Origin: an uncultured Actinomycetota bacterium
GTDB lineage: Bacteria; Actinomycetota; Actinomycetes; Propionibacteriales; Nocardioidaceae
Direction of reading: 5' to 3'
DNA: 64,000 nucleotides
Assembly (NCBI GenBank): GCA_963700955.1
Contig: CAVOZH010000005.1
Span: forward strand, 36,561-100,560
Each line of letters starts with the position of its first letter. Position 1 is the stretch's first letter. The notes beneath the pieces are model-generated. The model was not told the DNA's origin. It worked only from the letters and a program-made list of their open reading frames with translations, and did no database searches. Shown in pieces: positions 1 through 64,000 of the stretch. The position numbers were made by a program, and so were the translations under genes.

Positions 1-299
1 ACCTCCTCGCGCTGGTGGCGACGCAGCAGGTTGGCGGCGATGCCGTAGAGCCACGGCCTCACGTCGAGGCTCTCGGGACGGTACGTCGACCGCTTGCGGA
101 ACGCCGTCAAGAAGACCTCACTGAGGAGGTCGTCGGCCAGCTGACCGACGCGGCGACTCAGGTAGCGATGGATCTGGTCGCCGTGCCGCTCGAAGACCTC
201 CGCGAACGCCTCGGCCCGACTCAGCGAAGCCACGATCAGCTCGTGGTCCGTGGCCGAGGCGCTCAACGGTGGCGGCGCGTGTTCAGAAATGGCTGTCAT
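1..299 (-). CDS. ECF-type sigma-70 family RNA polymerase sigma factor, N-terminal part (gene runs off the left edge)
   Basis: Not in the ORF track because there is no stop in the window. Reverse complement from ATG at 299 reads MTAISEHAPPPLSASATDHELIVASLSRAEAFAEVFERHGDQIHRYLSRRVGQLADDLLSEVFLTAFRKRSTYRPESLDVRPWLYGIAANLLRRHQREE, a typical sigma-70 region 2 / ECF N-terminus. Confidence 0.8.
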   Translation of the reverse strand, partial: MTAISEHAPPPLSASATDHELIVASLSRAEAFAEVFERHGDQIHRYLSRRVGQLADDLLSEVFLTAFRKRSTYRPESLDVRPWLYGIAANLLRRHQREE

Positions 300-519
300 A
301 CCCCTACATCGCAGAAGCCGCGGTTCGAGTTCGCGGACCCTGGCCGGCTGTGGAAGACCTGCCCATCATGCGGTGGCGATGCCTTGCGATCCGCACGCCA
401 CTCCGACGTCACGAGCGGCAGGCAGGACCTTGGGTCCTTGCGGTGGGAGTGGGTCAGCGGAACAGTCGCTCGTTGGGGCAGGGCTTGATCGTCGTACGTC
501 GCCGAGGAGGGAGGTCGTG

Positions 520-1029
520 ATGCCTGGCTTGGGGCACGTGTGGTCTCGGAGCACCGGGTGGTTGTACGGGGTCAAGCGGTGGATGTACCGCGGTGGCAGA
601 CCTGGAGGCCTGGCTCGAGTGATGAACCGGGCGTCGGCGCTCCAGTTCTCCGCGGGTGTCCTGTCCCCGAAGCGCGCGATGACCCTGGAGGTGACCGGAC
701 GACGCAGCGGTCGGCTGATCTCGTTCCCGGTCGTGGTCGCCGACTACCAGGGCGAGCGCTATCTCGTCGCGATGCTCGGCAACGAGGCGAACTGGGTGCG
801 TAACGTCCGTGCGGCCGCCGGACGAGCAGTGCTGCGCCGCAAGAGTCGCGAGGACGTGCGGCTCGAAGAGGTCGACATCGGGGCGCGTGCCCCCATCCTG
901 CGTCGCTACCTGGCGCTCGCGCCGGGAGCCCGCCCCCACATCCCGGTGGACCGGCACGCGCCACTTGCCGAGTTCGAGAGCATCGCTGCGCAGTTCCCGG
1001 TCTTTCGCATCGTCACAGTTCCTTCGTGA
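520..1029 (+). CDS. Deazaflavin (F420)-dependent nitroreductase family protein (DUF385-type)
   Basis: Start moved from 250 to in-frame ATG 520, preceded by GAGGAGGGAGG. Sequence ...TGRRSGRLISFPVVVADYQGERYLVAMLGNEANWVRNVRAAAG... matches this family's core. Confidence 0.8.
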   Translation: MPGLGHVWSRSTGWLYGVKRWMYRGGRPGGLARVMNRASALQFSAGVLSPKRAMTLEVTGRRSGRLISFPVVVADYQGERYLVAMLGNEANWVRNVRAAAGRAVLRRKSREDVRLEEVDIGARAPILRRYLALAPGARPHIPVDRHAPLAEFESIAAQFPVFRIVTVPS

Positions 1030-1061
1030 TCCGCCACTCCGGCCTCGGGTAGCGTCGTCGC

Positions 1062-3044
1062 ATGGACGGCGGTGAGGCGACGATCGTGATCGTGGACGAT
1101 GTGTCCGAGGTCCGTCTGCTGATCAAGACACGGCTGCGGGTGTCGGGGCGGTTCCGCGTGGTCGGTGAGGGTGTCGACGGAGCTGACGCCGTCGAGCTGG
1201 CCCGCGAGCACAAGCCGGAGCTGATGTTGCTCGACGTCTCGATGCCGGGCGTGGACGGTCTGGAGGCGTTGCCCGAGGTCCTGGCCGCGTCGCCGGCCAC
1301 ACGCGTCGCGCTGTACAGCGGTTTCGAGGAGCAGGGACTGGTGGAGAGGGCCCACGAGCTCGGTGCCGCTGCGTTCATCGAGAAGTCCGCACCGGTCGAC
1401 TCCCTCATCGACCGCCTGCTGGTGGTGGCTGCCCAGGGCGTGGAGCGCGTCGGCGACGAGGTCTTGCGGGAGCAGGCAGTGGCTGCCACAGGCGACCAAC
1501 CCGGCACTCCAACCGCCGACCAGTCGGTCCTCGACGAGCACCTCGAGCGGTTCCGGGAGGTCTTCGAAGAGGCCGCCATCGGCATGGCGACGATGACGCT
1601 GACCGGCCACCTCGTGCGAGCGAACCGTGCCCTGGCCGCTCTCGTGCAGCGCCCGGGCGCCGGGCTCGTCGGTCTCTTCTACGGCGACCTCACAGATGGC
1701 CAGGGCGCGCAGGTCACAAGCGCCCTCGAGGACATCCGCCGGCGGCCCCTCGACGTCGTACAGCTGGAGCACGGCCTTGCCAGTGGCGTCGACGGTCGGC
1801 GAGTCCGCGCAACGCTGGCCCCCGTCCGTGACTCCGGTGGACGGGCTCTGTACCTGTTCCTCCAGGTACAAGACGTCACCGCGGAGAGGGCCGCTGTCGA
1901 GGAGCTGCGCAGGAGCGAGGAGCGTTTCCGGCTCCTGGTCGAGGCCGTTGAGGACTACGCCATCTTCATGCTCGACCCGACCGGACACGTCGTCAGCTGG
2001 AACGGCGGGGCGCAACGCAGCAAGGGCTACACCGCCGAGGAGATCATCGGCCAGCACTTCCGGGTGTTCTACCCGCCTGAGGTCCAGCAGCGGAAGCATC
2101 CTGAGAAGGAGCTGGAGATCGCGCTGCGCGAGGGGCACTACGAGGAGGAGGGGTGGCGCATCCGCAAGGACGGTTCGCGATTCTGGGCCAACGTCCTGAT
2201 CACCTCCGTCTTCAACGCGTCCGGCGAGCACATCGGCTTCGCCAAGGTCACGCGCGACACGACCGATCGGCGGCGTCTGGCAGAAGAGCGGGAACACGCC
2301 GCACAGGAGCTCGGGGCCGCCAACTCCAAGCTGGAGTCGCTCAACGAGGAGCTCCGGGCAGCGGCCCAGGACGAGGCGAAGTTCCTGGCTGTGACCGCGC
2401 ACGAGCTTCGCACGCCAGTCGGGGTGCTCGGCGGGTCGGCGGAGCTGCTCTCGCGTCACTGGCCCCAGCTCACCGACGAGGAGCGAACCGAGCTGTTCGA
2501 CTCGATGGCGACGAGCACGGGCCGGCTTCGGCGGTTGCTCGCGGATCTGCTGACGGCCTCACGGCTGCAGGCCAGCGCGCTCGAGGTGCGCCCCGAGCCA
2601 GTGCCGGTCGCCGACGTCGTGGCGGAGGCGATCGCAACCCTTCGGGGTACGCGGCCCGACGCCGAGATCCTCGCCGAGGTACCAGCCGATCTCACCGTTG
2701 TCGCCGACCGCGACCGTCTCGCCCAGGCTCTGGACAACCTGCTCACCAATGCCCTGCGCCATGGCGCCCCGCCCGTCCAGGTGGCGGCCCACGCCGACTC
2801 GGGCAGGGTGGTGATCCGGGTCAGTGACCAGGGGGCCGGTGTGTCCGTGTCCATGCAACCCAGGCTCTTCCAGCGGTTCGCCACAGGCCGTAGCAAGGGT
2901 GGGACGGGGTTGGGGCTCTTCATCGTCCGCGAGCTCGCGCGGGCGCAGGGCGGCGACGCCCTCTACGAGCCTGCGACGTCCGAGACGCCGGCAGGGGCCT
3001 TCGTCATCAGCCTGCCGCAAGCACCCTCGCCCTCAGCGGCCTAG
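1062..3044 (+). CDS. Hybrid sensor histidine kinase: N-terminal receiver, PAS, HisKA, HATPase_c
   Basis: 660-aa ORF. Receiver motifs IVIVDD...LLDVSMPGVDG. PAS-like HVVSWNGGAQRSKGYTAEEIIGQHF...RKDGSRFWANV. H-box AVTAHELRTPV. ATPase boxes NLLTNALRHG, DQGAGV, GGTGLGLFIV. Confidence 0.9.
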   Translation: MDGGEATIVIVDDVSEVRLLIKTRLRVSGRFRVVGEGVDGADAVELAREHKPELMLLDVSMPGVDGLEALPEVLAASPATRVALYSGFEEQGLVERAHELGAAAFIEKSAPVDSLIDRLLVVAAQGVERVGDEVLREQAVAATGDQPGTPTADQSVLDEHLERFREVFEEAAIGMATMTLTGHLVRANRALAALVQRPGAGLVGLFYGDLTDGQGAQVTSALEDIRRRPLDVVQLEHGLASGVDGRRVRATLAPVRDSGGRALYLFLQVQDVTAERAAVEELRRSEERFRLLVEAVEDYAIFMLDPTGHVVSWNGGAQRSKGYTAEEIIGQHFRVFYPPEVQQRKHPEKELEIALREGHYEEEGWRIRKDGSRFWANVLITSVFNASGEHIGFAKVTRDTTDRRRLAEEREHAAQELGAANSKLESLNEELRAAAQDEAKFLAVTAHELRTPVGVLGGSAELLSRHWPQLTDEERTELFDSMATSTGRLRRLLADLLTASRLQASALEVRPEPVPVADVVAEAIATLRGTRPDAEILAEVPADLTVVADRDRLAQALDNLLTNALRHGAPPVQVAAHADSGRVVIRVSDQGAGVSVSMQPRLFQRFATGRSKGGTGLGLFIVRELARAQGGDALYEPATSETPAGAFVISLPQAPSPSAA

Positions 3045-3121
3045 CCCACCGGGTGGCCCAGAGCAGACTGCACCGGCGGCTCCGAGTGGTATGTGCACCG
3101 GCCCGAGCCTAGGCTGCGAAC

Positions 3122-3862
3122 ATGGCGATCCGTGTGCTGCTTGTCGACGACGTCGCCGAGGAGCGCCGACTGGTTCGGATGGCGCTGCGCTTCCGCGGCG
3201 GCTTCGACGTGGTGGCCGAAGCCAGCCACGGCGGTGAGGCAGTTCGCCTCGCCGAGTCGTTGAGACCGGACATAGTGGTACTCGACCTGGGACTGCCCGA
3301 CATCGCGGGCCACGAGCTGCTCAGCCGCATCCGGTTCTGCTCGCCCGGATCCAAAGTAGTGGTCTTCTCCGGAGCCGACTCGCGGGACCGGCCGTTGATC
3401 GTGGACCAGGTCGAGGGCTACGTCGTCAAGGACGTCGAGCTCGACTACCTCGTGGACCTGCTCGAGTCTGTCGTCCAGCCAAGCGATACCGAGGCCGTCC
3501 TCGACCTTCCGCACGCGCTGACCAGCGCCGGCACAGCGCGACGTTTCGTCGCCGAGCAGGTCACGGAGTGGAAGCTCGAGGAGCTGCTCGACGACGCGCT
3601 CCTGGTGGCCAGCGAACTGGCGGCGAACGCGGTCACCCACGCGGACTCGCCCTGCCGCATTCGGCTCTCGCTCAACCCCGCCACCCTCCGGATCGACGTG
3701 ATCGACACCGGGGAGGGCACTCCCGAACCGCAGCCGGCCAGTGCGACGGCTGAGCACGGGCGCGGCCTGCATCTGGTCGACGCTCTCACCAGCGCATGGG
3801 GCCTCGAGGTCGTCCCAGGTGAGGGAAAGCTGGTGTGGGCAGAGCTGCCGAGACCCACATAG
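3122..3862 (+). CDS. Receiver domain fused to RsbW/SpoIIAB-like anti-sigma-factor Ser kinase domain (HATPase_c_2)
   Basis: 246 aa. REC motifs VLLVDD, VVLDLGLPDIAGHELL. C-terminal half has TARRFVAEQV...LVASELAANAVTHA...IDVIDTGEG...EHGRGLHLVDAL, typical of anti-sigma kinases. Confidence 0.85.
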   Translation: MAIRVLLVDDVAEERRLVRMALRFRGGFDVVAEASHGGEAVRLAESLRPDIVVLDLGLPDIAGHELLSRIRFCSPGSKVVVFSGADSRDRPLIVDQVEGYVVKDVELDYLVDLLESVVQPSDTEAVLDLPHALTSAGTARRFVAEQVTEWKLEELLDDALLVASELAANAVTHADSPCRIRLSLNPATLRIDVIDTGEGTPEPQPASATAEHGRGLHLVDALTSAWGLEVVPGEGKLVWAELPRPT

Positions 3863-3948
3863 CCAACGTGTGCGCCCGGTCGGTGGGCAGGCCCTTTGGG
3901 GTCGAAGGTCCCATGTGAGGGGCTTCGACATCCTGACACGATGGATGG

Positions 3949-6027
3949 GTGGCGAAACAGGCCGGTGGGGCCAAGGACCTCCTGATCGGTCCGCGGTCGG
4001 CTCGGCCCGACCGCGGGATCGACATCTACCTCCTGCTCGCTGCCACCTTCGCCGCAGTCGCGGTCTACATCGCGGGCCTGCTGCTCGATGTCCTGCCGCC
4101 CCGAGGGCTCACGGTCGCGTTCTTCGCGGCCACCCCCATCTATGCGGCGCTCTCCCTGGTCGTGCTCGAGACCCGTGCCAGGGCTGACCGGGACGAGAGG
4201 CTCGCCTGGGTCAGCGCCGGCCTCGCGGTCGGCATGGTGGCGATGGTGCTTCAGGTCATCTCGTTCCCCGTGGTCTCGCCGGGCGGCGGGTTGTTCGGCA
4301 CCGGTGACCAGGCCAACGCGAGCCTCTACCTGCTGTTCCACGTTGCGCTGGGCGCCGGTGCCGCCGCCGGCGCACTCGGGGTCCCGCTCGTCTGGCGGCG
4401 GCCCAGCGTGGTCGTCGGCTGGGTCGTGTCGCTGCTGCTGGCGGTGGACGTCGTCCCGCTGCCCGAGCTCATCGATCCAGGCGCGGCCTACACACCCCTC
4501 TTCGTCGGAGCGGAGGTCGTGCTCGCCGCCCTCCTCGCCGGCGTCACCGCACTCTGGGTCCTGCGCGTGGGTCGCTCCGCAGCAGCGCTCCATGGCTGGA
4601 TCGGGGTCGCGCTGTCCTTGTCGGTCTACGACGTCGTCCTCAACGCGATCAGTGGCCAGCGGTTCGAGGCGGTGTGGTGGGGAAGCCTCTCGCTTCGTGT
4701 GGCGGCCTACCTCGTGCTCGCGTTCGGTTCGCTGGCCGCCGTACTGGCTCGGCTGCGCGACGCCGAGTCCTACAGCGAGTCCGAGCTCGACCGCCGTGAG
4801 TCCCAGCTTCGGAGCTCGCTCTCTGTCACAGCCGGACTGCTGACGTCCGCCGAGGACCTCTCCCGCGCGGTCACCTCCGGCCAGGTCGCCGACGTCCTGA
4901 GCGCCAACGCCCGCGTCACCGCGGGAGCGACCTACGCGTCGGTGGTCGTCGGGCGGAGGGGTGAGTCGTTGCGTCTGCTCGGAGCCGACGGGTACGACGC
5001 CGCCATGCGCAGCCGGCTCACCGACATCGACTGGGACATGGGGTTGCCGCCACCGCACGTGCTCGCGATAGGGGAGCCGCTCTTCCTCGAGACGCATAGC
5101 GACATCCGGGAGCGCTTCCCACGGGTCAGCGAGCTGCCGATGGGCAGGGCGGCCGCACTCGCCGCTCTTCCGATCAAGGTCCGGGGCGAACCGATCGGCG
5201 TCATCTCGGTATGGGACGTCGACCCCAGGCAGTGGTCTCCGATCCAGCGACGGCTGCTGGCGGGTCTGGCCGCGCAAGGCGGACAGGCGATCGCCCGGGC
5301 GCAGGCCTACGAGGAGCAGGCGGCCGCCGCCCGCACGTTGCAGGCCTCGCTGCTCCCCTCGCGCCTCCCGGAGCCGGATCGGCTGGATCTCGCTGCCAGC
5401 TACCAGCCTGCCGAGGACGGCCTGCTGGTGGGCGGCGACTGGTACGACTGCCTGGTCCTCGGTGACGGCCAGATCGCCCTCGTCGTGGGCGACGTCATGG
5501 GCAAGGGCCTCCATGCGGCGGCGCAGATGGGGCAGATCAGGATGGCGGTCCGCTCCGTCGCCGCCTTGGACCCTTCGCCCTCAGCGGTCCTCAGAGCGCT
5601 GGACGACCTGAACATCGAGCTCGGCAACGACGAGATCGTCACCATGGCCTACGTGCTGGTCGACCCAGCGCTCGGGGTGGCGCGGGTTGCCCGTGCGGGG
5701 CATCTGCCGCCCGCGCTGGTGCACCCCGAGGGAAAGGTGGAGCTGATCGACGCCGGCAGCTCGGCACCCCTCGGCGCCCCGCACGGGGAGCGGGTCGAGG
5801 CGGAGTTCAGCCTGCCCCTCGGTTCCCTCCTGGTGCTCTACACCGACGGTCTGGTCGAGGACCGCGTCACGGGCCTGGATCGCGGAATGAGCCAGCTCGT
5901 CCTCTCCCTCGAGAACATGGCGCCCTACGGGGAGCCGGTCGGTGAGCTCGCCGCACGGCTGCTCCTGGAGTGCCGCTCCGACCGCGGCCAGGACGACGTC
6001 GCCCTCCTGATGGCCCGTTACACGTAG
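3949..6027 (+). CDS. Membrane-anchored GAF-PP2C (SpoIIE/RsbU-type) Ser/Thr phosphatase
   Basis: 692-aa ORF; the GTG start at 3949 is uncertain. The first ~270 aa are multi-pass hydrophobic. The C-terminal part has PP2C/SpoIIE motifs GGDWYD, VVGDVMGKGLHAA, TMAYV, LYTDGLVE. Confidence 0.85.
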   Translation: MAKQAGGAKDLLIGPRSARPDRGIDIYLLLAATFAAVAVYIAGLLLDVLPPRGLTVAFFAATPIYAALSLVVLETRARADRDERLAWVSAGLAVGMVAMVLQVISFPVVSPGGGLFGTGDQANASLYLLFHVALGAGAAAGALGVPLVWRRPSVVVGWVVSLLLAVDVVPLPELIDPGAAYTPLFVGAEVVLAALLAGVTALWVLRVGRSAAALHGWIGVALSLSVYDVVLNAISGQRFEAVWWGSLSLRVAAYLVLAFGSLAAVLARLRDAESYSESELDRRESQLRSSLSVTAGLLTSAEDLSRAVTSGQVADVLSANARVTAGATYASVVVGRRGESLRLLGADGYDAAMRSRLTDIDWDMGLPPPHVLAIGEPLFLETHSDIRERFPRVSELPMGRAAALAALPIKVRGEPIGVISVWDVDPRQWSPIQRRLLAGLAAQGGQAIARAQAYEEQAAAARTLQASLLPSRLPEPDRLDLAASYQPAEDGLLVGGDWYDCLVLGDGQIALVVGDVMGKGLHAAAQMGQIRMAVRSVAALDPSPSAVLRALDDLNIELGNDEIVTMAYVLVDPALGVARVARAGHLPPALVHPEGKVELIDAGSSAPLGAPHGERVEAEFSLPLGSLLVLYTDGLVEDRVTGLDRGMSQLVLSLENMAPYGEPVGELAARLLLECRSDRGQDDVALLMARYT

Positions 6028-6051
6028 CCGGCGGGAGGGGCCGCTGCCCTG

Positions 6052-6561
6052 TCAGGCGCAGCAGGCACAGGCCGCGGACGGCTCTGCCTCGGGCTGGTCT
6101 GCCTCGGCGGAACTGGTGCAGCAGCCGGTGCTCGCCGGAGCCTGGTCGCCCTCGGCGAGTGTGAGGTCGGCGAGGGTCTTGCCCTCGAGCTCGGGCTGGG
6201 CGTCGGCGAGCACGACGTAGTTCTCCCACCGCTGCCCGTCGGGCCCGGTCACCCAGTGCTTGTCCTGGCGGGCGTAGCAACAGACGACGTCGCCCTCGGT
6301 GTCGAGGGTCAGCCCGGCGGCCTCGAGGCGGTTCGCCTGCTCCTCCACCTGCTCCATCGACTCCCGCTCGACACCGAGGTGGTTGAGGGTGCCGGTGGCC
6401 TCGGGGTTCTCGAAGAGGACCAGCTTCAGCGGCGGGTCGGCGACGGCGAAGTTCGCGTAGCCGGGTCGGCGCTTCGCGGGCTCGGTGTCGAAGAGAGTCG
6501 AGTAGAACTCGACGGCCTTGTCGATGTCGTCGACGTTGAGGGCGAGCTGAAGGCGGGACAT
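6052..6561 (-). CDS. ArsI/CadI-family glyoxalase-fold (VOC) protein with Cys-rich C-terminal tail
   Basis: Start moved to ATG 6561, with GGAGGA immediately upstream. MSRLQLALNV...PGYANFAV...PLKLVLFEN...NHLGVE...VVCCYARQDKHWVTGPDGQRWENYVV resembles ArsI C-As lyase / CadI, including the vicinal Cys pair. Tail is ...STGCCTSS...SAACACCA. Confidence 0.85.
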   Translation of the reverse strand: MSRLQLALNVDDIDKAVEFYSTLFDTEPAKRRPGYANFAVADPPLKLVLFENPEATGTLNHLGVERESMEQVEEQANRLEAAGLTLDTEGDVVCCYARQDKHWVTGPDGQRWENYVVLADAQPELEGKTLADLTLAEGDQAPASTGCCTSSAEADQPEAEPSAACACCA

Positions 6562-6620
6562 GTTTCCTCCTGGTGGGTGGACGTGGATGAAGTCGGGGTC
6601 GGGTGGCGCTGGTCGGCGGC

Positions 6621-6833
6621 TCAGGCGCAGCAGGCGTCGGGGACGGACTGCCAGGACGGCGTGGCCTGGTGGCGGAGTCGTGCGACGGCCCGGGAGACGG
6701 TGCGTGTCGCGCCGCCCGGGAACGGCCTGCTGCTGCGCTGAGTGGGCACGGCGAACCTGCGCAGGCCCTCGGCGGTGCGCAGCAGCTCGGCGTGGCGCTC
6801 GGTGGCCAGGGCGGCCATCACGGTGGGGTGCAT
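6621..6833 (-). CDS. Small hypothetical protein (70 aa) ending in ...DACCA
   Basis: In-frame ATG 6833 with GAGGAG 6 nt upstream. Third-position GC is high. MHPTVMAALATERHAELLRTAEG... resembles small actinobacterial ER-x-AEL-type peptides. It lies between the ArsR operators and the ArsI/CadI gene. Confidence 0.45.
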   Translation of the reverse strand: MHPTVMAALATERHAELLRTAEGLRRFAVPTQRSSRPFPGGATRTVSRAVARLRHQATPSWQSVPDACCA

Positions 6834-6877
6834 GAGGTGCTCCTCTTCGGCTTGCCGTGGGACCGTTCCCACGAGCG

Positions 6878-6959
6878 ACATAGACGTTCATCTATGTCAT
6901 GCCGAAACCGTGCCACGACGCCGGGTCCTCGTCAAGCATTGATATTCATCTATGTAGAT
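6878..6959. promoter_or_regulatory. Two palindromic candidate ArsR/SmtB operators in the AT-richer divergent intergenic region
   Basis: ACATAGA-n6-TCTATGT at 6878-6897 and ATCTA-TG-TAGAT at 6948-6959. Both share the 11-mer TTCATCTATGT (6887-6897, 6945-6955). They lie between the divergent arsR-like and small-ORF/ArsI genes. Confidence 0.4.
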
Positions 6960-7020
6960 CTTTTACTCCTGGCCGTCCATCAACCTCGAGCTGATAGACC
7001 GTTACCTATCTCGTGGCACC

Positions 7021-7398
7021 ATGGAGGTCATGCCGAAGCCACTGCCTCTGATCGAGCCCGTGCCGAGCGCGGCCGCCTGCTGTGCGCCGTTGATGGACGC
7101 GCCCCTGTCCGCCGAGCAGGCCGAGGAGCTCGCGGTGCGGCTCAAGGCGATCGCCGACCCCACTCGGCTACGGCTGCTGTCGCTGATGCTGGCCAGCCCG
7201 GGTCTCGAGGCATGCACCTGCGACCTGACCGAGCCGCTCGGGCTCACCCAGCCGACCGTGACCCACCACATGCGCACGCTGACGAAGGCGGGTCTGGTCG
7301 TGCCGGAGCGCCGGGTCGGCAACTTCACCTACTACCAGGTGGTGACCGATGCGCTGGCCGGCCTGGCCGGCGTGCTTGCTCCGGTCGCGGTTGCCTGA
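7021..7398 (+). CDS. arsR: ArsR/SmtB-family metal(loid)-responsive transcriptional repressor
   Basis: 125 aa. wHTH core LKAIADPTRLRLLSLM...CTCDLTEPLGLTQPTVTHHMRTLTKAGLV. N-terminal vicinal cysteines (AAACCAP) plus the CTC motif. Confidence 0.9.
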   Translation: MEVMPKPLPLIEPVPSAAACCAPLMDAPLSAEQAEELAVRLKAIADPTRLRLLSLMLASPGLEACTCDLTEPLGLTQPTVTHHMRTLTKAGLVVPERRVGNFTYYQVVTDALAGLAGVLAPVAVA

Positions 7399-7421
7399 GC
7401 GGAGCAGTCGCCTCCGCCGGA

Positions 7422-8093
7422 TCAGCTCGACGGCTCCGGCTCCACCGCCCTGCGTGCCAGGAAGTAGGCCTGCTGCGTCTTCTCGAACCTCCCGGCCGGC
7501 TCGCGGAGCAGCCTGCCGTGCACGAAGAACCCGGCCGTGCCCAACAGCTCGGCGACGTGGTCGGGAGACAGCCGGTAGTTGTCGAGGGACACCGCGTGGC
7601 CGTAGGCCTCGTCCCGGTGCACGCGCTGGTTATCACCGACCTGGAAGGCGAGCAGCAGGTGGCCGCCTGGGGCGAGCACCCGGTGGAACTCGGCGAACAC
7701 CCCCGGCAGCTGCCCCGGCGGGGTGTGGATGACGGAGTACCAGGCGAGGACGCCGGCGACACTGCCGTCCTTCAGGTCCAAGGCGGTGATCGAGCCCTCC
7801 TCGAACTGCAGGCCAGGGTGTCTGCGACGGGCCTCTGCCACCATCGCCGGCGACAGGTCGATGCCGAACGCCTCCAGCCCCAGTGAGCGCAGGTGTGCCG
7901 TCACCCGGCCGGGGCCGCAGCCGAGGTCGGCCACGGTTCCGCCGCCGTCCGCTTGCACGTGTTCGGCGAAAGCGGCAAGCGCGGCCCGCTGCAGTGGCTT
8001 CTCCGCGAGCTCGGTGGCGAGGATCTCTGCGTAGTCGGCGGCGACGGTGTCGTAGGCGACTCTAGTGGTGCGCAGGTAGGACGGCTCGGTCAT
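7422..8093 (-). CDS. Class I SAM-dependent methyltransferase
   Basis: Start moved to ATG 8093 (MTEPSYLRTT...). SAM-binding motif VADLGCGPGRVT and LAPGGHLLLAF. The rest of the 466-aa track ORF is Arg/Pro-rich junk. Confidence 0.85.
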   Translation of the reverse strand: MTEPSYLRTTRVAYDTVAADYAEILATELAEKPLQRAALAAFAEHVQADGGGTVADLGCGPGRVTAHLRSLGLEAFGIDLSPAMVAEARRRHPGLQFEEGSITALDLKDGSVAGVLAWYSVIHTPPGQLPGVFAEFHRVLAPGGHLLLAFQVGDNQRVHRDEAYGHAVSLDNYRLSPDHVAELLGTAGFFVHGRLLREPAGRFEKTQQAYFLARRAVEPEPSS

Positions 8094-8149
8094 GCCGAGG
8101 ACCGTAGTGCCTGTCTCCGGTGCCGGGCCGGAGGCGCTCGGCGTTTCCG

Positions 8150-9094
8150 TCAGCCCTCGAACGGCCTGTTGGGGATGCGCTTCAGAACGGCGGGGTAGCG
8201 CGCCACGATCTGCTCGGACCGGGCCTCCTCGAGCGCGTGGAGGCGACCGAAGGTGAAGCCGTTCTCGTTCGCCAGATATGCCTGGGCGCCGAGCTCGCGC
8301 AAGGTACGGCGGGCGACCACCGTGTCCTGATGCTCGCCGAGAAGCTCTTGAAGGTCCTTGGCGCAGGAGGCGAGTCGCTCCGCGCGGCGACCGAGGACGG
8401 GGGTCGCCGACTCGGCGCCGTACCGCAGTCGCTTGGCGGCCTTCCGGGTCTCGTGCAGACCCTCGTCCCGCTCTGCCGAGCCGGTCGCCACCGCGACCCT
8501 TCGCGCTCGCCGTCTGAGGCGCTCGAGGTCCCGGGTGAGGAGGCGGGGAAGCTGTTTCCGCGCATCCCCAGCGGCGACCTCGGCGAACGGCGGATCGGCG
8601 ACGAACGAGTCGAGAACGTGGAGCAGCCGGCAGTAGCGGTCGTCGTCGAGGGCCTCGAGCGCCTGTCGCCTGCCGGCCTGGTGGCGGGCGGACATCTCGA
8701 TGTGGATGCGGCGGGTGACCGGCCCCATCACAAGCTCCGCAGGCTCCCCCCGGACCAGGACCTCGAGACGCTCGTGAATCACCTGCGTGTCCCGCGCCGC
8801 GGCCAGCTCCTCGCCGAGCCACCTGAGCTCACCCCGAAGCTCGTCGGTCGCCCCTGGGAGCAGGACCGGCCGGTAGGTCGCGAGCACCGACCGGAGCCGA
8901 CGCGCCGCGATCCGCATCTTGTGGACCGCGCTGTCGGCATCCTGACGCAGGCGCTGCTCCTGGTTCCGCAGCTCGGACAGCTGGGCTGCCAGCTCGTGCT
9001 GGAGCACCGCGCCGACGGACGGCTCGTCATCCTTGGTCGCACGCACGCCCGCGTTCACATCTTCGATCGTGTCAGCGCCCCACCCGGCGAGCAA
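8150..9094 (-). CDS. CHAD domain-containing protein
   Basis: 314-aa ORF; TTG at 9094, start uncertain. Motifs AVHKMRIAARRLRSVLATYRP and LHETRKAAKRLRYG are CHAD hallmarks. Confidence 0.8.
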   Translation of the reverse strand: MLAGWGADTIEDVNAGVRATKDDEPSVGAVLQHELAAQLSELRNQEQRLRQDADSAVHKMRIAARRLRSVLATYRPVLLPGATDELRGELRWLGEELAAARDTQVIHERLEVLVRGEPAELVMGPVTRRIHIEMSARHQAGRRQALEALDDDRYCRLLHVLDSFVADPPFAEVAAGDARKQLPRLLTRDLERLRRRARRVAVATGSAERDEGLHETRKAAKRLRYGAESATPVLGRRAERLASCAKDLQELLGEHQDTVVARRTLRELGAQAYLANENGFTFGRLHALEEARSEQIVARYPAVLKRIPNRPFEG

Positions 9095-9113
9095 GGCCGG
9101 CAGCGTCGCGGCG

Positions 9114-10400
9114 TCAGAGCGTGCCGCCGACCCGCCACCCCAGACCTGCTGCCGTGGTGGCGAGGTTGCGCCAGTCGGTGTAGTCGGCGAAGCCGCCGGC
9201 TCCGCAGGGCGTGCCGACGACCTGCGGGACGTCCCACCGGGGCGCGGTGAGGTCCGGGGCGCGGGAGAAGTCCATGACCTCGGCCATGTTGCGCGCCGCG
9301 TTGTCCCGCGGGGTCAGCGGCTGCAAGCCCCAGCGCCACTCGATCATCTTCAGCACCGAGGTGTGGTCGTACACGTTGTGCGAGACGTAACGTCGCCGGG
9401 CCCTCGGTGAGATGAGCATGGCCGGGGTGCGGAAGCCCCGCATCCCGGTGCCCAGCTCCGGGGTTGCGTCTGGTGCGGTGGTCGGTGCGACGTGGTCGTA
9501 GAACCCGCCCCACTCGTCGTAGTTGATCACCAGCGCAGTGCGCTCCCACGCCGGCCCGCCCGTGACCGCCTCGTAGACCTGGTTGAGGAAGGACTGGCCG
9601 GCTCGGATGTCGGCGTGGGGATGGTCGTCGGCCGAGGAGCCGGTGCCCTCGTCGAGGAACTTCGGGTCCAGGAACGACACCGCCGGCAGGTCGCCGGTCG
9701 CCGCGTCGGCGAGGAACTGCGGCCAGGTCCGGGCGATCGACAGGTACTTCTCGCCGTACAGCGCCAGGAACGGAACGTCGACGTAGTAGTACGCCCGGGA
9801 CACGCCCTGGTCGGCCAGCCGGTCCCAGATGGTCGGCATGGTGGAGACCGTCGTGGAGTTGTGGATCCGGTCGGTCCGGGCGCTGTGCTGGTAGAAGCGG
9901 TTGGGGTAGGTCTCGGCCAGCGTGGCCGAGAAGTACCGGTCGAAGGTCGTCCAGTACGGCGCCGCGTGACCGTAGAAGGCGAGGTCGCCCTGCTCGTAGT
10001 AGCCGATGGCGAACTCGTCGTTGTCGCCCGAGCGGAGCCAGCCGTCGCACCTGCCGCCGTTGTACTGCACCCGGCCACCCTCGAAGGAGTGGTCCGGGTC
10101 GGGGTGGTCGCAGCCTTGGTAGTCGGTCAGGTGGTGCGTCTTGTGCGGCACGCCGTCCCGGTCGACGTACGTCAGGCCGGCCTGGCGGCCGTCGGCGCCC
10201 TTCATCCAGCCGAAGTAGTGGTCGAACGACCGGTTCTCCATCATCAGCACGATGATGTGGTCGACGCCCGACTGTGACGGTGTGGGCAGCCTGGTCACCG
10301 CCTCGGACGGGGACCGGACCCCGCCGAGGGCGACCGCACCCGCAGCGCCCGCGGCACCTGCAAGGACCTGGCGGCGGCTCAGGCCGCTCCCGTGCGTCAT
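9114..10400 (-). CDS. Phosphoesterase-family protein (phospholipase C / acid phosphatase family) with Tat signal
   Basis: Start moved to ATG 10400 (MTHGSGLSRRQVLAGAAGAAGAVAL = twin-arginine signal). Motifs HIIVLMMENRSFDHYFGW, DDHPHADIRAGQ, NYDEWGGFYDHV. The ATG overlaps the upstream stop (ATGA). Confidence 0.85.
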   Translation of the reverse strand: MTHGSGLSRRQVLAGAAGAAGAVALGGVRSPSEAVTRLPTPSQSGVDHIIVLMMENRSFDHYFGWMKGADGRQAGLTYVDRDGVPHKTHHLTDYQGCDHPDPDHSFEGGRVQYNGGRCDGWLRSGDNDEFAIGYYEQGDLAFYGHAAPYWTTFDRYFSATLAETYPNRFYQHSARTDRIHNSTTVSTMPTIWDRLADQGVSRAYYYVDVPFLALYGEKYLSIARTWPQFLADAATGDLPAVSFLDPKFLDEGTGSSADDHPHADIRAGQSFLNQVYEAVTGGPAWERTALVINYDEWGGFYDHVAPTTAPDATPELGTGMRGFRTPAMLISPRARRRYVSHNVYDHTSVLKMIEWRWGLQPLTPRDNAARNMAEVMDFSRAPDLTAPRWDVPQVVGTPCGAGGFADYTDWRNLATTAAGLGWRVGGTL

Positions 10401-11542
10401 CACGCGGCCCCGAACACGTCGTAGCCGAAGCCCCGCGCCTCGGAGGCGTAGCCCAGCGGCTGGAGGCCGAAGGCGTCCTCGATGCTGCGCAGCAACGAGT
10501 AGTGGTTGTAGGCGGTGTTGTTCCACGAACCGGGCGTGATGTACGGCGAGAGCAGCACTGCCCCGGTACGGCCACCGCCCATGCCGTAGATGCCGGGCAG
10601 GGCCGCGTTCGGTCCGGGGCCCTCGCCGCAGCAGGCGTCCGCGCCGCTCGGGCTGTTGCTGTCGGCCTCGTCGAAGGTGACCACCAGCAGGCCGTCTTGC
10701 TGGTAGGCCGGGGAGGCGAGGATCTTCGGCACCCACGTCTTCAGCCACTCGTCGGCGCTGACCAGGCCGCCCGGACGCCCGTCGACACATGGGCTGTCGT
10801 GCCCGTCGTTGCACAGGTTCGGCGTGATGTAGGTCAGGTTCGCGGTGGTCGAGGTCGCGGCCAGGTCGCCGGAGAGCTGGCTCAGGTCGACGTCGTTCTG
10901 CTGGCAGCTCGCGCTGTCGCGGATGCTCTTGAAGTAGACGAACGGGTTGTGGCGGGCGGCGTACTGGTCACCGACCTCGGCCTGCTGCGTGTCGTCCTGC
11001 GCGTTCGGCTCGGGGTGCCGGCAGGGGGTGCCCATGTCCTCCATGTAGCCCTTCCAGGTGAGGCCCTTCGCCTCGAGCTGGTCGGCAACCGTCTTCACCG
11101 AGGAGGGGTACACGCAGCCGTTGCCCACGGCCTGCTCGGGGGCCACGGTCCCGGTCTGCACGAAGTCGGAGTAGACCTGGCAGTCGCCCTGGGTCTGCGG
11201 GTTCGGGCCCTGGCCGCTGATCTGCGCGATGTAGTTCGGCAGGCTGTTGTGCGCGGTGCCGTAGTACTGCGTGAGGAGCTGGCCCTGCGCGGTCAGGGTC
11301 TTGCTGAGGTACGGCGCGGGGGAGTCGGGGCCGAACGTCTCGTCGTAGCCCTTGTTCTCGAGGTTGACCACGAAGACATGTCCGATGGGCGGAGGAGCTG
11401 CCTTGGCGGTTGCGCGGGACGTCGACGCTGCGGCGGCCGAGGCGCTGGTCGTGAGAGTTGTCGCGGCGGTGCCAGCGACGAGCGTGAGAGCGGCGCTCAG
11501 CGCGACGCTTCCCAGGATGCGTGCACGGCTCAGGGGCGGCAT
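10400..11542 (-). CDS. Secreted phosphoesterase-family protein (AcpA-like acid phosphatase/phospholipase C family)
   Basis: Start moved to ATG 11542 (MPPLSRARILGSVALSAALTLVAG signal peptide). Motifs HVFVVNLENKGYDETFG, HNSLPNYIAQISGQ, TPNLCNDGHD, VVTFDEAD. Confidence 0.8.
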   Translation of the reverse strand: MPPLSRARILGSVALSAALTLVAGTAATTLTTSASAAAASTSRATAKAAPPPIGHVFVVNLENKGYDETFGPDSPAPYLSKTLTAQGQLLTQYYGTAHNSLPNYIAQISGQGPNPQTQGDCQVYSDFVQTGTVAPEQAVGNGCVYPSSVKTVADQLEAKGLTWKGYMEDMGTPCRHPEPNAQDDTQQAEVGDQYAARHNPFVYFKSIRDSASCQQNDVDLSQLSGDLAATSTTANLTYITPNLCNDGHDSPCVDGRPGGLVSADEWLKTWVPKILASPAYQQDGLLVVTFDEADSNSPSGADACCGEGPGPNAALPGIYGMGGGRTGAVLLSPYITPGSWNNTAYNHYSLLRSIEDAFGLQPLGYASEARGFGYDVFGAA

Positions 11543-11728
11543 GTAGGTGGTCCCTTCTCGAGTTCTCTGCAGACCGAGGCCCCCGGCCTCCTGTCCGACC
11601 GGACGTTCCCCCACATGGGTAACGAGACAACCGCAAAAGGGTTAACAGGTGCTGAAGCATGAGGTTCGGCCCTCGGCAGGAGCCCAGAGACACCCTTGAC
11701 AGTGACGCGCAGCACTGATTAGGTCCCC

Positions 11729-11755
11729 TGTAATCGTTGTCAGTAATCGATTTCA
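11729..11755. promoter_or_regulatory. Two tandem LacI-family operators upstream of rbsR
   Basis: TGTAATCGTTGTCA (11729-11742) fits TGWAANCGNTNWCA exactly. AGTAATCGATTTCA (11742-11755) fits with one mismatch. The two share one base and are bracketed by CCCCTG / CAGGGG. Confidence 0.5.
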
Positions 11756-11764
11756 GGGGACAGT

Positions 11765-12775
11765 GTGGCGAACATCCAGGAGGTCGCGAGGCTTGCCGGT
11801 GTGTCGACCGCCACCGTGTCTCGGTTCCTGGCGGGCGGGCACGTCAGGGCAGCAGAAGCCGTCGCTGCCGCCGTCCGTGAGCTGGACTATCGACCCAGCG
11901 CGACCGCGCGGGGCCTGCGCATGGGCCGCCATATGGCAGTCGGCGTCGTCGTCCCCGATATCTCGAATCCCTTCTTCGCCGCGGTGACACGAGGGATCGA
12001 GAACGTCATTGCTCCGGCTGGTCTTCAGGTCGCCATCGCGAACAGCGGTGAGAGCGTGAGTCGTGAGGCCGAACTGGTCGGGGAACTGCAGCGCAGAGTG
12101 GACGGGGTGATTCTGGCGCCGGCCACAGAGACAGATGCAGTGCCCCAACAGCTGGCGGCTTCGGGGATCCCGGTGGTCTTCGTGGACCGAGGCCTGAAGA
12201 AGAGCACTACACCTTTCGACTTCGTGGAGGTCGACAACAGCGCCGGCGCGTCCGCTGCCGCAAACCATCTGGTGGACCTCGGTCACCGCGTCATAGGGAT
12301 GATCAGTGGTCCGCTTTCGTGCACGCCCGGGCGAGAGCGTTACGAGGGCTTCCTCTCAGCATTGGCCGAGCGAGGCATGAGTATCCGCCCCTCGAACATC
12401 GAGTTCGCCGACTTCAAGGAGTCCGGCGGCAACGCGGCGATGCGCCGCCTGCTCGACAAGTCCGAGCGGCCGTCGGCCGTGTTCATCGCCAACAATCTCA
12501 TGAGCATCGGTGGGTTGAAGGCTGTCCGTGAGCTTGGCCTCCGCATTCCCGGCGACCTCTCGGTCGTGGGCTTCGACGACCTCGATCTGGGACCGCTCCT
12601 CGACCCGCCTTACACGGTGATCGACCGGCCGACGATCACGCAGGGTGAGGCCGCTGGTCGGCTGATGCTGGAGCGCCTGCAAGACCCGACGCGACCTCAA
12701 CAATCACTAGTGATGCCCGTAAGCCTCGTCGTGCGCGCGTCCACCTCACCACCCTCCGGAGATTCACATGAGTAA
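11765..12775 (+). CDS. rbsR: LacI-family transcriptional regulator (ribose operon repressor-like)
   Basis: GTG start. HTH MANIQEVARLAGVSTATVSRFL followed by a periplasmic-binding-protein-like sugar domain. It is the first gene of the ribose operon. Confidence 0.85.
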   Translation: MANIQEVARLAGVSTATVSRFLAGGHVRAAEAVAAAVRELDYRPSATARGLRMGRHMAVGVVVPDISNPFFAAVTRGIENVIAPAGLQVAIANSGESVSREAELVGELQRRVDGVILAPATETDAVPQQLAASGIPVVFVDRGLKKSTTPFDFVEVDNSAGASAAANHLVDLGHRVIGMISGPLSCTPGRERYEGFLSALAERGMSIRPSNIEFADFKESGGNAAMRRLLDKSERPSAVFIANNLMSIGGLKAVRELGLRIPGDLSVVGFDDLDLGPLLDPPYTVIDRPTITQGEAAGRLMLERLQDPTRPQQSLVMPVSLVVRASTSPPSGDSHE

Positions 12776-13715
12776 CCGTGGAGTCCTTGTCGTCGGCAGC
12801 ATCACCGCCGATGTGACCGCGTTCGGGCCGCGGCGGCCAAGCCCGGGCGAGACGATCCTCGGCACCGATTTCACTCTCGTCCTCGGAGGCAAGGGGGCCA
12901 ACCAGGCAATCTCCGCGGCGCGGGCGGGCGCCCCGACCTGGATGGCCGGCTGCGTCGGCGACGACCTGTTTCAGAGCGTCGTGCTCGAGGGACTTCGCCG
13001 AGAGGGGATCGGGACAGACCACATTGCCGTCATTCCGGGGCCGACCGGAGTCGCGCACATCCGGGTGGATGCGGCTGGCGAGAACGACATCGTGATGGTC
13101 CCGCTGGCCAACGGCGCCCTGACCGAGGAAGCCGTCGAGGCCGCGATCGTTCGGTCCCAGGAACGCGTCAACGTGTTGCTTCTGCAGCTGGAGATACCTA
13201 CGTCGGTGGCAGTCCACGCCGCTCGTACCGCTCATCGACTCGGAATCACCGTCGTGCTGGATCCGGCGCCCGCTGCAGGGCTGCACGACGACGCGTGGGC
13301 TTTCGCAGATGTGGTCACCCCTAACGAGTCCGAGGCCTCCACTCTTACGGGCGTCGAGGTGACAGACCGAGCCACCGCGCGCAAAGCCGCAGAGTGGTTC
13401 ATCGACCGCGGCGTCAACCGAGCGGTGATCACGATGGGTGGTCACGGCGCGGTCAGCGTCGACCGGCATGGCTACACCGAACATGTTCCGTTCCCTGCAA
13501 AGGCTGTGGACACCACCGCCGCAGGCGATGCGTTCGCAGGCATGCTCGGCGCGAGTCTCGGCAGCGGAATGCCTTGGGAAGCAGCTCTTCAACGCGCAAT
13601 GGCCGCCGGTGCACTCGCCGTGACAGTTCCCGGTGCCAGCCCAAGCCTTCCCACTGCTGAGGCGGTCACCGCACTGATCGAAAAGCACGGAGGACAGGAG
13701 ATCGCTGATGCGTAG
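12768..13715 (+). CDS. rbsK: Ribokinase
   Basis: VVGSITADV...GGKGANQA...TPNESEA...DTTAAGDAF motifs of the PfkB/ribokinase family. Overlaps rbsR by 8 nt. Confidence 0.9.
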   Translation: MSNRGVLVVGSITADVTAFGPRRPSPGETILGTDFTLVLGGKGANQAISAARAGAPTWMAGCVGDDLFQSVVLEGLRREGIGTDHIAVIPGPTGVAHIRVDAAGENDIVMVPLANGALTEEAVEAAIVRSQERVNVLLLQLEIPTSVAVHAARTAHRLGITVVLDPAPAAGLHDDAWAFADVVTPNESEASTLTGVEVTDRATARKAAEWFIDRGVNRAVITMGGHGAVSVDRHGYTEHVPFPAKAVDTTAAGDAFAGMLGASLGSGMPWEAALQRAMAAGALAVTVPGASPSLPTAEAVTALIEKHGGQEIADA

Positions 13716-14112
13716 CAACAACGGGACTCTCAATGGTCAGCTGGCCAGGGTCATCTCGGAGATCGGCCACACAGACCTCCTTGTCGTGACCGACGCCGGC
13801 CTGCCGATTCCACGGCACGTCGAGCGAGTCGATCTTGCGCTGAAAGAGGGCGTCCCCGCGTTTCTCGACGTACTCGACACGGTGCTCTCCGAACTACAGA
13901 TCGAAGCTGCGACGGTGCCCGCCGAGATCGCGAACCACAGCCCCGAGATGCTGGCCCGGCTTCGGGCCCGTCTCGAGGCCGCGGGTGTCGATGTCACCTT
14001 GGTCCCGCACGTCGAGTTCAAGGCACGCACAGCGGATGCCCGCGCAGCTGTCAGGTCCGGTGAGTTCACTCCTTACGCCAACGTGCTGCTCCGAGCCGGC
14101 GTCGTCTACTGA
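13708..14112 (+). CDS. rbsD: D-ribose pyranase
   Basis: 134 aa. GTLNGQLARVISEIGHTDLLVVTDAGLPIP...YANVLLRAGVVY is an RbsD/FucU signature. Confidence 0.9.
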   Translation: MRSNNGTLNGQLARVISEIGHTDLLVVTDAGLPIPRHVERVDLALKEGVPAFLDVLDTVLSELQIEAATVPAEIANHSPEMLARLRARLEAAGVDVTLVPHVEFKARTADARAAVRSGEFTPYANVLLRAGVVY

Positions 14113-14121
14113 GGACCGACC

Positions 14122-15615
14122 ATGAGACTGCAGCTGAAGGGTGTCAGGAAACGGTTCGGCGACAACGAGGTCCTCAAGGGGATTGACCTGACGGTTGAAC
14201 CGGGAGAGATCCTTGCCCTGGTAGGAGAGAACGGCGCCGGAAAGTCGACGCTCACCAGGGTGATCTCCGGTGCTCACCAGCCGAACTCCGGCGCTATCGA
14301 GATCGATGGTGAGGAGGTTCGGTTCCACAAGCCTCAAGACGCCATGGCGGTGGGGATCCAGGTCATCTACCAGGAGTTCCGGCAGAATCTGTTCCCACAC
14401 CTCGACGTCGCCCAGAACCTCTTCATGCTCGACAAGGGGGGAAGATTCGGTCGACTGTTCGTTCGGCGCAAGGCCATGCGCCAAGCCGCAACAGAACTGC
14501 TGGGTCGCGTCGGTCTGGACGTGGACACCAGCCGCGAGGTCGGCTCACTGTCCGTCGCTCAGCAACAACAGCTGGAGATCGCCAAGGCCATCAGCGAGGA
14601 CGTCCAGCTCCTGATCCTCGACGAACCCACAGCAGCGCTCGATGAGACGGAGTCGCAGTTCCTCTTCGACCAGGTGCGCCGACTGCGCGACGAGGGCGTG
14701 GCCATCGTGTACATCAGCCACAGGCTCAAAGAGGTCTTCGACCTCGCGGACCGCATCGCCGTTCTCCGTGACGGTCAGGTCGCGTTGAACGAAATGCCTG
14801 GGCTCCTGACCGAGACCGACGTCGTCACGGCCATGGCGGGCCGAAGTGTGGAAGATCTCTATCCCCGTCACGCACGTCCTTCCGACCAGCCGCGGCTCGA
14901 GCTGGTCAACGCGGGGGTCGCCGGAGTGTTCCAGGACCTTGACGTAACCGTCCACGCCGGAGAGGTCGTGGGCATCGGTGGCGTCGCCGGCTCAGGTAAG
15001 GGCGACATCCCTCGGGCGGTGTTCGGCCTGCGCCGGCTGACGAGCGGAGTGGTGCGCCTGGACGGGCAGGAGATCGACATCCGGACTCCCCGCCAGGCCA
15101 TCGACGCAGGGATGGCGTACATAACGCCGGACCGCCAGGCAGAGGGCCTCACACTCCTTCAGTCAGTCAGCGACAACGTCGCTCTCGCTTCTCTGCCGAG
15201 CTTTTCCAAGGGCGGCTGGGTGGCTCGGAGAAAAGAGCGTGACGCAGCGGAAGGGATCGTCCAGCAACTCGGAATCCGGACACCATCGGTGGACACCGAG
15301 GCGGGTCAGCTCTCGGGTGGCAACCAGCAGAAGACGCTGTTTGGGCGTTGGGTGCTACGCAGCCCGAAAGTCCTGCTGATGGAGGAGCCGACGAGAGGTG
15401 TCGACGTCGCGGCGAAGGCCGACATCTACAAGATCATCGACGAGCAGACCCGACAGGGCGCGGCAGTCCTTCTGGTCTCCTCGGATCTCCCCGAGCTCGT
15501 CGCGATGTGTGACCGAGTGATCGTGGTCCGGCACGGCCGGGCCGTTGCCGAACTCAGCGGACGGTCACTCAACGAACAGTCCGTTCTCGAGCATGCCCTG
15601 GAGAGTGCATCGTGA
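14122..15615 (+). CDS. rbsA: Sugar (ribose) ABC transporter ATP-binding protein, duplicated ATPase
   Basis: 497 aa. Walker A GENGAGKST, signature LSVAQQQQLEIA, second cassette with LSGGNQQK. Confidence 0.9.
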   Translation: MRLQLKGVRKRFGDNEVLKGIDLTVEPGEILALVGENGAGKSTLTRVISGAHQPNSGAIEIDGEEVRFHKPQDAMAVGIQVIYQEFRQNLFPHLDVAQNLFMLDKGGRFGRLFVRRKAMRQAATELLGRVGLDVDTSREVGSLSVAQQQQLEIAKAISEDVQLLILDEPTAALDETESQFLFDQVRRLRDEGVAIVYISHRLKEVFDLADRIAVLRDGQVALNEMPGLLTETDVVTAMAGRSVEDLYPRHARPSDQPRLELVNAGVAGVFQDLDVTVHAGEVVGIGGVAGSGKGDIPRAVFGLRRLTSGVVRLDGQEIDIRTPRQAIDAGMAYITPDRQAEGLTLLQSVSDNVALASLPSFSKGGWVARRKERDAAEGIVQQLGIRTPSVDTEAGQLSGGNQQKTLFGRWVLRSPKVLLMEEPTRGVDVAAKADIYKIIDEQTRQGAAVLLVSSDLPELVAMCDRVIVVRHGRAVAELSGRSLNEQSVLEHALESAS

Positions 15616-16607
15616 GCCAAACGCTCGGCTTGTTAGGCCGTGAACTCCGCGCCATCTGGATGCTCCTGCTGGTGGGACTCCTTCTTTTCATCGCCACACC
15701 CGACTTCCTGACAACGGGGAACCTTCTCAACGTGGTGCTGGCGACGTCGGCAACGGCCTTGCTGGCGGCCGGCCAGACCTACGTGATCATCCTGGCCGAG
15801 ATCGACCTCTCTGTCGGGGCGGTCATGGGGCTCGCCGGGGTCACAGCAGCTTTGGTGCTGAGAGATCACGGAACATCGCTCGCTGTCATGGCGGGCCTCC
15901 TCGTCGGCGCGGGCGCTGGGCTGGTGAACGGACTGCTCGTCACGAAGGCCCGGATGCCGTCGTTCATCGCAACCCTGGCAATGATGTCTGTGCTTGCTGG
16001 ACTGACCTTGCGCATCACCGAGGGAAACCCGGTAGCTGTCAACAACCAGGCGTTCCTCGCCATCGGTCAGGCGAAGCCGCTTGGAGTTCCGGCGCCGATC
16101 TGGATCATGGTGGCCTGCTTCGTGGTGTTCGGAGTGTTGTTGGCGCGCAGCCAGTTCGGCCGTCACATCTACGCCGTCGGGGACAACGCGGAGGCGGCCA
16201 GGCTCTCAGGAATCCCGGTCGACCGAGTCAAGATCTACGCCTTCGTCATCAGTGGCGTGCTCTCGGCCGCGGGCGGCTTCATCCTGACGGCACGGCTCGG
16301 CACGGCACAGCCGACAGCCGGGACGGGCATGGAGCTGGCGGCCATCGCGGCTGTCATCATCGGCGGAACCAGCCTGGCCGGTGGCCGCGGAGCACTCGTC
16401 GGGACTGCCATCGGTGCTGTGCTCCTCGGCACGATCGACAACGGCCTCAACCTCCTCGACGTTTCGCCGTTCCTTCAGGACGTCGTCAAGGGCCTCGTCA
16501 TCCTCTTCGCCGTGTTCATCGATCGGAACTCGGCAGTTCTCACCCGAGCATTCGAGCGCCTTCCCAGGCCCCGCACCACCGGCACCGTGCCGTCGACAAC
16601 CAACTAG
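15612..16607 (+). CDS. rbsC: Ribose ABC transporter permease
   Basis: 331-aa multi-pass membrane protein of the RbsC/AraH type (…AIAAVIIGGTSLAGGRG…). 4-nt overlap with rbsA. Confidence 0.9.
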   Translation: MSQTLGLLGRELRAIWMLLLVGLLLFIATPDFLTTGNLLNVVLATSATALLAAGQTYVIILAEIDLSVGAVMGLAGVTAALVLRDHGTSLAVMAGLLVGAGAGLVNGLLVTKARMPSFIATLAMMSVLAGLTLRITEGNPVAVNNQAFLAIGQAKPLGVPAPIWIMVACFVVFGVLLARSQFGRHIYAVGDNAEAARLSGIPVDRVKIYAFVISGVLSAAGGFILTARLGTAQPTAGTGMELAAIAAVIIGGTSLAGGRGALVGTAIGAVLLGTIDNGLNLLDVSPFLQDVVKGLVILFAVFIDRNSAVLTRAFERLPRPRTTGTVPSTTN

Positions 16608-16619
16608 ATCGGAGTCATC

Positions 16620-17606
16620 ATGCGTTTGCCCAAGACTGCACTGGCGATTGCACTCGCCACCACGACGGTGCTGGCTTTCAGCGGCTGCGGCCGTGGCGAG
16701 GCCGGCGGTGCCGAAGGTGGCTCCCACAGCGCCACCCTGGTGATGAGCACGCTCAACAACCCCTTCTTCGTCTCGGTAGCCGACGGCGCCAAGGATGGTG
16801 CGAAGGAGCTTGGCATGGACCTCAGCGTCCAGAACGCCAACAACAGTGACCAGGAGGCTCTCAACCTCACGATCGACGCGGTGACCAAGAAGCCCGATGT
16901 CCTCATCATCGACCCGGTCAGTAGCCAGGGCGGTGCCGCGATGGTGAAGCAGGGTAACCAGGCGTCGGTGCCCGTCATGGCCTTCGACCGTCAGCCTCAG
17001 TCGGGCGACCTGGCCAACTTCATCGGCTACGACGCGATTGCCGCAGGCAAGGCCGGCGCCGAGGCGCTCGCCGAGTCGGTGGGTGAGAAGGGCAAGATCG
17101 TAGAGATCCAAGGGATCATGGGCACCAATGTCGCCCAGGACAGAAGCAAGGGTTTCGAAGAGCAGATCAAGACCTACCCCGGAATCCAGGTCGTGTCCAC
17201 CCAGGCGGCAGACTTCGACCGTGGCAAGGCACTCGATGTCATGACCAACATCCTTCAGGCGCATCCTGACGTCGACGGCGTCTACGCGGCAAACGACGAA
17301 ATGGCCCTTGGTGTCGTGGCGGCACTCAAGAGCCGCGGTCTGGCCGGCAAGGTGCAGGTAGTCGGGAACGACGGAATCGCCGACGCTCTCAAGGCTGTCT
17401 CCGCCGGTGACATGTACGCGACACACGCAGAGTCGCCGTACTCCCTGGGCAAGGAAGTCATCAAGATCGCCAACTCCATCGCGTCTGGTGACTCGCCCGG
17501 TGAGAACAAGGTTCTCGAGGGCACGCTCGTGAAGAAGGCGGACGTGCAGGCCTACTGCGCTGAGCTGAAGAAGATCGGCGACACCGATACCTGCAAGGGA
17601 CTGTGA
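16620..17606 (+). CDS. rbsB: Ribose ABC transporter substrate-binding lipoprotein
   Basis: Lipobox LAFSGCG. PBP type-1 sugar-binding features (NPFFVSV..., ANDEMALG). Confidence 0.9.
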   Translation: MRLPKTALAIALATTTVLAFSGCGRGEAGGAEGGSHSATLVMSTLNNPFFVSVADGAKDGAKELGMDLSVQNANNSDQEALNLTIDAVTKKPDVLIIDPVSSQGGAAMVKQGNQASVPVMAFDRQPQSGDLANFIGYDAIAAGKAGAEALAESVGEKGKIVEIQGIMGTNVAQDRSKGFEEQIKTYPGIQVVSTQAADFDRGKALDVMTNILQAHPDVDGVYAANDEMALGVVAALKSRGLAGKVQVVGNDGIADALKAVSAGDMYATHAESPYSLGKEVIKIANSIASGDSPGENKVLEGTLVKKADVQAYCAELKKIGDTDTCKGL

Positions 17607-17613
17607 CCGTTAG

Positions 17614-17640
17614 CCCGGGCCGGACCTCGTCCGGTCCGGG
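17614..17640. terminator. GC-rich hairpin between convergent rbsB and MBL genes
   Basis: CCCGGGCCGGAC-ctc-GTCCGGTCCGGG: 12-bp stem with one mismatch. No U-tract, as is usual in high-GC actinobacteria. Confidence 0.4.
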
Positions 17641-17696
17641 CAGGCCCTCGCAAGGATGGACGTGACCGGTGTGGTCAAGTCGCTCGAGGCTCCTTG

Positions 17697-18659
17697 TCAG
17701 GGGGCCTGGATGAGGATCTCCTCGCCTACCCGCAGCGACCGGTAGCGGTCGCCGAACGCCTCCCCGAACATGGAGAGGGTCCACGGAGTGCTGTCGTGGC
17801 CCGAGAGCGCCACGAGGCCCGGTCCCCGCTCGTCGATGGTCTCGATGACGGCGTGCACGTCCGCCTCGGTGATCGGACGCCACGGCCAGTTCGGGGTGCC
17901 CAGCACGGCCTGCGGCACGAGCGGCGTACCGATCGGGTGCACGGGCAGGTGCAGCCCGCCGATCACCGCGTGGACCGGCGCGTCGACGACCTGTTCGGCG
18001 GCCGCGAGCATGACCTCGATCTCGGGGTGACCGCAGCCGGTGACCAGCACCAACCCGCGCCCACGGACGTTGACGACCAGCGCTTGCTCGGCAACCGGCC
18101 CCAGCCAGAACAGCATGCGAGGCATCGGTGGGAGGACGGCGACACCCGGGCCGAGGACCCTGGCTTCCTCGACCAGACACAGGTCGGCGCGCGGGTGGCT
18201 CATCTCGGTGGGCACGAACGCCGGCAGTGACCGCGGCACCGACTGTCCGGTCCCGAACGTGAAGGTACGCCGGAGCTGCGACCGCAGCCCGCCGACATGG
18301 TCGAGGTGCAGGTGCGAGATGACGAGGCAGTCGAGGTCGTCGAGCGCGACGCCGAGGGCGCGGACGTTCGCCTCGAGGGCGGTCTCGTCGCCGCCGGTGC
18401 CGAGCCCGCAGTCGAACAGCAGGGTCAGGTCGTCGGCGCGCACGAGGTAGGACACGCCAGGTTCGCCGTGCAGGCCCGGACCACGCGTCAGCCGCTCGAC
18501 GACCGGGAGGATCGACAGTGACTCCACCTCTCCGAGGCTCGACAGTCTGCTGTCGAGCTCGGCGACGGTGTGCCGGCTCGCCTTGTCACGGCCGGAGACG
18601 TACCGCCCGGCCAGCGCAGCAGCGACGGACGCTGCGAGGGCAAGACCTTGCGAGCGCAT
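17697..18659 (-). CDS. MBL-fold metallo-hydrolase
   Basis: Start moved to ATG 18659 with GGAGG upstream. Motif VISHLHLDHVGGL and TGCGHPE. Confidence 0.8.
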   Translation of the reverse strand: MRSQGLALAASVAAALAGRYVSGRDKASRHTVAELDSRLSSLGEVESLSILPVVERLTRGPGLHGEPGVSYLVRADDLTLLFDCGLGTGGDETALEANVRALGVALDDLDCLVISHLHLDHVGGLRSQLRRTFTFGTGQSVPRSLPAFVPTEMSHPRADLCLVEEARVLGPGVAVLPPMPRMLFWLGPVAEQALVVNVRGRGLVLVTGCGHPEIEVMLAAAEQVVDAPVHAVIGGLHLPVHPIGTPLVPQAVLGTPNWPWRPITEADVHAVIETIDERGPGLVALSGHDSTPWTLSMFGEAFGDRYRSLRVGEEILIQAP

Positions 18660-18993
18660 GGTGCACCTCCAGATCCAGGCTCCGCCCGGGTATGGATCCG
18701 GAGCCAGGGACGAAGGTCCCTCGCACACCGCTGGCGCTCCGCCTGTGAGACCGGCCAGGCGCGGGCACGGTTCGACCCGCGGCGGCCAGCGGCCGGAGAG
18801 CTGAGACCCGTGCACGGCCCCGGCGCTGCGAGTCGCCGCGACGCTCGCGGGTGGCGCGCAGTTCCTCCCCGCGGCTGTCGGCCATCAGACCGGCCATCCC
18901 ATCGCCGACGTACCGGAAGGTGACGCGCAGGCTGGCCCGGGGGACCGAAGACACTTTGTGGAGCCGAGGAGAATCGGCCGGGGAGGAGGGATA

Positions 18994-19467
18994 GTGATCG
19001 AACTTCGGGACACTGTCGCCATCGACGTCGCGCCGGGGGCGGTCTGGAGCTGGCTCGAGACCCTGCCAGACCACTATCCCGAGTGGCATCCGGATCACTC
19101 GGATGCGCGCTGGGTGCGCGGAAGCGCCTTCGTGCCCGGGGCGGTCATGGAGATCGGGGAATCGCTGCATGGAAAGCCGCATCGACTGCGGATGAAGGTC
19201 ACGGAGGTCGAGCCCGGCCGACGGTTGCGCTACCGGGTCTTCCCTGGGGTGAGCGGGGAGTTCGTCGTGGATGCCGTCGATGGCGGCTCGGATTTCACCG
19301 CCGTGATCGCGATGGGGGTTTCGGTACCGGTCATGGGCACGGCCGTCGACTGGTTACTGCGCCGCACCTTGGCAGGACGGCTCGAGGCGATGGCGCGCCA
19401 CCAGGCTGAAGAGGGGACGAACCTGAAGGCCTTGTTGGAGAGCCACTCAGGTCGACTCAGCCCTTGA
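18994..19467 (+). CDS. SRPBCC (START/polyketide-cyclase-like) family protein
   Basis: GTG 18994 preceded by GGGGAGGAGGG; the track start 18958 is also possible. ...[24 protein letters not shown]... is typical SRPBCC. Confidence 0.7.
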
Positions 19468-20878
19468 CGACCCCGAGGGGGATCAGCCGGGCGACCTTCC
19501 GGGCGAGCCCGGCCCGGTCGCTGATGTCGGCGACGGCGTCGATGTCCTTGTAGGCCTCCGGCTTCTCCTCGGCGAGGCCCCGCCACGAGCTCCCCCGCAC
19601 GAGGACGCCCTGGGTCTCGAGCTGTTCCCGGAGCGCCCTGCCGCTGGTGTGACGGGCGGCCTGGTGCCTGCTCTGTACCCGGCCGGCACCGTGGGCTGTC
19701 GAGAAGAACGCAGGGTTCTCTGCCACCCCTGCCAAGACGTATGACGCGGTGCCCATCGTGCCCGGTAGGAGCACGGGCTGGCCGACGTCAGCCAGATCGG
19801 CCGGCAGGTCCAGGTGGTGGGGTGGCAATGACAGGGTCGCGCCTTTCCGGTGCACGCACAGGGTGCGGGGCCGACCGTCCACCGGATGCACCTCGATCTT
19901 GGCGAGGTTGTGCGAGACGTCGTAGACGAGGTCGAGCGTCGTACCTGCCTCCTCCTCGAAGACTCGCCGTACGGCCTCGGTGAGCAGCTGACGGTTGGCT
20001 CGGCCGTAGTTCGCGGCTGCGGCCATCGCCGCAAGGTATGCCTGCCCCTCAGGAGAGCGGACCGGCGTGCACGCCAGCTGTCGATCGGGCACGCGGATGC
20101 CGTACCGGCCCATGGCACGCTCCATCTCCCGGACGTGGTCGGTGCAGATCTGGTGGCCGAGGCCCCGGGAGCCGCAGTGGATCATCACGCACACCGCGTC
20201 CTGCCGCAGACCCATCCGCGCGGCCGTGCTCGCGTCGAACACCCGGTCGACGGTCTGCACCTCGAGGAAGTGGTTCCCCGAGCCGAGGCTGCCGAGCTGG
20301 CCGAGACCTCGCTCGACCGCTCGCTCGCTGACGGCTCGCCAGTCCGCTCCCTGCATCACGCCGTCGTCCTCGCAGCGCTCGAGGTCCCGGGCGACTCCAT
20401 GTCCACGCGAGACCGCGAAACGAGCGCCGCCCTCGAGCACCCGCTGCAGCTCGGCCCGGTCCGCGAGCGGCCACACGCCCCCTCGGCCCACGCCACGCGG
20501 GACGGCATGGTCGAGCCGGTCCATCACCGCAGGGAGCCGAGGCATCAGGTCCCCACGGGTCAGGTCGGGTGCGACGAGAAGCCGAACGCCGCAAGAGATG
20601 TCGAAGCCGACTCCGCCGGGTGACACCACCCCCTGGTCGTCGATGTCCGTCGCCGCCACACCGCCGATGGGGAAGCCGTAGCCCCAGTGGACGTCTGGCA
20701 TGGCGTAGGAGGCCCTGACGATGCCTGGGAGCGTGGCCACGTTCACCACCTGGGACAGCGACTTGTCGCCCTGCTCCTCCGGCATCAGCGACTTCGACAC
20801 GTAGACGATCCCGGGCACCCGCATCGCGCCCTCGCGCTCGATCCGGAACCGGTAGGGGGTCTCCGCGACGACTCTCAT
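19457..20878 (-). CDS. rtcB: RNA-splicing ligase RtcB (3'-phosphate/5'-hydroxyl RNA ligase)
   Basis: Start moved to ATG 20878 ([11 protein letters not shown]...). Motifs [54 protein letters not shown]. The 3' end overlaps the convergent SRPBCC gene by 11 nt. Confidence 0.9.
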
Positions 20879-20947
20879 GACTGCCCACATGTGTGCGCTG
20901 GACCCGTCGGACGTGCTGTGCTTGCCGTACGGCGATCGGAGCGGATC

Positions 20948-21370
20948 ATGAACGAAGGCGCGTCCGGCCACAGGTCGGTGCCACACACGGCAGACCTCCG
21001 CATCGAGGCATGGGCTCCCACCCGCGAAGAGTGCATTGCGCAGGCGGTGCTCGGGACCGTCGAGAGCTTCCTCGACACGTCCTCCGTGCACCCCGAGAGC
21101 ACCCGCCGACGCCAGCTCGCCGCGCACAGCGACGAGGATCTGCTCGTCGCCGTGCTGGAGGAGGTCGTGTACTTCCTGGACACGGCCGGCGAGGTTCCCG
21201 TCGACCTCGAGCTCGAACCCGTGGAGGGAGGCGTCGACGTGGAGTTCGCGATGGTCGACGCGAGCAAGCTTCCCCAGGTGGGTGCGGTCCCGAAGGCGGT
21301 GTCGCTGCACGAGCTCTCGCTCGCACCCGGACCATCCGGATGGTGGTGCTCGGTGACGCTCGACGTGTGA
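20948..21370 (+). CDS. Archease (RtcB activator/chaperone family)
   Basis: Start moved to ATG 20948. [29 protein letters not shown] ... [12 protein letters not shown]...WWCSVTLDV matches the archease HTAD and C-terminal motifs. Divergent from rtcB with a 69-bp spacer. Confidence 0.85.
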
Positions 21371-21421
21371 AGTGGCCCGACCCTCCGTGACCTGCACGGG
21401 GCTGCCTGGCGCATGCGAGGA

Positions 21422-21537
21422 CCTGCGAGGCGATTTCCCTTCGCCGGTATTGTCCGGATCAGGTTCCTAGGGGTCGCCTTCCAGTCTTTCAACCTTCTGG
21501 CCTCTCAGCCTTTCGGCTCCCTCGCCCGTCTCGCAGG
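21422..21537 (-). promoter_or_regulatory. TPP (THI-box) riboswitch aptamer with no cognate downstream gene
   Basis: The minus-strand RNA CCUGCGAG-ACGGGCGAGGGAGCCGAAAGGCUGAGAGG-CCAGAAGGUUGAAAGACUGG-AAGGCGACCCCUAGGAACCUGAUCCGGACAAUACCGGCGAAGGGAAAUCGC-CUCGCAGG contains all conserved THI-element blocks and an 8-bp closing helix. It aligns block-for-block with the canonical element at 56678-56765. Confidence 0.8.
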
Positions 21538-21625
21538 CCACTTTCAAAGGTGCGCGTCGGAGGCGGCTCGCACCAGGGACCAAGGTCCCGTATCTCGAAT
21601 ACTCCGTGCGAGAGGCCGGATGGCG

Positions 21626-22075
21626 TCAGGCCGGAGAGGGAGCATCCACGTCCGGTGAGACCGCCTCGGGGAGCACGACGTGGTACGACGTGCCCGGGAT
21701 GCTGCGGCAGCGGGCGTACTCATCAGGGCGAGGTGGCCAGTCGCGGTAGGGCAGAGAAGTGAGGCGGAACCCCACCTTCCACACGATCACGAGGCCCCAG
21801 ATCGGCTGCAGCAGGAAGAAGAGGGCGTCGCGCTTCCGGAAGCTCACTCTGCGATAGGCAGGCAGCAACAGCAGGCCCGGAAGACCCATCGCCAAGAGGT
21901 GGACCGAGTCGGCCGTCAGCTGGTCGCGGCGCATCGTGTGGGCCACATCCCGCAGGACGAGGAAGACCGCGAGGGTGAGCACCAGGAAGACGAAGGCGAC
22001 CAGGTGGCAAAGCCAGCGAGGCCTCTGTTGCGGGAGGTGGGCGCCCGCGGTCTCTGACAGTTGAGTGGCAGGCAC
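21626..22075 (-). CDS. Hypothetical membrane protein (3-4 TM)
   Basis: 149-aa ORF with GC-rich third positions and hydrophobic segments LCHLVAFVFLVLTLAVFLVL, LLAMGLPGLLLLPA, FFLLQPIWGLVIVW. No recognisable family. Confidence 0.6.
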   Translation of the reverse strand: MPATQLSETAGAHLPQQRPRWLCHLVAFVFLVLTLAVFLVLRDVAHTMRRDQLTADSVHLLAMGLPGLLLLPAYRRVSFRKRDALFFLLQPIWGLVIVWKVGFRLTSLPYRDWPPRPDEYARCRSIPGTSYHVVLPEAVSPDVDAPSPA

Positions 22076-22154
22076 GCCGCCAAGGATCTCACGCAGGATC
22101 GGAACCGGCGAGCGCTCTTCTGCGTCACAGTGTCAGCAGACAGAAGGGGGCTGG

Positions 22155-22991
22155 ATGAAGGTCGTGGCTGGGGTGCTGCTGGTCGCGGGGCTCATCGCGT
22201 CGGGCTGCGGGCAGGCGAGCTCGCCGGCGGTGACGCGGGCGACGCCCGGGTCCGAGGGGTACGACGGTCCGCTCTACGTCGCCGTGGACGAGCCGGACGC
22301 CGAGGACGTGCTCCAGCGCTCCGGGGCGGCCGGGCGGGTGCTCGAGTGCGAGGGTGCGCCGTACAACGGCAGCACGGGCAGCAACTGGGGCGTGCACGGC
22401 GGAGGCGCTGACCCGACCGCTGGGCTGGAGTCCTTCCTGCGCGACGCGCGGTGGAGCGTTCCCGCGACCGGCTACCGCGTCGAACAGCAGACCGAGCACC
22501 GCTCGCTGTTCACGTACGCACCCCGTGGTGACGTGAAGGTGGCGGTGGTCGTCGTCGACAAGCCGTCCGACCAGAACAGCGAGGCGGGCTGGGCCATGGA
22601 GAGCTATGCGCAGTGCGACCCCGCGGAGTTCGACCCGGCCGCGGATGCCGAGACCGGACACGCGGTCTGGACCGACAAGGACGGGAGGCGCGTGCCGGTC
22701 CGGCAGCTGCACTCCGCGCCCGGGGCTGAGCACTGCGGCTGGCAGGAGGCGACCTTCCTCGACTACGGCGGTGAGCGTTACGTGCGTGATCCTGAGGGAG
22801 CGCTCGAGAAGGTCTGGCTGGCGGTGACGTACGACGGTCACGCCGACCTGCCGGAGGACGCCCGTGACACCGGCTTCCGGCTCGGTGACCAGCAGCTCTT
22901 CGAGGCTGCCGACGGCCGCAGTGTCTACGTGAGGACCGGCACCGCCGTCGAGCGTTGGCCGCTGCTCGCCACGGCGGTCCACTGTTACTGA
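22155..22991 (+). CDS. Hypothetical lipoprotein
   Basis: Start moved to ATG 22155 (GAAGGGGG upstream). Signal/lipobox MKVVAGVLLVAGLIASGCG. No recognisable domain. Confidence 0.7.
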   Translation: MKVVAGVLLVAGLIASGCGQASSPAVTRATPGSEGYDGPLYVAVDEPDAEDVLQRSGAAGRVLECEGAPYNGSTGSNWGVHGGGADPTAGLESFLRDARWSVPATGYRVEQQTEHRSLFTYAPRGDVKVAVVVVDKPSDQNSEAGWAMESYAQCDPAEFDPAADAETGHAVWTDKDGRRVPVRQLHSAPGAEHCGWQEATFLDYGGERYVRDPEGALEKVWLAVTYDGHADLPEDARDTGFRLGDQQLFEAADGRSVYVRTGTAVERWPLLATAVHCY

Positions 22992-22995
22992 GCAT

Positions 22996-23017
22996 CATTC
23001 CAACGATTCGTGGAATG
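22996..23017. promoter_or_regulatory. Inverted repeat (candidate operator) overlapping the MFS promoter
   Basis: CATTCCA-n8-TGGAATG. TATTCT (23021-23026) lies 8 nt before ATG 23035, which suggests a leaderless or near-leaderless transcript. Confidence 0.4.
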
Positions 23018-23034
23018 AGGTATTCTCTCTCCTC

Positions 23035-24375
23035 ATGGAGTCGACGCACCCCGAACGCCGTACCGACGGCGACCCGAGGACTGCCCCGGGCGCGCCTGTC
23101 ATTCGACTGGGGCTCCGGCAGAACGCCGCCCAGTTCACCCTGCTCGTCGTGGTGAACGCCCTGGTCGGCGGCATGCTCGGCCAGGAGCGGACCGTCCTGC
23201 CTCTGCTGGGTCAGCAGGAGTTCGGTCTGCGCGCCTACACCGCCGGGCTTACGTTCATCGTGGCCTTCGGGCTCGCCAAGGCGGCGACCAACTACTTCGC
23301 GGGCACCTGGTCCGACAGGTACGGCCGCAAGCCCGTCCTCGTCGCCGGCTGGCTCGTCGCGGTCCCGGTGCCGCTGCTGCTGATCTGGGCTCCCTCGTGG
23401 GGCTGGGTGATCGCCGCCAACGTGCTGCTCGGCGTCAGCCAGGGGCTGACCTGGTCCACCACCGTGGTGATGAAGATCGACCTCGTCGGCCCTGCGCGTC
23501 GGGGGCTCGCGATGGGTCTCAACGAGGCCGCCGGGTACGCCGCCGTCGCGGTCACCGCCCTGGCCACGGGGTACCTGGCCCAGTCCTACGGTCTCCGCCC
23601 CGCGCCGTTCCTGCTCGGCCTGGCCTTCGCGGCGCTCGGCCTGGGGCTGTCGACGCTCGCGGTGAAGGAGACCCGGGAGCACGCACGCATGGAGGCGGCC
23701 AACCACGTCGCACGCGCCGACGGCCGCCACGACCACCTTCACCAGGATCTGACCGACCGTGAGGTCTTCACCCAGACCAGCTTCCGCGAGCCCGCCCTGT
23801 CGTCGGCCAGCCAGGCCGGACTGGTGAACAACCTCAACGACGGCCTCGCCTGGGGCTTGTTCCCGATCCTGTTCGCCGCCGCCGGCCTCTCGGTCGGCAG
23901 GATCGGACTGCTGGCCGCGCTGTACCCAGCGGTCTGGGGTGTCGGGCAGCTGTTCACCGGAGCGCTTTCGGACCGGCTGGGCCGCAAGTGGATGATCGCC
24001 TCGGGCATGTGGCTGCAGGCTGCCGCTCTGGGCATGATCGCCCTCGGGGACGCCTTCGCGGTCTGGGCCGTTGGTGCCGCCCTGCTCGGGGCCGGTACGG
24101 CGATGGTCTACCCGACTCTCCTCGCCTCCATCGGCGACGTCGCCCACCCGGCCTGGCGCGCCCGCTCGGTCGGGATCTACCGCCTGTGGCGAGACGGAGG
24201 CTTCGCGGTCGGCGCACTCCTGGCCGGAGTCGTGGCAGACGCGCTGGGCGTCAGGGCTGCGGTGTGGACCGTCGCTGCGCTGACCGCGCTCTCCGGGGTG
24301 GTCGTCGCCGTGCGGATGTACGAGACTCACCACCGTCCCGAACCCGTCGAGCAGAAGGGAGCCACGCATGGGTGA
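23035..24375 (+). CDS. MFS transporter
   Basis: 446 aa, about 12 hydrophobic helices. MFS loop motif GTWSDRYGRKPV and a second-half repeat GALSDRLGRKWM. Confidence 0.85.
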   Translation: MESTHPERRTDGDPRTAPGAPVIRLGLRQNAAQFTLLVVVNALVGGMLGQERTVLPLLGQQEFGLRAYTAGLTFIVAFGLAKAATNYFAGTWSDRYGRKPVLVAGWLVAVPVPLLLIWAPSWGWVIAANVLLGVSQGLTWSTTVVMKIDLVGPARRGLAMGLNEAAGYAAVAVTALATGYLAQSYGLRPAPFLLGLAFAALGLGLSTLAVKETREHARMEAANHVARADGRHDHLHQDLTDREVFTQTSFREPALSSASQAGLVNNLNDGLAWGLFPILFAAAGLSVGRIGLLAALYPAVWGVGQLFTGALSDRLGRKWMIASGMWLQAAALGMIALGDAFAVWAVGAALLGAGTAMVYPTLLASIGDVAHPAWRARSVGIYRLWRDGGFAVGALLAGVVADALGVRAAVWTVAALTALSGVVVAVRMYETHHRPEPVEQKGATHG

Positions 24376-25033
24376 CCGCGCCACCAAGGACGCACTCTTC
24401 GCCGAGTTCGCCGCGGTCGGCAAGGTGCTCGGAAGCCCCAAGCGGCTCGAGCTGCTCGACCTGCTGGCGCAGGGGCCGCGCAGCGTCGAGGACCTCGCAT
24501 CGTCGGCCGGGCTCGGGATGAGCACCTGTTCGGCCCACCTTCAGACACTCCGCGAGGCAGGTCTCGTCGAGACCCGGCGTGAAGGGAAGCGCATCTTCTA
24601 CTCGCTCGCCGGCGACGACGTGGCCGGTCTGTGGGACCACCTGCGACAGGTCGCCCAGCGTCACCGTCCGCACACCGAGCTCGCCCGGCGCGCGTACCTC
24701 GGCCCCGAGGACACCGACGCCGTCGACACCGACGAGCTGCTGCGCCGGATGGCCGCAGGCGATGCGGTGGTGGTCGACGTGCGGCCGGCGCCGGAGTACG
24801 ACGCCGGTCACCTGTCGGGGGCGGTGCACATCCCCTTGGAGCAGCTCGCCGAACGTCTCGCCGAGCTGCCGCGGGACCGTGAGGTCGTGGCCTACTGCCG
24901 AGGGCAGTACTGCGTGCTCGCCCACGACGCGGTCCGGCTGCTGACCGCCAACGGTCTCACCGCACGACGAGCCGACAGCGGCGTCCTCGAGTGGCGGCTG
25001 GCCGGCCTCCCGCTGGAGACCGGCGCAGCCTGA
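24368..25033 (+). CDS. ArsR-family transcriptional regulator fused to a rhodanese domain
   Basis: wHTH LGSPKRLELLDLLAQGPRSVEDLA...STCSAHLQTLREAGLV. C-terminal rhodanese VVDVRPAPEYDAGHLSGAVHIP...VVAYCRGQYCVLA. 8-nt overlap with the MFS gene. Confidence 0.85.
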   Translation: MGDRATKDALFAEFAAVGKVLGSPKRLELLDLLAQGPRSVEDLASSAGLGMSTCSAHLQTLREAGLVETRREGKRIFYSLAGDDVAGLWDHLRQVAQRHRPHTELARRAYLGPEDTDAVDTDELLRRMAAGDAVVVDVRPAPEYDAGHLSGAVHIPLEQLAERLAELPRDREVVAYCRGQYCVLAHDAVRLLTANGLTARRADSGVLEWRLAGLPLETGAA

Positions 25034-25052
25034 GGAGCGCCTGCTCCGACGC

Positions 25053-25838
25053 TCAGTGGCGACGGCCCAGCAGGCGCCTGAGGACAAGCACGACCAGCAG
25101 CACGCCGACCAGCGTTGCGGCCAGCTGCTTCCAGTAGCTCTTCATCAGGATCGGCAGCACCGTGGCCCCGAGGTCGAGTGCCTCTGCTCCACCGACGGCT
25201 TCGCGGCCAGGGGAGACCACCGCGTGAGCCGGTTGCCGCTCCGCGGTGGGCGGCGCAGCGCCGGCGGCACCCGCAGCGGCGCCACCGACCGGAGCCCCTT
25301 CCGCGGGCGCCTCGGCCGCGGCGACCTCCGGAGCGGTGGTCACCGGACCCGCCGCCTCCGCAGGCGCCGCCTCCACAGGTGCGGCCGCCGGCGGCGCACC
25401 GACCTTGGACTCCAGGCAGACCATGAACTGCTGCAGCAGCTTGTCGGAGACGTCCTGGATCACGCCGCGGCCGAACTGCGCCGGCTTCCCGGTGATGGAC
25501 AGGTTCGTCTGAACCTCGACGCTGGTGCTCTCCGACCCGGCCGGGGTCATCACTGCGGTGACCGTTGCGCCCGCCGTACCGTTGCCTCGCTTGTCCTTGC
25601 CCTTGGCCTCGACCACGAACCGGTGCGTCGACTCGTCACGCTCGAGGAAGCTCCCGGCGCCCGCGTAGACCAGCGAGATCGGACCCAGCTTCACCTTGCA
25701 CGTGCCCTTGAAGTCGTCGCCCTCCACGGACGTGACCGTCGCGCCGGGGAAGCACCCGGCCACGTCCTCGATGTCGAGGAACGCCGTCCAGGTCTCGTCG
25801 AGCGAGGCGGGGACCGTGAACGAGTGCGTCAGGTCCAT
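25053..25838 (-). CDS. coxG: CoxG-like SRPBCC protein (carbon monoxide dehydrogenase subunit G family) with Ala/Pro-rich linker and C-terminal TM anchor
   Basis: MDLTHSFTVPASLDETWTAFLDIEDVAGCFPGA...KGTCKVKLGPISLVY...ITGKPAQFGRGVIQDVSDKLL matches CoxG. The tail LAATLVGVLLVVLVL is hydrophobic. Confidence 0.8.
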   Translation of the reverse strand: MDLTHSFTVPASLDETWTAFLDIEDVAGCFPGATVTSVEGDDFKGTCKVKLGPISLVYAGAGSFLERDESTHRFVVEAKGKDKRGNGTAGATVTAVMTPAGSESTSVEVQTNLSITGKPAQFGRGVIQDVSDKLLQQFMVCLESKVGAPPAAAPVEAAPAEAAGPVTTAPEVAAAEAPAEGAPVGGAAAGAAGAAPPTAERQPAHAVVSPGREAVGGAEALDLGATVLPILMKSYWKQLAATLVGVLLVVLVLRRLLGRRH

Positions 25839-25841
25839 GGC

Positions 25842-26696
25842 CTACACCCCGGCGGCGGCGAGGACGGCGCGTCTCGTGAGCACCGTCGCGAGGTGCCTGC
25901 GGTAGTCCGCGTCGCCGTTGAGGTCGGAGGGCGGGTTCGTGCCCTCCGCGGCGGACGCGGCTGCTGCGCGCACAGCCTCGTCGGTGGCGGGCTGTCCCGC
26001 GAGCGCCTGCTCCACCGAGCGCGCCCGGATCGGAGTGGAGCCCATGTTGGTCAGACCGACACGTGCCTCACTGATGCTCCCGCCCTCGACCTTGACCGCC
26101 GCGGCGACCGCCACGATCGGCCACTGGTGCGCGACGCGGACGAACTTCTCGTAGTGGCCTCCCCACCCGGTGTACTTCGGGATCCGGACCTCGGTGAGCA
26201 GCTCGCCCTCCCCGATCGCGGTGGTGAACAGGTCCTGGAAGAAGTCGTCGGCCTCGACCGTGCGGGTGCCCGACGGGCCGACGATCGTGAAGGTCGCGCC
26301 CAGCGCGAGAGCGGGAGCGCCGAGGTCGCCGGCCGGGTCGGCGTGGGCCAGCGCGCCACCGAACGTGCCGCGGTGCCGCACCTGTGGGTCGGCGAGCTGC
26401 TCGACGGCCTCGGTCAGCAGCGCGACGTGCTCGCGCACCAGCGCGTCATGGTAGACGTCGGAGTGGGTCGTCATCGCGCCGATCACGATCCCGTCGCCGT
26501 CGTCGCGCACTCCGCGCAGCGACTCGATCCGGCCGAGGTCGACGACCACCGACGGGACGTTGAGCCGCATGCGGAGAACCGGCAGCAGGCTCTGGCCGCC
26601 GGCCAGCACCTTGGCGTCCTCGCCGCCTTCGGCGAGCGCGGTCAGCGCCTCCTCGACGGTGGTCGGTGCGACGTACTCGAACTGTGCCGGGATCAC
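25842..26696 (-). CDS. Molybdenum hydroxylase FAD-binding medium subunit (CoxM / xanthine dehydrogenase family subunit M)
   Basis: GTG 26696 overlaps the L-subunit stop (GTGA). FEYVAPTTVEEAL...AKVLAGGQSLLPVLRMR...RHRGTFGGALAH motifs. Confidence 0.85.
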   Translation of the reverse strand: MIPAQFEYVAPTTVEEALTALAEGGEDAKVLAGGQSLLPVLRMRLNVPSVVVDLGRIESLRGVRDDGDGIVIGAMTTHSDVYHDALVREHVALLTEAVEQLADPQVRHRGTFGGALAHADPAGDLGAPALALGATFTIVGPSGTRTVEADDFFQDLFTTAIGEGELLTEVRIPKYTGWGGHYEKFVRVAHQWPIVAVAAAVKVEGGSISEARVGLTNMGSTPIRARSVEQALAGQPATDEAVRAAAASAAEGTNPPSDLNGDADYRRHLATVLTRRAVLAAAGV

Positions 26697-29154
26697 TTGC
26701 CTGCTCCTTCGCTGCGGTCGGCGGTGTCCTGCTCGTCGAAGTGCGGCATCGCACCGCTCTCCGTCGGCTCGTGCCCACCGGCTCCCCGGTCGTGGATCGC
26801 CTTCCAGATCCGCTCGGGCGTGCAGGGCATGCGTACGTCGGACACCCCGAACGGCCGCAACGCATCCACCACCGCGTTCACGACAGCGGGTGTCGACGCG
26901 ATCGTGCCCGCCTCGCCCACGCCCTTGGCCCCGAGCTCGGTGGCGGTGGCACGGGACACGGTGTGGTCGGTCTCGAAGCTGATCGTGTCGGCCGCGGTCG
27001 GAACCAGGTAGTCGACGAACGATGCGGACACCAGTGTCCCGGACTCGTCGTGGACCGCCTCCTCCCACAGCGCCTGCGCGATGCCCTGGACGAGCCCGCC
27101 GTGAACCTGGCCCTCGACGATCAACGGGTTGATGATCGTGCCGATGTCGTCGACGCAGACGTACTTGCGCATCTTGACCCCGCCCGTCTCGGTGTCGATC
27201 TCCACCGCGCACAGGTGCGTGCCGTGCGGGAAGGAGAAGTTCACCGGGTCGTAGGTCGCGTCCGCGTCGAGCGACGGCTCAACCCCCTCGGGGAGGTCGT
27301 GGGCGGCGAAGGTGGCGAGCGCGACCTCGCCGATGCTCACGCCCTTGTCGGTGCCCTTCACACCGAACCTGCCCTCCTTGAACTCCAGGTCCGCCGCGGA
27401 TGCCTCGAGCATGTGAGCGGCGATCGGCTTGGCCTTCTCGACGACCTTGTCCGCGGCCATCACCAGCGCCTGTCCGCCGACCGCAAGCGACCGTGACCCA
27501 TAGGTGTCGAGGCCCTTCGGAGCGATCTGCGTGTCACCGTGAAGCACCTCGACGTCCTCGAAAGGGACGCCCAGGCGGTCGGCCACGATCTGCGACCAGG
27601 CGGTCTCGTGTCCCTGGCCGTGCGGAGAGGTTCCCGTGATCACCTCGACCTTCCCCGTGGCGAGCATGCGCACCGATGCGTGCTCCCACCCGCCCGCGGC
27701 GTACCGCAGCTGGCCGAGCACACGGGAGGGCGCGAGGCCGCACATCTCGGTGAAGGTCGAGACACCGATGCCGAGCTGGATCGGGTCGTTCGCCTCGCGG
27801 CGCCGACTCTGCTCGGCCCGCAGCTCGTCGTACCCGAACATCTCCTTGGCCTTCGCCGTCGCGGCCTCGTAGTTGCCGGAGTCGTACTCCATGCCGGCGA
27901 CCGTCGTGAACGGGAACTCTTCGTGCTTGATCCAGTTCCTCTCGCGGATCTCCAGCGGGTCGACACCGAGCTCGGCGGCCAGCTCGTCCATCAGGCGCTC
28001 GATCGCGAAGGTCGCCTCGGGCCGCCCCGCCCCCCGGTAGGCGTCGGTCCAGGTCTTGTTCGTGAAGACGTTCGTGCAGTTGAACTGGTAGGCCGGGAAC
28101 TTGTAGATCGCGTTGAACATGAACGCGCCGAGGATCGGCACTCCCGAGGTGACCAGGCCCAGGTACGCGCCCATGTCGGCGAGCAGGTCCACCTTGAGGC
28201 CGGTGACGGTCCCGTCGCTCTTCGCGGCAAGGGTCAGCCTCTGCCACTGGTCACGGCCGTGGTGGGCGGCCATCAGCGACTCCGAGCGGGTCTCGGTGTA
28301 CTTGCACGGCTTGCCGAGGCGGCGGGAGGCGAGGACCGTGATCACCTCTTCAGGGGTGAACTGGAGCTTGCCGCCGAAGCCACCCCCGACGTCAGGCGCG
28401 ATGACCCGGACCTTGCTCTCGGGGATGCCGAGCACGACGGCGAGGAAGAAGCGCACGAAGTGCGGCACCTGCGTCGCGGACCATACGGTGAGCTGCTCGC
28501 CGGTCGGGTCGCTGACCACCGAACGGGGCTCCATGAACGCTGGGATCAACCGCTGCTGGCGGTACTCACGCTCGATGAGGACGCCGCTCTGGCGGGCCTC
28601 CTCGATCGCCTCGTCCACCGCGCCGCCCGTGCCTGCGTCCGCGGAGTCGAACTGCCAGAACGCCGACTTGTTGGTGCCCAGATCAGGGTGCGCAAGCACC
28701 TTGTCCGCCGCCGCGTCCTTGAGGTCGAGCGCCGCGGGGAGATCCTCGTAGTCCACGTCGACGAGCTCGGCCGCGTCACGTGCCTCGGCGGCGGAGCGGG
28801 CCACGACGACCGCCACGACCTCGCCCGCGAAGGCGACGCGGTCGACCGCGATGGAGGGATGGGGTGGCGCCTTCTGGTCCTCGGTGATCGGCCAGGCGTT
28901 GGGCAGGCTGCCCTGTTCCTCGGCGACGTCCGCGCCGGTCAGGACGGTGACGACGTTCGGAGCCGCCTTCGCGGCAGACGTGTCGACGCGGGTGATCTTG
29001 GCGTGGGCGAACGGGCTGCGCACCATCGCGAGGTGCAGCATGCCCGGCAGCACGATGTTGTCGGTCCAGCGGGTGCGGCCGGTGATGAGGCGCTGGTCCT
29101 CCTTTCGCTTGCGTGGGCTGCCGACCTCGCGGGTGGGGGTCTCCTCGGTGACGG

Positions 29155-29158
<4 letters not shown>
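26693..29158 (-). CDS. Molybdopterin-binding large subunit, aerobic CODH-like form II (xanthine dehydrogenase family)
   Basis: GTG 29158 overlaps the S-subunit stop (GTGA). [21 protein letters not shown]. The active-site loop reads AYRGAGR (28022-28042), the form-II signature, rather than form-I VAYRCSFR. Confidence 0.9.
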
Positions 29159-29625
<467 letters not shown>

Positions 29626-29686
29626 GGATCAGATCAGCTCCCTGGGAGGAGGACAGGTGCTGTCGATACTTGCGCGCTCAACGATG

Positions 29687-29702
29687 TGTGACAAGGGTCA
29701 CG
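29687..29702. promoter_or_regulatory. CRP/GlxR-type palindrome upstream of the S-L-M-G operon
   Basis: TGTGAcaagggTCACg, 62 nt upstream of the coxS-like ATG. 9/10 match to TGTGA-n6-TCACA. Confidence 0.35.
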
Positions 29703-29731
29703 GTGAAGTCTTTGGGTTGTGCAAGTCCGGG

Positions 29732-30871
29732 TCAGCGCTCGGCGTGATGGTGGATCGGTCCCGCGAGCTCGGCGAGCCGCTCGCCGTTGCCGCCCCAGCG
29801 CAGCGCGACGATCTCGGCGGCGATGCTGACCGCGGTCTCCTCGGGGGTGCGGGCGCCGAGGTCGAGCCCGATGGGCGAGGAGAGCCGGGTCAGCTCGTCC
29901 TCGGTCAGCCCGGCCTCGCGCAGCCGGTCGAGGCGGTCCTGGTGCGTGCGCCGTGACCCCATCGCGCCGACGTAGGCCACCTCGGGCAGCCGCAGCGCGA
30001 CCTCGAGCAGGGGTACGTCGAACTTCGGGTCGTGCGTCAGCACGCAGATCACCGTGCGGGAGTCGAGGTTGCCCGCGTCGAGCTGTCCCTTGAGGTACCG
30101 GTGCGGCCAGTCGACGACGACCTCGTCGGCACCCGGGAACCGCGACGCCGTGGCGAACACCGGCCGGGCGTCGCACACCGTGACCTGGTAGCCGAGGAAG
30201 CTGCCCATCCGGGCGACCGCGGCGGCGAAGTCGATCGCGCCGAACACGATCATCCGCGGCGGCGGCGCGAACGCCCACACGAACACCCGCATGCCCTCGC
30301 CACGACGCTCGCCGTCGGGGCCGTAGGTCAGCGTCGCGTTGTGTCCCGCCGCGAGCAGGCCGCGGACGTCGTCGGCCACCGCGTCGTCCGCGCGCTCGCT
30401 GCCGATCGACCCGGTGCGCGGGCGGTCGGTGTCCTCCGGACGTACGACGATCCGCCGCCCCACCCGGGCCCGGTCGGGGTGGTCGATCACAGTGGCGAGC
30501 GCGACGGGGCGACCTGCCTCGATGTCGGCGGCGATGTCGCCGAGCTCGGGGAACGTGGACCGGTCGACCTTCTCGACGTACACGTCGAGGATCCCGCCAC
30601 AGGTGAGACCGACCGCGAAGGCGTCGTCGTCGCTCACGCCGTACCTCTCGAGCACCGGGACGCCCGACGCGACGACCTCCTCGGCGAGCTCGTAGACCGC
30701 GCCCTCGACACAGCCGCCGGAGACGGAGCCGACTGCCTCGCCGCCGGGGCCCACCAGCATCGACGCACCAGCGGGTCGTGGGGCGGAGCGGAACGTGGCC
30801 ACGACCGTGCCCACTCCGACCGTCTCGCCGGCCTCCCACCAACGCATCAGCTCAGACAGCACGTCACGCAT
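29732..30871 (-). CDS. XdhC/CoxI-family molybdenum cofactor insertion accessory protein
   Basis: ATG 30871 preferred over track TTG 30877. MRDVLSELMRWWEAGE...GSVSGGCVEGAV...FGAIDFAAAVA motifs. Overlaps the upstream stop (ATGCGTGA). Confidence 0.85.
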   Translation of the reverse strand: MRDVLSELMRWWEAGETVGVGTVVATFRSAPRPAGASMLVGPGGEAVGSVSGGCVEGAVYELAEEVVASGVPVLERYGVSDDDAFAVGLTCGGILDVYVEKVDRSTFPELGDIAADIEAGRPVALATVIDHPDRARVGRRIVVRPEDTDRPRTGSIGSERADDAVADDVRGLLAAGHNATLTYGPDGERRGEGMRVFVWAFAPPPRMIVFGAIDFAAAVARMGSFLGYQVTVCDARPVFATASRFPGADEVVVDWPHRYLKGQLDAGNLDSRTVICVLTHDPKFDVPLLEVALRLPEVAYVGAMGSRRTHQDRLDRLREAGLTEDELTRLSSPIGLDLGARTPEETAVSIAAEIVALRWGGNGERLAELAGPIHHHAER

Positions 30872-32006
30872 GGGCAATCACCTCGACCAGGTCCGCGAAC
30901 GTGGCCATGGAGTGTCCGGCCACGAAGTCGTCAATGTAGGGGAGTGCCGCGACGATGCCCTGCTGAACGGGCTCGTAGCCCTCCTTGCCGCGGTGCGGGT
31001 TCATCCAGACCACGCGATGCGCGAGGCGGTGCAGCCGGCGCATCTGCTCGGCCAGCAGCTCGGTGTCGCCGCGCTCCCAGCCGTCGCTGACGACCACGAC
31101 CACCGCGCCCCGGGCGGTGCCGCGCTGGCCCCAGCGGTCCAGGAACACCTTCAGCGTCTCGCCGAGCCGCGTGCCGCCCGACCAGTCCGGGACCGTCTGG
31201 CCCGCGGCGATGATGGCCCGCTCGGCGTCGCGCATCCGCATGGCGCGGGTGATGTGCGTGAGCCGCGTGCCGACCGTGAACACCTCGACGTCCCCGGGGC
31301 GCAGGGTGCCGCCCGTCGGCGAGGACGCATGGGTGAACGTGTGCGCGAGGCGCAGCAGCGCGTCGGCGTAGGCGCTCATCGAGCCCGACACGTCGATGAG
31401 CAGCACGACGCGGCGAGCACGCGTGCGGCGTCGTCGCCAGGCCACCGGGCCGGGCTCGCCCATGCGTGCGCGCATCCGGCGCAGGGTCCGGGCCGCGTCG
31501 AGGTCGCCGCGATGCCAGCCGGCTCGCCGGTTCGCCGTACGACGGGGGGAGCGGGGGTGCAGGGAGCCGAAGAGCGCGGCCAGCCGGGCCTTCTCCCGCG
31601 GATCCATCGCGGCGATGTCCCGATGACGCAGGACCTCCGTGGAGCTGGCCAGCGCCCGAAGCTCCTCCTCGGACCCCATGGGCTGCTCGCCGGCCTGGTC
31701 CCGGTCGTCGGTGAGGTCCGCCTGCGTGGAGGTCCGGTCGGGTGGCTCTCGCGGGACGGTCTGGTTCTGCTGGGCGACGAACCACGCGTGGAAGACCTGG
31801 TCGTAGCGTTCGAGGTCGTCGGGCCCGGAGCACAACGTGCTACGACCTGCCCAGTAGGTCGCACGACGGTCGTCCAGCCCGACCACGGCCACCGCCCGCA
31901 GGAAACTCTGCGCCCGGTCGGGGGTGATGCCCAGGCCGGCGGCGCGGAGTGCCCGGGCGAACCCGAGCAGGAGCTCGTCCGCCTCGTGCCGCACCTCGAC
32001 GTCCAT
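30864..32006 (-). CDS. VWA domain-containing protein (CoxE-like)
   Basis: Start moved to ATG 32006 with GAGGAGG upstream. MIDAS-type LLIDVSGSM and ...VVVVSDGWERGD; CoxE-like N-terminal part. Confidence 0.85.
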   Translation of the reverse strand: MDVEVRHEADELLLGFARALRAAGLGITPDRAQSFLRAVAVVGLDDRRATYWAGRSTLCSGPDDLERYDQVFHAWFVAQQNQTVPREPPDRTSTQADLTDDRDQAGEQPMGSEEELRALASSTEVLRHRDIAAMDPREKARLAALFGSLHPRSPRRTANRRAGWHRGDLDAARTLRRMRARMGEPGPVAWRRRRTRARRVVLLIDVSGSMSAYADALLRLAHTFTHASSPTGGTLRPGDVEVFTVGTRLTHITRAMRMRDAERAIIAAGQTVPDWSGGTRLGETLKVFLDRWGQRGTARGAVVVVVSDGWERGDTELLAEQMRRLHRLAHRVVWMNPHRGKEGYEPVQQGIVAALPYIDDFVAGHSMATFADLVEVIAHA

Positions 32007-32014
32007 CGTCCTCC

Positions 32015-32926
<912 letters not shown>

Positions 32927-32989
32927 CGAGCAAGAGGCGGTCGATCATTTCGGCGTTCGGGGGCCTCGAGGGCCCGGGTGGTCGACGCG

Positions 32990-33559
32990 TCAGAGGGCGT
33001 CGGGCGTGTCCACGTCGCGCCCGGTCGCGAGGTCGCCGCACTCCACCAGGACAGGTGGGTTGTCGCGAAGGTAGTCCCGGGCTCCGCGGTCCCCCTCCGC
33101 CGTCGCCACGACACCGGCCCAGTGGGCACGGCCGAGCAGCACCGGGTGGCCCGGCTGCCCGTCGTACGTCGCGCGGGCGAGCGCGTCCGGGCCGGGGGGA
33201 ACCTGCTCGAGCAGCCGGCTGACGACCTTCGGCCCGACGTCCGGAAGGTCGACGAGGCCCACGACGACCGCGTCCGCGTCGGCGAGAGAGGGGTCGGCGA
33301 GACCGGCGCGGAGGGAGGCGCCCATGCCCTCTGCCCAGTCCTCTGCGACCGTGGCCGCGACGTCGAGGTGAGCGAGGAGGGGGCGGACCTCGTCGGCCGC
33401 CGCACCGAGGACGACCGTGACCGCGTCGCAGCCGCCGTCCCTGAGCACCCGGACGGCGCGTTCGACGTACGACGTGCCGGACTCGTCGCGCAGCAGGGCC
33501 TTCGGGCCGCCCATCCGCCGTCCGGCGCCGGCCGCGAGCAGCAGGCCTCGCACCGCCAT
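32990..33559 (-). CDS. MobA/MocA-like nucleotidyltransferase (molybdenum cofactor cytidylyltransferase family)
   Basis: LLLAAGAGRRMGGPKAL...VVLG...VVVGLVDLPDV motifs of the NTP_transf_3 family. Its start overlaps the serA stop by 1 nt (TGATG). Confidence 0.8.
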   Translation of the reverse strand: MAVRGLLLAAGAGRRMGGPKALLRDESGTSYVERAVRVLRDGGCDAVTVVLGAAADEVRPLLAHLDVAATVAEDWAEGMGASLRAGLADPSLADADAVVVGLVDLPDVGPKVVSRLLEQVPPGPDALARATYDGQPGHPVLLGRAHWAGVVATAEGDRGARDYLRDNPPVLVECGDLATGRDVDTPDAL

Positions 33560-34782
33560 CAGTCGATGATGCGCAGCCGGACGGTCTCCGGCAGCCCGGC
33601 GAGCTCGTGCACGACGTCTGCCGAGTAGTCGAGCCCGATGTCCGTCAGCAGGTAGCCGAGCTCGCCGAGGGTGGTCAGCACCTGGCTCTCCACGTTGACG
33701 CCTCGGTCGGCGAGGACACCGTTCACCCGGGCGAGCACACCGGGGACGTTCTGGTGGAGGTGCGCCAGCCGGTGCGTCCCGGGGGCGTGCTCGAGCGCGA
33801 GGTTCGGGAGGTTGACGCTCATCGAGGTCGCCCCCGTGTCGAGGAAGTCGCGGAGCTTACGGGCGACGAAGCGGCCGATGTCCTCCTGCGCCTCCTCGGT
33901 CGAGCCGCCGATGTGAGGAGTCAGGATGACGTTGGGCAGGCCGCGGAGGGCCGAGGAGAACTCGTCGCCCTGCTTCTTCGGCTCCTCGAGGAACACGTCC
34001 ACCGCAGCGCCCGAGAGGTGCCCGCTGAGGATGTGCTGGCGGAGGGCGTCGTGGTCGACGACGAAGCCTCGCGAGAGGTTCAGGAAGATCGCGCCCTCCC
34101 TCATCTGCCGCAGCTGTGCCTCACCGAAGAGTCCTGCGTTGCCGGCGCGACCGTCGACGTGCAGCGAGACGATGTCGGCCCCGTCCAGCAGCTCCTCCAG
34201 CGAGGAGCACCGGTGCGCGTTGCCGAGGGCGAGCTTGTCGTGGATGTCGTAGAACGACACAGACATGCCGAGCGCCTCGGCGACGACCGACAGCTGGCTG
34301 CCGATGTTGCCGTAGCCGATGATCCCCAGCCGGCGGCCGCGCACCTCGTGAGCACCCGTGGCGGACTTGTCCCAGACCCCGGCCTGCAGGGACGCGTTCT
34401 TCTCGGTGAGGCGCCGGGTCAGCGCGATGATCTCGGCGACGGCGAGCTCGACGACGCTTCGCGTGTTGGAGAACGGCGCGTTGAACACCGCGACGCCGCT
34501 CCGGGACGCCGTTGCGAGGTCGATCTGGTTGGTCCCGATGCAGAAGGCCCCGATGGCGGTCAGATGCCTGGAGGCCCCCAGCACCTCGGCGGTGACCTGG
34601 GTCTTGGACCGGATCCCGAGTACGTCGACCTCCGCGAGCGCCGAGACCAGCTCGTCGCTGTCCATCGCGCCGGGCGCGGACTCCACTTTCAGTCCCGCCT
34701 CGCTCAGGATGTCGTGGGCGACCGGGTGGACGTTCTCCAACAGCAGGGCACGACGAGTTGTCACGGCACCGCCCTTTCGCAT
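33559..34782 (-). CDS. serA: D-3-phosphoglycerate dehydrogenase
   Basis: 407 aa. NAD-binding RLGIIGYGNIGSQ, catalytic-region LSRG...DVF...TPHIGGST, C-terminal ACT-like domain (HLHQNVPGVLARVNGVLA). Confidence 0.9.
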   Translation of the reverse strand: MRKGGAVTTRRALLLENVHPVAHDILSEAGLKVESAPGAMDSDELVSALAEVDVLGIRSKTQVTAEVLGASRHLTAIGAFCIGTNQIDLATASRSGVAVFNAPFSNTRSVVELAVAEIIALTRRLTEKNASLQAGVWDKSATGAHEVRGRRLGIIGYGNIGSQLSVVAEALGMSVSFYDIHDKLALGNAHRCSSLEELLDGADIVSLHVDGRAGNAGLFGEAQLRQMREGAIFLNLSRGFVVDHDALRQHILSGHLSGAAVDVFLEEPKKQGDEFSSALRGLPNVILTPHIGGSTEEAQEDIGRFVARKLRDFLDTGATSMSVNLPNLALEHAPGTHRLAHLHQNVPGVLARVNGVLADRGVNVESQVLTTLGELGYLLTDIGLDYSADVVHELAGLPETVRLRIID

Positions 34783-34825
34783 CGAGGTGGCGTCTCAGGA
34801 GCACTCGCAACGCTACCCTCACGGG

Positions 34826-35884
34826 GTGTCGCAGCCGATCCAGCGCCGTCCGGGTCTCGCCCGGTGGGACTCGCTCACCGTGGGCATCGACATCGGCGGG
34901 ACCAAGGTGCTCGGCGGTGTCGTCGACTCGAGCGGCCGGGTCCTCGTACGCGAGCGACGAGAGACACCGGGCCACAGCGTCACCGCTGTCGAGGACACGA
35001 TCGTCGAGCTGGTCTCGCTGTTCGCGCGCTCCTACGACGTGGCCGCGGTCGGGATCGGCGCCGCCGGCTTCGTGGATGCCTCCAGGTCGACCGTGCTCTT
35101 CTCACCGCACCTCGCCTGGCGCGACGAGCCGATCCGGGACGCGCTGGCCGGTCGCCTGCGGCTGCCCGTCGTGGTCGACAACGACGCGAACACCGCCGCA
35201 CTCGCCGAGTCGGACTTCGGCGCCGGAACCGGGCACCGGTACGTCCTCTGCGTGACCCTCGGCACCGGCATCGGCGGCGCCTTCGTCATGGACCACCGGG
35301 TCTACCGTGGCGCGAACGGCATGGCCGGCGAGTTCGGCCACATGCTGGTCGTGCCTGACGGGCATCGCTGCCAGTGCGGCAACCGCGGCTGCTGGGAGCA
35401 GTACGCATCGGGCAACGCCCTCGTCCGGGACGCCCGCGAGGTCGTCGCCTCCGGGTCGCCCGTCGCCGAGACGCTCCGCCAGCTGGGTGGCCCGGACGCC
35501 TCGGGTCTGACCGGACCCTTGATCACCGAGGCTGCGCGCGACGGCGACCCGCTGGCGACCGAGCTCCTCGCCGACATGGGCCGCTGGTTCGGGATCGGCC
35601 TGGCGAACATGACCGCCGCCTTCGACCCGAGCTGCATCGTCATCGGGGGAGGGGTGTCCGAGGCCGGCGACCTCCTGCTCGTCCCGGCTCGGGAGGCGTT
35701 CTCGCGACAGCTCGTCGGTCGTGGTCACCGGCCCGAGCCACCGATCCTGCGCGCCGCCCTGGGCCCGGACGCGGGGTTCATCGGCGCCGCGGACATGGCG
35801 CGCTCCGCGGCTCGGCGCTCCAGACGTCGCCTCCGCCGCAACCGCCCTGGCCGGCGAGGGCGGTTGCCCGTGGACCCGGAGTGA
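34826..35884 (+). CDS. glk: ROK-family glucokinase with Arg-rich C-terminal tail
   Basis: The start is uncertain; GTG 34826 was chosen. VGIDIGGTKV, DNDANTAALAE, the ROK Cys motif GHRCQCGNRGCWE. The tail is RSAARRSRRRLRRNRPGRRGRL. Confidence 0.8.
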   Translation: MSQPIQRRPGLARWDSLTVGIDIGGTKVLGGVVDSSGRVLVRERRETPGHSVTAVEDTIVELVSLFARSYDVAAVGIGAAGFVDASRSTVLFSPHLAWRDEPIRDALAGRLRLPVVVDNDANTAALAESDFGAGTGHRYVLCVTLGTGIGGAFVMDHRVYRGANGMAGEFGHMLVVPDGHRCQCGNRGCWEQYASGNALVRDAREVVASGSPVAETLRQLGGPDASGLTGPLITEAARDGDPLATELLADMGRWFGIGLANMTAAFDPSCIVIGGGVSEAGDLLLVPAREAFSRQLVGRGHRPEPPILRAALGPDAGFIGAADMARSAARRSRRRLRRNRPGRRGRLPVDPE

Positions 35885-35951
35885 CCCCGGCTGCGCTCCC
35901 TCCGACCTCGACTGCGCCGAACGGGTGTGTCGAGGGGCCTCGGCGCGACCG

Positions 35952-36365
35952 TCAGCCGCGGGTGGCGCCCCAGTCCTCAGGGGCCACGTCGGCCACGGAC
36001 TGGGTGAACACCCAGCTACGGCCGGCGAAGTCCCGGGCGGTGTACTGCCTCTCACCGTAGGGCAGGTCTGCCGGCTCGGAGACGATCTCCGCCCCGTGGG
36101 CACGGGCCCGCCGGCAGTGCTCGTCGACGTCGTCGACCCGGACCATGACGTGGTCCACGGTGTCGCCGACCGGGCGGTCACCCCGGGTGATGGCGACCGC
36201 GGCTCCCACGCCGACCCCGAGCTGGGCTCGGTGGTCGCCGATGCGCCATCTGAGGGAGAAGCCGAACGCTTCGCACAGACCCGCAACGGCTTCCTTCACG
36301 TCGGGATACCCGAGCACCGGCACCAGTGTCTGCTCCGGCATCGACCTGTTCGTCAGCATCGTCAC
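35952..36365 (-). CDS. VOC (glyoxalase/bleomycin-resistance) family protein
   Basis: 137 aa. ...VLGYPDVKEAVAGLCEAFGF...HVMVRVDDVDEHCRRARAHGAEIV...PYGERQYTARDFAGRSWVF. Confidence 0.75.
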   Translation of the reverse strand: MTMLTNRSMPEQTLVPVLGYPDVKEAVAGLCEAFGFSLRWRIGDHRAQLGVGVGAAVAITRGDRPVGDTVDHVMVRVDDVDEHCRRARAHGAEIVSEPADLPYGERQYTARDFAGRSWVFTQSVADVAPEDWGATRG

Positions 36366-36503
36366 CCCTTCACGCCCGGTTTCCGGCAGAGCCTAACGGC
36401 GGGGACCGGACCCGAGCGTTGTCCTGGTGCGGGTGCCAGGGCCGTGTGCCTCGGTCTACCGTTGACGGAACTGTCCGGTCTTGATCTCGGTCGAGGAGAC
36501 GCG

Positions 36504-38111
36504 ATGAGCCAGGCACCCGCGCAGGTCCCGCACGGCGACAAGATCGACGCCGCCGTCTTGAAGGTCGCAGGCGTCGTCGTGCTCGGCGCCATCATGTCGA
36601 TCCTCGACATCACGGTGGTCAACGTCGCGCTGCCGACGTTCCAGACCGAGTTCGGGACGCCCGCCGAGCCGATCCCGTACTCCACCGTCGCGTGGACGGT
36701 GACGGCGTACACCCTGGCGCTCGCCACGGTGATCCCGATGACGGGCTGGGCGGCCGACCGGTTCGGCACCAAGCGGCTCTACATGGGCGCGGTGGCACTC
36801 TTCACCGCCGGGTCTGCCCTCTGCGCCCTGGCCACGTCGATCGAGATGCTCATCGCCTTCCGGGTCCTGCAGGGCCTCGGCGGAGGCATGCTCATGCCCC
36901 TCGGCATGACGATCATGACGCGGGCCGCGGGGCCGCACCGGATGGGGCGGCTGATGGCCATCCTCGGGGTCCCGATGCTGCTCGGCCCGATCCTCGGTCC
37001 GATCATCGGCGGGTGGCTGATCGAGCACGCGAGCTGGCACTGGATCTTCCTGATCAACCTGCCGATCGGCATCGGGGCGCTGATCTACGCAGCCTTCGTC
37101 CTCCCCAAGGACGCTCCCGAGCCGTCCGAGTCCTTCGACTTCGTCGGGATGCTGATGATGTCGCCCGGCCTCGCGCTCTTCCTCTTCGGCGTCTCCTCGC
37201 TGCCCGCGGAGAACGGCGACTTCACCGAGCCGCGCGTGTGGGTCTCGATGCTGGTCGGTGTCGTGCTGATGGTGGCGTTCGTGTTCCACACGTTCCGCCC
37301 GGAGCATCCGTTGCTCGACCTGCGGCTGTTCAAGAACCGCAACCTGACCGTCTCGGTCATCACGATGTTCATGTTCGCGGCGGCGTTCTTCGGCGGGCTG
37401 CTGCTCGTGCCGACGTACTTCCAGCAGATTCGCGGTGAGGACACCTTCCACGCCGGCCTGCTCGTGGCACCACAGGGAATCGGGGCGATGCTCACGATGC
37501 CCGTCGCCGGCCGGCTGAGCGACCGGATCCCGGTGGGCCGGATCGTGCCCGTCGGGCTCGTCGTGATCGTCATCGGGATGTTCGGGCTCACCCAGGTCAC
37601 GGCGCACACCCCCTACGCGGCGCTGATCGCGATGCTGTTCGTCATGGGTCTCGGCATGGGCGCCACGATGATGCCGGTGATGACCTCGGCGCTGAAGACG
37701 CTGAGGCACCACGAGGTGGCCCGAGGCTCGACCCTGCTGAACATCACCCAGCAGGTCGCCAGCTCGGTCGGTATCGCGGTGATGTCGGTGGTCCTCACCA
37801 ACCACCTCAACGACTCGCCCGTCATCCCGGGCACCGAGAAGATCCCCGGCCTCGACGGTGGCCTCACCGAGACCGCCGCAGGCATCCTCTCCAACACCCG
37901 GCCGGAGGTCGTCGCCGCGCTCAAGCTGCCGGCGTCGCTCGTCGCGGAGGGCCTCGACCAGGCCGCGCAGGCCTTCGCCGACACCTACTGGGTCGCCTGG
38001 TCTCTCGTCGTGCTCACCCTCATCCCGGCGCTGATGCTTCCTCGCAAGCACGAGGAGTCCCATCTCGAGGACGAGGAGGCTGCTGCAGTCGCGACGCCGC
38101 AGGTGCGCTAG
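36504..38111 (+). CDS. DHA2 (EmrB/QacA) family MFS efflux transporter
   Basis: Start moved to ATG 36504. LDITVVNVALP, GWAADRFGTKRL, 14-TM-type length (535 aa). Confidence 0.85.
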   Translation: MSQAPAQVPHGDKIDAAVLKVAGVVVLGAIMSILDITVVNVALPTFQTEFGTPAEPIPYSTVAWTVTAYTLALATVIPMTGWAADRFGTKRLYMGAVALFTAGSALCALATSIEMLIAFRVLQGLGGGMLMPLGMTIMTRAAGPHRMGRLMAILGVPMLLGPILGPIIGGWLIEHASWHWIFLINLPIGIGALIYAAFVLPKDAPEPSESFDFVGMLMMSPGLALFLFGVSSLPAENGDFTEPRVWVSMLVGVVLMVAFVFHTFRPEHPLLDLRLFKNRNLTVSVITMFMFAAAFFGGLLLVPTYFQQIRGEDTFHAGLLVAPQGIGAMLTMPVAGRLSDRIPVGRIVPVGLVVIVIGMFGLTQVTAHTPYAALIAMLFVMGLGMGATMMPVMTSALKTLRHHEVARGSTLLNITQQVASSVGIAVMSVVLTNHLNDSPVIPGTEKIPGLDGGLTETAAGILSNTRPEVVAALKLPASLVAEGLDQAAQAFADTYWVAWSLVVLTLIPALMLPRKHEESHLEDEEAAAVATPQVR

Positions 38112-38306
38112 CACCGAGCGCCGCGGTCGCTGCCCGACGATATCGGCCGGTTTCTGCACGATCGTGCAGTGCTGAAACACGCAAGGTCTTTCCCGTCCCA
38201 ACGCCCGCTTTGCGGGTTTACGTTCCACTTCACCGTCGTACCGGTCTCGACCGAGCCGACGGCGTGCGGCCGCCGTGGCCGCGCGACCTCCGGACGGGAG
38301 ACCCCC

Positions 38307-39989
38307 ATGAAGTCGAACCACAAGAGGCACGCGGCGACCGCGCTTGCCGTCGCAGCGGCGGCCGCCTTCGCGTTGCCCATGACGGCAACCACCGCAGACG
38401 CCGCGCAGGACCAGGCCCCGCTTCGCGGAGCAGGCCAGGAGCGCGTGATCGCCGGCGAGTACATCGTCGTGATGAAGCAGAACGCCCCGAAGCAGGCCGT
38501 CGGCCAGGCCAAGGAGCGCGCTCGCGCCGAAGGCGGCCGGATCCACTTCACCTACGACCACGCGCTCTCCGGCTTCTCCGCCCATCTGCCGGCGCGTGCA
38601 CTCGAAGCGATGCGCGACAACCCGAACGTCGACTACGTCGAGGCCGACCAGCAGGTCGCGCTCAGCTCGACGCAGTCCTCGCCGACCTGGGGCCTCGACC
38701 GGGTCGACCAGCGCAACCTCCCGTTGAGCAGCAGCTACACCTACAACGCGACCGGCAGCGGCGTCACCGCCTACATCATCGACACCGGCATCCTGTCCTC
38801 GCACAGCGACTTCGGCGGCCGCGTGGCGAGCGGCTACACGGCGATCAGCGACGGCAGAGGCACCACCGACTGCAACGGCCATGGCACCCACGTCTCCGGC
38901 ACGGTCGGCGGCTCGACGTACGGCGTCGCCAAGTCCGTCACCCTCAAGCCGGTCCGCGTCCTCGACTGCAGCGGCAGCGGCACCAACTCGGGTGTGATCG
39001 CCGGCGTCGACTGGGTCAGCGGCAACAAGTCCGGCCCCGCCGTGGCGAACATGAGCCTCGGGGGCGGCGTCTCCAGCGCCCTCGACACCGCGGTGCAGAA
39101 CTCGATCAACGCCGGGGTCACCTACGCCGTGGCGGCCGGCAACGACAGTGGCGCCGACGCCTGCAACGGCTCGCCGTCGCGTGTCGGTCCCGCCCTGACC
39201 GTGGGCTCCTCGACCAACACCGACGCCCGCTCGAGCTTCTCCAACATCGGCACCTGCGTCGACCTGTTCGCGCCGGGATCGAGCATCACCTCCGACTGGT
39301 ACACCAGCACCACGGCCACCAACACGATCAGCGGTACGTCGATGGCGACGCCGCATGTCACCGGCGCCGCCGCGCTCTACCTCCAGGGCAACCCGAGCGC
39401 CTCGGCGGCCACCGTGTCCAGCGCGATCGTCAACGGCGCCACGAGCGGCGTGCTCACCAACGTCGGCACCGGCTCGCCGAACAAGCTGCTCTACTCCCTC
39501 CTCGGCGGCAGCACCCCGCCGCCCTCGGGCGGACAGCTCCTCGGCAACCCTGGCTTCGAGTCGGGCAACACGGTGTGGTCCGCGAGCAGCGGCGTGATCG
39601 ACAGCTCCACCGGCCGTCCCGCGCGCTCGGGCTCGTGGAAGGCGTGGCTCGACGGCTACGGCTCCTCGCACACCGACACGCTCTCCCAGTCGGTGACGAT
39701 CCCGTCCACGGCGACGAGCGCGAGCCTGTCGTTCTACGTCCGCATCGACACCGCGGAGACCACGACGTCCACCGCCTACGACACGCTGAAGGTGCAGGTC
39801 GTCGCGAACGGCACCACGACCACGCTGGCGACGTACTCGAACCTGAACGCGAACTCCAGCTACACGCAGAAGTCGTTCAACCTGACCAGCTACAAGGGAC
39901 AGACAGTGACCGTGAAGTTCACGGGCACCGAGGACTCGTCACAGCAGACGAGCTTCGTGATCGACGACACCGCGCTCAACGCAAGCTGA
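38307..39989 (+). CDS. Secreted S8 (subtilisin/proteinase K-like) serine protease with I9 propeptide and C-terminal beta-rich domain
   Basis: Start moved to ATG 38307 (signal [24 protein letters not shown]). I9-like YIVVMK. Catalytic triad [19 protein letters not shown]. Confidence 0.9.
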
Positions 39990-39997
39990 GCGATCCC

Positions 39998-40036
39998 ACG
40001 AGCGCCGACCCGGTCCTGCCCCGGGTCGGCGCTCGT
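39998..40036 (+). terminator. Strong hairpin downstream of the protease gene
   Basis: ACGAGCGCCGACCCGG / CCGGGTCGGCGCTCGT: perfect 16-bp stem with a 7-nt loop, starting 9 nt after the stop. Confidence 0.6.
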
Positions 40037-40086
40037 GTCGTCCCCGATCGGAAACGTCCCCTTTGTCTCTCCGAGCTCGGCAAGGT

Positions 40087-41886
40087 ATGCCTGACTCCAT
40101 GACCTTCACGACCCGCCCCACCCTGCAAGGCACCTACGGCATGGTCTCGTCCACGCACTGGCTCGCCTCGCAGGCGGCGATGCGGCAGCTCGAGCTCGGC
40201 GGCAACGCCTTCGACGCGGCGGTGTGCGCGGGCTTCGTGCTGCATCTGGTCGAGCCGCACCTCAACGGCCCGGGTGGCGAGGTCCCGGCGATCATCGGTA
40301 AGTCGGGCGACCCCACGCCCCTGGTCCTGTGCGGGCAGGGCGTCGCCCCGGCCGCCGCGACGATCGAGCACTACCTGTCGCTGGGGTTCGACCAGATCCC
40401 CGGTTCCGGACCTCTCGCGGCGACGGTCCCAGGGGCGGTGGACGCCTGGCTGCTGCTCCTGCGCGACCTGGGCACCAAGACGCTCGAGGACGTCCTCGGC
40501 CCGGCGATCTCCTACGCCCGCGACGGGCACCCGCTCGTGGCGCGCGTCGTCGCCACCATCGCCGCGGTACAACCGCTCTTCGAGCAGGACTGGCCGACGT
40601 CGGCGCAGACGTGGCTGAGCGGCGGCCGCACGCCCGAGCCGAACGCGCTCTTCCGCAACCCCGCCTACGCCGCGACTCTCGAAAGGCTCGTCGCCGAGGG
40701 CACCGCCGGCGGCGGCAGTCGTGAGGAGCAGATCGACCGGGCACGCGGAGCGTGGCGCGAGGGCTTCGTCGCCGAGGCCGTCGACGCGTTCTCCCAGCAG
40801 GCGATCGCCACCGCCGGCGGGGAGCCGCACCAGGGCGTCGTCCGTGGCTCCGACATGGCGGCGTGGCAGGCGAGCTGGGAGAGCGCGGTCACCCTCGACT
40901 GGCAGGGGCACACGATCGCGAAGACCGGCCCGTGGGGACAGGGCCCTGCGCTGCTCCAGACGCTCGCGACCCTGGACGCGCTCGACGCACCCGACGCCTT
41001 CGACCCCGACTCGTTGCTCGGCATCCACCAGATCACCGAGAGCCTCAAGCTCGCTTACGCAGACCGCGAGGCGTGGTACGGCGACGGGTTCGACACTCCC
41101 CTCGACACCCTGCTCTCGGAGAAGTACGCCGCCGAGCGCGCCGCCCTGGTCGGGCCGGAGGCCTCACGCGAGGTGCGTCCCGGGAGCCCCGACGGACGCG
41201 AGCCCCGGATGTCGCACCACGTCACCGACACCGCCGCCGGGCGCCCGGTCGCCGACGCCACGACGGGGGAGCCGACCGTCCGCAAGGACGGGGTGACCCA
41301 GGGAGACACCTGCCACGTCGACGTGGTGGACCGCTGGGGCAACATGATCTCCGCGACGCCGAGCGGGGGATGGCTGCAGAGCTCGCCCACGATCCCCGAG
41401 CTCGGCTTCTGCCTCGGCAGCCGGATGCAGATGTTCTGGCTCGAGGAGGGTCTGGCGTCCTCGCTCGCTCCGGGCCGCCGGCCCCGCACGACGCTCACGC
41501 CGACCCTCGTCTACCGCGACGGCGAACCCGTCATGGCGTGCGGCTCACCCGGCGGCGACCAGCAGGACCAGTGGCAGCTGCTCTTCCTGCTGCGCACCCT
41601 CGCGGGCGGCCAGTCCCTGCAGGCGGCGATCGACGCGCCCGCGTTCCACACCACGTCCTTCCCGAGCTCCTTCTGGCCACGGGTCGTCGAGCCCGCGGGC
41701 CTGGTCGTCGAGGAGCGGGTGCCCGAAGACGTGCGTACAGATCTCGCTGCCCGCGGGCACGACGTGACGGTCGCGGGGCCATGGAGCCTGGGTCGGCTCT
41801 GCGCGGTCGCCCGCGACCCCCGGACGGGCATGCTCTCCGCGGGCGCCAACCCTCGTGGCATGCAGGGGTACGCCGTAGGGCGATGA
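40087..41886 (+). CDS. ggt: Gamma-glutamyltransferase family protein
   Basis: ATG at 40087 or 40099. GMVSSTHWLASQAA, GGNAFDAAV, autoprocessing/nucleophile region QGDTCHVDVVDRWGNMIS, GSPGG. Confidence 0.85.
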   Translation: MPDSMTFTTRPTLQGTYGMVSSTHWLASQAAMRQLELGGNAFDAAVCAGFVLHLVEPHLNGPGGEVPAIIGKSGDPTPLVLCGQGVAPAAATIEHYLSLGFDQIPGSGPLAATVPGAVDAWLLLLRDLGTKTLEDVLGPAISYARDGHPLVARVVATIAAVQPLFEQDWPTSAQTWLSGGRTPEPNALFRNPAYAATLERLVAEGTAGGGSREEQIDRARGAWREGFVAEAVDAFSQQAIATAGGEPHQGVVRGSDMAAWQASWESAVTLDWQGHTIAKTGPWGQGPALLQTLATLDALDAPDAFDPDSLLGIHQITESLKLAYADREAWYGDGFDTPLDTLLSEKYAAERAALVGPEASREVRPGSPDGREPRMSHHVTDTAAGRPVADATTGEPTVRKDGVTQGDTCHVDVVDRWGNMISATPSGGWLQSSPTIPELGFCLGSRMQMFWLEEGLASSLAPGRRPRTTLTPTLVYRDGEPVMACGSPGGDQQDQWQLLFLLRTLAGGQSLQAAIDAPAFHTTSFPSSFWPRVVEPAGLVVEERVPEDVRTDLAARGHDVTVAGPWSLGRLCAVARDPRTGMLSAGANPRGMQGYAVGR

Positions 41887-42034
41887 CCCCACCGCCCGAC
41901 CAGGTGCCGACCGGGAGCGGACCCGGTCGGACCGTCATCGTCTGGACCGCCCTTGTCAGCCGACCGCGCCGGAGAGCAGCGTGAGGAGATCGGTGGTGCC
42001 ACCGGGGCGCCGCCCTTGAGGGAGGGAGACGCCC

Positions 42035-42658
42035 GTGTACGCACGCAGCGTCACATTCACCACCGCGCCGTCCGCCGTCGACGACGGCATCGCCTTCATA
42101 CGCGACGAGGCCTTTCCGGTCATCCGTGACATGGATGGTTGCCTGGGGATCTCGCTGCTCGCCGACCGCGAGACCGGTCGGATCATCACCACGTCGTCCT
42201 GGCAGTCACAGGAGGCTCTTCGCGCGAGCCGGGACAAGCTTCGGCCTCTGCGCGAGCGGGGTTCCGAGCGGATGAGAAGTGGCGCGCCTGTCCTCGACGA
42301 GTGGGAGATCGCCTCGATGCACCGGACACACGAGACGCAGCCCGGGACCTGTGTGCGCGCCGCGTGGTCGAGCGTGCCGATGGCCCATGTCGAGCGTGCG
42401 CTGGACTTCTACCGGCACACCCTGCTGCCCCAGATCGAGCAGCTGGACGGGTTCACCAGCGCCAGCCTCCTCGTCGACCGGTCCACCGGCAGGGCAGTCA
42501 CCTCGGTTGCGTTCGAGACCCGTGAGGCGATGGAGCGCACGCGCGACCAGGCGGACTACCTCAGGGAGACCAGCACCCAAGAGGCCAATGTCGAGTTCCT
42601 CGACGTCGGGGAGTTCGAGCTCGTCTCCGCGCACCTGCACGTGCCGGAGCTCGTCTGA
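42035..42658 (+). CDS. Tandem ABM-like (dimeric alpha/beta-barrel) domain protein
   Basis: GTG start with GAGGGAGGGAG upstream. Two ~100-aa halves repeat the same pattern (...G.LG/FTSASLLVDR.TGR..T.S.W/FE..EA...). Confidence 0.6.
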   Translation: MYARSVTFTTAPSAVDDGIAFIRDEAFPVIRDMDGCLGISLLADRETGRIITTSSWQSQEALRASRDKLRPLRERGSERMRSGAPVLDEWEIASMHRTHETQPGTCVRAAWSSVPMAHVERALDFYRHTLLPQIEQLDGFTSASLLVDRSTGRAVTSVAFETREAMERTRDQADYLRETSTQEANVEFLDVGEFELVSAHLHVPELV

Positions 42659-42732
42659 CGCCGCGGGAACAGAGCCGTGGGCGCGGTCGACGACGACCGC
42701 GCCCACACGCGAGCTCGACTGCGACCAGTAGG

Positions 42733-43362
42733 TCAGCGGTAGGACATGCGGTCGACCCTGTGGTGGTAGCGGTGGCCGACCTTGCTCCCCGCCGCGGCAG
42801 CGAGCGCCGTGCCGACCAGGACCGCCAGAGCGGTGACCACGCCGCCCATGCCCAGCTGGTCGGTGGGGATCGGCACGCGGGGGAGGTTCACCCGGTCGAG
42901 GAGGTTGTACTGCGACCCGAACAGGACGCCCAGGCCCACGGCGACCAGCGTCACGACCAGGCCGATGACCCAGACCGCGAGGCCCTGACGTCCGCCGTCG
43001 AATCGGGACATCCGCCCGGCGACGTACCCACCGGTGTAGTAGGCGACCAGCATGATCGCCAGCAGCACGGCGGCAGCGGCGATGCCGATCGTGCCCGCAT
43101 CCAGCTGCGCCTGGGTCTGGCTCACCTTGCCGGACGACCCGACCGCGGTGGCGAGCGCTCCCACGACGCTGCTCAGCAGGATCGCCATGGCGACCGCGAC
43201 CAGCCAGCCGAAGAAGGCGGCGCCCCAGTTCGTGCCGCCGAACCGGTCGCGAGCTTCCGTGTCGCCGCGGACGGCGGTGCCGTAGCGCGTGTCGTCGTGG
43301 GTCTCGTTCCCGTGCTCGCCGTCCGTCACGTGGTCCGAGGTGTTCCGGTGGATGCTGATCAT
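42733..43362 (-). CDS. Hypothetical membrane protein (4 TM, His/Asp-rich N-terminus)
   Basis: 209-aa ORF, GC-rich third positions, four long hydrophobic segments. No family recognised. Confidence 0.6.
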   Translation of the reverse strand: MISIHRNTSDHVTDGEHGNETHDDTRYGTAVRGDTEARDRFGGTNWGAAFFGWLVAVAMAILLSSVVGALATAVGSSGKVSQTQAQLDAGTIGIAAAAVLLAIMLVAYYTGGYVAGRMSRFDGGRQGLAVWVIGLVVTLVAVGLGVLFGSQYNLLDRVNLPRVPIPTDQLGMGGVVTALAVLVGTALAAAAGSKVGHRYHHRVDRMSYR

Positions 43363-43485
43363 CTTCGCCTCCTGAGGCGGCCCCGGAGAGGGTCGCGGTG
43401 ACCCTGCTCAGGCCATCAGAGTGCCCACATTTGCCCCGGGTCATGCCGCGGTGGCAACGCATCCGGGACGACGCCCCGACAGGTC

Positions 43486-43530
43486 ACCGGACCGTGCCAC
43501 TTTCAGGGATAGGCAGCGGCACGGTCCGGT
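43486..43530 (-). terminator. Long hairpin after the DsrE-like gene
   Basis: ACCGGACCGTGCC / GGCACGGTCCGGT: perfect 13-bp stem with a 19-nt loop, 15 nt downstream of the stop at 43545. Confidence 0.5.
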
Positions 43531-43544
43531 AGCAGGGGTGGTGC

Positions 43545-44060
43545 TCAGATGAACAGCAGCTGGGCGCCCTCGGTCAGCTCGATGAAGTCGGCGGCGCTGA
43601 TGATGCCCTCGACCTCGTCGTAGAGGTCCTCCTCGGTCAGGTGGTTCATGTCCGCCGACATCCGGCAGGCCCACAGGTGACCGCCCGAGGCGATGATCTG
43701 CTCGAGGAACTCCGGCACCTCCGGTACGTCGAGCTCGGCGATCGACTTCTTCAGCTTCGAGGTCGCCATGTGGGTGATTCCCGGAAGGCCGCCGAGCCCC
43801 TGGGGCATGTGCGTGGCCGTGTTTCCGAGCGGCGTGAACTTCAGCTCCCGCATCGTCTTCTTGTTGATCATGTCGAAGCCCCAGAACGTGAAGAACATGT
43901 GCACCTCGACCCCCTCGCCGAGCGCCGCATTGGCGAGGATCAGGCCGGGGTAGGCCATGTCGAGGCTGCCCTTGGAGCAGATGATCGCCAGCTTCCGGCC
44001 GGTGTCGACGTCGTCGAACGACGGGACGATCGGGGCGGACTGGGTGGTGGTGTCGGTCAT
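43545..44060 (-). CDS. DsrE/DsrF-like sulfur-relay family protein
   Basis: Start moved to ATG 44060. KLAIICSKGSLDMAYPGLILANAALGEGVEVHMFFTFWG...GGHLWACRMS pattern of DsrE-family proteins. Confidence 0.8.
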   Translation of the reverse strand: MTDTTTQSAPIVPSFDDVDTGRKLAIICSKGSLDMAYPGLILANAALGEGVEVHMFFTFWGFDMINKKTMRELKFTPLGNTATHMPQGLGGLPGITHMATSKLKKSIAELDVPEVPEFLEQIIASGGHLWACRMSADMNHLTEEDLYDEVEGIISAADFIELTEGAQLLFI

Positions 44061-44088
44061 GGCAGGTCTCTCTTCTCGATCAGGCTTC

Positions 44089-44403
44089 TCACACGCAGCC
44101 GTGGGGCTTGGGCAGGCCGGCGATGTAGGCCATCTTCTTGGCCGGCTTCTTCGGGAAGAGCTGGAAGAGCTTCTTGGTCGGCACACCGCCCGCGACGGTG
44201 ACCCGCCGAAGCGTGGCGGTCTCGCCCTGCTCGGTGAAGTCCGAGCGCAGGAAGCGGATGACCTGCCAGTGCTCGTCGGTCATGTCGATGCCGATCTGGT
44301 TCGCGAGGGTCTTGCCCAGGTCCTCGGTCCACTCGTCGTACACCGTCATGAAGCCTTCGTCGTCGACGTGGATCTCGTGACCGTCGAGGGTCGTGGTGGG
44401 CAT
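44089..44403 (-). CDS. TusE/DsrC-family sulfur carrier protein
   Basis: 104 aa, ends ...AGLPKPHGCV (penultimate conserved Cys). There is no second Cys 11 residues upstream, so it is TusE-type rather than bona fide DsrC. Confidence 0.85.
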   Translation of the reverse strand: MPTTTLDGHEIHVDDEGFMTVYDEWTEDLGKTLANQIGIDMTDEHWQVIRFLRSDFTEQGETATLRRVTVAGGVPTKKLFQLFPKKPAKKMAYIAGLPKPHGCV

Positions 44404-44405
44404 GA

Positions 44406-45659
44406 CTACTCCTCCTGGTTCGCAGTGGTGGGGGTGACTTTCCCGGCCATCGACATGTGGGTCGGGATGGGCATGGAGTGCCCGGGCAGCAGGACGTTCC
44501 AGTAGATGTGGCGGAACGCGAGCTTGCCGATGTGGTTGGCGCGGGACTCCTTGAGCAGGTCGAGCGGGCCGACCTTGGGCAGCGGGAACTTGCCCGGGAG
44601 CGGCTCGGTGTCGTAGTTGAAGTCGATAAGCAGACCCTTGCCGTCACCGGACTCGACGAAGCAGTTGGCGTGGCCGTCGAACGACCCGGTCATCGGCCGT
44701 CCTTCGATGTACTCCAGGAAGTTGTCGACGAAGATCTCGACCGCGAAGTGGGCCACCGAGCCGGCCTTCGACGCCGGGATGTCACCCGCGTCGCCGACCG
44801 CGAAGACGTTGCCGTACTTCTTCGACAGGAAGGTGTGGTTGTCGACCGGCACGTAGTTGAGCTCGTCCCCCATGCCGGACCGTGCGATGAAGTCCGCGCC
44901 CATGTTCAGCGGGATGGTGACCAGGAGGTCGAAGGGAACCTCGCGCTCGTCGTACGACACGAGCATCTTCCGCTCGTTGTCGATGCTCTCGACCATGAAG
45001 TCCGGCTCGACAGCCACCTTGCGCTCGTCGAGCATCGACCCGAGGTGGGCGGAGGCGACCGGTTTGGTGAACGCGCCTGGCAGCGGCGTCACGTAGGTCA
45101 TCTCGACCCGGTCCCGCACGCCGCGCTCACGCAGCCACGCCTCGGCGAGGAAGGTGAACTCCAGCGGCGCCACAGGGCACTTGATCGGCATCTCGGTGAT
45201 GTGCACGACGAGACGCCCGTGGTCGAACTTCTGCAGCGCCTCGGCGAGCGCCTTGGAGCCCTCGAGGGTGTAGAAGTCGAAGATGCTCTTGCGCCACTCG
45301 GGGCCGAGCATCCCTGGGGTCTGGTCGGGGCGCGGCGAGGTGCCGGTGGCGATCACGAGGTAGTCGTAGGAGAGCTTGCGGCCGTCCTTCAGCGACACCA
45401 GGTCGGCCTCGGGCTCGACCCGGTCGACCTCGGCGACGACGAAGTCCACGCCGTCGGGCAGGAAGGTGTGGCGAGACCGCACGACCTGGTCCTCGGTGTA
45501 GGTGCCGAAGGGCAGGAAGAGGTAGCCGGGCTGGTAGTGGTGCCGGTCGTCCTGGTCGACGATCGTGATCTGCCAGTCGCCGTGGCCGAGGCGTTTCCTG
45601 AGCTTGTTCGCGATCATCGTGCCGGCGGTCCCGGCACCAAGGATCAGCAGGTTCTTCAC
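44406..45659 (-). CDS. FAD-dependent pyridine nucleotide-disulfide oxidoreductase, sulfide:quinone oxidoreductase-like
   Basis: GTG 45659 with GGAGGAG upstream. Dinucleotide fold LLILGAGTAGTM, HHYQPG, conserved Cys motifs MPIKCPVAPLE and GHANCF. Confidence 0.8.
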   Translation of the reverse strand: MKNLLILGAGTAGTMIANKLRKRLGHGDWQITIVDQDDRHHYQPGYLFLPFGTYTEDQVVRSRHTFLPDGVDFVVAEVDRVEPEADLVSLKDGRKLSYDYLVIATGTSPRPDQTPGMLGPEWRKSIFDFYTLEGSKALAEALQKFDHGRLVVHITEMPIKCPVAPLEFTFLAEAWLRERGVRDRVEMTYVTPLPGAFTKPVASAHLGSMLDERKVAVEPDFMVESIDNERKMLVSYDEREVPFDLLVTIPLNMGADFIARSGMGDELNYVPVDNHTFLSKKYGNVFAVGDAGDIPASKAGSVAHFAVEIFVDNFLEYIEGRPMTGSFDGHANCFVESGDGKGLLIDFNYDTEPLPGKFPLPKVGPLDLLKESRANHIGKLAFRHIYWNVLLPGHSMPIPTHMSMAGKVTPTTANQEE

Positions 45660-45895
45660 GGCTCCTCCTACGTTCACGTCTCTTGACGTCTTCAACGCTA
45701 GGGAGCGCAGGGGCGCTGGGTGAGTGCCGAAGGTCCTACCCCGGGGGGTATTGCGCCTTGGGTTCGAGGGCGACATCTCCGGACTGTCCGAATCGGGAAA
45801 GAGGTCCTCCCGGGGGTGACCATCGAATCTGCCCGCAGGGCGTCGACGTCGCGGACGCTGAGAAGCAGGGAACCGTCCGCCTTGGAGGCGATGAC

Positions 45896-47308
45896 ATGAC
45901 CGCGCACGCCTATCCCGTCCACGTCGACGCGCAGCTCGACACCAAGTTGAGCCGATGGCTGTGGCTGGTGAAGTGGGTGCTCGCGATCCCGCACTACATA
46001 GTGCTGTGCTTCCTCTGGATCGCCTTCTTCCTGCTGAGCGTGGTCGCGTTCGTCGCGATCGTCTTCACGGGCCGTTACCCCCGCGCGATCTTCGACTTCA
46101 ACGTCGGGGTCCTGCGCTGGAGCTGGCGCGTGGCCTACTACACCTACGGAGCCCTCGGCACCGACCGCTATCCGCCCTTCACCCTGAACGAGGCCCCCGA
46201 CTATCCGGCGCACTTCTCCGTCGAGTACCCCGAGCACCTCTCGCGCGGCCTCGTCTGGGTCAAGTGGTGGCTGCTCGCGATCCCGCACTACCTGATCGTC
46301 GGCCTGCTGGTCGGCAGCGGTGCGTACGTCGCCTGGGACACCAGCCAGGGCGGGAACGGCACCCAGTGGACGTGGGGCGGCGGCCTCATCGGCCTCCTCG
46401 TCCTCATCGCTGCGGTCGTGCTGCTGTTCACCGGCCGCTACCCGGAGCAGCTCTTCGACCTGGTCCTCGGCCTGAACCGCTGGGTGCTGCGCGTCGCGGC
46501 CTACGCCGGCCTGATGACCGACGAGTACCCACCGTTCCGGCTCGACCAGGGCGGCCCGGACCCCGGACCCGCCCACGTCGAGGTGCCCGAGACGCCCGGC
46601 CCGACCCCTGGCGCACAGGCAACCACCTGGGGCGCCGGCCGCATCGTCGCCGTGGTGATCGGGAGCATCGTGTTCCTGATGGGTGGGGGGCTCCTCGCCG
46701 GAGGCGCGACGCTCGCCGTGACCGACCAGGCGCTGCGTAACGACCAGGGGTACCTGATGAGCCCGTCGCAGTCGTTGAGCACGGCGAGCTACGCCGTGGA
46801 GAGCGAGCCCCTGAAGCTCGAGGGCTCCGGGGCGGACGTCGTGCCGCAGAGGCTGCTCGGCGACGTCAGGCTCCGTGCGCACGCCCCCGCGGGGCAGCAG
46901 ATCTTCATCGGGGTCGCGCCCGCGGCCGACGTCAATGCCTACCTCGCCGGGGTGGGGCACGCGACCCTCACCGGCCTCGACCGGGTGGACGGCGCGTCGG
47001 AACCCACCTACCGCGAGAGCCAGGGTGGCGCCCCCTCGGTGCCTCCGGCGAAGAAGGACATCTGGACTGCCTCGGCCAGCGGCACCGGCAACCAGGAGCT
47101 GACCTGGAAACCCAAGTCGGGTGACTGGGCCATGGTCGTGATGAACGCCGACGGCACCTCGCAGGTGGCCGCTGACGTCGCGGTCGGTGCCACGGCGCCC
47201 GCCCTCGGCTGGATCATGGCTGGACTTTTCGTGGCCGGTGGCGTCCTGGTCCTGATCTCCATCGGCATCGTGCTCGCCGCAGTGCAGGCGGGCCGAGGGA
47301 AGTCATGA
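45896..47308 (+). CDS. DUF4389-type membrane protein (duplicated N-terminal module, C-terminal extracytoplasmic region and TM anchor)
   Basis: Start moved to ATG 45896. The motif W(L)LAIPHY(I/L)V...FTGRYP...RW..RV.AY...TD.YPPF occurs twice. Confidence 0.7.
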   Translation: MTAHAYPVHVDAQLDTKLSRWLWLVKWVLAIPHYIVLCFLWIAFFLLSVVAFVAIVFTGRYPRAIFDFNVGVLRWSWRVAYYTYGALGTDRYPPFTLNEAPDYPAHFSVEYPEHLSRGLVWVKWWLLAIPHYLIVGLLVGSGAYVAWDTSQGGNGTQWTWGGGLIGLLVLIAAVVLLFTGRYPEQLFDLVLGLNRWVLRVAAYAGLMTDEYPPFRLDQGGPDPGPAHVEVPETPGPTPGAQATTWGAGRIVAVVIGSIVFLMGGGLLAGGATLAVTDQALRNDQGYLMSPSQSLSTASYAVESEPLKLEGSGADVVPQRLLGDVRLRAHAPAGQQIFIGVAPAADVNAYLAGVGHATLTGLDRVDGASEPTYRESQGGAPSVPPAKKDIWTASASGTGNQELTWKPKSGDWAMVVMNADGTSQVAADVAVGATAPALGWIMAGLFVAGGVLVLISIGIVLAAVQAGRGKS

Positions 47309-47395
47309 CGCGCGCGGCCGAGCCCTCCGGCTGGCCGGTGACGCCGTGACCGCGACGCCGCTCCGGCTCGCCCTCTCCCGAGAAAGGCACGAACC

Positions 47396-47920
47396 ATGAA
47401 GGCGCTGATCGTCTACGAGTCCATGTTCGGCAACACAGAGGACGTGGCCAACGCCGTCGCCGAGGGGCTGCGAGGTCACATGGCGGTCGAGCTCGTGAAC
47501 GCCGATGTCGCACCCGCGCCACTGGACGAGCTCGTCGACCTCCTCGTGGTCGGAGGTCCCACCCATGGTTTCTCCATGACCAGGAGCGGCACGCGGGAGG
47601 ATGCCGTCCGCCAGGGCGCTGAGGCGCCCGCGTCCGACACCGGGATCCGCGAGTGGATCGACCATCTCCACACCGGGCCGCACTCGGAGCTGGTCGCGAC
47701 CTTCGACACCCGGATCGGCAAGGTTCGTCACCTGCCGGGGTCGGCGGCGAAGTCGGCCGCCAAGGCGCTCCGTAAGCACGGCTACGAGCTCGCGGTCAGG
47801 CCGGAGAGCTTCTGGGTCGAGGACACGCCAGGTCCGTTGTCCGGCGGCGAGCTCGCGCGGGCGAAGGAGTGGGGCGAGCAGCTCGCGACGACGGTCGAAC
47901 GCAAGGCGCGGGCCAACTAG
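47396..47920 (+). CDS. Flavodoxin-like protein
   Basis: MKALIVYESMFGNTEDVANAVAEGL...LLVVGGPTHGF is a typical flavodoxin N-terminus. Confidence 0.75.
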   Translation: MKALIVYESMFGNTEDVANAVAEGLRGHMAVELVNADVAPAPLDELVDLLVVGGPTHGFSMTRSGTREDAVRQGAEAPASDTGIREWIDHLHTGPHSELVATFDTRIGKVRHLPGSAAKSAAKALRKHGYELAVRPESFWVEDTPGPLSGGELARAKEWGEQLATTVERKARAN

Positions 47921-47936
47921 AACCTGTTACCATTTC
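47915..47936. promoter_or_regulatory. KstR-type (TetR-family) operator box 1
   Basis: AACTAGAACCTGTTACCATTTC. The core TAGAACCTGTTACC fits TnnAACnnGTTnnA with one mismatch. It ends 6 nt before the OYE GTG start and overlaps the flavodoxin stop codon. Confidence 0.4.
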
Positions 47937-47941
47937 GCCTC

Positions 47942-49144
47942 GTGAACCAGGTTCCCGACGTCTTCGCGCCGGCCACGCTCGGCCCCGTGCAGCTGCGCAA
48001 CCGCATCGTGAAGGCCGCCACGTTCGAGGGTGTGACACCCGACGCGCTGGTCACCGACGAGCTCGTCGAGTACCACCTCGAGGTCGCCCGCGGCGGCGCC
48101 GGGATGACCACGGTCGCCTACCTTGCGGTCTCGCCCGAGGGGCGAACCGACCGCCACCAGATCTACCTGCGTCCCGAGGCGGTTTCCGGCCTGCGCCGGC
48201 TCACCGATGCGATCCACGCCGAGGGTGCCGCGGTCTCGGGGCAGCTCGGCCATGCCGGTCCCGTGGCGAACGGCCGGTCCAACAGGGCGCAGGCGCTGTC
48301 GTCGTACCGGATGCCGAGCCCACTGAGCTTGCAGATGGTGCGCACCGCCACCGAGGCCGACATCACGAGGGTCACCCGCGACTACGTGGCGGGCGCCCGG
48401 CTCGCCGTGAGCGCCGGGTTCGACTGCCTCGAGATGCACCTGGGTCACAACTACCTGCTGAGCTCGTTCCTGAGCCCGAACCTGAACCGCCGCAAGGACC
48501 GCTGGGGCGGATCGCTGGAGAACCGTGCCCGCTTCGCACGGCAGGTGGTGCTCGCGGTGCGCGAGGCCGTCGGCGACCAGGTGGCCATCACGGCGAAGCT
48601 CAACATGGTCGACGGCGTGAGCTCGGGCTTCAAGATCGAGGAGAGTCTCGACGTCGCGGCGATGCTCGAGTCCGACCGTGCGCTCGACGCGATCCAGCTG
48701 ACCTCGGGCAGCTCGCTGACCAACCCGATGTTCCTCTTCCGTGGGGACGTACCCCTCAAGGAGTTCGCCGACGCGATGCCCCCGCTGCAGCGCTGGGGCA
48801 TCAAGGCGGTGGGCAGGAAGTTCTTCCGCCACTACCCCTTCGAGGAGGCGTACATGCTGCCCATGGCGCGCCGCTTCCGCGAGCGGCTCGACATGCCGCT
48901 CATCCTTCTCGGTGGCATCAACCGGCGCGAGACCCTCGACCTCGCGATGCGAGAGGGTTTCGAGTACGTCGCCATGGCCCGTGCCCTGCTCCGGGAGCCG
49001 GACCTCGTGAACCGGATGCGTGACGAGCAGGTGGCAGCGGGCAGCTGCGTCCACTGCAACCGCTGCATGCCGACGATCTACTCCCGGACCCACTGCCCGA
49101 TCGCCGAGGAAGAGGGCGCCGGGGCGCCGGTCCAGACCGTTTAA
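47942..49144 (+). CDS. NADH:flavin oxidoreductase (Old Yellow Enzyme family)
   Basis: LRNRIVKAATFEG, GGAGMTTV, GHAG, HLGHNYLLSSFLSP..N.R.D.WGGSLENR motifs. GTG start. Confidence 0.85.
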   Translation: MNQVPDVFAPATLGPVQLRNRIVKAATFEGVTPDALVTDELVEYHLEVARGGAGMTTVAYLAVSPEGRTDRHQIYLRPEAVSGLRRLTDAIHAEGAAVSGQLGHAGPVANGRSNRAQALSSYRMPSPLSLQMVRTATEADITRVTRDYVAGARLAVSAGFDCLEMHLGHNYLLSSFLSPNLNRRKDRWGGSLENRARFARQVVLAVREAVGDQVAITAKLNMVDGVSSGFKIEESLDVAAMLESDRALDAIQLTSGSSLTNPMFLFRGDVPLKEFADAMPPLQRWGIKAVGRKFFRHYPFEEAYMLPMARRFRERLDMPLILLGGINRRETLDLAMREGFEYVAMARALLREPDLVNRMRDEQVAAGSCVHCNRCMPTIYSRTHCPIAEEEGAGAPVQTV

Positions 49145-49253
49145 CGGACCATTGGGGCGCGGTCCAGACCGATATACATATTGCGACTGTTGCGTCTCGC
49201 AATGGGTAACACTGGGCCCTTAGTCACTCTGCCCCCAGTCCCCGGGAGAGCCC

Positions 49254-50201
49254 GTGTCAGTCACAAGTGAGCGCCGACGACTGCTCCAGCACGATGCGAT
49301 CTTCTACGAGGACGAGTCCAGCTTCGTCAGCGCTGCGGTCTCGTTCGTCCGTGAGGGAGTCGAGCGCGACGAAGTCGTCATGGTGAACACGGGCGCCAAC
49401 CCCGTGACCTCCCTGCTGCGTGCGGTCTTCGAGGGCGAGGAACAGGTCGTCTTCGCCGACGGGACGGTCTACAGCACTCCCGCCGGCGTCCTCGACCGCT
49501 ACCGCCGGACCATGGAGCGAGGTCTCGCTTCGGGCGCCAAGGGCTACCGCGCCATGGGGTTCATCGACTTCGACAACAGCCCGCTGCCGTGGCAGGAGTG
49601 GCTGCGTTACGAGGCCGCGGTGAACCGTGTCTTCGCGGACTTCCCGTTCCGGACCCTGTGTCCCTACGACACCTCGGTCCTGCCTCACGAGATCACCGAC
49701 GCGATCATGCGGGCCCACACCGGGCTGGTCGACCACGACGGCTGGCACGAGAACGACAACTACGTCGACCCGGAGAAGCTGGTCGTCTGCGACAGCCTGG
49801 TCACTCCGCCGCACCCGCTCCAGGGGACGGCGCCGCGGATGGTGCTCGAGCCCGAGGGTGACCTGATGGAGCTGCGGCTGGAGGTCTACGCCGCGACGAT
49901 GTTCACCGACCTCTCCTCCCGCAAGATCGACGACTTCGTCGCGGCGGTCGGCCAGGTCGTGGAGAACGCCCACCAGCACGGCAGCCCGCCGGTCCGGCTC
50001 CAGCTGTGGGCCGCAGACACCGCGGTCGTGTGCACGGTCACGGACCAGGGGCGCGGCATCGAGGACCCGCTGCTCGGGTACACCCGCCCGTCCGACCCGC
50101 TCGAGGGCCTCGGCCTCTGGGCGGTGCGCCAGCTCAGCGACGTACTCGACTACCACCGCGACCAGGACGGCTTCACGGTCCGCCTCGCGTCGTTCGTCTG
50201 A
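49254..50201 (+). CDS. MEDS domain fused to RsbW-like HATPase_c_2 (RsbA-family anti-sigma regulatory protein)
   Basis: N-terminal HDAIFYEDESSFVSAAVSFVREGVERDE (MEDS-like). C-terminal VENAHQHG...VTDQGRGI...GLGLWAVRQL (anti-sigma kinase-like). Confidence 0.7.
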   Translation: MSVTSERRRLLQHDAIFYEDESSFVSAAVSFVREGVERDEVVMVNTGANPVTSLLRAVFEGEEQVVFADGTVYSTPAGVLDRYRRTMERGLASGAKGYRAMGFIDFDNSPLPWQEWLRYEAAVNRVFADFPFRTLCPYDTSVLPHEITDAIMRAHTGLVDHDGWHENDNYVDPEKLVVCDSLVTPPHPLQGTAPRMVLEPEGDLMELRLEVYAATMFTDLSSRKIDDFVAAVGQVVENAHQHGSPPVRLQLWAADTAVVCTVTDQGRGIEDPLLGYTRPSDPLEGLGLWAVRQLSDVLDYHRDQDGFTVRLASFV

Positions 50202-50311
50202 CGCCCGCCAACCCGGCTGTAACGCGGGGTTATCGACGCTTCGCAAGCGGCATATCGCCTGCGAACCGTCCACACCGCTTGGTAGGGGCCGGGATGAGCC
50301 CTAGGCGACAA

Positions 50312-50332
50312 AACTAGAACCTGTTACATTTC
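50312..50332. promoter_or_regulatory. KstR-type (TetR-family) operator box 2
   Basis: AACTAGAACCTGTTACATTTC. The core TAGAACCTGTTACA fits TnnAACnnGTTnnA perfectly. 16 nt are identical to box 1. It is immediately upstream of the SDR gene. Confidence 0.45.
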
Positions 50333-50361
50333 TGGCCTTGGAACTCAGGGCTGGAGATGCT

Positions 50362-51162
50362 GTGATTCTTGATCGGTTCAAGGTCGACGGACGGGTAGCC
50401 GTCGTCACCGGAGCGGGGCGTGGCATCGGCGCCGCCACCGCAGTCGCGCTCGCGGAGGCCGGGGCGGACGTGGTCCTCTCTGCGCGCAGCCGCGGCCAGC
50501 TCGAGAAGGTCGCGGCGAAGGTCGAGGAGGCCGGGCGCCGCGCGGTCGTCGTACCCGCCGACCTGATGGACCTCGACGCCGTCGCCTCGCTCGCCGAAGC
50601 GGCGTACGACGGGCTGGGCCGGCTCGACATCGTGGTCAACAACGTCGGCGGGACCATCCCGAACGCCCTGCTCGACACCGACGCGGCCTACCTCGAGGAG
50701 GCCTTCCACTTCAACGTCAGCACCGCCCACACACTGGTGCGGGCGGCTGTCCCTCACATGCTGAAGAACGACGGCGGCTCCATCGTCAACATCAGCTCGG
50801 TGGTCGGCCGGGTGTCGGGTCGCGGGTACCTCGCCTACGGCACCGCGAAGGCCGCCCTCGCGCACTACACGCGGCTTGCCGCGAAGGACCTGTCGCCCCA
50901 CATCCGGGTCAACGCGATCGCCGTCGGGTCGGTGATGACGTCGGCGCTGGAGTTCGTCGCCTCCGACGAGAGGACGCGCAGCGAGATGGAGTCGCTGACC
51001 CCGCTGGGCCGGATCGGGGAGGCCGACGACATCGCCGCTGCGGTGCTCTACCTCTCCTCGCGCGCAGGTGGGTATCTCACCGGCAAGGTGCTCGAGGTGG
51101 ACGGCGGCCTCGAGCAGCCGAACCTGGACCTGCGCCTGCCCGACCTGGAGTGCGCGCAGTGA
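50362..51162 (+). CDS. SDR-family oxidoreductase (FabG-like)
   Basis: GTG 50362 with GGAG 7 nt upstream; track TTG 50338 is also possible. VAVVTGAGRGIG, NNVG, Y...K catalytic motif (YGTAKAA). Confidence 0.85.
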   Translation: MILDRFKVDGRVAVVTGAGRGIGAATAVALAEAGADVVLSARSRGQLEKVAAKVEEAGRRAVVVPADLMDLDAVASLAEAAYDGLGRLDIVVNNVGGTIPNALLDTDAAYLEEAFHFNVSTAHTLVRAAVPHMLKNDGGSIVNISSVVGRVSGRGYLAYGTAKAALAHYTRLAAKDLSPHIRVNAIAVGSVMTSALEFVASDERTRSEMESLTPLGRIGEADDIAAAVLYLSSRAGGYLTGKVLEVDGGLEQPNLDLRLPDLECAQ

Positions 51163-52235
51163 CCGTCCGCGTGGTCGTCTGGTCGACGGGAACCGTCGGG
51201 CGGCACGCGATCGCCGGCATCGACGCGCGGCCCGAGCTCGAGCTCGTGGGGCTGTGGGTGTCCAGCCCCCACAAGGTCGGCAAGGACGCCGGCGAGCTCG
51301 CCGGGCTCGGTCGAGAGCTCGGCGTCGCGGCGACGAACGACCCCGAGGTGCTGCTGGCGCTGAAGCCGGACTGCATCGTGCACACCGCGATGACCGACGA
51401 CCGGATGTTCGAGGCGATCGACGACCTGGTGATGTTCCTGGAGCACGGCGTCAACGTGGTCTCGAGCGGACCGGTCGTGCTGCAGTACCCGCAAGGAATC
51501 CTGCCTGACGACATGGTCTCGCGGATCCACGAGGCGGGTGTGAAGGGCGTGGCGTCGCTGCACGTCAACGGGATCGACCCGGGCTTCGCCAACGACGTGC
51601 TGCCTCTGGCCCTCACGAGCGTGTGCCAGCGGATCGACGAGGTGCGCTGCTACGAGATCGCGGACTACTCGACGTACTACCAGCCGGTCGTGATGCGGGA
51701 GATCTTCGGCTTCGGCAAGCCCATGGACGGGGTGGCGATGCTCTTCCAGCCAGGCATCCTCTCCATGGCGTGGGGCAGCGTCGTGCGACAGATCGCCGAC
51801 GCTCTCGACGTGACCCTCGACGAGCCGCTCGTGGAGAAGGTGGAGCGCGTGCCGGCGGACCGCGACATCGAGACCGCGTCGGTGAGCATCGCGAAGGGCA
51901 CGCTCGCCGCGGTCCGGTTCGAGGTCGTCGGGCAGGTCGACGGGGTTCCCCGCGTGGTTCTCGAGCACGTCACCCGGACCTCGCCGGAGCAGATGCCCGC
52001 GTGGCCCCAGCCGTCCGACGGCGAGGGCTGCTACCGCGTGAAGATCAGCGGGGAGCCGCACATGGTCGTCGACCTGGTGCACCACGCCGAGACCGGTGAC
52101 CACAACGACTCCGGGATGATCATGACCGCGATGCGGCTGGTGAACGCGGTCGAGGCGGTCGTCGCCGCGGCACCTGGTCTGGTCACGGCAGCGGACCTCC
52201 CGATGATCACCGGCCGCGGCCTCGTGCGAGGCTGA
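51159..52235 (+). CDS. DapB-N-like NAD(P)-binding oxidoreductase (amine dehydrogenase-like family)
   Basis: GTG 51159 overlaps the SDR stop (GTGA). VVVWSTGTVGRHAI...ELVGLWVSSPHKVGKDAG resembles the dihydrodipicolinate reductase N-terminal domain family. Confidence 0.7.
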   Translation: MTVRVVVWSTGTVGRHAIAGIDARPELELVGLWVSSPHKVGKDAGELAGLGRELGVAATNDPEVLLALKPDCIVHTAMTDDRMFEAIDDLVMFLEHGVNVVSSGPVVLQYPQGILPDDMVSRIHEAGVKGVASLHVNGIDPGFANDVLPLALTSVCQRIDEVRCYEIADYSTYYQPVVMREIFGFGKPMDGVAMLFQPGILSMAWGSVVRQIADALDVTLDEPLVEKVERVPADRDIETASVSIAKGTLAAVRFEVVGQVDGVPRVVLEHVTRTSPEQMPAWPQPSDGEGCYRVKISGEPHMVVDLVHHAETGDHNDSGMIMTAMRLVNAVEAVVAAAPGLVTAADLPMITGRGLVRG

Positions 52236-52240
52236 GCGGC

Positions 52241-53269
52241 GTGACGGACGCACCCCACTGGACCGAGCCGGGCGCCTACGAGGTCGCCCCTGGCATCCAC
52301 CGCATGCCGCTGCCCCTGCCGCTGGACGGCCTGCGCGCGGTCAACGTCTACGCCCTCGAGACCGAGCGCGGACTCGTTCTCGTCGACGGCGGCTGGGCGG
52401 TGGAGGACTCACGCAAGCAGCTCGAGTCGTCGCTCGCCACGATCGGCTACGAGGTCGGCGACATCACCCGCTTCCTCGTCACGCACGTGCACCGCGACCA
52501 CTACACGCAGGCGGCCGTCGTGAGCCGGGAGTTCGGCTCGCACGTCAGCCTCGGCGTCGGGGACAAGCCGACCCTTGACCTGATGCGCGACCGCGACGTC
52601 ACCGAGGACCCGACCGTGGTACAGCTGCGCCGCTCCGGTGCCGCAAAGCTCGGCGAGGCCTGGGCCAAGGCGATGCACGGCGACCGACCCGACCTGTCGA
52701 TGTGGGGCTACCCCGACGAGTGGCTGTCGGCCGACGTGACCCTCGACGTCGCCGGCCGGGAGCTCGAGGCGGTCTCCACCCCCGGACACACGCAGGGGCA
52801 CTACGTGTTCGCCGACCTCGCCGACGGGCTGCTGTTCGCCGGCGACCACGTGCTGCCGACGATCACGCCGTCGGTCGGCTTCGAGCCGGTCTACGCCGAG
52901 CAGCCCCTCGGGGACTTCCTCGCCTCGCTCGCGAAGGTTCGAGCGATGCCCGACCTGCGGCTGCTGCCCGCGCACGGGCCGGTCACCGAGAGCTCGCACA
53001 CGCGCATCGACGAGCTGTTGGCGCATCACGACGAGCGGCTCCAGCTCTGCCTGGACGCGGTCGGGTCGGGGCTGGAGACGGCGTACGACGTGGCGCTCGT
53101 CCTGCCCTGGACGCGGCACCACCGCACGATGCGGGAGCTCGACATCTTCAACGCGACCCTGGCCACCCTCGAGACCGCTGCGCACCTGAACCTGCTCGCA
53201 GCCCAGACCCGGATCGTGCGGTCCGAGGCCGACGGCGCCTTCCGCTACGAGGGATTGCCCGCAGGCTGA
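52241..53269 (+). CDS. MBL-fold metallo-hydrolase
   Basis: VNVYALETERGLVLVDGG, LVTHVHRDH, TPGHTQGH, GDHV motifs. Confidence 0.8.
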   Translation: MTDAPHWTEPGAYEVAPGIHRMPLPLPLDGLRAVNVYALETERGLVLVDGGWAVEDSRKQLESSLATIGYEVGDITRFLVTHVHRDHYTQAAVVSREFGSHVSLGVGDKPTLDLMRDRDVTEDPTVVQLRRSGAAKLGEAWAKAMHGDRPDLSMWGYPDEWLSADVTLDVAGRELEAVSTPGHTQGHYVFADLADGLLFAGDHVLPTITPSVGFEPVYAEQPLGDFLASLAKVRAMPDLRLLPAHGPVTESSHTRIDELLAHHDERLQLCLDAVGSGLETAYDVALVLPWTRHHRTMRELDIFNATLATLETAAHLNLLAAQTRIVRSEADGAFRYEGLPAG

Positions 53270-53287
53270 GCCGGGTACCGGCTCCGG

Positions 53288-53827
53288 ATGAGCGAAACCC
53301 TGCGCGACCTGGCCCGCAAGCATGCCGAGCACACGCGCGACCACCTCTCCGAACAGGCCAGGGAGTACGACGACCGGGGCGAGGTGCCCCTGCCCGGGTA
53401 CGCCGGGAGCCTGACGGCCTTCGCGCTCGCCGTCTCCTCGGTGGTCGCCGTGGGACGGGCGACCGGGCGGGGCCTGCCCGAGCGCTACGACCTCGCGGAC
53501 ATCGCGCTGGGCGCGCTCGCCACTCACAAGTTCACGCGGCTGGTCTCCAAGGGGTCGGTCACCAGCCCGATCCGGGCTCCGTTCACCGAGTTCGAGGCGC
53601 CGGCCGGCTCGGCGGAGCTCAACGAGAAGGCCCGCGGCGGACGGGTCCGGCACACGATCGGCGAGCTGCTGACCTGCCCGTTCTGCCTCGGCCAGTGGGT
53701 CGGCACGGGCTACGTCGCGGGTCTCGGCCTGGCGCCGCGGCCGACCAGGGCGTGGGCCGCGGTCTTTGCCGTGACCGGCATCTCCGACGTGCTGCACCAG
53801 GTCTACGCCCGGTTGAGGGACGACTGA
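53288..53827 (+). CDS. DUF1360-like membrane protein
   Basis: ATHKFTRLVSKGSVTSPIR...LLTCPFCLGQWVG resembles the DUF1360 core. Confidence 0.6.
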   Translation: MSETLRDLARKHAEHTRDHLSEQAREYDDRGEVPLPGYAGSLTAFALAVSSVVAVGRATGRGLPERYDLADIALGALATHKFTRLVSKGSVTSPIRAPFTEFEAPAGSAELNEKARGGRVRHTIGELLTCPFCLGQWVGTGYVAGLGLAPRPTRAWAAVFAVTGISDVLHQVYARLRDD

Positions 53828-53857
53828 CGGGAGACCCGGGCCTCGGACGGACCCGCC

Positions 53858-54295
53858 TCAGGAGGAGCGGAGCATCGGCACGTGCGGGATGCCGTCGTCG
53901 AGGAACTCCTCGCCACAGGGATCGAAGCCCTGCTTGCGGTACCAGTCCACGAGGTAGGACTGGGCGTCGAGACGGCACGGACGCCCGTCGACGATGTCGA
54001 GCGCTGCACCCATCAGCTGACCCGCAAGGCCCCGGCCGCGATGCGTCTCGGCAACCACGACCCGGCCGATCCGCAGCGTGCCCGGGTCCTCGAGCAGCCG
54101 CAGGTAGGCGACCGGACGGCCCGCGTCCTCGACCCACAGGTGGCGTGTCCCGGGCTCCAGGTCCCGGCCGTCGAGGTCGAGGTAGGGACACTCCTGCTCC
54201 ACCACGAAGACCCTTCCGCGCAGCTGCCAGAGCAGGTAGGCGGTGCGGGGATCCAGGTCGTCGAAAGCCGACGCAAGAACTCGGGTCACCGACAC
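53858..54295 (-). CDS. GNAT-family N-acetyltransferase (ElaA-like)
   Basis: GTG 54295 (VSVTRVLASAFDDL...). LLWQLRGRVFVVEQECPY, acetyl-CoA motif HRGRGLAGQLM. Confidence 0.8.
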   Translation of the reverse strand: MSVTRVLASAFDDLDPRTAYLLWQLRGRVFVVEQECPYLDLDGRDLEPGTRHLWVEDAGRPVAYLRLLEDPGTLRIGRVVVAETHRGRGLAGQLMGAALDIVDGRPCRLDAQSYLVDWYRKQGFDPCGEEFLDDGIPHVPMLRSS

Positions 54296-54371
54296 ATTGT
54301 GCGTGCTGGGGAACCATCGAGCCGACTGGGTCGTTCGGCACTCGGACGAAGGGTGGGCACCAGTGCTTTCC

Positions 54372-54980
54372 ATGACGGCGGAGTTCGACCGGCAGATGGG
54401 CAACCTGCGTCACCACGGGTACCCGGCGTTGGCCGGGATGACCGAGGACGAGCTCGACGCCCTGGTCAGGCCGCTCCGCGAGCGCTTGCCCGACGTCGGG
54501 ACGGGGAACGGCCGGATCCCGTTCGTCGTCGTGGTGACGAGCTCGCTCGTGCCGACCGTCGACGCCGTCCGGCGCTGGTCGGTGGGCGGCCGGGCGGGGT
54601 TCACCGACATGGGGGCCGAGCTTCCCGACTACCGCCCGGTCGAAGGGCTCGAGCTCCCGGCCGACCCGGTGTACCTGCTGCTCGACGTGGACACCGGCGG
54701 CGACACCCTCAACGTCCGCCCGAACGACGCGTTGCCGAGGATCCGCGACGCGGGACGCTCTCCCTTCACGATCGACGAGGGTGTCGCCCTCGTGACGCAC
54801 TTCCCCGAGGTGTTCGCGGATCGCAACGCCTTCCAGGCCCTCGGCTCGCGGGCCCGGAACAAGCGGGTCCCGAGCTTCTGGATCAGCAGGGGCGCGCCAC
54901 GCCTGGGCTGGTGCTGGGCGGGCAACCCGCACACCTGGCTGGGCGCAGCCTCGGCAGGCTGTCGTCAGGGTAGGGGGTAG
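54372..54980 (+). CDS. Conserved hypothetical protein
   Basis: Start moved to ATG 54372. Good coding look. No family recognised with confidence. Its 3' end overlaps the convergent PIG-L gene by 16 nt. Confidence 0.55.
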   Translation: MTAEFDRQMGNLRHHGYPALAGMTEDELDALVRPLRERLPDVGTGNGRIPFVVVVTSSLVPTVDAVRRWSVGGRAGFTDMGAELPDYRPVEGLELPADPVYLLLDVDTGGDTLNVRPNDALPRIRDAGRSPFTIDEGVALVTHFPEVFADRNAFQALGSRARNKRVPSFWISRGAPRLGWCWAGNPHTWLGAASAGCRQGRG

Positions 54981-55696
54981 ACGGCGAACTTCTCTCCGAG
55001 CCGGTCGGCCCCGAGGGAGTACTCCACCCCGGTGGCGGTGAGCTTGTCGCGCATCAACCGCTGGATGCGCTCAGGGTCCGGGTGCTGGCTCTCGTGACAC
55101 ATCAACGCCGCGATCTTCGCCGTGAACTCGTCGGTCACGTCGACCGCGTGGTTCGACGTCGGGTGCTCCATCACCCACACCTCGCGCGGCGACCAGGCGG
55201 CGAGACCCTCGTCGCGAGCGAGCTCCTCGAAGGCGAACGGGTTGCCGGCCGCGGGGAACAACGCCTGGATCGAGGCCTCGCCCGCGGCCAGGTGGTCGGG
55301 GTGTGACGGGGCCAGCCGCTCCCAGTTGCGCTCGGGACTCTGGATGAGCACCCGTTGCGGGCGCACCTGCCGGACGACACGAGTCAGGTCACGCACGAGG
55401 TCGCGGTTCACGAAGAGCTCGCCGTCGACATACCCGAGGAAGACGAGGTCGTCGACGCCGACCTCACGTGCGGCGGCGGTCTGCTCGGCTCGCCGGAGGC
55501 GTGGCATCTCGGACCGATCGAGCCCCGGGTCGAAGCCACCGGCCTGGCCGTCGGTGATGACGCAGTAGGTCACCGCGATGCCCGCCCTGGTCCACGCCGC
55601 GACGGTCGCGCCGGCGCCGAAGTCGACGTCGTCAGGGTGCGCGGTGACGACCAGCGCGCGCTCGATCTCGGCGTCGGGAAGGACGTTCATGTGCAC
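54965..55696 (-). CDS. PIG-L/LmbE-family deacetylase
   Basis: LVVTAHPDDVDFGAG, ITDG, HPDH motifs. Confidence 0.85.
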   Translation of the reverse strand: MHMNVLPDAEIERALVVTAHPDDVDFGAGATVAAWTRAGIAVTYCVITDGQAGGFDPGLDRSEMPRLRRAEQTAAAREVGVDDLVFLGYVDGELFVNRDLVRDLTRVVRQVRPQRVLIQSPERNWERLAPSHPDHLAAGEASIQALFPAAGNPFAFEELARDEGLAAWSPREVWVMEHPTSNHAVDVTDEFTAKIAALMCHESQHPDPERIQRLMRDKLTATGVEYSLGADRLGEKFAVYPLP

Positions 55697-55699
55697 AAC

Positions 55700-56587
55700 C
55701 TAGGCGAGGAAGTCGGTCAGCTCCGCCAGCGCGCGACGGGCCTCGGGAACCGGAAGGAGCGGGTAGACGTGCAGCAGGCCGGGCTCCTCGACGTACCTCA
55801 GGTCCCAGCCCTGGTCGGCGGCCCGCTCGGCGAGGAGACGGCACTGCGGCTGGAGCAGGTCGCGGGTGCCGCACCACATCAACGCCTTCGGCAGCCGCGA
55901 CAGGTCGCCGTGGAGCGGACTGACCTCCGGTCTCGTCACGTCGTCATCACCGGCCCACCACTGTCCGCAGATCCGCAGCCGGGACAGCTTCAGCCAGGGG
56001 TCCCGGGCCGACGCCTCCAGCGTGCCAGGCGCGCGGTCGGTCAGGTCGACCCACGGCGAGATGAGTACGACGTGCGTCGGCTGCGGCCCGGGGCGCGAGG
56101 CGATCTGCTGTGCCAGTGCGAGCGCGTAGCCACCTCCCGCCGAGTCGCCCGCGAGCACCACTCCGCCGGGGGACTCGATCGCCACGTGCTCGAACAGCCG
56201 GAGCATCGCGTCGTGGGAGTCACGCCAGCTGTGCTCCGGGGCGAGGGGGTAGACGGGGAAGACCACCCGCATGTCGAAGCGACGGGCCAGCCGTGCGACG
56301 TACCGCCAGTGCGCCGCGTCCGCGCCCGAGACGTAGCCACCGCCGTGCAGGTAGAACAGCGTCCGCGGCGGCGTGGTGCCCGCGACGCGCAGATCATGGA
56401 CCGGGAAGCCGAACCCGTCGACCGTCGTGACGTCCATGCCGCGCATCGGCCGTCGCGCGGGCGTGTTCGCCGAGGCCGCCTGCTGGGCGACCTTCTCGGC
56501 TCGGAACCGGTCGGGGTCGGTCACCTCGCTGCTGCGGCGCACGAGCGGGATCAGGCTCGCGAGGATCCTGTGCCGCAGGCTGGTCAA
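55700..56587 (-). CDS. Alpha/beta hydrolase (HSL-type esterase/lipase)
   Basis: Oxyanion HGGGY, nucleophile elbow GDSAGG, C-terminal ...HVY. Confidence 0.85.
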   Translation of the reverse strand: MTSLRHRILASLIPLVRRSSEVTDPDRFRAEKVAQQAASANTPARRPMRGMDVTTVDGFGFPVHDLRVAGTTPPRTLFYLHGGGYVSGADAAHWRYVARLARRFDMRVVFPVYPLAPEHSWRDSHDAMLRLFEHVAIESPGGVVLAGDSAGGGYALALAQQIASRPGPQPTHVVLISPWVDLTDRAPGTLEASARDPWLKLSRLRICGQWWAGDDDVTRPEVSPLHGDLSRLPKALMWCGTRDLLQPQCRLLAERAADQGWDLRYVEEPGLLHVYPLLPVPEARRALAELTDFLA

Positions 56588-56677
56588 GGTGCCTCCTCGG
56601 GCGTGGTCGGTGCTGTCCGGAGGCTACCCGGACCGCACGCGTCCGCTGCGGGCAGCCGGTGTAGCCTGACCGCAGAA

Positions 56678-56765
56678 CGACAGGGGAGCGCCGACCGGGC
56701 GCTGAGAGTGCGGAACGGCCGCAGACCCTCGAACCTGATCCGGCTCATACCGGCGAAGGAAGTCG
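56678..56765 (+). promoter_or_regulatory. TPP (THI-box) riboswitch controlling thiBPQ
   Basis: CGAC-AGGGGAGCGCCGACCGGGCGCUGAGAGUGCGGAACGGCCGCAGACCCUCGAACCUGAUCCGGCUCAUACCGGCGAAGGAA-GUCG. It is followed by hairpin GATCGCA-tgcg-TGCGATC (56772-56789). CUCCC (56792-56796) can sequester the SD GGGAG (56808-56812) before ATG 56819. Confidence 0.9.
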
Positions 56766-56818
56766 AGTCTCGATCGCATGCGTGCGATCCCCTCCCTGAA
56801 CCTTCGTGGGAGAAATGC

Positions 56819-57937
56819 ATGTCCATCAAGTCCTTGGCAGCGCACCGCAGCGGGCGCGTCGCCGTGATCGCTGCTCTGTCCCTGAGCCTGTCGCTGGGGC
56901 TCAACGCCTGCTCGCTCGGAGGTACCTCCAGCGAGTCGACCGACTCCGGCGACGCCTCCGGCGCCCCGGCGAAGAAGGAGGTCGTGCTCGCGACCCACGA
57001 GTCGTGGGCGGTGCCGAAGGAGGTGCTCGCGGAGTTCACCCGCGAGACCGGCTACCACCTGAAGGTCGAGGCCGCCGGGGACGCAGGTGCGCTGACCAAC
57101 AAGCTCGTGCTGACCAAGGGCTCCCCGACGGCCGACGTCGCCTACGGGGTCGACAACACCTTCGCCTCGCGCGCTGTGGGCGAGGGCGTCTTCGCGGACT
57201 ACGCGCCGTCGAAGGCGCCGGCCTCGGCGGCCGGCTTCGAGATGCCTGACAAGGCCGGCGCCTCCGCTCTCACACCGGTCGACTTCGGCGACGTGTGCGT
57301 GAACATCGACGACGCCTGGTTCGCGAAGAAGGGCGTCAAGCCGCCCCGCACCCTCGACGACCTGACCGACCCGGCGTACAAGAACCTCTTCGTCACCCCG
57401 GGCGCCTCGACCTCCTCGCCGGGGCTCGCCTTCATGCTCGCGACCATCGCGAAGTACGGCGAGGACGGCTGGCAGAAGTACTGGGAGCAGCTCATGGCCA
57501 ACGGCACCCGGATCACCTCCGGCTGGACCGACGCCTACACCGTCGACTTCACCGCCGGTGGCGGCAACGGCGACCGGCCGATCGTGCTGTCCTACGACTC
57601 GTCGCCGCCGTTCACGATCCCCAAGGGTGGCGACAAGCCGACGACGAGCGCGCTGCTCGACACGTGCTACCGGCAGGTGGAGTACGCGGGCGTGCTCAAG
57701 GGGGCGTCCAACCCCGAGGGCGCGAAGGCGCTGGTGGACTTCATGCAGACGCCGACCTTCCAGGAGGCGCTCCCCGAGAACATGTACGTGTTCCCGGTCG
57801 ACGACTCCGTGAAGCTGCCCGACGTCTGGGCGAAGTGGGCGAAGACCCCGGAGAAGCCGTTCAACGTCGAGCCGGCGAAGGTCGCCGAGAACCGTGACAA
57901 GTGGCTGACCGCCTGGGGGGAGATCACCACCAGGTGA
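56819..57937 (+). CDS. thiB: Thiamine ABC transporter substrate-binding lipoprotein
   Basis: Start moved to ATG 56819. Lipobox LSLGLNACS. ThiB/TbpA-like sequence. Riboswitch immediately upstream. Confidence 0.85.
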   Translation: MSIKSLAAHRSGRVAVIAALSLSLSLGLNACSLGGTSSESTDSGDASGAPAKKEVVLATHESWAVPKEVLAEFTRETGYHLKVEAAGDAGALTNKLVLTKGSPTADVAYGVDNTFASRAVGEGVFADYAPSKAPASAAGFEMPDKAGASALTPVDFGDVCVNIDDAWFAKKGVKPPRTLDDLTDPAYKNLFVTPGASTSSPGLAFMLATIAKYGEDGWQKYWEQLMANGTRITSGWTDAYTVDFTAGGGNGDRPIVLSYDSSPPFTIPKGGDKPTTSALLDTCYRQVEYAGVLKGASNPEGAKALVDFMQTPTFQEALPENMYVFPVDDSVKLPDVWAKWAKTPEKPFNVEPAKVAENRDKWLTAWGEITTR

Positions 57938-59586
57938 GAGGCCAGTGGGGAACGCGCCTCGGGACCGTCGCATTGGCGGTGGTCCCGGTCGCGTTCCTCT
58001 GCGTCTTCTTCCTGCTGCCCCTGACGGGGATGCTCGCACAGGGGTTCTGGGTCGACGGCTCCCTGGATCTGAGCGGCCTGGCCGAGACGCTGTCGCGCCC
58101 GCGAGTGCACAGAGTGCTGTGGTTCACCGCGTGGTCGTCGCTCACCGCCACCGCGGTCACCACGGCCCTCGGGGTGCCGTTGGCCTACGCCTTGTACCGG
58201 CTCGAGTTCCCGGGTCGGCAGGCCCTCCGCGCGCTCGTGGTGATGCCGTTCGTGCTGCCCACCGTCGTGGTCGGGGTCGCCTTCCGGACGCTCCTCGCTC
58301 CCGCTGGCCCGCTCGGGTTCCTCCGCCTCGACGGGACCGCGGTCGCGATCCTCGCCGCGATGATCTTCTTCAACCTCGCCGTCGTGGTGCGCACGGTGGG
58401 TGGCCTGTGGGAGAGCCTCGACCACCGGCGTGAGGACGCCGCCGCGGCGCTCGGTGCCTCGCCCTGGCAGGTGCTGCGCACCGTCACGCTCCCGGCGCTG
58501 AAGCCGGGGATCGTCTCGGCGGCGACGGTCGTGTTCCTCTTCTGCTCCACGGCGTTCGGGGTCGTGCTGACCCTCGGCGGCCTGCGCTACGGCACGGTCG
58601 AGACCGAGATCTACATCCTCACCACGCAGTTCCTCGACCTCCGCGCGGCAGCGGTGCTGTCCGTCGTGCAGCTGCTCGCGATCGTCGTGCTCCTGTTCCT
58701 CGCCGGACGCACCCGCGGTCGGCGGTCGCAGGCCCTGGAGAGGACCGGCGGCCGGAAGTCGCGCACGCGTCCGGGCCGGAGGGACGCCCCGGCGCTGGCG
58801 GTCACCGCCGCGACGGTGGTCTTCCTGGCCGTGCCCCTGCTGACGCTGGTGGTGCGGTCGCTGCGCACAAGCAGTGGCTGGGGGCTCGACAACTACCGGA
58901 GCCTGGGTACGACGGGCAGCGGGACCGCCCTCCTCGTGCCCGTGTGGACCGCCCTGGACAACTCGCTGCGCATCGCCGTGGACGCCACCGTGCTCGCGTT
59001 GAGCCTCGGCCTCGCGGTCGCCTTCCTCGTCTCGCGTCCCGCACGCGGACGGGCGGAGCGGCGCGGCAGGGCGTTCCTGGACGGGCTGTTCATGCTGCCG
59101 CTCGGCGTCTCCGCGGTGACCATCGGCTTCGGCTTCCTCATCACGCTCGACCAGCCACCGCTCGACCTGCGCTCCTCCCCGCTGCTCGTGCCCATCGCGC
59201 AGGCGATGGTTGCCCTGCCGCTCGTCGTGCGCACCCTCGTCCCGGTGCTGCGCTCGATCGACCCGCGGCAGCGTCAGGCCGCGGCCACCTTGGGCGCCTC
59301 CCCGTTGCGGGCGCTTCTCGTGGTCGACGTTCCGGCCGCGTGGCGTTCCGTCCTGGCCGCGGCCGGCCTCGCGTTCGCGGTGTCCCTGGGGGAGTTCGGC
59401 GCGACCAGCTTCCTCGCGCGGCCCGACCGTCCGACGCTGCCGGTGGTGATCTACCAGCTGATCTCCCGGCCGGGGGCGGAGAACTTCGGCACGGCGCTGG
59501 CGGCGTCCGTCGTCCTGGCCCTGGTCACGGTGACCGTGATGGGGGCCGTCGAGCGACTGCGCGTCGGGTCGATGGGATCGTTCTGA
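57934..59586 (+). CDS. thiP: Thiamine/iron-type ABC transporter permease (duplicated)
   Basis: GTG 57934 overlaps the thiB stop (GTGA). About 12 TM, two EAA-like loops (EDAAAALGASPWQVLRTVTLP; RQAAATLGASPLRAL). Confidence 0.85.
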   Translation: MRGQWGTRLGTVALAVVPVAFLCVFFLLPLTGMLAQGFWVDGSLDLSGLAETLSRPRVHRVLWFTAWSSLTATAVTTALGVPLAYALYRLEFPGRQALRALVVMPFVLPTVVVGVAFRTLLAPAGPLGFLRLDGTAVAILAAMIFFNLAVVVRTVGGLWESLDHRREDAAAALGASPWQVLRTVTLPALKPGIVSAATVVFLFCSTAFGVVLTLGGLRYGTVETEIYILTTQFLDLRAAAVLSVVQLLAIVVLLFLAGRTRGRRSQALERTGGRKSRTRPGRRDAPALAVTAATVVFLAVPLLTLVVRSLRTSSGWGLDNYRSLGTTGSGTALLVPVWTALDNSLRIAVDATVLALSLGLAVAFLVSRPARGRAERRGRAFLDGLFMLPLGVSAVTIGFGFLITLDQPPLDLRSSPLLVPIAQAMVALPLVVRTLVPVLRSIDPRQRQAAATLGASPLRALLVVDVPAAWRSVLAAAGLAFAVSLGEFGATSFLARPDRPTLPVVIYQLISRPGAENFGTALAASVVLALVTVTVMGAVERLRVGSMGSF

Positions 59587-59587
59587 C

Positions 59588-60601
59588 ATGCTCACCGTCC
59601 GCGACCTGACCGTCCGCTTCGACGGCCTCACGGCCGTGGAGGACGTGTCGCTCGACCTCCCGACCGGTGAGGTGCTCGCGGTGCTGGGGCCGTCGGGATG
59701 CGGGAAGTCCACGCTCCTGCGCGGGATCGCCGGTCTCGAGATGCTCAGCTCCGGCGCCGTCGCCTTCGACGGTCAGGACCTCGCGGGCGTGCCGACCCAC
59801 AAACGACGGTTCGCGCTGATGTTCCAGGACGGCCAGCTCTTCCCGCACCAGAGCGTCGCGGCCAACGTCGGCTACCCGCTGCGGCTTCGCGGCACCTCGC
59901 GCGGCGTGGTGTCGACTCGGGTCGGGGAGCTGCTGGAGCTCGTCGGCCTGCCCGGCCACGGCGACCGGCTCCCCGCCGAGCTCTCGGGAGGTGAGCGCCA
60001 GCGGGTGGCCCTGGCACGCTCCCTGGCGGCCGATCCGCGGCTCCTTCTGCTCGACGAGCCGCTCTCGGCGCTCGACCGCGAGCTGCGCGAGCGGCTCGCC
60101 GGCGACCTGCGCGACATCCTCACCTCGGCCGGGACGACCGCGATCCTGGTCACCCACGACCAGGACGAGGTGTGGACCGTCGCGGACCGGGTCGCCGTCA
60201 TGCAGGCGGGCCGGATCCTCCAGGCAGGCACGTTGGACGATGTGTGGCGGGCGCCTGCGAGCGACGCGGCCGCGCTGCTGCTCGGCTACCCGACGATCCT
60301 GCGGGGTGCGGCCGCGCAGCTCCTCGCTCGGGCGGGGGAGCACCACGACGTGGACTCGGTCGGCGCGATCGCCCTGCGACGCTCCGCCCTGCGCGTCGAT
60401 CCCGCGGGGCGGCTGGGCGGGCGCGTGGTCGCCGCGACGGTGAGCCCCGACGTCGTACGGCTCCGGGTGCTGGTCGAAGGGCTGGGGGAGATGCACGCCG
60501 TGGCCCGCCAGGATGCCGATGTCCGGATCGACCACGAGGTCTGCCTCGCGGTCGACCTGGCGCGCACCGCCGTACTTCCCGCGCCCTCTCCTGCGCGCTG
60601 A
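59588..60601 (+). CDS. thiQ: ABC transporter ATP-binding protein
   Basis: Walker A GPSGCGKST, signature LSGGERQRVALAR, Walker B LLLLDEP. Confidence 0.85.
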   Translation: MLTVRDLTVRFDGLTAVEDVSLDLPTGEVLAVLGPSGCGKSTLLRGIAGLEMLSSGAVAFDGQDLAGVPTHKRRFALMFQDGQLFPHQSVAANVGYPLRLRGTSRGVVSTRVGELLELVGLPGHGDRLPAELSGGERQRVALARSLAADPRLLLLDEPLSALDRELRERLAGDLRDILTSAGTTAILVTHDQDEVWTVADRVAVMQAGRILQAGTLDDVWRAPASDAAALLLGYPTILRGAAAQLLARAGEHHDVDSVGAIALRRSALRVDPAGRLGGRVVAATVSPDVVRLRVLVEGLGEMHAVARQDADVRIDHEVCLAVDLARTAVLPAPSPAR

Positions 60602-60638
60602 CCGGATTGGGCGGTTCGTTACTGAGTGTGTCCCTATT

Positions 60639-60822
60639 CGGGACTCACCGGCTTCCCTTGACCCGCACCCCGATCGGGGGTTCGGGTGCTTGGTTGCCTT
60701 CCAGCCGCCACCTTCGTCCTTGCGGGTGGTCTTGCGCTGGTTCCGACCCAAGGGCTCTTCGTGGTGCGAGGTGGCGGTCGGCTCTTGGCCCGGCCCATCC
60801 GGGTGCAGACGCGGAGCGTGCG
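60639..60822 (-). ncRNA. Candidate TnpB omega/right-end RNA scaffold region
   Basis: Non-coding 184 nt directly 3' of the tnpB stop with several hairpins on the minus strand (e.g. ACCCGAACCCC-gatc-GGGGTGCGGGT). None of the three frames shows DDE-transposase-like sequence. Confidence 0.3.
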
Positions 60823-62163
60823 TCAGGCGGCCACCGGTTGTGGCGGTGCAGGCTTCGGGGGTGGTGCGGTGTAGCGGGCCAGGTTGATCGCCGCGTTCAC
60901 GTCCCGGTCGAGGACCAGGCCGCACGAGGAGCAGTGGTAGACCCGGTCGGCCAGGGCCAGCTCGCCGTCGATGGTGCCGCAGCCCGAGCAGGTCTTGCTC
61001 GAGGGGAACCAGCGGTCGGCGACCACGAGCTCGGTGCCGTACCAGGCGGCCTTGTACTCCAGTTGCCGCCGGAACTCTCCGAACGCGGCGTCCGACACCA
61101 CCCGGGCGAGCCTCCGGTTGGCGAGCATCCCGGCGGCGTTGAGGTCTTCGACGGTCACCGACGTGTGGCCGCGGGCGAGCTGCGTGGTGATCTGGTGGAG
61201 CTGGTTCCGGCGCAGGTGCGCGACGCGTGCGTGGATCTTGCCCAGGCGGCGTGCTGCCTTGGCTCGTCCGTTGGACCCCTTCTTGGTTCTCGAGTAGGCC
61301 TGGTTGGCGAGCTTCAGGCGTGCCTGGGCTTGCTGCAGTGCTTTCACCCCCTCCCACGCGTGCAGCACGAGACCGTGTTCGTCCGCGACGACCGCGAGGG
61401 TCTTCACGCCCAGGTCGACACCCGCCCGGCCTGGGTGGCGGTCCTTCGAGGTTCGGCGCTGGTGGTGGAGTCGTGCGGCGACCCCGGTGATCGCGACCAC
61501 CCACCGGCCGCGCTCGTACCGAAACGACGCCGCGTAGGCGTGGAACCTGCCGGCGGCGAGCATCTTCGTGAGCCTGCCGGTGTGCTCGTGGACCCGCAGC
61601 TCACCGAGCTTCGGGAACCGGATGGTTCGCGGCCCGGTAGGTCGCACCGACGGTGTGGCGCCTTCGCGGTACTTGGCCCGGAGCCGGAACGCCGGTGCGG
61701 TCTTGCGGCGGGACTTGAACCGCGGGAACCCCGCAGCCTTCCCGGTCCGTTCGCCGGTGCGGGACTTCGACCAGTTCGCGAGCGCCTGGGCGGCGTTCAC
61801 CGACGCGCACTCGAACACGTCCGCCGAGACCTCGCCGCGCCACGGCAGTCCGCGGACCTCGTTGCCGTCGGCGTCGACCGAGGTCCGGGCTTTCGGGGCG
61901 CGGCCGTCCTTCCAGGCGTTCATGTGGTTGATGAACGACACCTTGCTCCACGACAACGTCGGGGTCAGGTCCGCCTCGGGGATGCCGTAGGACCTCTCGG
62001 CGGCCCGCTGGTCGAGGTTGGCCCTCACCCGGCCCAGGTGGTGGTTGAACGCCAGCCGTGCGGCCCCTGCGTGCGCGAGGAGCTGCTGGCACTGTTCATG
62101 GTTCGGGTCGAGCGTGAACCGGAACGTGGTCGCGCGGGTCAGCGGTACACCGGTGTGCGACAC
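60823..62163 (-). CDS. tnpB: TnpB (IS200/IS605-family OrfB, RuvC-like RNA-guided endonuclease)
   Basis: The start is uncertain (GTG 62163 chosen; the track ORF extends to GTG 62265). TTFRFTLDPNHEQ N-terminus. RuvC D/E/D (GVDLGVKT, VTVEDLN, DRDVNAAINLA). Zn finger CSGCG...CSSCG. Confidence 0.85.
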   Translation of the reverse strand: MSHTGVPLTRATTFRFTLDPNHEQCQQLLAHAGAARLAFNHHLGRVRANLDQRAAERSYGIPEADLTPTLSWSKVSFINHMNAWKDGRAPKARTSVDADGNEVRGLPWRGEVSADVFECASVNAAQALANWSKSRTGERTGKAAGFPRFKSRRKTAPAFRLRAKYREGATPSVRPTGPRTIRFPKLGELRVHEHTGRLTKMLAAGRFHAYAASFRYERGRWVVAITGVAARLHHQRRTSKDRHPGRAGVDLGVKTLAVVADEHGLVLHAWEGVKALQQAQARLKLANQAYSRTKKGSNGRAKAARRLGKIHARVAHLRRNQLHQITTQLARGHTSVTVEDLNAAGMLANRRLARVVSDAAFGEFRRQLEYKAAWYGTELVVADRWFPSSKTCSGCGTIDGELALADRVYHCSSCGLVLDRDVNAAINLARYTAPPPKPAPPQPVAA

Positions 62164-62259
62164 CAGCGTGGTGTCGACCTTCCTAGCGGCGGTTACCGGC
62201 ACGTGGTGATGGTGCCGCACACCACCGACATTTAGGTTGAGTGTGCGCCCCGCGGACTC

Positions 62260-62286
62260 GGGCACACCCTCTTATCGGGTGTGCCC
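62260..62286 (-). repeat. Perfect 10-bp stem hairpin upstream of tnpB (IS200/IS605-style subterminal hairpin candidate)
   Basis: GGGCACACCC-tcttatc-GGGTGTGCCC. Confidence 0.45.
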
Positions 62287-62577
62287 CATTCCGGATGAGC
62301 GGGCGTCAGGATGATCAATCACGCTCAGCGGAGCGACTCCCGGCTTCCAGGTGCCGTTGCGCGCCCAGCGTCGGAACTGCGACCACACCCGCGTCCACGG
62401 CCCGAACGACTCGGGCAGGAACCGCCACTGGCAGCCGGTGTTGGAGACGTAGCGCATCGCGTCCACCACCACCCTGCGCAGGTCGTCGGCGTGCTTGCGG
62501 CCCCGCTTGCCTGGAGCGTTGAACACCGGCTCCAGCAGGTTCCACTCCTCGTCGGTCACGTCACTTGGGTACGTCAT
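62272..62577 (-). pseudogene. Truncated IS5-family transposase orfA (DUF4096-type N-terminal domain)
   Basis: MTYPSDVTDEEWNLLEPVF...GRKHADDLRRVVVDAMRYVSNTGCQWRFLPESFGPWTRVWSQFRRWARNGTW is the typical IS427/IS1031-group orfA N-terminus. Similarity stops after GTW (about 62347). No frameshifted DDE orfB follows. Confidence 0.7.
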
Positions 62578-62642
62578 GCCTCGCACGGTGACGCCGAGCC
62601 GCATCACGGCAATAGGGACACACCCCGTTAGACTCCGCGCTT

Positions 62643-63701
62643 GTGAAGCGGCGGGCGTACGGACTCCTGGTGGGAGTCGCACTGATGATGGGCCTGCTCG
62701 CCGTCGTAGCCAGCCAGCGGCTCGGTCTGCCCATCCGCGACCCCGATGGCTTCCTCGGCCCGGCCTGGATCCGGCTGCCGCTGCTCGTCCTCGGCGCCTT
62801 CCTCGCGGACGTGGTCCCGCGCTCGGCGTGGCGGTCGCGGGGCAACCTCTCGAGGTTCCGCGAGGAGGCTCGGACCATCGTGCGCGAGCACTGGACCCAC
62901 GAGCGGATCGTCCTCGTGGTGATCGGGCTGGTCAGCTTCTACGTCACCTACGTCAGCTACCGGAACCTCAAGAACTTCCTGCCGTTCATCCGCGAGGGAA
63001 CCCAGGACCCGCTGCTCAAGGCGATCGACGAGGCGATCTTCTTCGGCGGCGACCCCGCGATCTTCCTGCACACCGTGCTCGGCGAGGGCGCCACGGCGCA
63101 CGTGCTGTCCTACGTCTACCTGATCTTCCTGCCGTTCGTGCCGCTCTCGGTGACGGCGTGGCTGGTGTGGTCGCGCAACATCAGCTTCGGCTACTGGTAC
63201 GTCACCGCCCAGTGCCTTGCCTGGTCGCTCGGCACCGCGAGCTACTACGCGATCCCCTCGCTCGGGCCGGCGTTCTACTACGTATGGCTCTACTCCGGGC
63301 TCGAGAACACCGGTGTGACCCAGCTCCAGGACGCCTTGTTCTACGGACGGTCAGAGGTCCTGTTCAACCCGTTCAACACCGACGGCGTGCAGAGCGTCGC
63401 CGGCTTCGCCTCGTTGCACATGGCGATCACACTGCTCGCGGCGCTCGTCGCGCACTACACCGTCCGGCACGCCTGGATCCGCTGGGGCCTGTGGGTCTAC
63501 GTCGTCATCACCGCCGTCTCGACGATCTACTTCGGCTGGCACTACATCGCCGACGACGTCGCCGGCGCCTTCATCGCGGTCGTCTCGGTGTACCTCGGCG
63601 GCCTTGCCACGGGGCAGAAGTTCGACAGACACGGGATCGCGTCGCATCCGACGACGAGCACGGCCGAGGTCCCGGTCGAGTCGACCTCCGTCTCGAGCTG
63701 A
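62643..63701 (+). CDS. PAP2-superfamily membrane protein (inositol-phosphorylceramide-synthase-like PAP2_C type)
   Basis: GTG start. Multi-pass membrane protein with C-terminal motif FASLHMAI...STIYFGWHYIADDVAG (PAP2 SxH / HxxxD blocks). Confidence 0.75.
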   Translation: MKRRAYGLLVGVALMMGLLAVVASQRLGLPIRDPDGFLGPAWIRLPLLVLGAFLADVVPRSAWRSRGNLSRFREEARTIVREHWTHERIVLVVIGLVSFYVTYVSYRNLKNFLPFIREGTQDPLLKAIDEAIFFGGDPAIFLHTVLGEGATAHVLSYVYLIFLPFVPLSVTAWLVWSRNISFGYWYVTAQCLAWSLGTASYYAIPSLGPAFYYVWLYSGLENTGVTQLQDALFYGRSEVLFNPFNTDGVQSVAGFASLHMAITLLAALVAHYTVRHAWIRWGLWVYVVITAVSTIYFGWHYIADDVAGAFIAVVSVYLGGLATGQKFDRHGIASHPTTSTAEVPVESTSVSS

Positions 63702-64000
63702 CCGCCGCGTCGGCAACCGGGCCCGAAGCCGGGGCGAGAGCCGCCCGCCACCGGGTAGTCCGTGGTGACCATGCGGAAATGACCCCGCCACCCTCCATGC
63801 TTTGTCCCATTTCGCGACGTTGCCCGATTAGTCTGTGACCAGGGAAAACGTGATGCGCTGGGGTTTGCGTGCCACGGCCGGCTGGGGGGCCGGTTCAGAT
63901 CTGGCTCGGGGGAGCCGGGGGGAGCTACACATCATGTCGATGTACGTCGGCGTGCGATCGCACGCATCTCAGGTGGCAGCAGACCACGCATCTCGTATCG

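Follow-up and report, generated by a model that had tools for sequence, protein, structure and literature searches.

Introduction

No riboswitch class is more widespread than that of TPP, and its members are regarded as devoted to the control of thiamine genes. The canonical aptamer (THI element, RF00059) has a P1–P5 architecture with the pocket blocks CUGAGA, ACCUGAUC, and GCGNAGGGA and a P1 of about 4–6 pairs; an optional P3a and a short P3 occur in some of its members. Riboswitch-linked non-coding RNAs include the S-box element of Clostridium ubiG, the B12 elements of Listeria pocR (AspocR) and EutX/Rli55, and the trans-acting SreA/SreB, and a ligand-controlled terminator has been demonstrated in these systems. 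To our knowledge, there is no TPP example of a riboswitch-gated antisense RNA. A single genome may carry variants or relatives of the TPP aptamer alongside canonical copies: P4–P5 mutants with altered specificity sense thiamin (PMC5473149), and the HMP-PP (thiS) riboswitch is a further relative (PMC6478431). In these RNAs, the sensor for the pyrophosphate or the pyrimidine is altered or missing, yet their targets are still thiamine genes.

A literature search for TPP riboswitches linked with RtcB, archease, baeRF, hibernation, or DosR returned nothing relevant. RtcB-centred repair modules include PrfH-RtcB and Rsr-Y RNA-RtcB. In mycobacteria, the dormancy regulator DosR controls the S30AE protein RafH (PMC3390679). 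In Mycobacterium tuberculosis, a DosR-dependent promoter also drives DrrS, a longer precursor that is processed to a very stable, end-structured RNA (PMC5360333).

Here, we analyzed a minus-strand aptamer in a 64,000-nt stretch of actinomycete DNA (hereafter, the window). The aptamer shares the P1–P5 architecture and the pocket blocks of the canonical TPP riboswitch. However, it belongs to a subclass that has a P1 of 14 pairs, opens P2 with A.C or A-U, scores below the Rfam cutoff, is never found upstream of thiamine genes, and appears to have its own DosR-type promoter; in the lineage of the window, it also lacks a recognizable expression platform. In contrast to the thiamin-sensing and HMP-PP variants, its pocket is intact and its context is unrelated to thiamine. 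It resembles the riboswitch-linked non-coding RNAs in having no coding target, a convergent gene, and a possible non-coding transcript, whereas no terminator of the kind demonstrated for them is visible in the window lineage. The likeness to DrrS lies in a putative stand-alone unit within a dormancy regulon, for which processing and stability would have to be assumed; DrrS is not an aptamer, and no sequence relationship is expected. As in the RafH and RtcB systems, the subclass has an HPF/S30AE fusion, the release-factor-like baeRF, archease, and rtcB as partners, and a structured RNA lies beside rtcB. However, a metabolite-binding RNA is not known from those systems, and the present locus has no Ro/Rsr gene and an RNA unlike Y RNA.

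Results

The minus-strand element has the fold of a TPP-class aptamer

The element lies at positions 21420–21539 on the minus strand and was assigned to a long-P1 subclass of TPP-class aptamers on the basis of its RF00059 match, a structure count, and class model R1, with which it scored 129 bits. In a permissive local scan, RF00059 matched the minus strand at 21419–21533 over model positions 1–105 of 105, with 43.9 bits (E = 5.8e-7). The Rfam gathering threshold for this model is 54.3 bits, and a covariance-model scan of the window at that threshold did not report the minus-strand aptamer. The initial annotation, which had recognized an aptamer from its conserved blocks, had looked to a clear above-threshold match on this strand for support; the match was found and covered the whole model, but its score stayed below the threshold. 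The sequence was as described, and the aptamer call stands, with every TPP block intact. The conserved blocks GGGAGCC..GGCUGAGA, ACCCC, and ACCUGAUCCGGACAAUACCGGCGAAGGGA are legible in the sequence. The pocket nucleotides, whose role in binding is known from crystal structures, are all present in the sequence and the cmscan alignment (CUGAGA in J3-2, ACCUGAU in J4-5, and GCGNAGGGA).

P1 comprises 14 pairs, formed between the 5′ strand at 21539–21526 and the 3′ strand at 21433–21420, and is thus longer than the 8-bp outer helix first proposed. It is followed by P2, a short P3 (GCC-GAAA-GGC), CUGAGA, P3a, and P4/P5 with an ACAAU L5 loop. Across 14 homologues, 93.5% of cells were paired, compared with 23–54% in slid controls. 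Compensatory changes were found at three pairs in P1 and P3a together with many G-C/G-U switches, and GGUU/GACU to GGUU/GAUC is an example of a pair-preserving change; at an effective sequence number of 1.09, diversity is low and this covariation comes from two or three lineages. Folding energy did not discriminate between the strands of the window (−48.0 vs −47.1 kcal/mol). As judged from its sequence and alignment, the window element is a genuine TPP-class aptamer fold, and ligand binding is predicted. The canonical TPP riboswitch reported elsewhere in the window was recovered at 56672–56778 on the plus strand (69.7 bits), before an SBP-permease-ATPase transporter.

Long-P1 aptamers form a subclass

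The subclass comprises about 16 loci, which share a covarying 14-bp P1, an L5 loop of ACAAU, and a P2 whose first base is A. In every member, the second position of L5 is C rather than U, P2 starts with A rather than G, and P1 is extended. RF00059 scored all 16 subclass loci at 36.6–50.0 bits, whereas thi-linked controls scored 69.1–77.1 bits. In the reverse direction, the class model gave 76 bits to an independent member from Embleya (carried by the cultured Embleya sp. NBC_00888) and 44–63 bits to canonical elements. From this separation in both model directions, we judge the aptamers to form a distinct, unannotated TPP-class subclass. Because the DNA pattern used to find most members requires the canonical TPP core, the conservation of the core within the class is in part ascertainment; the Embleya aptamer is the only independent member with a core change (CCUGACCC).

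Control elements picked up by the same pattern stand before thiG or SBP transporter genes. In contrast, a thiamine gene was found beside the subclass aptamer in none of 12 readable contexts, which bears out the orphan status given to the window aptamer. A BLAST search of the group B aptamer, from a second set of subclass members, against a plasmid collection gave no match. The occurrence of a TPP-like RNA fold behind a putative promoter with a DosR-type box, and repeatedly beside genes of RNA repair and ribosome hibernation (see below), hints at an unrecognized link between cofactor sensing and dormancy.

A DosR-type box and a putative promoter precede the aptamer

The stringent DosR consensus of M. 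smegmatis is GGGACTTNNGNCCCT (PMC6448022), and a consensus for M. tuberculosis DosR has also been published (PMC2275270). A DosR/DevR-type box, GGGACCTTGGTCCCT, is located at 21575–21589 on the minus strand and is a palindromic match, with one mismatch, to this mycobacterial consensus (GGGACTTNNGNCCCT / TTSGGGACTWWAGTCCCSAA). The segment had been read as the second of two hairpins, at 21576–21589. Apparent hairpins in GC-rich intergenic DNA may, more generally, be operators.

Two such matches occur in 64 kb, compared with 0.34 expected, and in 16 of 20 loci, a box with at most one mismatch precedes the aptamer core by 52–54 nt. An MBL-fold hydrolase gene (17697–18659), identified by a Pfam Lactamase_B match on the ORF, has its likely ATG (18659) 45 nt downstream of the second match in the window, GGGACCTTCGTCCCT (18706–18720, minus strand). 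By its sequence, this box marks the neighborhood as a putative regulon island. The clusters that host the subclass carry DosR-type boxes as well, namely at rtcB/archease, baeRF with the HPF/S30AE fusion, the YtfJ-like gene, and the MBL-fold hydrolase gene. In group B, a second box and a leaderless-type promoter stand directly before baeRF, and a box precedes the YtfJ-like gene in locus L025. A search of the 64-kb window with an approximate query sequence found no DosR-like regulator gene.

In mycobacterial promoters, an activating DosR box is centered near −43 from the transcription start. A candidate core promoter in the window (21547–21575, minus strand) consists of a −35-like TGGTGC (21575–21570), a 17-nt spacer, and a −10-like CACCTT (21552–21547), which lies 22 nt after the box and 7 nt before the beginning of P1. 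Of 10 distinct loci, 6 have an nAnnnT hexamer 22–25 nt past the box, compared with a background of 0.086 per site, and Embleya has the promoter-like sequence TTGCTG-N17-TATCCT. A scan of the window region for consensus sigma-70 promoters found none. The conserved geometry points to a putative promoter in the window with a start at the base of P1, for which the distance to the box would fit.

The absence of an obvious promoter and the proximity of a membrane-protein gene, whose stop codon lies 88 nt upstream of the aptamer, had led to the suggestion that the aptamer rides on the 3′ UTR of that gene. This suggestion is not borne out: the box and −10-like hexamer lie at fixed spacing, and in the loci L012 and L047, the upstream gene is divergent and the unit has its own box and hexamer. 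The box and hexamer would place the start at the base of P1, so the aptamer would be a unit of its own rather than a relic or a 3′-UTR element. A link to the membrane protein was also rejected: 13 homologues occur in dprA-X-xerC, sortase, and methyltransferase contexts with no TPP core nearby.

Neighboring genes and genomic contexts

The archease gene (20948–21370, plus strand; Pfam Archease, 94.6 bits) has a coding-type codon-position GC and is convergent with the aptamer unit. The rtcB gene (19457–20881, minus strand; Pfam RtcB, 536 bits), encoding an RNA 3′-phosphate/5′-OH ligase, lies on the strand of the aptamer about 541 nt downstream. Both gene calls were right, as were the distances first given to rtcB and to the archease stop codon (51 nt). 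The 66-nt intergenic region between rtcB and archease has its own conserved motif, AGCACAGCACGT, and no DosR-type box, whereas L013, a relative without the aptamer, has a box there. The minus-strand ORFs over archease were correctly regarded as shadows, with a non-coding codon-position GC. A hidden coding target was likewise rejected, in agreement with the earlier view that no credible start follows the aptamer: an ATG 13 nt after P1 opens the archease shadow frame (codon-position GC 0.50/0.73/0.79), in L012 the frame closes after 70 aa, and L023, L024, and L027 have ATA in place of the ATG.

In four independent loci, the aptamer lies just past the archease stop codon, antisense and aimed at rtcB, and the upstream neighbors all differ. 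In a sister group (L019/L033), it is located on the same strand upstream of baeRF-HPF-archease-rtcB. The association with rtcB/archease is not exclusive: elsewhere the neighbor is an ABC-F ATPase gene, a YtfJ-like gene, or an aldolase-like gene, and the Embleya copy stands alone. No related locus with a thiamine gene next to the aptamer was found in the synteny comparison. In the L017 group, the convergent antisense neighbor is ABC-F; in Embleya, it is a methyltransferase-like ORF. On the strand of the Embleya aptamer, no gene occurs for more than 2 kb, and rtcB, archease, baeRF, and HPF are absent within 25 kb on either side of it. An archease-based genome scan yielded two archease loci, neither with an aptamer, and none was found beside the archease homologues unpaired with rtcB (L037–L046 and L048). 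The window and L010 are almost identical from the box through the aptamer, differing at 2 of about 200 nt, and can no longer be aligned upstream of this block.

The downstream spacer

The 49-nt spacer between P1 and the archease stop codon (21371–21419, minus strand) contains neither a terminator-grade hairpin nor a conserved switch. A terminator scan found none before archease, the spacer tail folds no better than shuffled sequences (z = +1.3; likewise in L010, L012, and L047), and the spacer sequence is not conserved between loci. Because there is no terminator, entry of a transcript antisense into archease is likely, and the orientation required for the proposed read-through holds in the four loci. 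No support was found for the further proposal that TPP gates such an antisense RNA, as the window lineage has no recognizable switchable platform or conserved alternative pairing. The CCUCGCA duplication cited for it is present in the window and in L010 but not conserved in L012, L047, L014, L017, and L025, nor is its alternative pairing conserved. A second GCAGGUC copy in the window spacer was considered as an antiterminator and discarded; it is deleted by a 15-nt gap in L010, which is 96% identical.

Other members differ. In group B, the P1 3′ strand (CUCGUG) overlaps the next hairpin and pairs with a downstream CACGAG, and in L035 this pairing forms a terminator with a U-rich tail (z = −3.9). 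The L035 terminator shares the P1 3′ strand, so that P1 and the terminator are mutually exclusive. Embleya also has its own terminator, and its 5′ half could, on our reading of the sequence, pair with the aptamer 5′ strand as well.

Discussion

We favor, with a probability of roughly one half, an independent dormancy-induced TPP-class RNA that is trimmed to the long P1 and acts as a sensor or buffer. The whole body of the transcription unit would be the aptamer of the distinct subclass. Hypoxia or redox stress would activate the promoter through a dormancy-type response regulator, and the RNA would begin at the base of P1. Because the 49-nt spacer contains no terminator, the primary transcript would run antisense into the 3′ part of archease, end there via Rho, polymerase collision, or processing, and then be trimmed to the nuclease-resistant, P1-closed aptamer in a manner comparable to DrrS maturation. 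The mature RNA of ~120 nt would bind TPP, or a molecule very similar to it, and serve as a sensor or buffer of the cofactor specific to dormancy. Adjacency to archease/rtcB would mainly reflect shared regulon membership, and antisense transcription over archease would be a by-product or a secondary, promoter-controlled effect rather than a TPP-gated one. This reading is favored by the thiamine-free contexts, the box and putative promoter of the unit itself, the separate boxes of group B and L025, and the terminators of Embleya and L035. Against it count that the start, 3′ end, and stability of the RNA are all inferred, that the terminator-less window lineage demands an assumed processing step for a short RNA, that the aptamer stays by archease/rtcB in four loci while the other flank changes, and that the approximate query returned no DosR-like regulator gene from the window. 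We know of no precedent for a trans or buffering function of a TPP aptamer.

The four-locus adjacency can also be read as the mark of a cis-acting riboswitch, in which TPP would set the reach of a DosR-driven transcript that crosses archease in antisense and extends into rtcB as a long leader; such an arrangement would resemble an excludon and have dual dormancy and cofactor input. We consider this possible, albeit on the unlikely side. The order of aptamer, opposite archease, and rtcB is kept while upstream neighbors vary, and inverting archease alone in the same-strand layout of L019/L033 gives that of the window. A cis role on rtcB/archease also fits the lack of a box in the rtcB region of the window, given the box in the aptamer-less L013, and nothing terminates transcription before archease. 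The overlap of the P1 3′ strand with the next hairpin gives group B the look of a riboswitch platform, with a true terminator in L035 that excludes P1, and the Embleya terminator may compete for the aptamer 5′ strand. However, the window lineage shows neither a conserved alternative pairing nor a terminator, and a 14-bp P1 should form with or without ligand. Moreover, rtcB would be reached only through 540 nt of untranslated, Rho-exposed RNA that includes a C-rich, G-poor stretch; rtcB/archease have the intergenic motif described above; the group B operons have a box and promoter after the aptamer; and other members face unrelated convergent genes or nothing.

Either mode could be combined with a shift in ligand, the fold sensing thiamine triphosphate (ThTP), adenosine thiamine triphosphate (AThTP), a thiamine precursor, or a breakdown product and signaling a stress metabolite in place of TPP; we regard this as improbable. 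ThTP and AThTP accumulate in E. coli under starvation. The class-specific L5 C, P2-start A, and extended P1 of all members, their sub-cutoff scores, and the consistent lack of linkage to thiamine genes are in line with such a shift, for which the thiamin-sensing P4–P5 mutants set a precedent (PMC5473149). However, the class-specific changes lie outside the pocket, the pyrimidine and pyrophosphate contacts expected from crystal structures (CUGAGA, the G of GGGG next to J2-3, and ACCUGAUC...GCG) are unchanged, and the only independent core change is that of Embleya. The alternatives offered in the initial annotation, a relic of a lost or displaced thiamine gene or a 3′-UTR element of the upstream membrane gene, would account for the missing thiamine gene or credible ORF after the aptamer and for its position 88 nt past the membrane-gene stop codon. 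They are largely refuted by the conservation in four loci with differing upstream neighbors and are very improbable: the near identity of the window and L010 is limited to the box–aptamer block, the core is intact with pair-preserving changes, none of about 16 loci has a thi gene, the membrane-protein homologues in dprA-X-xerC contexts have no aptamer, and the upstream genes of L012 and L047 are divergent.

The favored stand-alone RNA and the cis-acting alternative both place a subclass that standard Rfam-based annotation has missed, because of its sub-cutoff scores, at a dormancy-type promoter among RNA-repair and ribosome-hibernation genes instead of thiamine genes. They offer a testable account of rtcB/archease control in bacteria without the RtcR/sigma-54 system. 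A more far-reaching, and in our estimate doubtful, proposal is that a DosR-type regulator switches on the subclass as a riboswitch or riboregulator specific to dormancy, which reads TPP or a thiamine-derived stress nucleotide and makes ribosome hibernation and RNA repair (baeRF, HPF, archease, and RtcB) responsive to the status of cofactor and energy; at this locus, a ligand-gated transcript would silence archease in antisense while feeding rtcB. If true, this would be the first antisense switch of the TPP class and would provide the first small-molecule input to an RtcB system in bacteria without RtcR. If the aptamers do not bind TPP, they would constitute a ligand-shifted variant class. If they do, cofactor status would be tied to the dormancy program of actinomycetes, which is medically relevant in mycobacteria.

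An unannotated subclass of TPP aptamers

The minus strand of 21422–21537 reads as the initial annotation had given it, and its fold is a real TPP-class aptamer, with the P1-closed unit at 21420..21539 (−). In a permissive local scan, the Rfam TPP model RF00059 matched 21419–21533 (−) over all 105 model positions at 43.9 bits (E = 5.8e-7), below the curated gathering score of 54.3 bits. The conserved TPP blocks are all present in this alignment, and the score shortfall lies in P1, P2, P3 and a long P3a insert. The earlier aptamer call is confirmed with this caveat: the minus-strand match that it anticipated was found, but below the threshold. At the gathering threshold, the candidate was not reported in the window; the sole TPP call was the canonical riboswitch at 56672–56778 (+) (69.7 bits), followed by SBP, permease and ABC ATPase genes at 56810–60601 (+). 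An ordinary TPP element and a member of the subclass described below thus coexist in one genome.

Metagenome contigs were scanned with a DNA pattern that required a short P3 and the TPP core and left P3a free. The scan yielded 22 loci (L-numbers) in three sets, namely group A, group B and ordinary TPP elements; the core was fixed in the pattern that found most members, and its conservation is therefore partly ascertainment. The ordinary elements stood ahead of thiG or SBP transporter genes (L021/L034, L020/L030). Group A, which resembles the window's aptamer, has the 5′ arm GCCUGCGAGACGGGCGAGGGAGCC. In L017, L023, L024 and L027 its aptamer is directed at the 3′ end of a convergent gene for an ABC-F ATPase; it lies upstream of a class-I-aldolase-like gene in L014 and of a YtfJ-like gene in L025. 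Group B has the 5′ arm UUUGCGAGAUGG.AGAGGGAGCC and precedes, on the same strand, genes for a baeRF family-10 release-factor-like protein and an HPF/S30AE fusion; in L019 and L033 a small ORF, archease and rtcB come next. This operon (L019 2102–6476, L033 1973–7130; the small ORF has 70 aa) carries a DosR-like box of its own and a GTG start that is apparently leaderless, and resembles a module for ribosome rescue, hibernation and repair; the fusion protein has an extra N-terminal region of ~220 aa with only a weak SnoaL-like match. A search of annotated genomes added a member in Embleya sp. NBC_00888. This copy has a terminator of its own; the same strand is free of genes for >2 kb, and rtcB, archease, baeRF and HPF are all absent from the 25 kb to each side. 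The Embleya record (L036/L049, NZ_CP108785.1) is labelled a plasmid, yet it is linear and 5.7 Mb long and is probably a chromosome; having only 8 annotated features in PLSDB, it limits the reading of context.

The Rfam model gave the ordinary elements 69–77 bits and every subclass member 36.6–50.0 bits. A covariance model built from 14 subclass sequences reversed this order, with 76 bits for the independent Embleya copy and 44–63 bits for the ordinary elements. The subclass has a 14-bp P1 (GGCCUGCGAGACGG/UCGCCUCGCAGGUC in group A, GGUUUGCGAGAUGG/CCAUCUCGUGGGCC in group B), a P2 that opens with A instead of G (A-U in L014 and L026, A.C elsewhere), and ACAAU in the L5 loop, where ordinary elements have NUAAU. 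In the predicted subclass fold, 93.5% of cells were paired, compared with 23–54% in slid controls, and the alignment contains compensatory changes in P1 and P3a along with many G-C/G-U switches; it supports the fold at low sequence diversity. Known TPP variants are P4–P5 mutants that sense thiamin, from which the subclass differs because its P4–P5 is intact. The candidate thus belongs to an unannotated TPP subclass.

Several features adjoin these aptamers. In every group A and group B locus, a semi-conserved short motif lies 5–12 nt after P1. Most of group A has GGUCC-N3-5-(G)CAUG, group B and Embleya have GCC-UUCAUCC, and in the window and L010 the motif forms the palindrome CGCAUGCG. In L014, GTCCCTGCATGTCTACGGC occurs twice as a 19-nt direct tandem duplication immediately after P1 (~127–165, +). 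L035 has a second, partial TPP-like element (1508–1621, +) after its first aptamer and terminator; it scores 32 bits with Rfam and 43 bits with the class model, and keeps P3a, P4, P5 and the P1 3′ strand without the GGGAGCC..CUGAGA half.

Conservation beside archease and rtcB

The earlier gene calls were correct for archease (20948–21370, +), rtcB (19457–20881, −) and the membrane-protein ORF (21626–22075, −), and codon-position GC agreed that the minus-strand ORFs across archease are non-coding. Among the loci of close archease homologues, the divergent rtcB/archease pair recurs in L010/L011 (96% identical), L012 (82%) and L047 (78%), each with the same aptamer in antisense, 21–51 nt past the archease stop. 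L010 and the window have 2 differences over the stretch from ~85 nt upstream of the aptamer to the aptamer's 3′ end; their flanks further upstream are unalignable. GGUU/GACU in the window's inner P3a stem becomes GGUU/GAUC in L012 and L047, with both pairs kept. The aptamer was absent from archease loci not paired with rtcB (L037–L046, L048) and from three rtcB/archease loci (L013, L001, L002). In aptamer-less L013 (6483–8862), TIR_2 and DUF4231/SLATT_1 genes of defence type lie after archease and are convergent.

The initial annotation had proposed a synteny comparison and, as alternatives, a relic left by a lost thiamine gene or a 3′-UTR element of the membrane gene. The comparison shows the aptamer recurring after archease in relatives, and thiamine genes were found near subclass aptamers in 0 of 12 readable contexts; the subclass is unlinked to them. 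The relic was rejected because the aptamer persists at this site while its upstream neighbours differ among the window, L010/L011, L012 and L047. In L012 and L047 the gene upstream is divergent, which rules out dependence of the RNA on an upstream gene, and homologues of the membrane protein have unrelated neighbourhoods that lack a TPP core. The candidate, a conserved unit with variable upstream genes, is neither a relic nor a 3′-UTR element.

The motif AGCACAGCACGT (20911–20922 in the window, minus-strand reading) is conserved in the 66–105 nt between rtcB and archease in the window, L010 and Sinomonas mesophila (L001), and nearly so in L012, as GCAGAGCACGT. The divergent pair itself may use it as operator or promoter.

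A predicted promoter with a DosR-type box

When upstream sequences were aligned by anchoring on P1, a palindrome appeared at a fixed position. In the window it is GGGACCTTGGTCCCT (21575–21589), previously read as a second hairpin and assigned here as a DosR-type box by its match to the published consensus; in group B it is GGGACTTTCGGCCCT. The DosR consensus is TTSGGGACTWWAGTCCCSAA in M. tuberculosis (PMC2275270) and, in stringent form, GGGACTTNNGNCCCT in M. smegmatis (PMC6448022); against the latter, group B is exact and the window has 1 mismatch. Of the 20 loci whose upstream sequence is long enough, 16 have a box with ≤1 mismatch 52–54 nt ahead of the aptamer core; the exceptions are L012, L025 and Embleya, which deviate, and L032, whose box has two mismatches. 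An nAnnnT hexamer follows the box by 22–25 nt in 6 of 10 distinct loci (background rate 0.086), CACCTT at 21552–21547 in the window, and P1 begins 4–7 nt after it (7 nt in the window). From this spacing, we infer a start at the base of P1 and a box centre near −43. A simple sigma-70 scan showed nothing; Embleya has the promoter-like TTGCTG-N17-TATCCT. We assign the aptamer a promoter of its own that carries a DosR-type box, and the earlier view that no promoter is obvious and that the aptamer may ride on the membrane gene's 3′ UTR is superseded by the fixed box spacing, the hexamer and the divergent upstream genes.

The 64-kb window holds 2 boxes with ≤1 mismatch, compared with 0.34 expected. 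The second, GGGACCTTCGTCCCT (18706–18720, −), shares the strand of the first; the likely ATG of a gene for an MBL-fold hydrolase (ORF 17697–18659, −) follows 45 nt further on, and a GAGCCT hexamer lies 23 nt after the box. Boxes that go with no aptamer also precede other units at these loci. L017, L023, L024 and L027 carry a related box, GGGACCTTCGGCCC, before a 70-aa ORF without a Pfam match, and two more boxes with ≤1 mismatch within the same 3 kb, and this region is a dense regulon island; the ORF, also preceded by a TAGCGT hexamer, stands directly ahead of the aptamer unit (e.g., L027 661–944). Between aptamer and baeRF, group B has a box followed by CACGAT or CATGAT 23 nt later and GTG 4–6 nt further, which looks like a leaderless promoter; L025 has a box of the same geometry before its YtfJ-like gene. 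Aptamer-less L013 has a box within the rtcB-archease intergenic region, where L047 has a two-mismatch box; L047 also has a box before a ferredoxin-like (Fer4) gene after rtcB. The aptamer is thus a separate unit with a DosR-type promoter inside islands of box-carrying genes.

Mode of action

A terminator scan found no terminator-like site in the window's 49-nt spacer, and a transcript started at P1 should therefore enter archease in antisense, as the initial annotation had expected. The gating that it had proposed fared less well: no ligand-switchable structure is visible in the spacer, which folds no better than shuffles (z = +1.3; likewise in L010, L012 and L047), and the CCUCGCA repeat suggested as a possible expression platform is confined to the window and L010. 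Spacer sequences are not conserved between loci, and terminator-grade tails occur only in Embleya (stem plus UUUUGU) and L035 (z = −3.9, U-rich tail). Some observations favour a cis role: the archease/rtcB linkage persists while the other flank changes, the window's rtcB lacks the DosR-type box that L013's has, and in group B the P1 3′ strand overlaps the next hairpin, so that P1 and terminator are mutually exclusive in L035. However, a P1 of 14 bp is expected to form whether or not ligand is bound, a transcript would have to extend untranslated for 540 nt, through a C-rich, G-poor stretch, to reach rtcB, and the rtcB/archease pair has a conserved intergenic motif of its own. We hold a gated antisense RNA or a leader of rtcB as tentative, as the main rival to the reading given below, and a shift of ligand in the subclass, which could accompany either mode of action, as improbable.

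Our literature search returned no link of TPP riboswitches with DosR, RtcB, archease, baeRF or hibernation. In mycobacteria, DosR controls the S30AE ribosome-stabilising protein RafH (PMC3390679), and it also controls the stable processed sRNA DrrS (PMC5360333); the gene partners of the subclass fit this theme. The reading that we prefer, at a probability of roughly one half, is that of a dormancy-induced RNA: the primary transcript of the aptamer unit would spill antisense into archease and be trimmed back to the P1-closed aptamer, and the mature RNA would bind TPP or a close relative and may serve as a dormancy-specific sensor or buffer.

Follow-up and report, generated by a model that had tools for sequence, protein, structure and literature searches.

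Insertion sequences of the IS200/IS605 group use a Y1 TnpA and insert 3' of a tetra- or pentanucleotide without duplicating it, and the solo TnpB elements of the IS1341 type have subterminal hairpin ends, no terminal inverted repeats (TIRs), no target duplication and a Y1-dependent, single-strand mode of transposition. IS607 elements end in GG. In mobile insertion cassettes, transporter IS and MITE-like derivatives, the inverted repeats (IRs) and target duplication of an insertion sequence surround non-transposase cargo, which is moved in trans.

Association of TnpB with DDE transposases is also on record. For prokaryotes, Altae-Tran et al. 2023 (PMC10691335) reported six TnpB branches (DDE-1 to DDE-6) that are accompanied by DDE transposases and bounded by inverted terminal repeats; solo TnpBs that share these ends occur as well. 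PMC13565253 summarises the DDE-associated TnpB groups as ISL2, IS630 and IS1031, and describes IS607 as having neither TIRs nor a target duplication. Eukaryotic cut-and-paste DDE transposons carry Fanzor1 and Fanzor2*, with the TIR and the target-site duplication (TSD) lying in the RNA scaffold (Yoon et al. 2023, PMC10711439). A 2026 review regards the link of OMEGA systems with cut-and-paste DDE transposons as rare and poorly explained; how, or whether, these nucleases aid such transposons is still unsettled.

Here we describe a 2006-bp element at 60622-62627 of a 64-kb window, the whole stretch of DNA that was analysed. We suggest, at a probability of about 80%, that it is a non-autonomous member of an IS5-type (IS1031/IS427-like) family with a captured IS607-type tnpB and guide-RNA gene, organised as a tandem fusion of two units and moved in trans. 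Besides this captured cargo, the family is characterised by a DUF4096+DDE_Tnp_1 transposase, TIRs of ~17-23 nt and a 3-bp TNA duplication. Elements of this kind are real and mobile and have already been described; the novelty that a sequence-only reading of this DNA had seen in a bacterial DDE/TnpB association is out of date, such associations having been reported in PMC10691335.

Ends of the element and its target-site duplication

The two outer IRs are identical at 15 of 17 positions and each is abutted by TTA (Table 1), as the sequence-only reading had stated and a check of the coordinates confirmed. A partner IS5-family transposase gene would be expected to have ends of the form CTGGGTGTGTCCCTATT. 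The 15-mer core of the repeat is not rare by itself, at least two matches at ≤3 mismatches being found in 14 of 100 shuffles; the significance of the IRs comes from the comparative data and not from the repeat. Within the 64-kb window there are no further copies of the IR, of the element or of its proteins.

Two empty sites define the insertion. The first (L083) reads ...gaccggattgggcggttGgTTAgactccgcgcttgtgaagc..., with one TTA between the same flanks and no element, and its flanking PAP2 protein is 98% identical; the second (L084) likewise has one TTA. The TTA is thus the true TSD of the 2006-bp insertion, which bears out its earlier interpretation as an IS5-type TNA duplication. The whole 2006 bp went in as one unit at ...CG/TTA/GA..., duplicating TTA.

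Table 1. Features of the 2006-bp element and its immediate borders (window coordinates)
Positions	Strand	Feature	Basis
60619-60621		Left TTA copy of the target-site duplication	Single TTA in empty sites L083, L084
60622-60638	-	Outer IR (CTGAGTGTGTCCCTATT), the 3' TIR of the TnpB unit; AATAGGGACACACTCAG in tnpB orientation	Terminus kept in ~30 loci
60626-60844	-	Structured RNA, candidate omega/reRNA scaffold, 11 helices	20-locus alignment, RNAalifold consensus
60823-62202	-	tnpB, 459 aa, GTG start, intact RuvC D-E-D and zinc finger	Pfam, NCBIfam, PDB-chain alignment
62255-62271	-	Degenerate 5' IR of the TnpB unit; GAGGGTGTGCCCGAGTC, family consensus GAGGGTGTGTCCCTATT	IR comparison
62260-62286		"Perfect hairpin", the IR-IR junction of the two units	10-bp perfect stem, 7-nt loop
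62272-62274		Internal TNA (TAA in element orientation) between the abutted IRs; also stop codon of the remnant ORF	Same junction in relatives
62275-62294	-	Degenerate distal IR of the internally deleted IS5; CCGGAATGGGGCACACCCGA	Resembles distal IS5 IRs of L016, L087, L091
62347-62577	-	IS5-family transposase remnant, DUF4096 N-terminal domain only, DDE domain deleted	Pfam, NCBIfam, tblastn
62611-62627	-	Outer IR (reverse complement CGGGGTGTGTCCCTATT), the transposase-proximal IR of the deleted IS5	Matches IRs of full IS5 partners
62628-62630		Right TTA copy of the target-site duplication	Empty-site comparison

Two abutted units and their relatives

Judged by its sequence, the window copy is a tandem fusion of two abutted units, neither of them nested in the other. 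The first, an IS5 of 353 bp with an internal deletion (62275-62627), is made up of an IR, the first ~77 transposase codons and a distal IR; the other is a 1650-bp TnpB unit (60622-62271) with a 5' IR, tnpB, ~220 nt of structured RNA and a 3' IR, its repeats being of the IS5 type. The two outer IRs of this copy are near-consensus and the two inner ones are degraded. The perfect hairpin at the junction, seen already in the sequence-only reading, was considered as an IS605-type left end or a terminator and rejected as either, since it consists of the two abutted IRs. The same IR/TNA/IR junction is present in the window and in L001, L005, L007, L016, L087 and L091, with a 13-bp spacer in its place in L008.

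The transposase remnant begins with an ATG 50 nt inside the IR and matches Pfam DUF4096 (E 3.7e-24) and positions 1-75 of 258 of NF033580 (transpos_IS5_3), and in tblastn a full IS5 transposase aligns to it over residues 3-89 only, at 62589-62326. No DDE part of the transposase was found anywhere in the 64-kb window. Both the start of orfA followed by an abrupt end of similarity and the missing orfB/DDE domain had been recognised before and are confirmed here; because only the DUF4096 part is left, the window copy is non-autonomous. A Y1 or serine recombinase TnpA is likewise absent from the window, in agreement with the earlier reading, the sole match being weak (E 0.007) and distant (2601-2759). 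The homologues of this remnant in L001 and L004 carry frameshifts, and the distal segment of the deleted IS5 shares with the full-length partners homology limited to the IR.

In ~30 related loci from Nocardioidaceae and other Actinomycetota, the TnpB unit always terminates in the repeat of its outer IR, and it occurs in three forms: it may stand alone (~1.64 kb), it may be joined to an intact IS5-family DDE gene in elements of 2.7-3.4 kb, or, as in the window, the DDE gene to which it is joined is a deleted one. The solo units, with the same IS5-type repeats, supply the definition of the ends that the earlier reading had proposed to look for. At 12 genome and 5 metagenome loci (metagenomes gave 0 loci under a strict search pattern and 17 under a relaxed one) the unit is preceded, on the same strand, by a gene for an intact IS5-family transposase (NF033580, 178 bits; DUF4096+DDE_Tnp_1), and the same ~17-nt IR bounds elements that encode such an intact transposase. 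In a plasmid collection there were partial tnpB matches only, and no composite. Some family partners carry other passengers, a GNAT gene in L005 and a nucleotidyltransferase-like gene in L008.

Nucleotide homology in 31 related loci reaches the outer end of the IR and halts there or within a few nt, running ~10 nt further in L029. All of 37 different 3' flanks begin T-N-A, one of them reading TAG, and the TNA duplications match in 13/13 elements with both ends readable (solo L012, L018, L002 and L005; DDE+tnpB L008, L009, L014, L017, L023, L087 and L022; deleted, the window and L001). The target consensus is YC/TNA/G, with a strong fuller form (G)YC-TNA-G(AC), palindromic as GYC-TNA-GRC.

These data bear directly on the first interpretation offered by the sequence-only reading, namely that an IS200/IS605-type TnpB unit landed in an IS5 copy and that the DNA up to the IS5 IR was then lost, leaving ends and TnpB unit unrelated to each other. 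A truncated transposase gene and a TnpB RNA region adjoining an IS5-type IR are what such a history would leave behind. However, the TnpB unit natively ends in this IR throughout the related loci, solo units with their own matching TNA duplications included; the deleted IS5 retains its distal IR beside the 5' IR of the TnpB unit; IS605/IS607 ends and TnpA are absent from all loci of the TnpB clade; and the TnpB is of the IS607 type. A nested insertion is contradicted on each of these points, and we regard it as highly improbable.

A different objection to movement as a whole comes from the junction itself. The TnpB unit could have inserted first, duplicating TAA, with an IS5 entering the 5' TAA copy later and losing its middle in place, so that the 2006 bp never moved as one piece. 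The outer and inner TNA of the window all read TAA in element orientation, L087 shows the pattern TTA/IS5/TTA/unit/TTA that this route predicts, and IS5-type elements repeatedly land side by side. Set against this, deleted-IS5+TnpB composites are found at other loci, in other genomes, at 82-86% nucleotide identity. L001, at a different locus and 86% identical, shares the derived deleted-IS5 structure with the window and has its own TTA/TTA duplication, and its inner TNA (TAA) is unlike its outer one (TTA); L004, at a contig end that leaves its duplication unreadable, is a third locus with the same kind of composite, although its deletion stops at another point and its junction is truncated. 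Deletion end-points thus differ among composites, and the segment following the deletion is common to the window and L001 and absent from full-length partners. Outer duplications also match in the seven DDE+tnpB composites. We therefore consider successive insertions at one site improbable. The 0.97-kb partner in L087 and the TNA duplication presumably fit IS1031, which we take as a lead only.

Under the preferred reading, of a fused element that moves as a whole, the IS5-family DDE transposase would be supplied in trans by an autonomous relative, as it must be for an element that has no transposase of its own. Candidates are the 2.7-3.4-kb elements with the order IR, DDE gene, tnpB, RNA, IR. 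Mobilisation of a TnpB cargo in trans through IS5 ends had been the second interpretation of the sequence-only reading, and it is supported by the composites at other loci, the empty site and the same-ended elements with an intact DDE transposase. Counting against it, no autonomous partner lies within the 64-kb window.

The TnpB gene and its candidate guide RNA

The TnpB carries the Pfam domains HTH_OrfB_IS605, OrfB_IS605 and Cas12f1-like_TNB, and its GVDLG, VEDLN and DRDVNAA motifs and CxxC...CxxC align with solved TnpB-like PDB chains, so that the complete gene with RuvC triad and zinc finger reported earlier is upheld. It scores 374.9 bits against NCBIfam NF038280 (IS607_TnpB; cut-off 350), and by sequence relationship it is IS607-type by descent. 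In TnpB relatives at 40-42% identity, tnpB is preceded by a gene for a Resolvase-domain TnpA, the canonical IS607 arrangement; upstream of close relatives no serine recombinase was found. A look-up of the window TnpB in assemblies returned no record.

In comparison with relatives, solo and composite copies alike, dN/dS is 0.22-0.34, and by this measure tnpB is under purifying selection. This matters for the possibility that tnpB and the RNA are merely carried by the IS5 ends and useless to element or host in the window copy. It is argued in PMC13565253 that OMEGA is of little benefit to DDE elements that move by cut-and-paste, and the copies in several relatives (L041, L016, L025 and L027) are frameshifted or truncated. 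The dN/dS values, the intact catalytic and zinc motifs and the maintenance of the RNA helices by compensatory changes all speak against an inert passenger, which we consider unlikely.

The non-coding stretch from the tnpB stop codon to the IR is 184 nt long (60639-60822), and the structured RNA extends beyond it on both sides, beginning in the last 22 nt of tnpB and using the inner half of the IR as part of its last helix. A single-sequence fold of this region was no better than shuffles (z -0.99), and covariation analysis took its place for judging the RNA. Across 20 loci, 55 pairs are 96% paired and 18 of them show compensatory changes; the pairing score was reached by 0/500 shuffles, and slid controls gave 28-43%. 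The structured character that had been ascribed to the 184 nt is thereby borne out. The last helix, repeat included, shows no covariation because the repeat is fixed. An Rfam search of the element found no family, only a sub-threshold chance match, and the sequencing runs that match the element are metagenomic DNA only, at ≤15% of words, with no RNA among them. The structured RNA is probably the omega/reRNA of the TnpB.

Where the guide would begin depends on how the terminal repeat is read. The right end of canonical IS607 RNAs is ...GAGAACGG, which is followed by the guide; in the TnpB family a similar ...GGGAAGCCGG is followed by TGN and a 23-nt repeat, and by position relative to the canonical RNAs the repeat sits at the ancestral guide position. 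It may be that the repeat itself is a fixed guide. It would then represent the ancestral right flank beside which an IS607-type unit came to lie on inserting immediately within an IS5 end, and TnpB would cut IS5-type ends, either parasitising the IS5 family by homing or antagonising it. The distal IRs of co-resident IS5 copies are unlike the unit's repeat (GAAATGGGAC vs GAATAGGGAC), which would suit such an origin. However, a conserved hairpin takes up the inner half of the repeat in its pairing, unlike a free guide, and the 5' arm of that hairpin is more conserved than the matching part of the 5' IR. For homologous repair between one locus and another, one side would offer no more than ~20 nt of homology, and the Fanzor precedent places TIR and TSD in the scaffold. 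A fixed guide appears quite unlikely.

With the terminal repeat folded into the RNA scaffold, as we favour, the guide sequence would come from DNA outside the repeat and TNA, an arrangement described for the Fanzors of DDE transposons. The nuclease may then cut the unoccupied target, for which the consensus (G)YC-TNA-G(AC) could supply the TAM, and a cut there would make it more likely that the element is retained or copied. Only tentatively, and with more doubt than confidence, do we propose the wider idea that the repeat is built into the guide-RNA gene, that the transposase's target preference GYC-TNA-GRC doubles as the TAM and that an IS5-type element cleaves its own empty site as a bacterial counterpart of Fanzors, or else that the repeat serves as the guide, with TnpB either policing IS5 ends or parasitising them.

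Comparison with known systems

One clade here offers a natural series of solo TnpB units, DDE+TnpB fusions, deleted derivatives and empty sites, and a family with a well-defined RNA and target consensus is a convenient system for locating the guide start when the RNA gene ends in a TIR. For annotation, a gene named "IS607 family TnpB" can reside in an IS5-type element.

The window element resembles IS1341-type solo TnpBs of IS200/IS605 in combining tnpB and RNA without a transposase. Unlike these and IS200/IS605 proper, it has no Y1 gene, its sole hairpin is the IR-IR junction and its TTA is duplicated. It differs from mobile insertion cassettes and transporter IS in that its cargo is an RNA-guided nuclease with an RNA gene, and that RNA gene overlaps the IR. 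With the IS607 family it shares a TnpB that passes the IS607_TnpB model and a structured RNA overlapping the 3' end of tnpB; unlike IS607, the element and its close relatives lack a serine recombinase, and the element has TIRs and a 3-bp duplication.

At the family level, a TnpB within inverted terminal repeats alongside a DDE transposase is similar to the DDE-associated branches described in PMC10691335, as are a tnpB 3' end <250 bp from the transposon end (201 nt in the window) and solo TnpBs with the same ends, presumed to be moved in trans. Unlike those branches, the window copy has lost the DDE domain, and the IR-IR junction left by its tandem fusion is still visible. As with Fanzor1 and Fanzor2* (PMC10711439), a TnpB lineage of IS607 type would have been captured by a transposon with TIRs and a TSD, the guide-RNA gene has the TIR at its 3' end, and the nuclease is all that non-autonomous copies encode. 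Unlike the Fanzors, the present case is bacterial, with an ordinary-sized TnpB, a canonical D-E-D triad and an RNA boundary predicted from sequence.

Boundaries of the element and its empty site

The 2006-bp element (60622-62627) lies 20 nt past the stop codon of an ABC transporter ATPase gene and 15 nt ahead of a PAP2 phosphatase start. Sequence reading of 60400-62900 and a repeat search bear out the terminal features described in the sequence-only reading: inverted repeats (IRs) matching at 15 of 17 positions with TTA at each end, orfA starting 50 nt inside the IR, a perfect hairpin and a 184-nt non-coding stretch. Its truncated transposase and complete TnpB also stand. The remnant carries DUF4096 (E 3.7e-24), matches NCBIfam transpos_IS5_3 at positions 1-75 of 258 only and is aligned by a full-length transposase over residues 3-89 only; the D-E-D triad and CxxC...CxxC zinc finger of TnpB align to solved TnpB-like structures. 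As had been noted, no Y1 or serine recombinase was found within the window, nor any further copy of any part of the element. At 2601-2759, far from the element, a stretch weakly resembles an IS607-type serine recombinase (40% over 57 aa, E 0.007), probably by chance or as part of an unrelated protein. The short IR match by itself is statistically unremarkable; the case was built on comparison with other genomes.

The window flanks are joined via a single TTA, with the element absent (...ggattgggcggttGgTTAgactccgcgcttg...), in a metagenomic contig encoding a PAP2 98% identical to that of the window (L083) and in a Nocardioidaceae MAG with the same gene order (L084). These empty sites identify the 2006 bp as an insertion that entered as one piece, with TTA as its target-site duplication. 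Given its position between ATPase stop and PAP2 start, the element may uncouple PAP2 from upstream transcription. The ABC transporter genes downstream of the TPP riboswitch, preceded by a substrate-binding protein gene in L084 and in a further locus, L085, are probably a thiamine-uptake operon.

Features of the element and its flanks (window positions)
Feature	Position	Strand	Remarks
TPP riboswitch	56672-56778	+	Rfam, 69.7 bits; upstream of permease and ATPase genes
ABC transporter permease gene	57901-59586		downstream of riboswitch
ABC transporter ATPase gene	59588-60601		downstream of riboswitch; element flank
TTA, left	60619-60621		adjoins left IR
Left IR	60622-60638		17 nt, 15/17 identical to right IR
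TnpB unit	60622-62271		1650 bp
Non-coding stretch	tnpB end to left IR		184 nt
tnpB, intact	62202-60823	-	459 aa; HTH_OrfB_IS605, OrfB_IS605, TNB (Pfam)
Hairpin, perfect	62260-62286		10 bp
Internal TAA	62272-62274		between the two units
Internally deleted IS5	62275-62627		353 bp
IS5-family transposase remnant	ATG at 62577	-	50 nt inside IR
Right IR	62611-62627		17 nt, 15/17 identical to left IR
TTA, right	62628-62630		adjoins right IR
PAP2 phosphatase gene	62643-63701		element flank

Native ends of the TnpB unit and its junction with IS5

Relatives of the window TnpB number in the thousands, the closest coming from Nocardioidaceae and other Actinomycetota and bearing the NCBI name 'IS607 family element RNA-guided endonuclease TnpB', a model which the window protein also passes. 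About 100 related loci were fetched and compared with the element by BLASTN. In 31 of them (TnpB at least 64% identical) homology extends as far as ~60621, where the IS5-type IR has its outer end, and is lost there or within a few bases (~10 nt further in L029); the DNA beyond starts T-N-A and is different at every locus. The IR is thus the TnpB unit's own 3' terminus. Distant TnpBs (40-42% identity; L030, L032, L033, L042) have no IR and lie downstream of a Resolvase-domain TnpA, as in canonical IS607; an IS5-type element thus captured an IS607-type tnpB and RNA module in an ancestor of the clade. Decay of single copies is common, as tnpB is frameshifted or truncated in several relatives (L041, 3472-5091; L016, L025, L027 and L029).

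Read in the direction of tnpB, the hairpin is ...CCGGAATGGGGCACACCCGA-TAA-GAGGGTGTGCCCGAGTC...: first a distal IS5 IR, then a TNA, then the 5' IR belonging to a TnpB unit. The window element is thus a deleted IS5, a TAA and a TnpB unit in tandem. IRs abut in the same way in L001, L005, L007, L016, L087 and L091; L008 has 13 bp between the two elements, and L014, L017, L019 and L023 have lost the inner IRs. Nesting of the TnpB unit in an IS5 copy, one of two initial proposals, is contradicted by these side-by-side units and by an IR native to the TnpB unit.

The same composite, ~86% identical, is found at another locus (L001), where it has a TTA duplication of its own and the transposase remnant is ~75-95 nt longer; in L004, likewise a deleted-IS5 + TnpB composite, the deletion end-point differs and the junction is truncated. 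Since the segment downstream of the deletion is common to the window and L001 and missing from full-length partners, the composite predates their divergence and has moved as a unit. The remnant is frameshifted in both L001 and L004 and is thus decaying rather than maintained. In the window copy, the inner IRs depart from consensus at ~4-5 of 17 positions, versus one in each outer IR, which fits use of the outer pair.

Architectures, target sites and the candidate guide-RNA region

Mapping of IR-like motifs across related loci revealed three architectures. Solo units of ~1.62-1.64 kb (TNA-GAGGGTGTGTCCCTATT...tnpB...RNA...AATAGGGACACACCCAG-TNA; L012, L018, L002, L005) and intact IS5 copies, both named in the sequence-only reading as informative, were found, the former bounded by IS5-type repeats and TNA. 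In elements of 2.7-3.4 kb (L008, L009, L014, L017, L023, L087 and L022), an intact IS5-family transposase gene (DUF4096+DDE_Tnp_1; NF033580, 178 bits) precedes tnpB and is read in the same direction. The third form, composites whose transposase gene is deleted, comprises the window element, L001 and L004. TNA was equal on both sides in all 13 elements with readable ends, and the consensus of 37 insertion sites is palindrome-like, (G)YC-TNA-G(A)(C), with C at -4 in 10/11 and G at +4 in 29/37, stronger than plain TNA duplication implies.

A sister element, L022 (1958-5032), comes from an Acidimicrobiaceae MAG; its TnpB is only 50% identical. It carries an IS5-type transposase gene of its own, its repeats have diverged (GAGACTGTGTCCTATTT and CAGCGTGCGTTCTATTT), and the TTA duplicated on its two sides lies in the palindromic target CAGTC-TTA-GACTG. 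Full-length IS5-type partners measure ~1.7 kb because of other passenger genes, such as a nucleotidyltransferase-like ORF in L008 (2620-3294; weak Pfam Aminoglyc_resit, E 0.0015) and a frameshifted GNAT acetyltransferase in L005 (1828-2495, minus strand); the 0.97-kb partner of L087 has none. In L002 (3300-3975) the TnpB unit, its 5' IR shortened, comes immediately after an IS3-family (rve) transposase gene; 1.4 kb upstream, and oppositely oriented, there is a separate, complete IS5 partner. Four copies of differing architecture (DDE+tnpB, solo) in MAG CAWAMI01 (L017, L019, L023, L024) point to activity inside that genome.

Alignment of the last ~300 nt of 20 units yielded a consensus RNA of 11 helices (window 60844 to 60626) with 96% pairing and compensatory changes in 18/55 pairs, covariation reached by 0/500 shuffles; slid controls pair at 28-43%, and an Rfam search of the region matched no family. 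With the IR fixed, the last helix, in which GTGNGNCCC pairs with the inner IR half (GGGACACAC), cannot covary. Its 5' arm is nevertheless conserved, whereas the matching inner segment of the 5' IR varies, suggesting constraint at the RNA level. In canonical IS607 relatives the guide follows a terminal ...GAGAACGG; in window-type units ...GGGAAGCCGG precedes TGN and the repeat, which thus sits in the ancestral guide slot. By position the repeat itself could be the guide; however, it is paired, and in Fanzors within DDE transposons the terminal repeat and target-site duplication belong to the scaffold (PMC10711439). We therefore favour a scaffold that would include repeat and TNA, with the guide beginning beyond them.

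Proposed movement and relation to known systems

Purifying selection acts on tnpB in copies of all three architectures (dN/dS 0.22-0.34). The probable mechanism is that an IS5-family DDE transposase, encoded in cis by the long elements and provided in trans to the solo and deleted forms, moves anything between two outward-facing repeats, duplicating TNA. TnpB and its RNA would cut the unoccupied target, with the conserved YC-TNA possibly acting as TAM, and such cutting would help the element to be retained or copied. Nuclease-favoured retention or copying has been shown for IS605/IS607. The transposition part is well supported by the anatomy; the nuclease part we infer. The window element is a real, well-defined, non-autonomous mobile element.

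Carriage of TnpB by DDE transposons had been taken as known mainly for Fanzors, a premise outdated by published prokaryotic examples. Altae-Tran et al. 2023 (PMC10691335) described DDE transposase-associated TnpB branches, all with inverted terminal repeats, and solo TnpBs sharing those ends and presumed to be moved in trans; a 2026 review lists ISL2, IS630 and IS1031 as DDE partners (PMC13565253). The kind of element is thus already known, and what is added here, for an Actinomycetota clade, is the tandem-fusion anatomy, the empty site, a census of duplications and targets, and RNA covariation.
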